Below are positions 1-5,947 of a DNA stretch of 5,947 nucleotides, in pieces (the stretch's first letter is position 1; each line of letters begins with the position of its first letter). The notes under the pieces are model-generated. The model saw nothing but the letters and a program-made list of their open reading frames with translations. It was not told where the DNA came from and did not search any database. The position numbers were made by a program, and so were the translations under genes. The stretch spans positions 1 to 5,947 of the forward strand of contig JAVVGN010000107.1 of assembly GCA_032249095.1 (NCBI GenBank). Direction: 5' to 3'. The stretch comes from Candidatus Caldarchaeales archaeon. GTDB taxonomy: Archaea > Thermoproteota > Nitrososphaeria_A > Caldarchaeales > Calditenuaceae.

Positions 1-223
1 AATCAACGTCTACAGCGGACCACACATATACATAGGATTTCTTGACACGTAGCTTAGTCTCATCAACAGCTATACACCTCCTATACCTAGGCTCCCTAGC
101 GACCCTGATTTTAGATACCTTCTTGGCGAGGTAGTGGACGGCAGACTTGCTTATAGGCTCCAAACCCATGCTAAGGACCCTAGAGACCCTCCTACAGCTA
201 CCATGGAACATGTAGTCCAACAC
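1..223 (-). CDS. IS6-like DDE transposase, N-terminal part only; the gene continues past the left window edge
   Basis: My own reverse-strand translation is open from the stop at 233-235 to the window edge. It reads ..AVLDYMFHGSCRRVSRVLSMGLEPISKSAVHYLAKKVSKIRVAREPRYRRCIAVDETKLRVKKSYVYVWSAVDVD. The AVDET..(W)xA(V/I)DVD block parallels VAVDETVLKVNGQTCYLWAAIDVD in the 3293-3622 ORF. Candidate starts are GTG 223, TTG 220 and ATG 211. It is absent from the ORF track because it runs off the edge. Confidence 0.6.
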   Translation of the reverse strand, partial: MLDYMFHGSCRRVSRVLSMGLEPISKSAVHYLAKKVSKIRVAREPRYRRCIAVDETKLRVKKSYVYVWSAVDVD

Positions 224-254
224 TGCTAGGACCTTAACCTCCCTACTTTTTTAT
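1..254 (-). mobile_element. Partial insertion sequence (IS6-like). The right boundary is approximate and the left part lies outside the window.
   Basis: It contains the transposase 5' region. Similarity to repeat-family tails begins abruptly near 255. I could not recognise a terminal inverted repeat, so the boundary is inferred only. Confidence 0.4.
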
Positions 255-426
255 TACGCATAAAACAGCTCGAAACTAGGGCCACAACATCCATAACATA
301 CAAGACAAATCAACAGGCCTTTAAATATAACGCCTTATTTGGACACTATCACTATACGGATACCCAAGACCAAAATACTCGTATGATCGAGGAGGGTGAT
401 AGGCGCGAGTGGGATCCTCGGGCCAA
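255..426 (+). repeat. Repeat-family copy C: tail-only fragment whose 5' part is replaced by the IS at 1-254
   Basis: CACTATACGGATACCCAAG at 350-368 is 19/19 identical to 2743-2761 in copy A. GAAACTAGGGCCACAACATCCATAACATACAAG resembles copy A ACATACTAGGCATAGAGCACAGAAACATCCCAATACAG. AAAATACT at 372-379 matches copy B at 5486-5493. Confidence 0.65.
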
Positions 427-438
427 GTTTAATTTTTA

Positions 439-446
439 TTTATATA
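439..446 (+). promoter_or_regulatory. TATA-box-like element for the histone gene
   Basis: TTTATATA lies inside an AT-rich run (431-447). It is centred about 30 nt upstream of ATG 473, which is the spacing expected for a leaderless or near-leaderless archaeal mRNA. Confidence 0.5.
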
Positions 447-472
447 TGTGTCCAAGCGGGTAATCCTTATTG

Positions 473-694
473 ATGAGCGAGTTCTCAAGCGCGCCGATTC
501 ATCGAATACTCCGGAAAGCAGGTGCACCACGGGTAAGCGAGGAGGCGGTAGAGGAGTTGAGAAAGATCTTGGAGGACATAGGGATGAAGATCGCGGAGCA
601 GGCGATATCCTTGGCCCAGCATGCCGGGCGGCGTACAATCAAGAGGGAAGACATAGAGATAGCTGCACGGATAGTCCTAAAGTCAGCAATATAG
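473..694 (+). CDS. Archaeal histone (HMf-type histone fold)
   Basis: MSEFSSAPIHRILRKAGAPRVSEEAVEELRKILEDIGMKIAEQAISLAQHAGRRTIKREDIEIAARIVLKSAI is about 73 aa. It has the classic AP(I)xRIxxxAGAxRVSxxA ... AxHAGRKTIKxEDIExA pattern. The track starts at TTG 470, and ATG 473 is the next codon. Confidence 0.9.
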   Translation: MSEFSSAPIHRILRKAGAPRVSEEAVEELRKILEDIGMKIAEQAISLAQHAGRRTIKREDIEIAARIVLKSAI

Positions 695-734
695 CTAAAT
701 TGATGGATGAGAGGGAATATCGCGACGAGATGAT

Positions 735-1367
735 ATGTTTAAGGTTATCGTGATAGCACTTCCTGGGGCCGGTAAAACCACCATACTTCAGCGCGTCTCT
801 GAACAAATCAAGGATCTGAAGCTCATCAATTTTGGCGACATTATGTTCGAGGAGGCTCGAAGGTCTTTAGGGATAGCGAGCAGGGACGACATGCGGAGAC
901 TCATGGATTCTGAAAGCTACATCCGGGTCCAGGAGAGGGCAGCAGAGATCATAGGGGGTATGAGTGGAAAGATAGTAATAGACACCCACGCCGCAATAAA
1001 GACTGTAAATGGTTACTATCCTGGACTGCCGCCCACTGTTACAAGGCTTGTAAGGCCTAAGTCTATAATCTTCCTCGAATTTAGACCCGAGGACATAATT
1101 AATAGAAGGATGAAGGACAGTGCCGCCGGTGTCAGGAGGAGAGAGCATGAGAGCATCGAGGAGATCGAGGAGCACCAACGGATAAGCCTGATGTTCGCAG
1201 TTGCCTCGGCCACATACTCATCCTGCTACTTCGTCAAATTCTCACTCAGGTATCCCGAGACATATCCATATCAGCACCTGGACGACGCCGCCTCGAAGCT
1301 AATCCAGTATCTCAAATCGCTGGCGGTAGGGTCTGCGCCCTCACCTAAGGCCGTCGGGCAGCCTTAA
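735..1367 (+). CDS. adkA: Archaeal-type adenylate kinase (AdkA family)
   Basis: It has a P-loop (LPGAGKTT), INFGDIM, and IDTHAAIKTVNGYYPGLP. The last matches the archaeal AK signature IDTHAxIxTxxGYxPGLP. The gene lies 40 nt after the histone stop with no obvious TATA between them, so the two may be co-transcribed. Confidence 0.9.
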   Translation: MFKVIVIALPGAGKTTILQRVSEQIKDLKLINFGDIMFEEARRSLGIASRDDMRRLMDSESYIRVQERAAEIIGGMSGKIVIDTHAAIKTVNGYYPGLPPTVTRLVRPKSIIFLEFRPEDIINRRMKDSAAGVRRREHESIEEIEEHQRISLMFAVASATYSSCYFVKFSLRYPETYPYQHLDDAASKLIQYLKSLAVGSAPSPKAVGQP

Positions 1368-2162
1368 GACCCAGCCTGAAAGGTCGGTGAGTAAAGTTTT
1401 CCTGGCCGCGGCGATGAATACTGTGTGGGCCCGGGAGACGTGGTGGGGCCTAGTCATGCCTTCCTTGACCCTCCACGGCCTAATTAATAGCTCGCCGCTA
1501 AAATACTCCAAAAATCCTGCAGCCCTCAAGGCCTCGCACGTCTTAGTGAGCTGCTCTACCGTTGGAACTATGGCAACAAACATCCCCCCTCCTCGCAGCG
1601 CCCTCTTAGCCTGGTTCACAGCGGTCCACGGCTCCGGGATGTCTGCTATGAAGGCGTCAACATCAGTCTCCTCGACTTCCCTAGATATATCACCCTTCTT
1701 TAAGACAAGTATATCGCCCAGCCCCATCCTCTCAGCCTGCCTCGAAACGGCTGCAAACAGCTCGTCGTTCAAGTCGTAGCTGTACACCTTCCCGGTCGGA
1801 TAAGCATGTGCTGAGAGGAAAAGAGCTAGCACGCCAGTCCCCAGCCCACCCTCTACGATTCTAGATCCAGGCCTAACGTCGGCAAGCACAAGTATAAACC
1901 CGATGTCCTTTGGGTATGTCACTTGGGTCCTTCGCGGAAGCAGCAACAGCTGCTCGAAGAGAGAGGGATGAAAGACCACGCCACGTCTACCCGTGTTGCT
2001 CAGAGCCTCACCACCCTCTTCTAGCCCCACGATGTCGTCAGCCTTGAAGTAGCCGTCCGTCGAATGGAAGAGCTGTCCCTTTCTTATCAGGAAGGAGAAT
2101 CGGTTTCCGGTCTCTGTAACGAGTATTACCCGGTCACCATACTCGAACACCTTGCCCCCCAT
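1341..2162 (-). CDS. trmI: tRNA (adenine-N1)-methyltransferase, TrmI/Gcd14 family (m1A57/58)
   Basis: The protein is 273 aa. It has an N-terminal beta-domain (GDRVILV...), the SAM motif VEGGLGTGVLALFLS, and the family-typical DIPEPW. The 3' end overlaps the adkA 3' end by 27 nt. Confidence 0.88.
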   Translation of the reverse strand: MGGKVFEYGDRVILVTETGNRFSFLIRKGQLFHSTDGYFKADDIVGLEEGGEALSNTGRRGVVFHPSLFEQLLLLPRRTQVTYPKDIGFILVLADVRPGSRIVEGGLGTGVLALFLSAHAYPTGKVYSYDLNDELFAAVSRQAERMGLGDILVLKKGDISREVEETDVDAFIADIPEPWTAVNQAKRALRGGGMFVAIVPTVEQLTKTCEALRAAGFLEYFSGELLIRPWRVKEGMTRPHHVSRAHTVFIAAARKTLLTDLSGWVLRLPDGLR

Positions 2163-2187
2163 CTACTATGAGTCTTGTGGACACGCT

Positions 2188-2197
2188 CAAATTAAAA
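2188..2197 (-). promoter_or_regulatory. TATA-like A/T block, probably the trmI promoter
   Basis: AAATTAAAAA (TTTTTAATTT on the - strand) is centred about 30 nt upstream of the trmI ATG at 2162. It could alternatively fire rightwards into repeat copy A. Confidence 0.4.
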
Positions 2198-2206
2198 AGG
2201 ATGGAG

Positions 2207-2854
2207 TAGAAAAGAGGAAAGAGTGGGGGAGGGGTTGGTTAGTCTATAGGCCTCGGCAGCAAGCCTAGGAACCCCAGACACCAGGATTAGAAACCATCAG
2301 CCCGCCGGAGAAATTCTCCAGCGATTATAATTTGAGAGCCCCCGGTGTATATAGCTCTGGGGTTTTCCCCCTCGCTGTCGGCGACCATCCCCCATCGGAC
2401 GGGACTTACACCCGGCCACGGCCCCTTTGTGCCCCGGGCATATCGGTCCCGCCCTCACCCAACCACCATACAGAACCGATGCTAGAGACGTTACATAAAC
2501 ATTCAGACACCAGACTGAAAATAACGGCCCACCATCCAAGGACATATAAGACCTCAAGGGGACTAATACTGCCAAGAGAAATCTATTACGCCCTAACAAA
2601 CATTAAGGACTTAGAGAAGAAGATAGGAGTAAGGACGAAGAGGTCTAAACAAAAACACATACTAGGCATAGAGCACAGAAACATCCCAATACAGTTGGAT
2701 TTATGGAGCAAAGAGGTAATATTCAGGGAAAAGGACAAACAACACTATACGGATACCCAAGGCCAGAAGAACCATCCAATCATAAAAAACCATCACGGAG
2801 GCAGGAATAGTGGGCCGAGGCGGACTGCGTGACGAAGCCTCGCCGCGGCCCCAC
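2207..2854 (+). repeat. Repeat-family copy A (full module: purine run, G+C-rich structured half, invariant 30-mer, A-rich tail, terminal hairpin)
   Basis: Blocks shared with copy B, in the same order: GGGGGAGGGGTT (2225-2236 vs 4907-4918); GACCATCCC (2383-2391 vs 5176-5184); CATATCGGTC (2439-2448 vs 5232-5241); a 30-mer (2481-2510 vs 5274-5303, 28/30); and GAAGAG(G)TCTAAAC..AAAACAC (2637-2658 vs 5361-5380). The copy ends in a bipartite hairpin at 2810-2854: CGAGGC/GCCTCG inside GTGGG/CCCAC. Confidence 0.8.
2210..2510. ncRNA. Candidate structured RNA of unknown class (G+C-rich half of copy A); transcribed strand unresolved
   Basis: Three helices are supported by compensatory changes against copy B (see findings). 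There is no codon periodicity in the substitutions. The segment is visibly more G+C-rich than the flanking DNA. Confidence 0.5.
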
Positions 2855-2931
2855 CCAAACTTGCCGCAAACTTGCGTATAACTGGCTGAAGGGCCGTATC
2901 CACTCCCTCCCTCGAGGACGAGCTATTAACC

Positions 2932-2939
2932 AATTAATA
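2932..2939 (+). promoter_or_regulatory. TATA-like element upstream of the C/D sRNA candidate
   Basis: AATTAATA is centred about 27 nt upstream of the first base of the predicted terminal stem (2963). Confidence 0.4.
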
Positions 2940-2962
2940 CTGCCTAAACCGTGTACTGGATG

Positions 2963-3022
2963 GAGGCGATGAAGAGTCAGAGTTATGCTGAGGGGTGATT
3001 GTGAGGCATTTGTCTGAGCCTC
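2963..3022 (+). ncRNA. Box C/D sRNA candidate (2'-O-methylation guide)
   Basis: Layout, 5' to 3':
- terminal stem GAGGC (2963-2967) paired with GCCTC (3018-3022)
- a 3-nt bulge
- C box AUGAAGA (2969-2975, 6/7 match to RUGAUGA)
- a 12-nt spacer
- D' CUGA (2988-2991)
- a 3-nt linker
- C' GUGAUUG (2995-3001, degenerate)
- a 12-nt spacer
- D CUGA (3014-3017)
This geometry allows tandem G.A pairs in a k-turn. Confidence 0.55.
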
Positions 3023-3140
3023 TGCCCTCCATTACCCCCATCATGCCAAAGATTCCCGCCTAAACTACTAGCCATATTTTTGCAACCTTTTGACAAATTG
3101 CATTAAGAAAGAGGCCTAAATAGTTTTGAGACCGGTTCAT

Positions 3141-3844
3141 GGGTACTGTCAAGTTGGTATTACCTCTTCTCCTCCTTGCCTGATGATGTTGTGCATTGCT
3201 GCAATAGCAGTTACTAACTCTTCTAGGCTCTTCAGTGTCTTCGCGTTTACGTTGTTGTAGAACCTTTTAGTCCTATTCTTCATCTCCCTGAACTACCTCT
3301 CCATCCTGTTCCTTTTACCGAAGGCCTCGTGGAAGTAGGTTATTCCAAGCCTATCCAATGCCCATCTATACCACGGCCCTCTATCCACAACTATGAGTGG
3401 CTTACATTCACACGGGTCCAATATCTTCCTTAGGAACTTGATTGCGCTTTGAATCCCCCTCCCCCTCGACGCGTATACGGCCAATATCTCGTTGATATCC
3501 ACGTCTATTGCGGCCCAAAGATAACAGGTCTGGCCGTTAACCTTCAGGACAGTCTCATCTACAGCGACCAGCCTCCTACCCTCCTGAACGGCCTGAAGAG
3601 GGAAGAGAACCTGTGAACCCATATCCTGACCGATTCCCTAGACGCGCCGGTTAGACATAGCCTCTCTGAGAGACCCCCTCTAACTAAGGCCCGCTATGAA
3701 GAGAATGACAGAATAGAGCTTCTCGAGAGGAGGGTACCTATGGAACCGAGAGAGACTGGCTAACGAGCTCAGTACCGCATCGATGACGAGCATCACGGCC
3801 AGAGACCCATCCCAAAAGGGCTTAAGTAAAACTTGTCAGTACCC
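3141..3844 (-). mobile_element. Complete small IS6-like insertion sequence (about 704 bp)
   Basis: The terminal inverted repeats are GGGTACTGTCAAGTT (3141-3155) and AACTTGTCAGTACCC (3830-3844, reverse complement GGGTACTGACAAGTT). They match at 14/15 positions and bracket the transposase frame. The flanking 8-mers (CGGTTCAT and AATAACAA) differ, so no target duplication is visible. Confidence 0.7.
3149..3793 (-). pseudogene. IS6-like DDE transposase: one continuous 215-codon frame interrupted by three in-frame TAG codons
   Basis: From ATG 3793 the frame reads MLVIDAVLSSLASLSRFHRYPPLEKLYSVILFIAGLS*RGSLREAMSNRRV*GIGQDMGSQVLF...VAVDETVLKVNGQTCYLWAAIDVD...VVDRGPWY...FGKRNRMER*FREMKNRTKRFYNNVNAKTLKSLEELVTAIAAMHNIIRQGGEEEVIPT, ending at TGA 3149-3151. 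The TAG codons lie at 3680-3682, 3638-3640 and 3293-3295. There are no frameshifts. The track shows only the central 3293-3622 piece. Confidence 0.8.
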
Positions 3845-3860
3845 AATAACAAAAAGAAAC

Positions 3861-3868
3861 TTTAAAAT
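3861..3868 (+). promoter_or_regulatory. TATA box with an A-rich BRE-like upstream run, for the wHTH-membrane gene
   Basis: AAAAAGAAAC-TTTAAAAT. The TATA is centred about 32 nt upstream of the in-frame TTG at 3897 and lies 17 nt outside the IS end at 3844. Confidence 0.5.
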
Positions 3869-3896
3869 TTCGGGGCCGCGAAAAGTTATTCAAGCC

Positions 3897-4853
3897 TTGG
3901 CATCTTCCCCGCAGAACACTTCTTCAGAAGATCTAATATGGCTCGTGAATCATAGGACGCGGAGAAAGATCATACTTGCAATAGGGGATGCGGGGAGGAT
4001 CAGCGCCTCAACTCTTCGCTCAAGCCTGAAGATCAGTACAGGCAGCCTATACTACAATCTGAGGCAGCTTGATCCACTCGTCGCACAGGACAACAAAAGG
4101 AACTACTACTTGACGGAGAAGGGTCTGGCCGTTTACAAGATGCTGAAGGAGGGGGATAGCATGGTCCTGAACAGCTACAAGCCTTCGTCAAGCAGGTTTG
4201 AGAGGATCGTTAGCAACATCTTCTATCCAAGCTGGATCCTCGTGCCAATCCTCGAGAATACGCCGATAGCCCTGATAGTTAGCGCGCTCAGCCTTTTGCT
4301 GACTGTTGCCTTGTTTATAAATGGCAAAGTCTCCCTACTCCTACTTCACGTATACCACTGGCCAAGCTTCGACCTCGCATCCACGACTTTATCAATAGCG
4401 GGGACCGTTCTCATAATGTACTGCTACCTCTCTCTGACGACGCAGCTGTACGACGAGTATAGGAGGCGCAGAATCTTGGGCGAAAGCCAACGCGTTGACG
4501 CTGGGCGTATTAGAAGCTTACTGATTAGCTTGCTCTCCTTTAACGGGCAGTACGTCAAGGCTTTTGCGGCGATATGCATAGGCCTGTTGCCGATGTCCGT
4601 TTATCCTTTCTTGATATTTCTTGGGAGGGTCTGGGGACATAACTTGGTTTACCGGGGAGGCAGCGTAGTACCCGCCTCCCTTGCGGGAAACGTGGCCCTG
4701 GTCGCTGCGCAGATGGCTTGCTTCATTATACTCACAACCGCCACCTCACATATCCGTGGAATAAGGTGGCATATCTCCGCCCTCATCTCCTTCTCACTGA
4801 TATACCTCTCGATCATTCTTCAGTACGTAGTGCTCGGACTATCCTTTCCCTAG
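3897..4853 (+). CDS. Membrane-anchored winged-helix (ArsR/MarR-like) putative transcription regulator; about 5 predicted TM segments
   Basis: The N-terminus NHRTRRKIILAIGDAGRISASTLRSSLKISTGSLYYNLRQLDPLVAQDNKRNYYLTEKGLAVYKML reads as a wHTH. About five long hydrophobic stretches follow, for example PIALIVSALSLLLTVALFI, LSIAGTVLIMYCYLSLT, AFAAICIGLLPMSVYPFLIFLG, GNVALVAAQMACFIILTTA and ISALISFSLIYLSIILQYVVLGL. The track start at ATG 3783 lies inside the IS, so I prefer TTG 3897. GTG 3945 is an alternative. The stop is firm. Confidence 0.7.
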   Translation: MASSPQNTSSEDLIWLVNHRTRRKIILAIGDAGRISASTLRSSLKISTGSLYYNLRQLDPLVAQDNKRNYYLTEKGLAVYKMLKEGDSMVLNSYKPSSSRFERIVSNIFYPSWILVPILENTPIALIVSALSLLLTVALFINGKVSLLLLHVYHWPSFDLASTTLSIAGTVLIMYCYLSLTTQLYDEYRRRRILGESQRVDAGRIRSLLISLLSFNGQYVKAFAAICIGLLPMSVYPFLIFLGRVWGHNLVYRGGSVVPASLAGNVALVAAQMACFIILTTATSHIRGIRWHISALISFSLIYLSIILQYVVLGLSFP

Positions 4854-4892
4854 GGCTGAAGCTACTGAAGCTGATATGAACTATCTCCATGA

Positions 4893-5303
4893 GAAAAGGG
4901 AGAGAAGGGGGAGGGGTTTGGCTGACCATCCGTGCGGCATTTAGGAAACCCTAGAGGAGGCCGTACGTCATTAGATTCGTCGCAACACCCAACAGAGGGT
5001 GCGCGTCATATACTGCATCATGCCAGCCTCCGGGCTTTATCCCTGCGCCGGCATGGCCAGCCTCCCCAAAGGCTCCCAGCCCCGACCCGGGAGCAATTCC
5101 TCAGGGGGATATGGGCGGGGAGGACACTCCCCGGCGGCGCCAGCAGGCGCAGGGAGCATCTCCACTCCCCTCGGGGACCATCCCGCATCAGACGAGACAC
5201 GCATCCGGACACGGCCCATATGTGTGACCGACATATCGGTCTCGCCTTCATCAACGCTACTATCCACATGATGGCTAGAAACGTTACATAAACATTTAGA
5301 CAC
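4893..5303. ncRNA. Candidate structured RNA of unknown class (G+C-rich half of copy B); transcribed strand unresolved
   Basis: It is the paralogue of 2210-2510, and the same three helices can form with compensated substitutions. Four overlapping track ORFs here on both strands are best explained by the scarcity of stop codons in G+C-rich sequence. Confidence 0.5.
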
Positions 5304-5483
5304 AAAGCTGGAAAAAAATAAGGGAACAATCATCTAGGATATATAGGAGTAATAAAAAATGAAGAGTCTAAACCAAAACACCTACCAGGACAAAATGGGA
5401 AATATGGTCATACAACAGGACTCGTGGGGCAACGCGGTAGTATTCGTGGGAAAAGGGCAACTCACGATAGACGGATAACCATG

Positions 5484-5491
5484 TTAAAATA
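5484..5491 (+). promoter_or_regulatory. TATA-like element upstream of rps10, located inside the tail of repeat copy B
   Basis: TTAAAATA is centred about 36 nt upstream of ATG 5524. Confidence 0.4.
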
Positions 5492-5523
5492 CTGCCCCCA
5501 GGGCATAGATGATGGGCTAGACT

Positions 5524-5838
5524 ATGCAGCAGGTAGTTAGGATTAAGCTGACGTCAGCTGACCTTGACAAGCTCGAGTCTATTTGTAGAGAGATTAAGGA
5601 GATCGTGGAGCGGACGGGGGCTAAGATGCATGGCCCGGTCCCGCTACCCACTAAGAGACTCGTGATCCCCGTCCGGAAATCCCCCTGTGGCGAGGGTACC
5701 AAAACCTGGAGGAAGTGGGAGCTGAGAACCCATAGGAGGCTGATAGATCTGGTGGTAACCGACCCTCGGGTCATGAGGGAGCTAATGAGAATACAGATCC
5801 CTGAAGAGGTCTCTGTTGAGATGAAGCTCAGCGGCTAG
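5524..5838 (+). CDS. rps10: 30S ribosomal protein S10 (uS10)
   Basis: The protein is 104 aa: RIKLTSADLDKLESICREIKEIVERTGAKMHGPVPLPTKRLVIPVRKSPCGEGTKTWRKWELRTHRRLIDL. This is the canonical uS10 pattern (RIxL.., GPxPLPTK.., W..xExRxHKRLIDx). Confidence 0.95.
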   Translation: MQQVVRIKLTSADLDKLESICREIKEIVERTGAKMHGPVPLPTKRLVIPVRKSPCGEGTKTWRKWELRTHRRLIDLVVTDPRVMRELMRIQIPEEVSVEMKLSG

Positions 5839-5867
5839 GCGATAGAATCTTCTTAGCATACTTATCA

Positions 5868-5947
5868 TATATCATAAAGAATAGAAGATGGGTCTAAACT
5901 ATCTATTTTTGATGGGATATTGGTTTTGGTGGTGTAAGTGTTTTTAT
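5868..5947 (+). repeat. Possible repeat-family fragment D (tail-like, runs off the right edge)
   Basis: AATAGAAGATGGGTCTAAAC...GATGGGATATTGG resembles copy B AATAAAAAATGAAGAGTCTAAAC...AATGGGAAATATGG and copy A GAAGAGGTCTAAAC. The match is short, AT-rich and gapped. Confidence 0.35.

What the first reader, a model, noticed from the sequence alone, without database searches (positions are those of the whole stretch)
2383..2510. 128-nt core aligns without gaps between copies, with three helices kept by compensatory substitutions
Segment 2383-2510 aligns to 5176-5303 at a fixed offset. Identity is 60/79 in the first block, 4/19 in a variable stretch and 28/30 in the last block.

The helices:
- P2: CGGGAC (2400-2405) pairs with GTCCCG (2446-2451) in A. 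In B it becomes CGAGAC (5193-5198) pairing with GTCTCG (5239-5244). This is a G>A change at 2402 matched by a C>T change at 2449.
- P3: this hairpin is CCCGG-C-CAC / GTG-CC-CCGGG (2411-2419 / 2429-2438) in A. Its closing pair C2411-G2438 becomes T5204-A5231 in B. The C.C mismatch at 2416/2432 becomes A5209-T5225.
- P1: CATCGG (2393-2398) pairs with CCGATG (2476-2481) in A. In B it becomes CATCA (5186-5190) pairing with TGATG (5269-5273).

The 19 mismatches in the first block fall 7/5/7 across the three codon phases, so the constraint looks like RNA or DNA secondary structure rather than coding.
Basis: seen in the sequence. Interest (0 to 1): 0.8.

Follow-up and report, generated by a model that had tools for sequence, protein, structure and literature searches.

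The report
Hairpin and promoter of TasR-like element
The repeated 128-base block is real: it is the control region of a many-copy element of hot-spring Caldarchaeales archaea, holding a conserved hairpin that folds best on the opposite strand and the likely promoter of a small protein gene, and complete copies elsewhere carry a relative of the RNA-guided nuclease TasR.

Summary

- Helices P2 and P3 are real, but they are the two halves of one 22-23 bp hairpin.
- In 30 distinct variants from hot-spring metagenomes, the hairpin pairs much better on the window's minus strand (91.4% against 77.5% of cells). There are 107 G.U cells against 12 A.C cells.
- Covariation is modest: 6 pairs changed on both sides, mostly from a few lineages.
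- P1 is weak.
- The 28/30 block is not structure. It is most likely the BRE/TATA promoter, 28 nt before the ATG of a conserved 83-98 aa protein gene on the + strand. The gene's coding signal is strong.

Context:
- Both window copies are truncated, decayed derivatives of a roughly 2.2-2.6 kb multi-copy element of Caldarchaeales.
- Full copies carry, on the minus strand, a 284-aa TasR-like protein (RuvC plus Nop domain; profile against PDB 9MTY, E=1e-25).
- That gene sits behind a roughly 1.3 kb GC-rich leader that begins with this hairpin.
- No TIGR array and no Rfam match were found.

The hairpin's function is inferred, not shown. My best guess is that it is the 5' structural module of the RNA partner or leader of the TasR-like module.

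The parts
2208..2236 (.). Left end of copy A: purine-rich box AGAAAAGAGGAAAGAGTGGGGGAGGGGTT. On the minus strand it reads C/U-rich, so it may be the terminator of the minus-strand transcript.
   Evidence: The same box begins the similarity in every copy. The terminator role is inferred.
2237..2377 (-). A-type left arm, shared with L029 and L039. It contains further hairpins, for example CGCCGGAG-loop-CTCCAGCG at about 2303-2323.
   Evidence: Alignment of A-type copies. The stem is kept while the loop varies. The window's own C.A on the + strand would be a G.U on the minus strand.
2378..2396 (-). Conserved flank 3' of the hairpin as read on the minus strand (GAUGGGGGAUGGUCGCCGA).
   Evidence: Nearly invariant in 30 variants.
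2397..2454 (-).
   Evidence: The covariance-model hit at window 2381-2461(-) scores 79.7 bits. The fold is and the pair counts.
2455..2487 (.). Variable linker between the hairpin and the promoter.
2488..2503 (+). ACGTTACATAAACATT, a putative BRE/TATA element centred 28 nt before the start codon of the small gene, which would give a leaderless mRNA.
   Evidence: The position relative to the ATG holds in intact copies. Spacing is similar for the histone and TrmI genes of the window (read). No TSS data exist. Its invariance in my set is partly by construction, because it was the search pattern.
2524..2770 (+). Decayed copy of the small protein gene. The start codon is ACG instead of ATG at 2524-2526, and a 1-nt deletion after 2725 shifts the frame.
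4891..4919 (.). Left-end purine-rich box of copy B (GAGAAAAGGGAGAGAAGGGGGAGGGGTTT).
4920..5189 (-). Copy B: the retained hairpin-proximal part of the GC-rich leader. Window coordinates roughly 5057-5317, which overlap the hairpin and promoter parts listed below, are 79% identical to L002 7979-8237.
5190..5247 (-). Copy B hairpin.
   Evidence: The covariance-model hit at window 5174-5254(-) scores 59.5 bits.
5281..5296 (+). Copy B promoter motif ACGTTACATAAACATT.
5359..5478 (+). Copy B: a 39-aa remnant ORF of the small protein (MKSLNQ...VIQQDSWGNAVVFVGKGQLTIDG).
290..375 (+). 3' remnant of a further small-gene copy (...CACTATACGGATACCCAAG), lying next to an IS240-type transposase fragment.
   Evidence: (D7).

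Best explanation
The block is the control region between two divergent transcription units of a multi-copy genetic element of Caldarchaeales (Aigarchaeota).

Right part (2488-2510 and beyond): this is the promoter of a small conserved protein gene on the + strand, followed by its immediately adjacent start. The promoter is a BRE/TATA element about 28 nt before the ATG, which implies a leaderless mRNA.

Left part (2397-2454): this is a 22-23 bp hairpin formed by the opposite-strand transcript.
- In complete elements, the hairpin is the first structured module of a roughly 1.3 kb GC-rich non-coding leader that runs into a TasR-like gene (RuvC plus Nop domain).
- In the two window copies, the TasR-like gene and most of the leader have been deleted. 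The hairpin would then head a short non-coding RNA of a few hundred nt, ending at the C/U-rich box at the element's far end.

Proposed mechanism: I infer that the hairpin is a scaffold of the module's RNA partner, used for protein binding, processing or stabilisation, rather than a riboswitch-like three-helix fold. The stretch between hairpin and promoter is simply a poorly constrained spacer.

Shown:
- the repeat and the multi-copy family;
- conservation of the hairpin and its strand asymmetry;
- coding of the small gene;
- homology of the associated protein to TasR.

Inferred:
- transcription start sites;
- that the hairpin acts as RNA;
- what binds it.
For: - Repeat and family: 30 distinct variants of the core were found in metagenome contigs.
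- Full-length element: it spans L002 6292-8472, and many copies are 80-99% identical.
- Hairpin: every variant folds into the same long hairpin on the minus strand.
  - A covariance model recovers 36 copies.
  - 91.4% of cells are paired, against 28-47% when the partners are slid.
  - 6 pairs changed on both sides. The covariation score is 0.173 against 0.156, reached by 7 of 500 shuffles.
- Strand:
  - There are 107 G.U cells against 12 A.C cells, so 91.4% against 77.5% are paired.
  - RNAalifold gives -28.5 against -8.4 kcal/mol.
  - A second hairpin in the A-type arm shows the same asymmetry.
- Small gene:
  - An intact 83-98 aa ORF occurs in many copies, and 145 homologues were found.
  - A homologue lies beside a 56%-identical TasR-like gene in the NCBI assembly GCA_053492165.1.
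  - Differences by codon position are 113/71/168. Synonymous to nonsynonymous counts are 130/143, against 56/216 and 32/239 in the other two frames.
- Associated protein:
  - More than 565 close homologues were found, some of them from Candidatus Caldarchaeales MAGs.
  - The profile hits PDB 9MTY (TaTasR) at E=1.3e-25, TasH at 1e-5 and IS621 at 1.5e-3.
  - 9MTY is identified as TasR in PMC12045711.
  - The DxxD and acidic RuvC motifs align, KTDENDV with KNDENDS and VADS with VAEN.
Against: - No transcript data exist, so strand, start sites and RNA ends are all inferred.
- Single-sequence folding energies are no better than shuffles, with z from -1.0 to +0.3.
- Covariation is modest, rests on few independent lineages, and comes from an alignment fitted to the structure.
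- G.T wobbles would also be tolerated in single-stranded DNA.
- Compact versions of the module (L044, L048, L052) have no leader and no detectable hairpin. The hairpin is therefore not needed by every TasR-like gene of the clade.
- Neither a TIGR array nor canonical stem-loop tigRNA units are present.
- If P1 or the outer helix is real, the RNA must start upstream of the TATA element. That conflicts with a simple divergent-promoter picture.
- The TATA-like motif (TACATAAA) is weaker than the other promoters in the window.
Confidence: 0.5

Rival explanations
1. One reading: a three-helix (P1, P2, P3) structured RNA or DNA element read on the + strand, acting as an independent ncRNA or cis-regulatory fold.
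For: - P2 and P3 pair in both window copies, with matched double changes.
- RNAfold on copy A's + strand reproduces P1, P2 and P3.
- The block is non-coding.
Against: - Over 30 variants, the same pairs are only 77.5% paired on the + strand, against 91.4% on the minus strand. 107 cells are C.A or A.C on the + strand.
- The RNAalifold + strand consensus is -8.4 kcal/mol and does not recover P2 or P3.
- P1's distal arm lies in the variable linker, has no change on both sides, and fails in about 5 of 30 variants.
- The model leaves the 28/30 block unexplained.
Confidence: 0.1
2. A DNA-level cis element of a mobile element: a single-stranded-DNA hairpin or cruciform used as a recombination, transposition or replication site. 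This would be comparable to the subterminal hairpins of IS200/IS605. Under this reading it is kept in non-autonomous copies because it is needed for mobility.
For: - The hairpin is retained in truncated copies whose genes have decayed.
- The family is highly multi-copy, with three copies plus a remnant within 11 kb.
- Junctions are mosaic near the hairpin base: L039b and L029 share a left arm and flank and diverge at about window 2378-2383.
- G.T wobbles are also tolerated in ssDNA hairpins.
Against: - The hairpin is not at an element end. It lies about 375 nt from the right end and at least 170 nt from the left.
- No terminal inverted repeats or target duplications were found.
- The associated protein lacks the serine Tnp domain of IS110 recombinases.
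- No empty site was recovered, so mobility itself is inferred only from copy number and differing flanks.
Confidence: 0.17
3. An operator or regulatory palindrome of the small gene's promoter, bound as double-stranded DNA by the small protein or another regulator.
For: - It lies about 35-90 nt upstream of the putative TATA.
- It always travels with the type-(i) small gene and its promoter.
- The small protein has an unknown fold, with a beta-rich C-terminus in a poor model.
Against: - What is conserved is pairing, not sequence symmetry.
- The G.U against A.C asymmetry (107 against 12) is not expected for a dsDNA site.
- At 57 nt, the imperfect palindrome with its variable loop is far longer than usual operators.
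- The small protein has no recognisable DNA-binding family.
Confidence: 0.08
4. Part of a protein-coding gene. Pipelines call a 166-aa gene at 2332-2832(+) over copy A, and 100-103 aa ORFs exist on the minus strand in the same frame in both copies.
For: - ORFs are open on both strands in A and B.
- Metagenome pipelines called the gene.
- A + strand ORF over the hairpin is open in many copies.
Against: - Mismatch phases are 7/5/7.
- 1-2 nt indels in the hairpin loop shift the frame between copies, and copies C, L010 and L019 carry stops.
- There are no Pfam hits.
- Open frames are expected in about 70% GC sequence.
Confidence: 0.03

Closest known systems
TIGR-Tas systems, TasR type (Faure et al., Science 2025, PMC12045711; PDB 9MTY TaTasR from a Thermoproteota archaeon)
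   Same: [quoted passage not shown] The profile E-value is 1.3e-25 over almost the whole length.
- The host is an archaeon of the same phylum (Thermoproteota in GTDB naming).
- A structured non-coding region lies next to the gene. Arrays upstream of tas genes are known (bioRxiv 10.64898/2026.09.09.750476).
   Different: - There is no tandem array, of either 36-nt dual-repeat or stem-loop units.
- Instead there is one long, nearly continuous hairpin followed by a roughly 1.3 kb GC-rich leader.
- The protein is shorter, at 284 against 331 aa.
- The module is present in very many copies per population and is paired with a divergent small protein gene.
- The window copies lack the tas-like gene altogether.
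IS110/IS1111 elements with bridge RNA or seekRNA (Durrant et al., Nature 2024, PMC11208160)
   Same: - It is a multi-copy element.
- The protein belongs to the same RuvC/DEDD plus coiled-coil/Nop superfamily. IS621 hits at E=1.5e-3, and NCBIfam transpos_IS110 gives a faint hit.
- A long non-coding region upstream of the gene could encode a structured RNA on the gene strand.
   Different: - There is no Tnp (PF02371) domain with the catalytic serine.
- No two-loop bridge RNA was recognised.
- No defined ends, core dinucleotide or target motif were established.
- The hairpin has no large internal guide loops.
Non-autonomous (MITE-like) deletion derivatives of archaeal mobile elements
   Same: Copies A and B keep both outer parts of the full element and lack the internal gene. 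Several loci carry the same short A-type form.
   Different: There are no terminal inverted repeats or target-site duplications. The ends coincide with the ends of the two divergent transcription units.
Archaeal box C/D sRNA with Nop5
   Same: The partner protein carries a Nop-type RNA-binding domain. This follows from the evolutionary link described in bioRxiv 10.1101/2024.06.21.599552.
   Different: The hairpin has no box C/D or K-turn arrangement and no guide segments. Rfam C/D models do not hit it.

Membership tests
TIGR-Tas (TasR) | An effector with a Nop domain homologous to Tas proteins | tested here: met
   The profile of the 284-aa family against PDB hits 9MTY_A (TaTasR) at E=1.3e-25 over positions 34-274 of 288, and TasH at E=1.3e-5. 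This applies to full-length relatives (L002, L021, L025, L042-L044). No such gene lies in the window itself.
TIGR-Tas (TasR) | An N-terminal RuvC-like nuclease domain with acidic catalytic residues | tested here: met
   The phmmer alignment to 9MTY pairs VADS with VAEN and KTDENDV with KNDENDS. FIDFG near the N-terminus is read as the first Asp (inference). The motifs are conserved across the family.
TIGR-Tas (TasR) | An adjacent TIGR array: tandem 36-nt dual-repeat units, or stem-loop units built as box C, 9-nt spacer, box D | tested here: not met
   TRF finds no array in L002 6250-8500 or L043 2200-5200. My re-implementation of the published stem-loop heuristic finds 0 units in three leaders. 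Only a dispersed 13-14 nt loop motif recurs.
TIGR-Tas (TasR) | Processed guide RNAs bound by the Tas protein | not testable with these tools
   This needs RNP pull-down and small-RNA sequencing.
IS110 family (bridge-RNA recombinases) | A DEDD/RuvC-like N-terminal domain (PF01548) | tested here: inconclusive
   Pfam PF01548 matches only 2 of 15 family members, with a best E-value of 0.027. IS621 8WT6 hits at E=1.5e-3 over the RuvC-end and coiled-coil part.
IS110 family (bridge-RNA recombinases) | A C-terminal Tnp domain (PF02371) with the catalytic serine | tested here: not met
   Close members have no PF02371 hit. Only the most distant aligned protein (P0185) matches. The aligned region lacks the SG motif (by inspection).
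IS110 family (bridge-RNA recombinases) | A bridge RNA with two internal loops complementary to the target and to the element ends | tested here: inconclusive
   The hairpin has no large internal loops. The element ends are not defined at base resolution. My complementarity screen returned only self-matches and is uninformative.
Any described RNA family (Rfam 15) | A match to a covariance model | tested here: not met
   No hit on either copy of the core at E<=1, nor on the full element L002 6100-8600.
Archaeal BRE/TATA promoter of a leaderless mRNA | An A/T-rich TATA element about 25-30 nt upstream of the start codon or TSS | tested here: inconclusive
   TACATAAA is centred 28 nt before the ATG in intact copies. 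The histone and TrmI genes of the window have TATA-like boxes about 30 nt before their starts (read). The motif is not a strong consensus match, and no TSS data exist.
Protein-coding sequence (for the 79-nt first block) | Frame conservation and an excess of third-position change | tested here: not met
   Phases are 7/5/7. Non-3n indels and stops occur across copies. The neighbouring small ORF contrasts with this, at 113/71/168.

The most novel reading that the evidence does not exclude
The hairpin-led GC-rich RNA is a new, array-less kind of guide or partner RNA for a compact archaeal TasR-like nuclease. Together with the small divergent protein, it would form a self-propagating element that has multiplied in Caldarchaeales genomes, either as an RNA-guided mobile element or as a selfish homing module. 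That would make it an archaeal intermediate between TIGR-Tas effectors and IS110-type RNA-guided transposons. The window's two copies would be non-autonomous derivatives that keep the RNA scaffold.
Probability: 0.15. Interest if true: 0.85.

Novelty: new variant of a known kind. Interest (0 to 1): 0.6.

Why it matters
TasR, IS110 recombinases and Nop5 are now seen as one superfamily of proteins that use structured RNAs to find nucleic-acid targets. About two thirds of the catalogued tas loci have no recognisable guide array.

This case offers an archaeal, thermophilic, compact (284 aa) TasR-like family that:
- is present in hundreds of near-identical copies;
- has no array;
- has a conserved hairpin and a long structured leader;
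- has an obligatory-looking small partner protein.

If the RNA is the guide or scaffold, the family would show how array-less Tas proteins are programmed. It could also show how such modules spread.

Even on the cautious reading, two practical points follow. Metagenome pipelines are calling a spurious 166-aa gene across a hairpin, a promoter and a pseudogene. And a first-pass covariation argument chose the wrong strand.

Tried and rejected
- **Rfam** on the window and on a full element gave nothing on the core.
- **tRNA scan** found none.
- **GTDB representative genomes** were scanned twice, once by DNA motif and once by protein pattern. Both scans found no relatives, so no cultured or reference genome context is available.
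- **IMG/VR** gave only one chance DNA hit and three distant (23-25%) Tas-like proteins. The element is not seen in viral contigs.
- **Structure prediction** failed twice. The TasR-like protein from a single sequence gave pLDDT 54. The small protein with a 30-sequence alignment gave pLDDT 46. Both are too poor for fold searches, so none were run.
- **The small protein** has no match in Pfam, NCBIfam, PHROGs or the PDB.
- **TIGR arrays** were sought with TRF, repeat search and a stem-loop heuristic, all negative.
- **Guide-target complementarity screen** was flawed, returning only self-matches, and was dropped for lack of statistical power.
- **Distant relatives** (P0123, P0129, P0132) sit on contigs too short to show their non-coding regions.
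- **An origin-of-replication (ORB) reading** of the GGGGGAGGGG box was considered early. I dropped it because the box recurs as an SD-like motif before the tasR-like start codon and at element ends.
- **An intrinsic-terminator role** for the hairpin was rejected because no U-run follows it on either strand.

Full report
**1. The observation**

The repeat is exactly as described.
- Segment 2383-2510 aligns without gaps to 5176-5303 with 92/128 identities, split 60/79, 4/19 and 28/30.
- The 19 mismatches of the first block fall 7/5/7 over the three phases.
- All quoted helix sequences are correct.
- Against all other offsets of the window, the best score is 52/128 and the mean is 32.5 (sd 5.1). 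This is not chance.
- A 26-nt piece of the right end recurs at 350-375 (D7).

**2. Where it comes from**

The window's flanking genes are archaeal: a histone, an adenylate-kinase-like protein, TrmI and S10. Exact-protein look-ups place the window on hot-spring metagenome contigs.

One contig, L002, carries a third copy that is much longer. Blast of that region against the fetched loci defines a full-length element of about 2.2 kb (L002 6292-8472). Many copies are 80-99% identical.

A single metagenome scan with a 19-nt motif returned 35 loci. About 27 are real, which gives 30-31 distinct variants of the core.

Two scans of GTDB representative genomes found no relatives, and IMG/VR has none.

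**3. The protein of the full-length element**

On the strand opposite to the window's + strand, full copies encode a 284-286 aa protein. It is truncated to 197 aa in L002. More than 565 homologues exist, nearly all named hypothetical, and some come from Candidatus Caldarchaeales MAGs.

An exhaustive HMMER search finds only 65 clusters at 50% identity, so the clade is small.

Family searches gave the following.
- Pfam sees nothing, and NCBIfam gives only a faint IS110 hit.
- A family profile hits PDB 9MTY at E=1.3e-25 over nearly the full length, TasH at 1e-5, IS621 at 1.5e-3 and ISCro4 at 0.011.
- 9MTY is TaTasR, the RuvC-Nop effector of the TIGR-Tas system of a Thermoproteota archaeon (PMC12045711).
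- The RuvC acidic motifs align.
- The serine Tnp domain of IS110 recombinases is absent.

The family is therefore TasR-like, not an IS110 recombinase.

**4. No array**

- TRF and repeat searches find no tandem units in L002 or L043.
- A re-implementation of the published stem-loop-unit heuristic finds none in three leaders.
- Between the core and the tasR-like start codon lie about 1.3 kb of very GC-rich sequence, seen in L021, L025 and L043.
- Open frames there are inconsistent between copies.
- The region holds several hairpins that share a 13-14 nt loop motif closed by different stems.

**5. The hairpin and its strand**

On the + strand the alignment of 30 variants gives a weak consensus of -8.4 kcal/mol that does not contain P2 or P3. 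On the minus strand the consensus is -28.5 kcal/mol.

Every variant folds on its own into one long hairpin. It has:
- a single G-C pair;
- a 13-bp upper stem, which is P3 extended by G.U pairs;
- an 8-9 nt loop.

A covariance model built from 11 equal-length copies recovers 36 copies, 30 of them distinct. On that alignment:
- 91.4% of 683 cells are standard pairs, against 28-47% when partners are slid by 1-3 columns;
- 6 of 23 pairs show changes on both sides, in 13 cells;
- the covariation score is 0.173 against a shuffled 0.156, reached by 7 of 500 shuffles.

This is supportive but modest. The alignment was fitted to the structure, the sequences are related, and three of the six double changes belong to the one divergent B lineage.

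The strand asymmetry is much clearer.
- Of the 683 cells, 517 are Watson-Crick, 107 are G.U and 12 are A.C. The same pairs are therefore only 77.5% paired on the + strand.
- G.U variants occur at 14 of the 23 pairs.
- A second hairpin in the A-type arm shows the same pattern.

Single-sequence energies are no better than shuffles on either strand.

P1 pairs in most variants only if G.U is allowed on the minus strand. It has no double-sided change and fails in about five variants. A possible outer helix is likewise supported only by one-sided changes.

**6. The 28/30 block and the tail**

Downstream on the + strand lies a genuine small protein gene.
- Intact copies encode 83-98 aa, for example MANHPRTYKTSKELILPREIY...GIEHGNIPIQLDLWGNEVIFRGKGQTTLYGYPRPD.
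- 145 homologues are in the protein collection.
- A 78-aa homologue lies divergently beside a TasR-like gene that is only 56% identical, in NCBI assembly GCA_053492165.1.
- The same pairing occurs with a more divergent TasR-like protein in L052, at hhalign probability 99.2%.
- Across 26 distinct DNA copies, differences from consensus fall 113/71/168 by codon position. Synonymous to nonsynonymous codon changes are 130/143, against 56/216 and 32/239 in the other frames.

In intact type-(i) copies the ATG lies 36 nt after the start of ACGTTACATAAACATT. The TATA-like TACATAAA is therefore centred about 28 nt upstream, which is the geometry of a leaderless archaeal mRNA. The window's histone and TrmI genes have the same geometry (read).

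One caveat applies. Because that motif was my search pattern, its invariance in the collected set is partly by construction. L043, which was fetched through a protein, does carry it, whereas L042 does not carry it exactly.

**7. What the two window copies are**

Both copies lack the tasR-like gene.
- Copy A has ACG for ATG at 2524-2526 and a 1-nt deletion after 2725. It shares these defects with other A-type copies.
- Copy B keeps about 200 nt more of the leader but only a 39-aa remnant of the gene.
- A-type short elements occur at several unrelated loci, all with the same left arm.

The conserved left-end box, GGGGAAAGA.GGGGGAGGGGTT, reads C/U-rich on the minus strand. I suggest it is the terminator of the minus-strand unit, which is an inference. 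On that reading, the short copies would encode a hairpin-led non-coding RNA of a few hundred nucleotides.

Compact modules such as L044, L048 and L052 lack the leader and the hairpin altogether. The hairpin-leader is therefore specific to one large sub-family and is not universal to the clade.

**8. Interpretation**

The best-supported reading is that the block is the divergent control region of this module. It holds a minus-strand RNA hairpin at the head of the leader, or of the short ncRNA, a poorly constrained spacer, and the promoter of the small gene.

What the hairpin does is not shown. Given the Nop-domain partner, a protein-binding or processing scaffold of the module's RNA is my preferred guess.

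Mobility itself is inferred only from copy number, differing flanks and the existence of deletion derivatives. No empty site, inverted repeats or target duplications were found.

**9. Novelty**

The RNA element matches no described family. The associated protein belongs to a known superfamily (TIGR-Tas, IS110, Nop5) but departs from it in three ways: there is no array, the module is massively multi-copy, and it has a conserved small partner protein. I class this as a new variant of a known kind, with a minority chance that it is a new type of RNA-guided selfish element.

Noticed in passing
window 2965-3019 (+): A C/D-box sRNA-like sequence with recognisable C, D', C' and D boxes. It matches Rfam sR14 (E=0.025) and sR51 (E=0.15), both below gathering score.
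   Followed up: partly
window 3135-3850; window 1-220 (-): A degenerate IS with 21-nt imperfect terminal inverted repeats (3135-3155 and 3830-3850) and a frameshifted DDE_Tnp_IS240 fragment at 3293-3622(-). The start of another IS240-type transposase gene lies at the window's left edge.
   Followed up: partly
L002 7538-7823; L025 and L043 leaders: Four to five hairpins in the GC-rich leader share the loop motif (U)CCUCGRYCGGGGG, but are closed by different stems, for example GCCGGCU/AGCCGGC and CGCGGA/UCCGCG. This looks like a repeated protein-binding loop. It is not a TIGR array.
   Followed up: partly
L044 3397-4855; L052 2202-4297; L048 406-1813: These are compact versions of the two-gene module. 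The small protein gene and the TasR-like gene are divergent, only about 230-370 nt apart, with no leader and no hairpin. The small protein then has a different, longer N-terminus (MARNILLYLTESAKELLP...).
   Followed up: partly
L053 2311-4291: In one contig the small protein gene lies divergently next to a TnpB (OrfB_IS605/Cas12f-like) gene instead of a TasR-like gene.
   Followed up: no
window 2332-2832 (+); L001 11598-12098: Metagenome pipelines call a 166-aa hypothetical protein here. It fuses the hairpin, the promoter and the frameshifted small ORF, and is almost certainly a spurious gene call.
   Followed up: yes
L043 3983-3996; L048 about 945-960; window 2225-2236 and 4907-4919: The GGGGGAGGGG box that marks the left end of every copy also sits 8-10 nt before the tasR-like start codon, where it looks like a Shine-Dalgarno motif. 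It recurs inside the leader as well.
   Followed up: partly
L012 about 4640-4720; L026 about 3120-3200; L019 about 1300-1400: Several copies of the element abut tRNA genes, at either the left-end box or the right end.
   Followed up: no

What the first reader, a model, noticed from the sequence alone, without database searches (positions are those of the whole stretch)
2481..2510. Near-invariant 30-mer: a minus-strand promoter or a conserved single-stranded tail, which leaves the transcribed strand ambiguous
GCTAGARACGTTACATAAACATTYAGACAC (2481-2510 and 5274-5303) is far better conserved than its surroundings.

Minus-strand model. Read on the - strand the 30-mer contains TTTATGTAA, a plausible archaeal TATA box. 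The poorly conserved 19 nt next to it (2462-2480) would then be the TATA-to-start spacer. The start would fall near 2469 in A and 5262 in B. The G+C-rich half would be the transcript. On that strand the far end is CCCCTCCCCC followed by T-rich runs (CTCTTTCCTCTTTTC..CCTTTTT in A, CCCTTTTCTC in B), which resemble oligo-T terminators. This predicts RNAs of about 260 nt (A) and about 370 nt (B).

Conflict. That start site would exclude the 3' strand of helix P1 from the transcript.

Plus-strand model. The 30-mer would be a conserved single-stranded segment just 3' of P1. However, I see no plus-strand terminator and only a weak upstream TATA for copy B.
Basis: partly seen in the sequence, partly recalled or inferred. 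Interest (0 to 1): 0.65.

Follow-up and report, generated by a model that had tools for sequence, protein, structure and literature searches.

The report
Promoter box of archaeal mobile element
The conserved 30-mer is most likely the minus-strand promoter at the head of a G-rich structured RNA carried by a previously unannotated hot-spring archaeal mobile element, whose full-length copies encode a relative of the RNA-guided IS110/TasR enzymes; the window holds two gene-less copies.

Summary
The 30-mer is real: it occurs at 2481-2510 and 5274-5303, with none expected by chance. In copies found without using the motif, it is the best-conserved 30-nt stretch of its region.

The two repeats are not free-standing RNA genes. 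They are internally deleted, ORF-less derivatives (about 2216-2761 and 4897-5482) of a roughly 2.2-kb multi-copy element from a probable Caldarchaeales archaeon.

On the window's minus strand a full-length copy reads:
- conserved end
- T-rich stretch
- 30-mer
- about 1.3 kb of G-rich hairpins
- a 286-aa ORF
- a structured far end

The ORF has no Pfam hit. It folds like TasR and the IS621 recombinase and keeps a DEDD-like motif.

The ORF orientation and G·U wobble counts in the best-conserved hairpin put the RNA on the minus strand.

TTTATGTA in the 30-mer matches this organism's own TATA boxes. In three of four intact copies it is the only TATA-like match between the element end and the ORF. 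That predicts starts near 2462-2469 and 5255-5262.

No transcript data were available.

The parts
2481..2510 (-). 30-mer, copy A. On the minus strand it reads GTGTCTGAATGTTTATGTAACGTCTCTAGC.
   Evidence: Exact match with none expected by chance. Most conserved 30-nt window among independently found copies.
5274..5303 (-). 30-mer, copy B.
2492..2499 (-). TATA-like box TTTATGTA in copy A, preceded by (C)TGAAT/CTAAAT.
   Evidence: Matches the organism's own promoter boxes, for example EF-1a GTTTTATGTCC and CdvA CTAAATATTTATATG. Found by the regex scan.
5285..5292 (-). TATA-like box TTTATGTA in copy B.
2511..2526 (-). Extension of the conserved block, upstream of the box on the minus strand (TTATTTTCAGTCTGG). 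It holds a second A/T-rich box.
   Evidence: Identity 0.83.
5304..5319 (-). The same extension in copy B.
2462..2469 (-). Predicted transcription start zone of copy A, 23-30 nt downstream of the box.
   Evidence: Inferred from the box-to-start-codon spacing of 23-29 nt seen in the organism's mostly leaderless genes. Not measured.
5255..5262 (-). Predicted transcription start zone of copy B.
   Evidence: Same inference.
2397..2454 (-). Hairpin H1 of copy A (GGGCGGGAC...GUCCCGUCC on the minus strand), flanked by UGA and GAUG.
   Evidence: 13 consensus pairs, 4 with compensatory changes, 87 G·U against 6 A·C cells. RNAalifold -13.4 kcal/mol on the minus sense against -2.95 on the plus sense.
5190..5247 (-). 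Hairpin H1 of copy B (GGCGAGAC...GUCUCGUC). It carries the compensatory G-C to A-U change relative to A.
2216..2761 (-). Element A: an ORF-less internal-deletion derivative (A-type). The start-side end is at about 2757-2761 (...ACGGATACC) and the far end at about 2216-2236 (GGAAAGAGTGGGGGAGGGGTT).
   Evidence: Both ends are shared with full-length copies. A-type copies with different flanks occur in L039 and L048.
4897..5482 (-). Element B: an ORF-less derivative of a second subtype. The start-side end is at about 5480 and the far end at about 4897-4917.
   Evidence: Its far part recurs at L011:3569-3752 and L014:13571-13761.
350..372 (-). Stump of a solo start-side end (CACTATACGGATACCCAAG), cut by the terminus of another insertion sequence at about 317-349.
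   Evidence: The same site is intact in other strains (L001, L011, L012) and cut in L015 as in the window.

Best explanation
The 30-mer is the core promoter region (a TATA-like box TTTATGTA with an A-rich upstream flank and a conserved downstream flank) that fires on the window's minus strand. It sits at the head of a G-rich structured RNA belonging to a multi-copy mobile element of a probable Caldarchaeales archaeon.

In complete elements the transcript would run through about 1.3 kb of hairpins into a Shine-Dalgarno-led gene for a 286-aa RuvC-like plus Nop-like protein of the TasR/IS110 fold. It would end at the pyrimidine/T-rich element terminus.

Copies A and B have lost the gene and most of the RNA. 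They keep both ends, the promoter block and the first 200-330 nt of the RNA. They should therefore produce RNAs of about 250 nt (A, about 2469 to 2216) and about 365 nt (B, about 5262 to 4897).

Shown: the repeat, its conservation, the element architecture, the protein fold, and the strand of hairpin H1.

Inferred: promoter activity, the start site, termination, and any partnership between the RNA and the protein.
For: 1. Architecture. The order 30-mer, G-rich region, ORF lies on one strand in the intact copies L032, L036, L051 and L052, and in several degraded ones.
2. Strand. H1 has 87 G·U against 6 A·C cells, and pair 5-61 is G·U in 28 and A-U in 7 of 35 sequences. RNAalifold gives -13.4 against -2.95 kcal/mol for H1 and -22.0 against -3.2 for the 30-mer-to-H1 region. 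Single-sequence folds also favour the minus strand.
3. Promoter likeness. The organism's genes carry TTTAWATA or TTTATGT boxes that end 23-29 nt before mostly leaderless start codons. The EF-1a and CdvA boxes resemble the 30-mer.
4. Uniqueness. In intact copies, the only TATA-like regex match in the 1.6 kb between the element end and the ORF lies in the 30-mer (L052, L032, L036). In L051 the box is mutated to CTTATGT and the match lies 24 nt downstream, in a new TTTTATATA.
5. The ORF has no TATA-like box of its own and has a GGAGGGGTG Shine-Dalgarno-like sequence. This points to an upstream promoter.
6. Conservation. The 30-mer scores 0.905 against 0.51-0.79 for its surroundings in independently found copies. 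Its distance to H1 is fixed.
7. It always accompanies the 5' edge of the G-rich module and is absent where that module is absent (L053, L061, L062).
Against: - No RNA data of any kind were available.
- The TATA regex was made ad hoc from the same organism. Its background density is 0.86 hits per kb per strand, and it detects only 13 of 39 real gene upstream regions. 'The only hit' is therefore weak statistics.
- A basal promoter does not explain why the 11 nt downstream of the box (ACGTCTCTAGC), or the further 16 nt upstream block with a second A/T box (TTATTTTC), are so conserved.
- G at box position 6 is atypical.
- A conserved GAATATTAC near the element end, present in all variants including those without the 30-mer, could be the real promoter.
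- The strand test on the next about 200 nt of the RNA was inconclusive: -45.1 against -37.7 kcal/mol, with more compensatory pairs on the opposite sense.
- Copies exchange sequence by recombination. That can inflate apparent conservation.
Confidence: 0.6

Rival explanations
1. The 30-mer is transcribed. The minus-strand RNA starts further upstream, at a promoter near the element end (for example the conserved GAATATTAC) or at the TTATTTTC box. The 30-mer would then be an RNA-level element in the 5' leader, such as a protein-binding or processing site or the small invariant hairpin AUGUU-UAUGU-AACGU.
For: - The outermost roughly 105 nt of the element, with GAATATTAC, are conserved in every variant, including those lacking the 30-mer.
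- The conserved block is about 46 nt, longer than a basal promoter needs.
- RNAalifold draws a 5-bp hairpin inside the 30-mer.
Against: - The hairpin is invariant, so it has no covariation support.
- GAATATTA and TTATTTTC are poorer matches to the organism's boxes than TTTATGTA.
- The 130-150 nt between the element end and the block are the least conserved part (0.51) and carry a 60-nt deletion in B. That is odd for a functional leader.
- No segment of 8 nt or more in the element is complementary to the 30-mer.
Confidence: 0.2
2. The 30-mer is a DNA-level site that is not a promoter. It could be an operator for a repressor, a binding site for the element's own protein or a host factor, or a recombination accessory site.
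For: - Near-invariance beyond what TBP and TFB contacts require.
- It contains the palindrome AACGTT and the direct repeats ATGT..ATGT (direct reading of the sequence).
- Relatives of the encoded protein (dead TasR, TasA) act as RNA-guided repressors (bioRxiv 10.64898/2026.09.09.750476).
Against: - It lies about 230-270 nt inside the element end, not at a terminus.
- No guide-like complementarity to it was found in the element.
- It is absent from variants that keep both ends and an intact gene (L053, L061, L062). It is therefore not needed for mobility.
- This reading is compatible with, rather than exclusive of, an operator overlapping the promoter.
Confidence: 0.12
3. The structured half is a plus-strand RNA and the 30-mer is its conserved single-stranded 3' tail, continuing into the A-rich region.
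For: - The + strand downstream is strongly A-rich (AT skew +0.4 to +0.5).
- Gene callers placed ORFs there: 166 aa in A and 39 aa in B.
- The second 200 nt of the G-rich region folds about as well on either strand.
Against: - H1's majority pairs would be A·C mismatches on the + strand.
- RNAalifold gives -3.2 kcal/mol on the + sense against -22.0 on the minus sense.
- In full-length copies the + strand is antisense to the ORF.
- There is no + strand TATA-like hit upstream of either copy, apart from the complement of the TrmI gene's box.
- The A-rich part is the element's terminal module and also occurs alone.
Confidence: 0.03
4. The 30-mer has no function of its own. It looks conserved only because the copies spread recently or homogenise each other by gene conversion.
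For: - Clear recombination between copies. In L011, copy C is 94% identical to A over its start-side half but only 81% identical to the orthologous C of other strains.
- The family is mosaic.
Against: - Conversion tracts would not repeatedly stop at the same 30-46 nt.
- Flanks on both sides are 51-68% identical in the very pairs in which the block is at least 87% identical.
- The block is kept across subtypes whose proteins are only 24% identical.
Confidence: 0.05

Closest known systems
IS110-family insertion sequences with bridge RNA (IS621, ISCro4)
   Same: - Multi-copy element without terminal inverted repeats.
- A long non-coding region upstream of a roughly 300-aa protein with an N-terminal DEDD-like RuvC fold, a coiled coil and a C-terminal helical RNA-binding domain. 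Foldseek against IS621 (8wt9) gives E 4e-8 and TM 0.62; ISCro4 (9t56) gives E 5e-8.
- A structured RNA encoded in the non-coding ends.
   Different: - No Pfam PF01548 or PF02371 hit, and only 12-14% identity.
- No conserved serine could be aligned to the catalytic Ser.
- The upstream non-coding region is about 1.6 kb, not about 0.2-0.3 kb.
- No target- or donor-complementary loops were identified.
- The promoter would be internal (TATA type), not rebuilt across a circle junction.
TIGR-Tas systems, TasR (PDB 9MTY; Faure et al. 2025, PMC12045711)
   Same: - This is the best sequence and structure match. The family profile against 9mty_A gives E 1.7e-9. Foldseek gives E 9.6e-9 and TM 0.63.
- It shares the KxDENDxKxL motif.
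- TasR is archaeal (Thermoproteota) and has an upstream or downstream non-coding RNA locus.
   Different: - No dual-repeat array: Tandem Repeats Finder finds no periodic array.
[quoted passage not shown]
- The gene sits in a dispersed repeat with conserved ends and at least 20 genomic contexts, unlike single TIGR loci.
Archaeal BRE/TATA core promoters of leaderless genes
   Same: An 8-nt T/A-rich box with an A-rich 5' flank. It resembles this organism's EF-1a, CdvA, MoCF and DUF488 boxes.
   Different: - G at box position 6.
- The conserved block is far longer than BRE plus TATA.
- It would drive a highly structured non-coding leader of about 1.3 kb in an organism whose mRNAs are mostly leaderless.
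Non-autonomous deletion derivatives of insertion sequences (MITE-like elements)
   Same: A and B keep both ends of the parent and lack the ORF. The A-type recurs with different flanks.
   Different: At about 550-580 nt they are long. They retain an internal promoter-like block and the 5' part of a structured RNA, not only the termini.

Membership tests
Archaeal TATA/BRE promoter | T/A-rich 8-mer matching the host's own TATA consensus. | tested here: met
   TTTATGTA compares with the host boxes TTTATATA, TTTAAATA, TTTTATGT and TTTATGAA. The regex scan hits it at 2499 and 5292 on the minus strand.
Archaeal TATA/BRE promoter | A transcript 5' end about 23-30 nt downstream of the box. | not testable with these tools
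   No RNA-seq or 5'-end data were accessible. The positions 2462-2469 and 5255-5262 are predictions.
Archaeal TATA/BRE promoter | A purine/A-rich BRE directly upstream of the box. | tested here: inconclusive
   CTGAATG or CTAAATG precedes the box and resembles CdvA's CTAAATA. It does not fit the RNWAAW consensus I recall from memory.
IS110 family | N-terminal RuvC-like DEDD domain. | tested here: met
   The conserved motifs are FVDFG, VV(A/x)D/E and K(T/S)DENDV, with D89 invariant. The fold matches IS621 and ISCro4.
IS110 family | C-terminal Tnp domain with a catalytic serine. | tested here: inconclusive
   The C-terminal helical domain aligns structurally. No serine is conserved across all 14 aligned relatives, and no residue-level superposition was available.
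IS110 family | Pfam DEDD_Tnp_IS110 or Transposase_20 signature. | tested here: not met
   No Pfam hit at E up to 1. None of the best 120 of the 671 relatives found has a precomputed Pfam domain.
IS110 family | Bridge RNA with loops complementary to the target and to the element ends. | tested here: inconclusive
   Structured RNAs exist at both ends. The loop motifs did not correlate consistently with the flanks when compared by eye.
IS110 family | A mobile element: many copies in different contexts, with no terminal inverted repeats. | tested here: met
   About 20 or more distinct copies and flanks. The two ends are unrelated in sequence. No empty site was recovered, so excision and insertion are not shown directly.
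TIGR-Tas | A Tas protein with a Nop-like RNA-binding domain. | tested here: met
   The profile hits TasR at E 1.7e-9 and TasH at E 0.007. Foldseek against TasR gives TM 0.63.
TIGR-Tas | A dual-repeat array: two alternating 8-12-nt repeats with roughly 9-nt spacers. | tested here: not met
   There is no periodic array in L051:3300-6200 or in the window.
TIGR-Tas | [quoted passage not shown] | tested here: inconclusive
   Each element has 3-6 copies of a shared 12-mer; in the two elements examined in detail they cap hairpins with variable stems. The loops are too short for two spacers, and no UG...CCA boxes were seen.
Rfam families | A match to any curated covariance model. | tested here: not met
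   Nothing matched on the elements at E up to 1 in the window. Nothing credible at E up to 5 on L011:11500-13600 (one weak mir-337 match, E 0.03, 24.4 bits against a gathering score of 80). Nothing matched at gathering score on five loci.

The most novel reading that the evidence does not exclude
The RNA launched from the 30-mer may be a new kind of large (0.25-1.3 kb) partner RNA for an unannotated archaeal lineage of RuvC-Nop proteins, sister to TasR and IS110.

Its 3-6 hairpin loops all carry the same element-specific 12-mer, sometimes alongside a version with a complementary core (for example CCUCGGUCGGGG together with CCUCGACCGGGG; CCUGGAUCAAGG in other elements). The loops change in concert between elements while the one orthologous stem compared between two elements is kept. 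That is what one would expect of a specificity-determining or self-assembling (kissing-loop) module.

If so, this is a distinct RNA-guided mobile system. It could also be a candidate for the 'missing' archaeal IS110-like lineage discussed for the origin of Nop5 (bioRxiv 10.1101/2024.06.21.599552).
Probability: 0.25. Interest if true: 0.85.

Novelty: new variant of a known kind. Interest (0 to 1): 0.55.

Why it matters
- The strand ambiguity is resolved by comparative evidence, though not yet by transcript mapping: the structured halves of both repeats are read on the minus strand.
- What looked like a pair of orphan RNA genes is a mobile-element family. This explains the repeat structure of much of the window.
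- The family's protein is invisible to Pfam. Only 57 relatives turned up among 1.84 billion representative proteins, yet it has the TasR/IS110 fold.
- Such proteins are RNA-guided DNA recombinases, nucleases or repressors of current biotechnological interest. They also sit next to Nop5 in evolutionary schemes.
- A thermophilic archaeal branch that carries its own promoter-plus-structured-RNA cassette gives concrete constructs to test: the promoter box, the 250-365-nt natural mini-RNAs from A and B, and the 286-aa protein.
- For genome annotation, the 166-aa and 39-aa 'genes' called inside A and B are almost certainly artefacts.

Tried and rejected
- **Rfam.** No family matches A, B or the full-length leader. 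No tRNA or tmRNA genes.
- **Species-representative genome scan.** An exact 20-mer scan of 185,579 genomes gave one hit, in an Omnitrophota bacterium, about what chance predicts.
- **Coding potential of the A-rich half.** The 166-aa ORF in A and the 39-aa ORF in B align, but amino-acid identity (about 35-40%) is below DNA identity (about 70%). The region also occurs as a non-coding terminal module next to unrelated genes. Rejected as coding.
- **30-mer as a guide target or long-range pairing partner.** No direct or complementary match of 8 nt or more elsewhere in the element.
- **TIGR dual-repeat array.** None found.
- **Loop 12-mers matching the flanking DNA.** Suggestive for L015 and L051, but not borne out in L027, L030, L036, L049 or L050. 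Dropped.
- **Strand test on the second 200 nt of the RNA.** Inconclusive.
- **Single-sequence AlphaFold model.** Unusable at pLDDT 46. The alignment-based model reached pLDDT 91.
- **Pfam and PDB sequence searches with the second ORF type.** Nothing found. Profile-profile comparison then showed it is a distant paralogue of the first type, with probability 98.6% and 24% identity.
- **Chance hits.** Two of the 29 metagenome hits (L026, L033) have no homology beyond the motif.

Full report
**1. Observation**

The degenerate 30-mer matches exactly twice, at 2481-2510 and 5274-5303. None of 200 dinucleotide-preserving shuffles matched. The pairwise alignment of the two repeats is 70% identical overall and 78% over the 80-nt hairpin block. 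Only 2 of 30 positions differ in the 30-mer.

The block in fact runs about 16 nt further on the + strand 3' side (family D2).

**2. What the two repeats are**

The window's proteins (TrmI, S10) occur on many JGI hot-spring contigs. The gene content includes PolD, crenactin, a faint CdvA hit and a histone. One homologue is labelled 'Candidatus Caldarchaeales archaeon'. Together these point to Caldarchaeales (Aigarchaeota).

A third copy, C, lies next to the EF-1a gene. Its G+C-rich part is about 1.1-1.3 kb long.

An exact-20-mer scan of metagenomes returned 29 loci. Two are chance hits. The rest are about 20 distinct copies in different flanks.

Extending the comparison shows a repeat unit of about 2.2 kb (L015:~6293-8470). 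It has a conserved left terminus...GGGAAAGAG(T)GGGGGAGGGGT, and a right terminus...ACAACACTATACGGATACC.

Read on the window's minus strand, the unit is:
- a conserved terminal stretch of about 105 nt
- a variable T-rich stretch
- the 30-mer
- a G-rich region
- an ORF
- a structured tail of about 170 nt that ends in CCCCTCCCCC and a T/C tract

The ORF is intact (286-294 aa) in L032, L036, L051 and L052. It is truncated or frameshifted in others.

A (about 2216-2761) and B (about 4897-5482) share both termini but lack the ORF and most of the G-rich region. They are internal-deletion derivatives. A-type copies recur in other contexts, in L039 and L048.

The 26-nt repeat at 350-375 is the stump of a solo terminal module, cut by another insertion sequence.

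**3. The protein**

It has no Pfam hit. There are 671 mostly near-identical relatives in the large collection, as expected for a mobile element. Only 57 relatives exist among 1.84 billion representative proteins.

A 14-sequence profile hits the TasR chain 9mty_A at E 1.7e-9 and TasH at E 0.007. 9MTY is the TasR-tigRNA-DNA complex (PMC12045711).

The alignment-based AlphaFold model has pLDDT 91. Its Foldseek matches are:
- TasR: E 9.6e-9, TM 0.63
- IS621 recombinase: E 4e-8, TM 0.62
- ISCro4: E 5e-8

The conserved motifs FVDFG, VVxD/E and K(T/S)DENDV give a DEDD-like set.

A second ORF type sits behind the same 30-mer and G-rich module (L025, L049, L050). It is a distant paralogue, with hhalign probability 98.6% and 24% identity.

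**4. Which strand is the RNA?**

Three lines of evidence favour the minus strand:
- The ORF orientation in full-length copies.
- G-richness of that strand.
- Hairpin H1 (window 2397-2454 and 5190-5247). Over 35 distinct sequences it has 13 consensus pairs, 4 of them with compensatory changes. There are 87 G·U against 6 A·C cells in the minus sense. For example, pair 5-61 is G·U 28 times and A-U 7 times. RNAalifold gives -13.4 kcal/mol on the minus sense against -2.95 on the plus sense.

For the first 135 nt including the 30-mer, the values are -22.0 against -3.2. Single-sequence folds agree.

The next about 200 nt gave no clear asymmetry. I report that as inconclusive.

**5. Is the 30-mer a promoter?**

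I listed 40 trusted gene starts of this organism. Many have a TTTAWATA-like box ending 23-29 nt before a leaderless start codon. They include EF-1a (GTTTTATGTCC), CdvA (CTAAATATTTATATG), MoCF (GATTTATGAAC) and DUF488 (GTTTTATGGGG). The 30-mer reads CT(A/G)AATGTTTATGTAAC.

I built a regex from those boxes. In intact copies it finds one match in the whole 1.6 kb between the element end and the ORF. That match is inside the 30-mer in L052, L032 and L036.

In L051 the box is mutated to CTTATGT. There the only match is a new TTTTATATA 24 nt downstream. This could be a compensatory replacement.

The regex is ad hoc. Its background is 0.86 hits per kb per strand, and it detects 13 of 39 real upstream regions. 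It is supportive evidence, not proof.

Further points in favour:
- The ORF has no box of its own and has a Shine-Dalgarno-like GGAGGGGTG.
- The 30-mer is present wherever the 5' edge of the G-rich module is visible. It is absent from variants in which that module is missing or replaced by a 165-204-aa ORF (L053, L061, L062).
- Among copies found independently of the motif, it is the best-conserved 30-nt window: 0.905 against 0.51-0.79 for the other segments measured in this region.

The predicted starts are about 2462-2469 (A) and about 5255-5262 (B). The RNAs would run to the element terminus, giving about 250 and about 365 nt.

What the promoter reading does not explain is the near-invariance of the 11 nt downstream of the box and of the upstream 16-nt block. 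An overlapping operator is plausible but untested. No complementarity to the 30-mer exists elsewhere in the element.

**6. Comparison with known systems**

Functionally, this looks like the promoter of the non-coding RNA (and mRNA) of an IS110- or TIGR-Tas-like system.

Membership in IS110 fails on the Pfam signatures and is unresolved for the catalytic serine and for bridge-RNA logic. Membership in TIGR-Tas fails for dual-repeat arrays and is unresolved for stem-loop arrays.

I therefore file it as a new variant within the RuvC-Nop (IS110/TasR) superfamily, carried on a dispersed element.

**7. Verdict**

The minus-strand reading is favoured (0.6 for a promoter proper, plus 0.2 for a transcribed minus-strand leader element). 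The plus-strand reading is disfavoured (0.03).

The 30-mer on its own is an ordinary kind of feature. The interest lies in the element it belongs to.

Noticed in passing
L051:4220-4420, L015:7350-7850 (minus strand), and the equivalent parts of L013, L025, L027-L030, L032, L035-L037, L042, L049 and L050: Each full-length element has 3-6 copies of one element-specific 12-mer in its G-rich leader; in the two elements examined in detail (L051, L015) the copies cap hairpins with unrelated stems. Examples are CCTCGGTCGGGG, CCTCGACCGGGG, CCTGGATCAAGG, CCGGTTCGGG and CCGACCGGG. One orthologous hairpin compared between L051 and L015 keeps its stem while the loops change in concert. Some elements carry two loop versions with complementary cores (CGGTCG and CGACCG), and another has a GATC palindrome. 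This suggests loop-loop pairing or a shared ligand.
   Followed up: partly
L051:5853-6035, L053:5847-6010, L059:1810-1985; remnants at window 2216-2300 and 4897-4960: The element's far end, which starts at the ORF stop codon, forms a conserved long-range structure. CCAGCCUGAC...AGACCCAGAGGGCUGGAG pairs with CCUUCUGGGUCU...GUCUGGCUGG. The pairing encloses a variable hairpin with covarying stems, flanked by variable single-stranded arms. RNAalifold gives -59.5 against -39.9 kcal/mol for the other strand. The outer-stem sequences recur by eye in an element whose protein is only 54% identical (L059, not part of the fold). Its position is like that of IS1111-type or omega guide RNAs.
   Followed up: partly
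window 2441-2457 with 2394-2400; 5234-5252 with 5187-5193 (minus strand): The base of hairpin H1 is flanked by UGA on the 5' side and GAUG on the 3' side. In copy B this is a perfect UGAUGA ... CUGA pair. Tandem sheared G·A pairs, as in box C/D kink-turns, could therefore form. That is notable because the associated protein has a Nop-like domain. Seen by reading the alignments and not tested.
   Followed up: no
window 2965-3019 (+): A candidate C/D-box sRNA. It gives sub-threshold Rfam matches to sR14 (E 0.025, 20.9 bits) and sR51 (23.2 bits), against a gathering score of 38. Recognisable box C (GAUGAAGA), D' (CUGA), C' (GUGAUU) and D (CUGA) are present.
   Followed up: no
window 3135-3850: A decayed IS6/IS240-type insertion sequence. 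It has 21-nt inverted termini (3135-3155 and 3830-3850, 86% complementary). A 109-aa DDE transposase fragment lies on the minus strand at 3293-3622. It is intact (205 aa) in L011 and L012.
   Followed up: partly
window 1-349: The end of another insertion sequence, with its transposase N-terminus on the minus strand. This part is related to 3551-3578 (family D7). Its terminus...GGCCTTTAAATATAACGCCTTATTTGGACACTAT, has cut the solo terminal module upstream of the histone gene. Other strains have that module intact.
   Followed up: partly
L011:12944-13434 compared with L015:7979-8471: Copies recombine with one another. In the L011 and L012 strains, the start-side half of copy C is 94% identical to copy A. 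It is only 81% identical to the orthologous copy C of other strains, even though the flanking genes are the same.
   Followed up: partly
L062:575-3000, L061:2124-3000, L053:4840-5000: In some elements the 30-mer and G-rich module is replaced by one or more small protein genes. One is a 165-204-aa ORF that ends just upstream of the start codon of the TasR/IS110-like gene. L053 keeps only a stump of that ORF. The region between the element end and the gene is therefore a swappable cassette.
   Followed up: no
window 2332-2832 (+) and 5359-5478 (+): Public gene calls place a 166-aa ORF and a 39-aa ORF inside elements A and B, on the strand opposite to the inferred RNA. They have no domain hits and are conserved less well as protein than as DNA. 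They are probably annotation artefacts.
   Followed up: partly
L001:6824-6860, L043:1520-1566: A DDE_Tnp_1-type insertion sequence (terminus TGCCTTGTGGCTTAATTCC) has inserted independently into copy B about 35 nt from the 30-mer (L001, L002, L007, L008). In L043 it has inserted inside the 30-mer itself, after ACGTCT.
   Followed up: no
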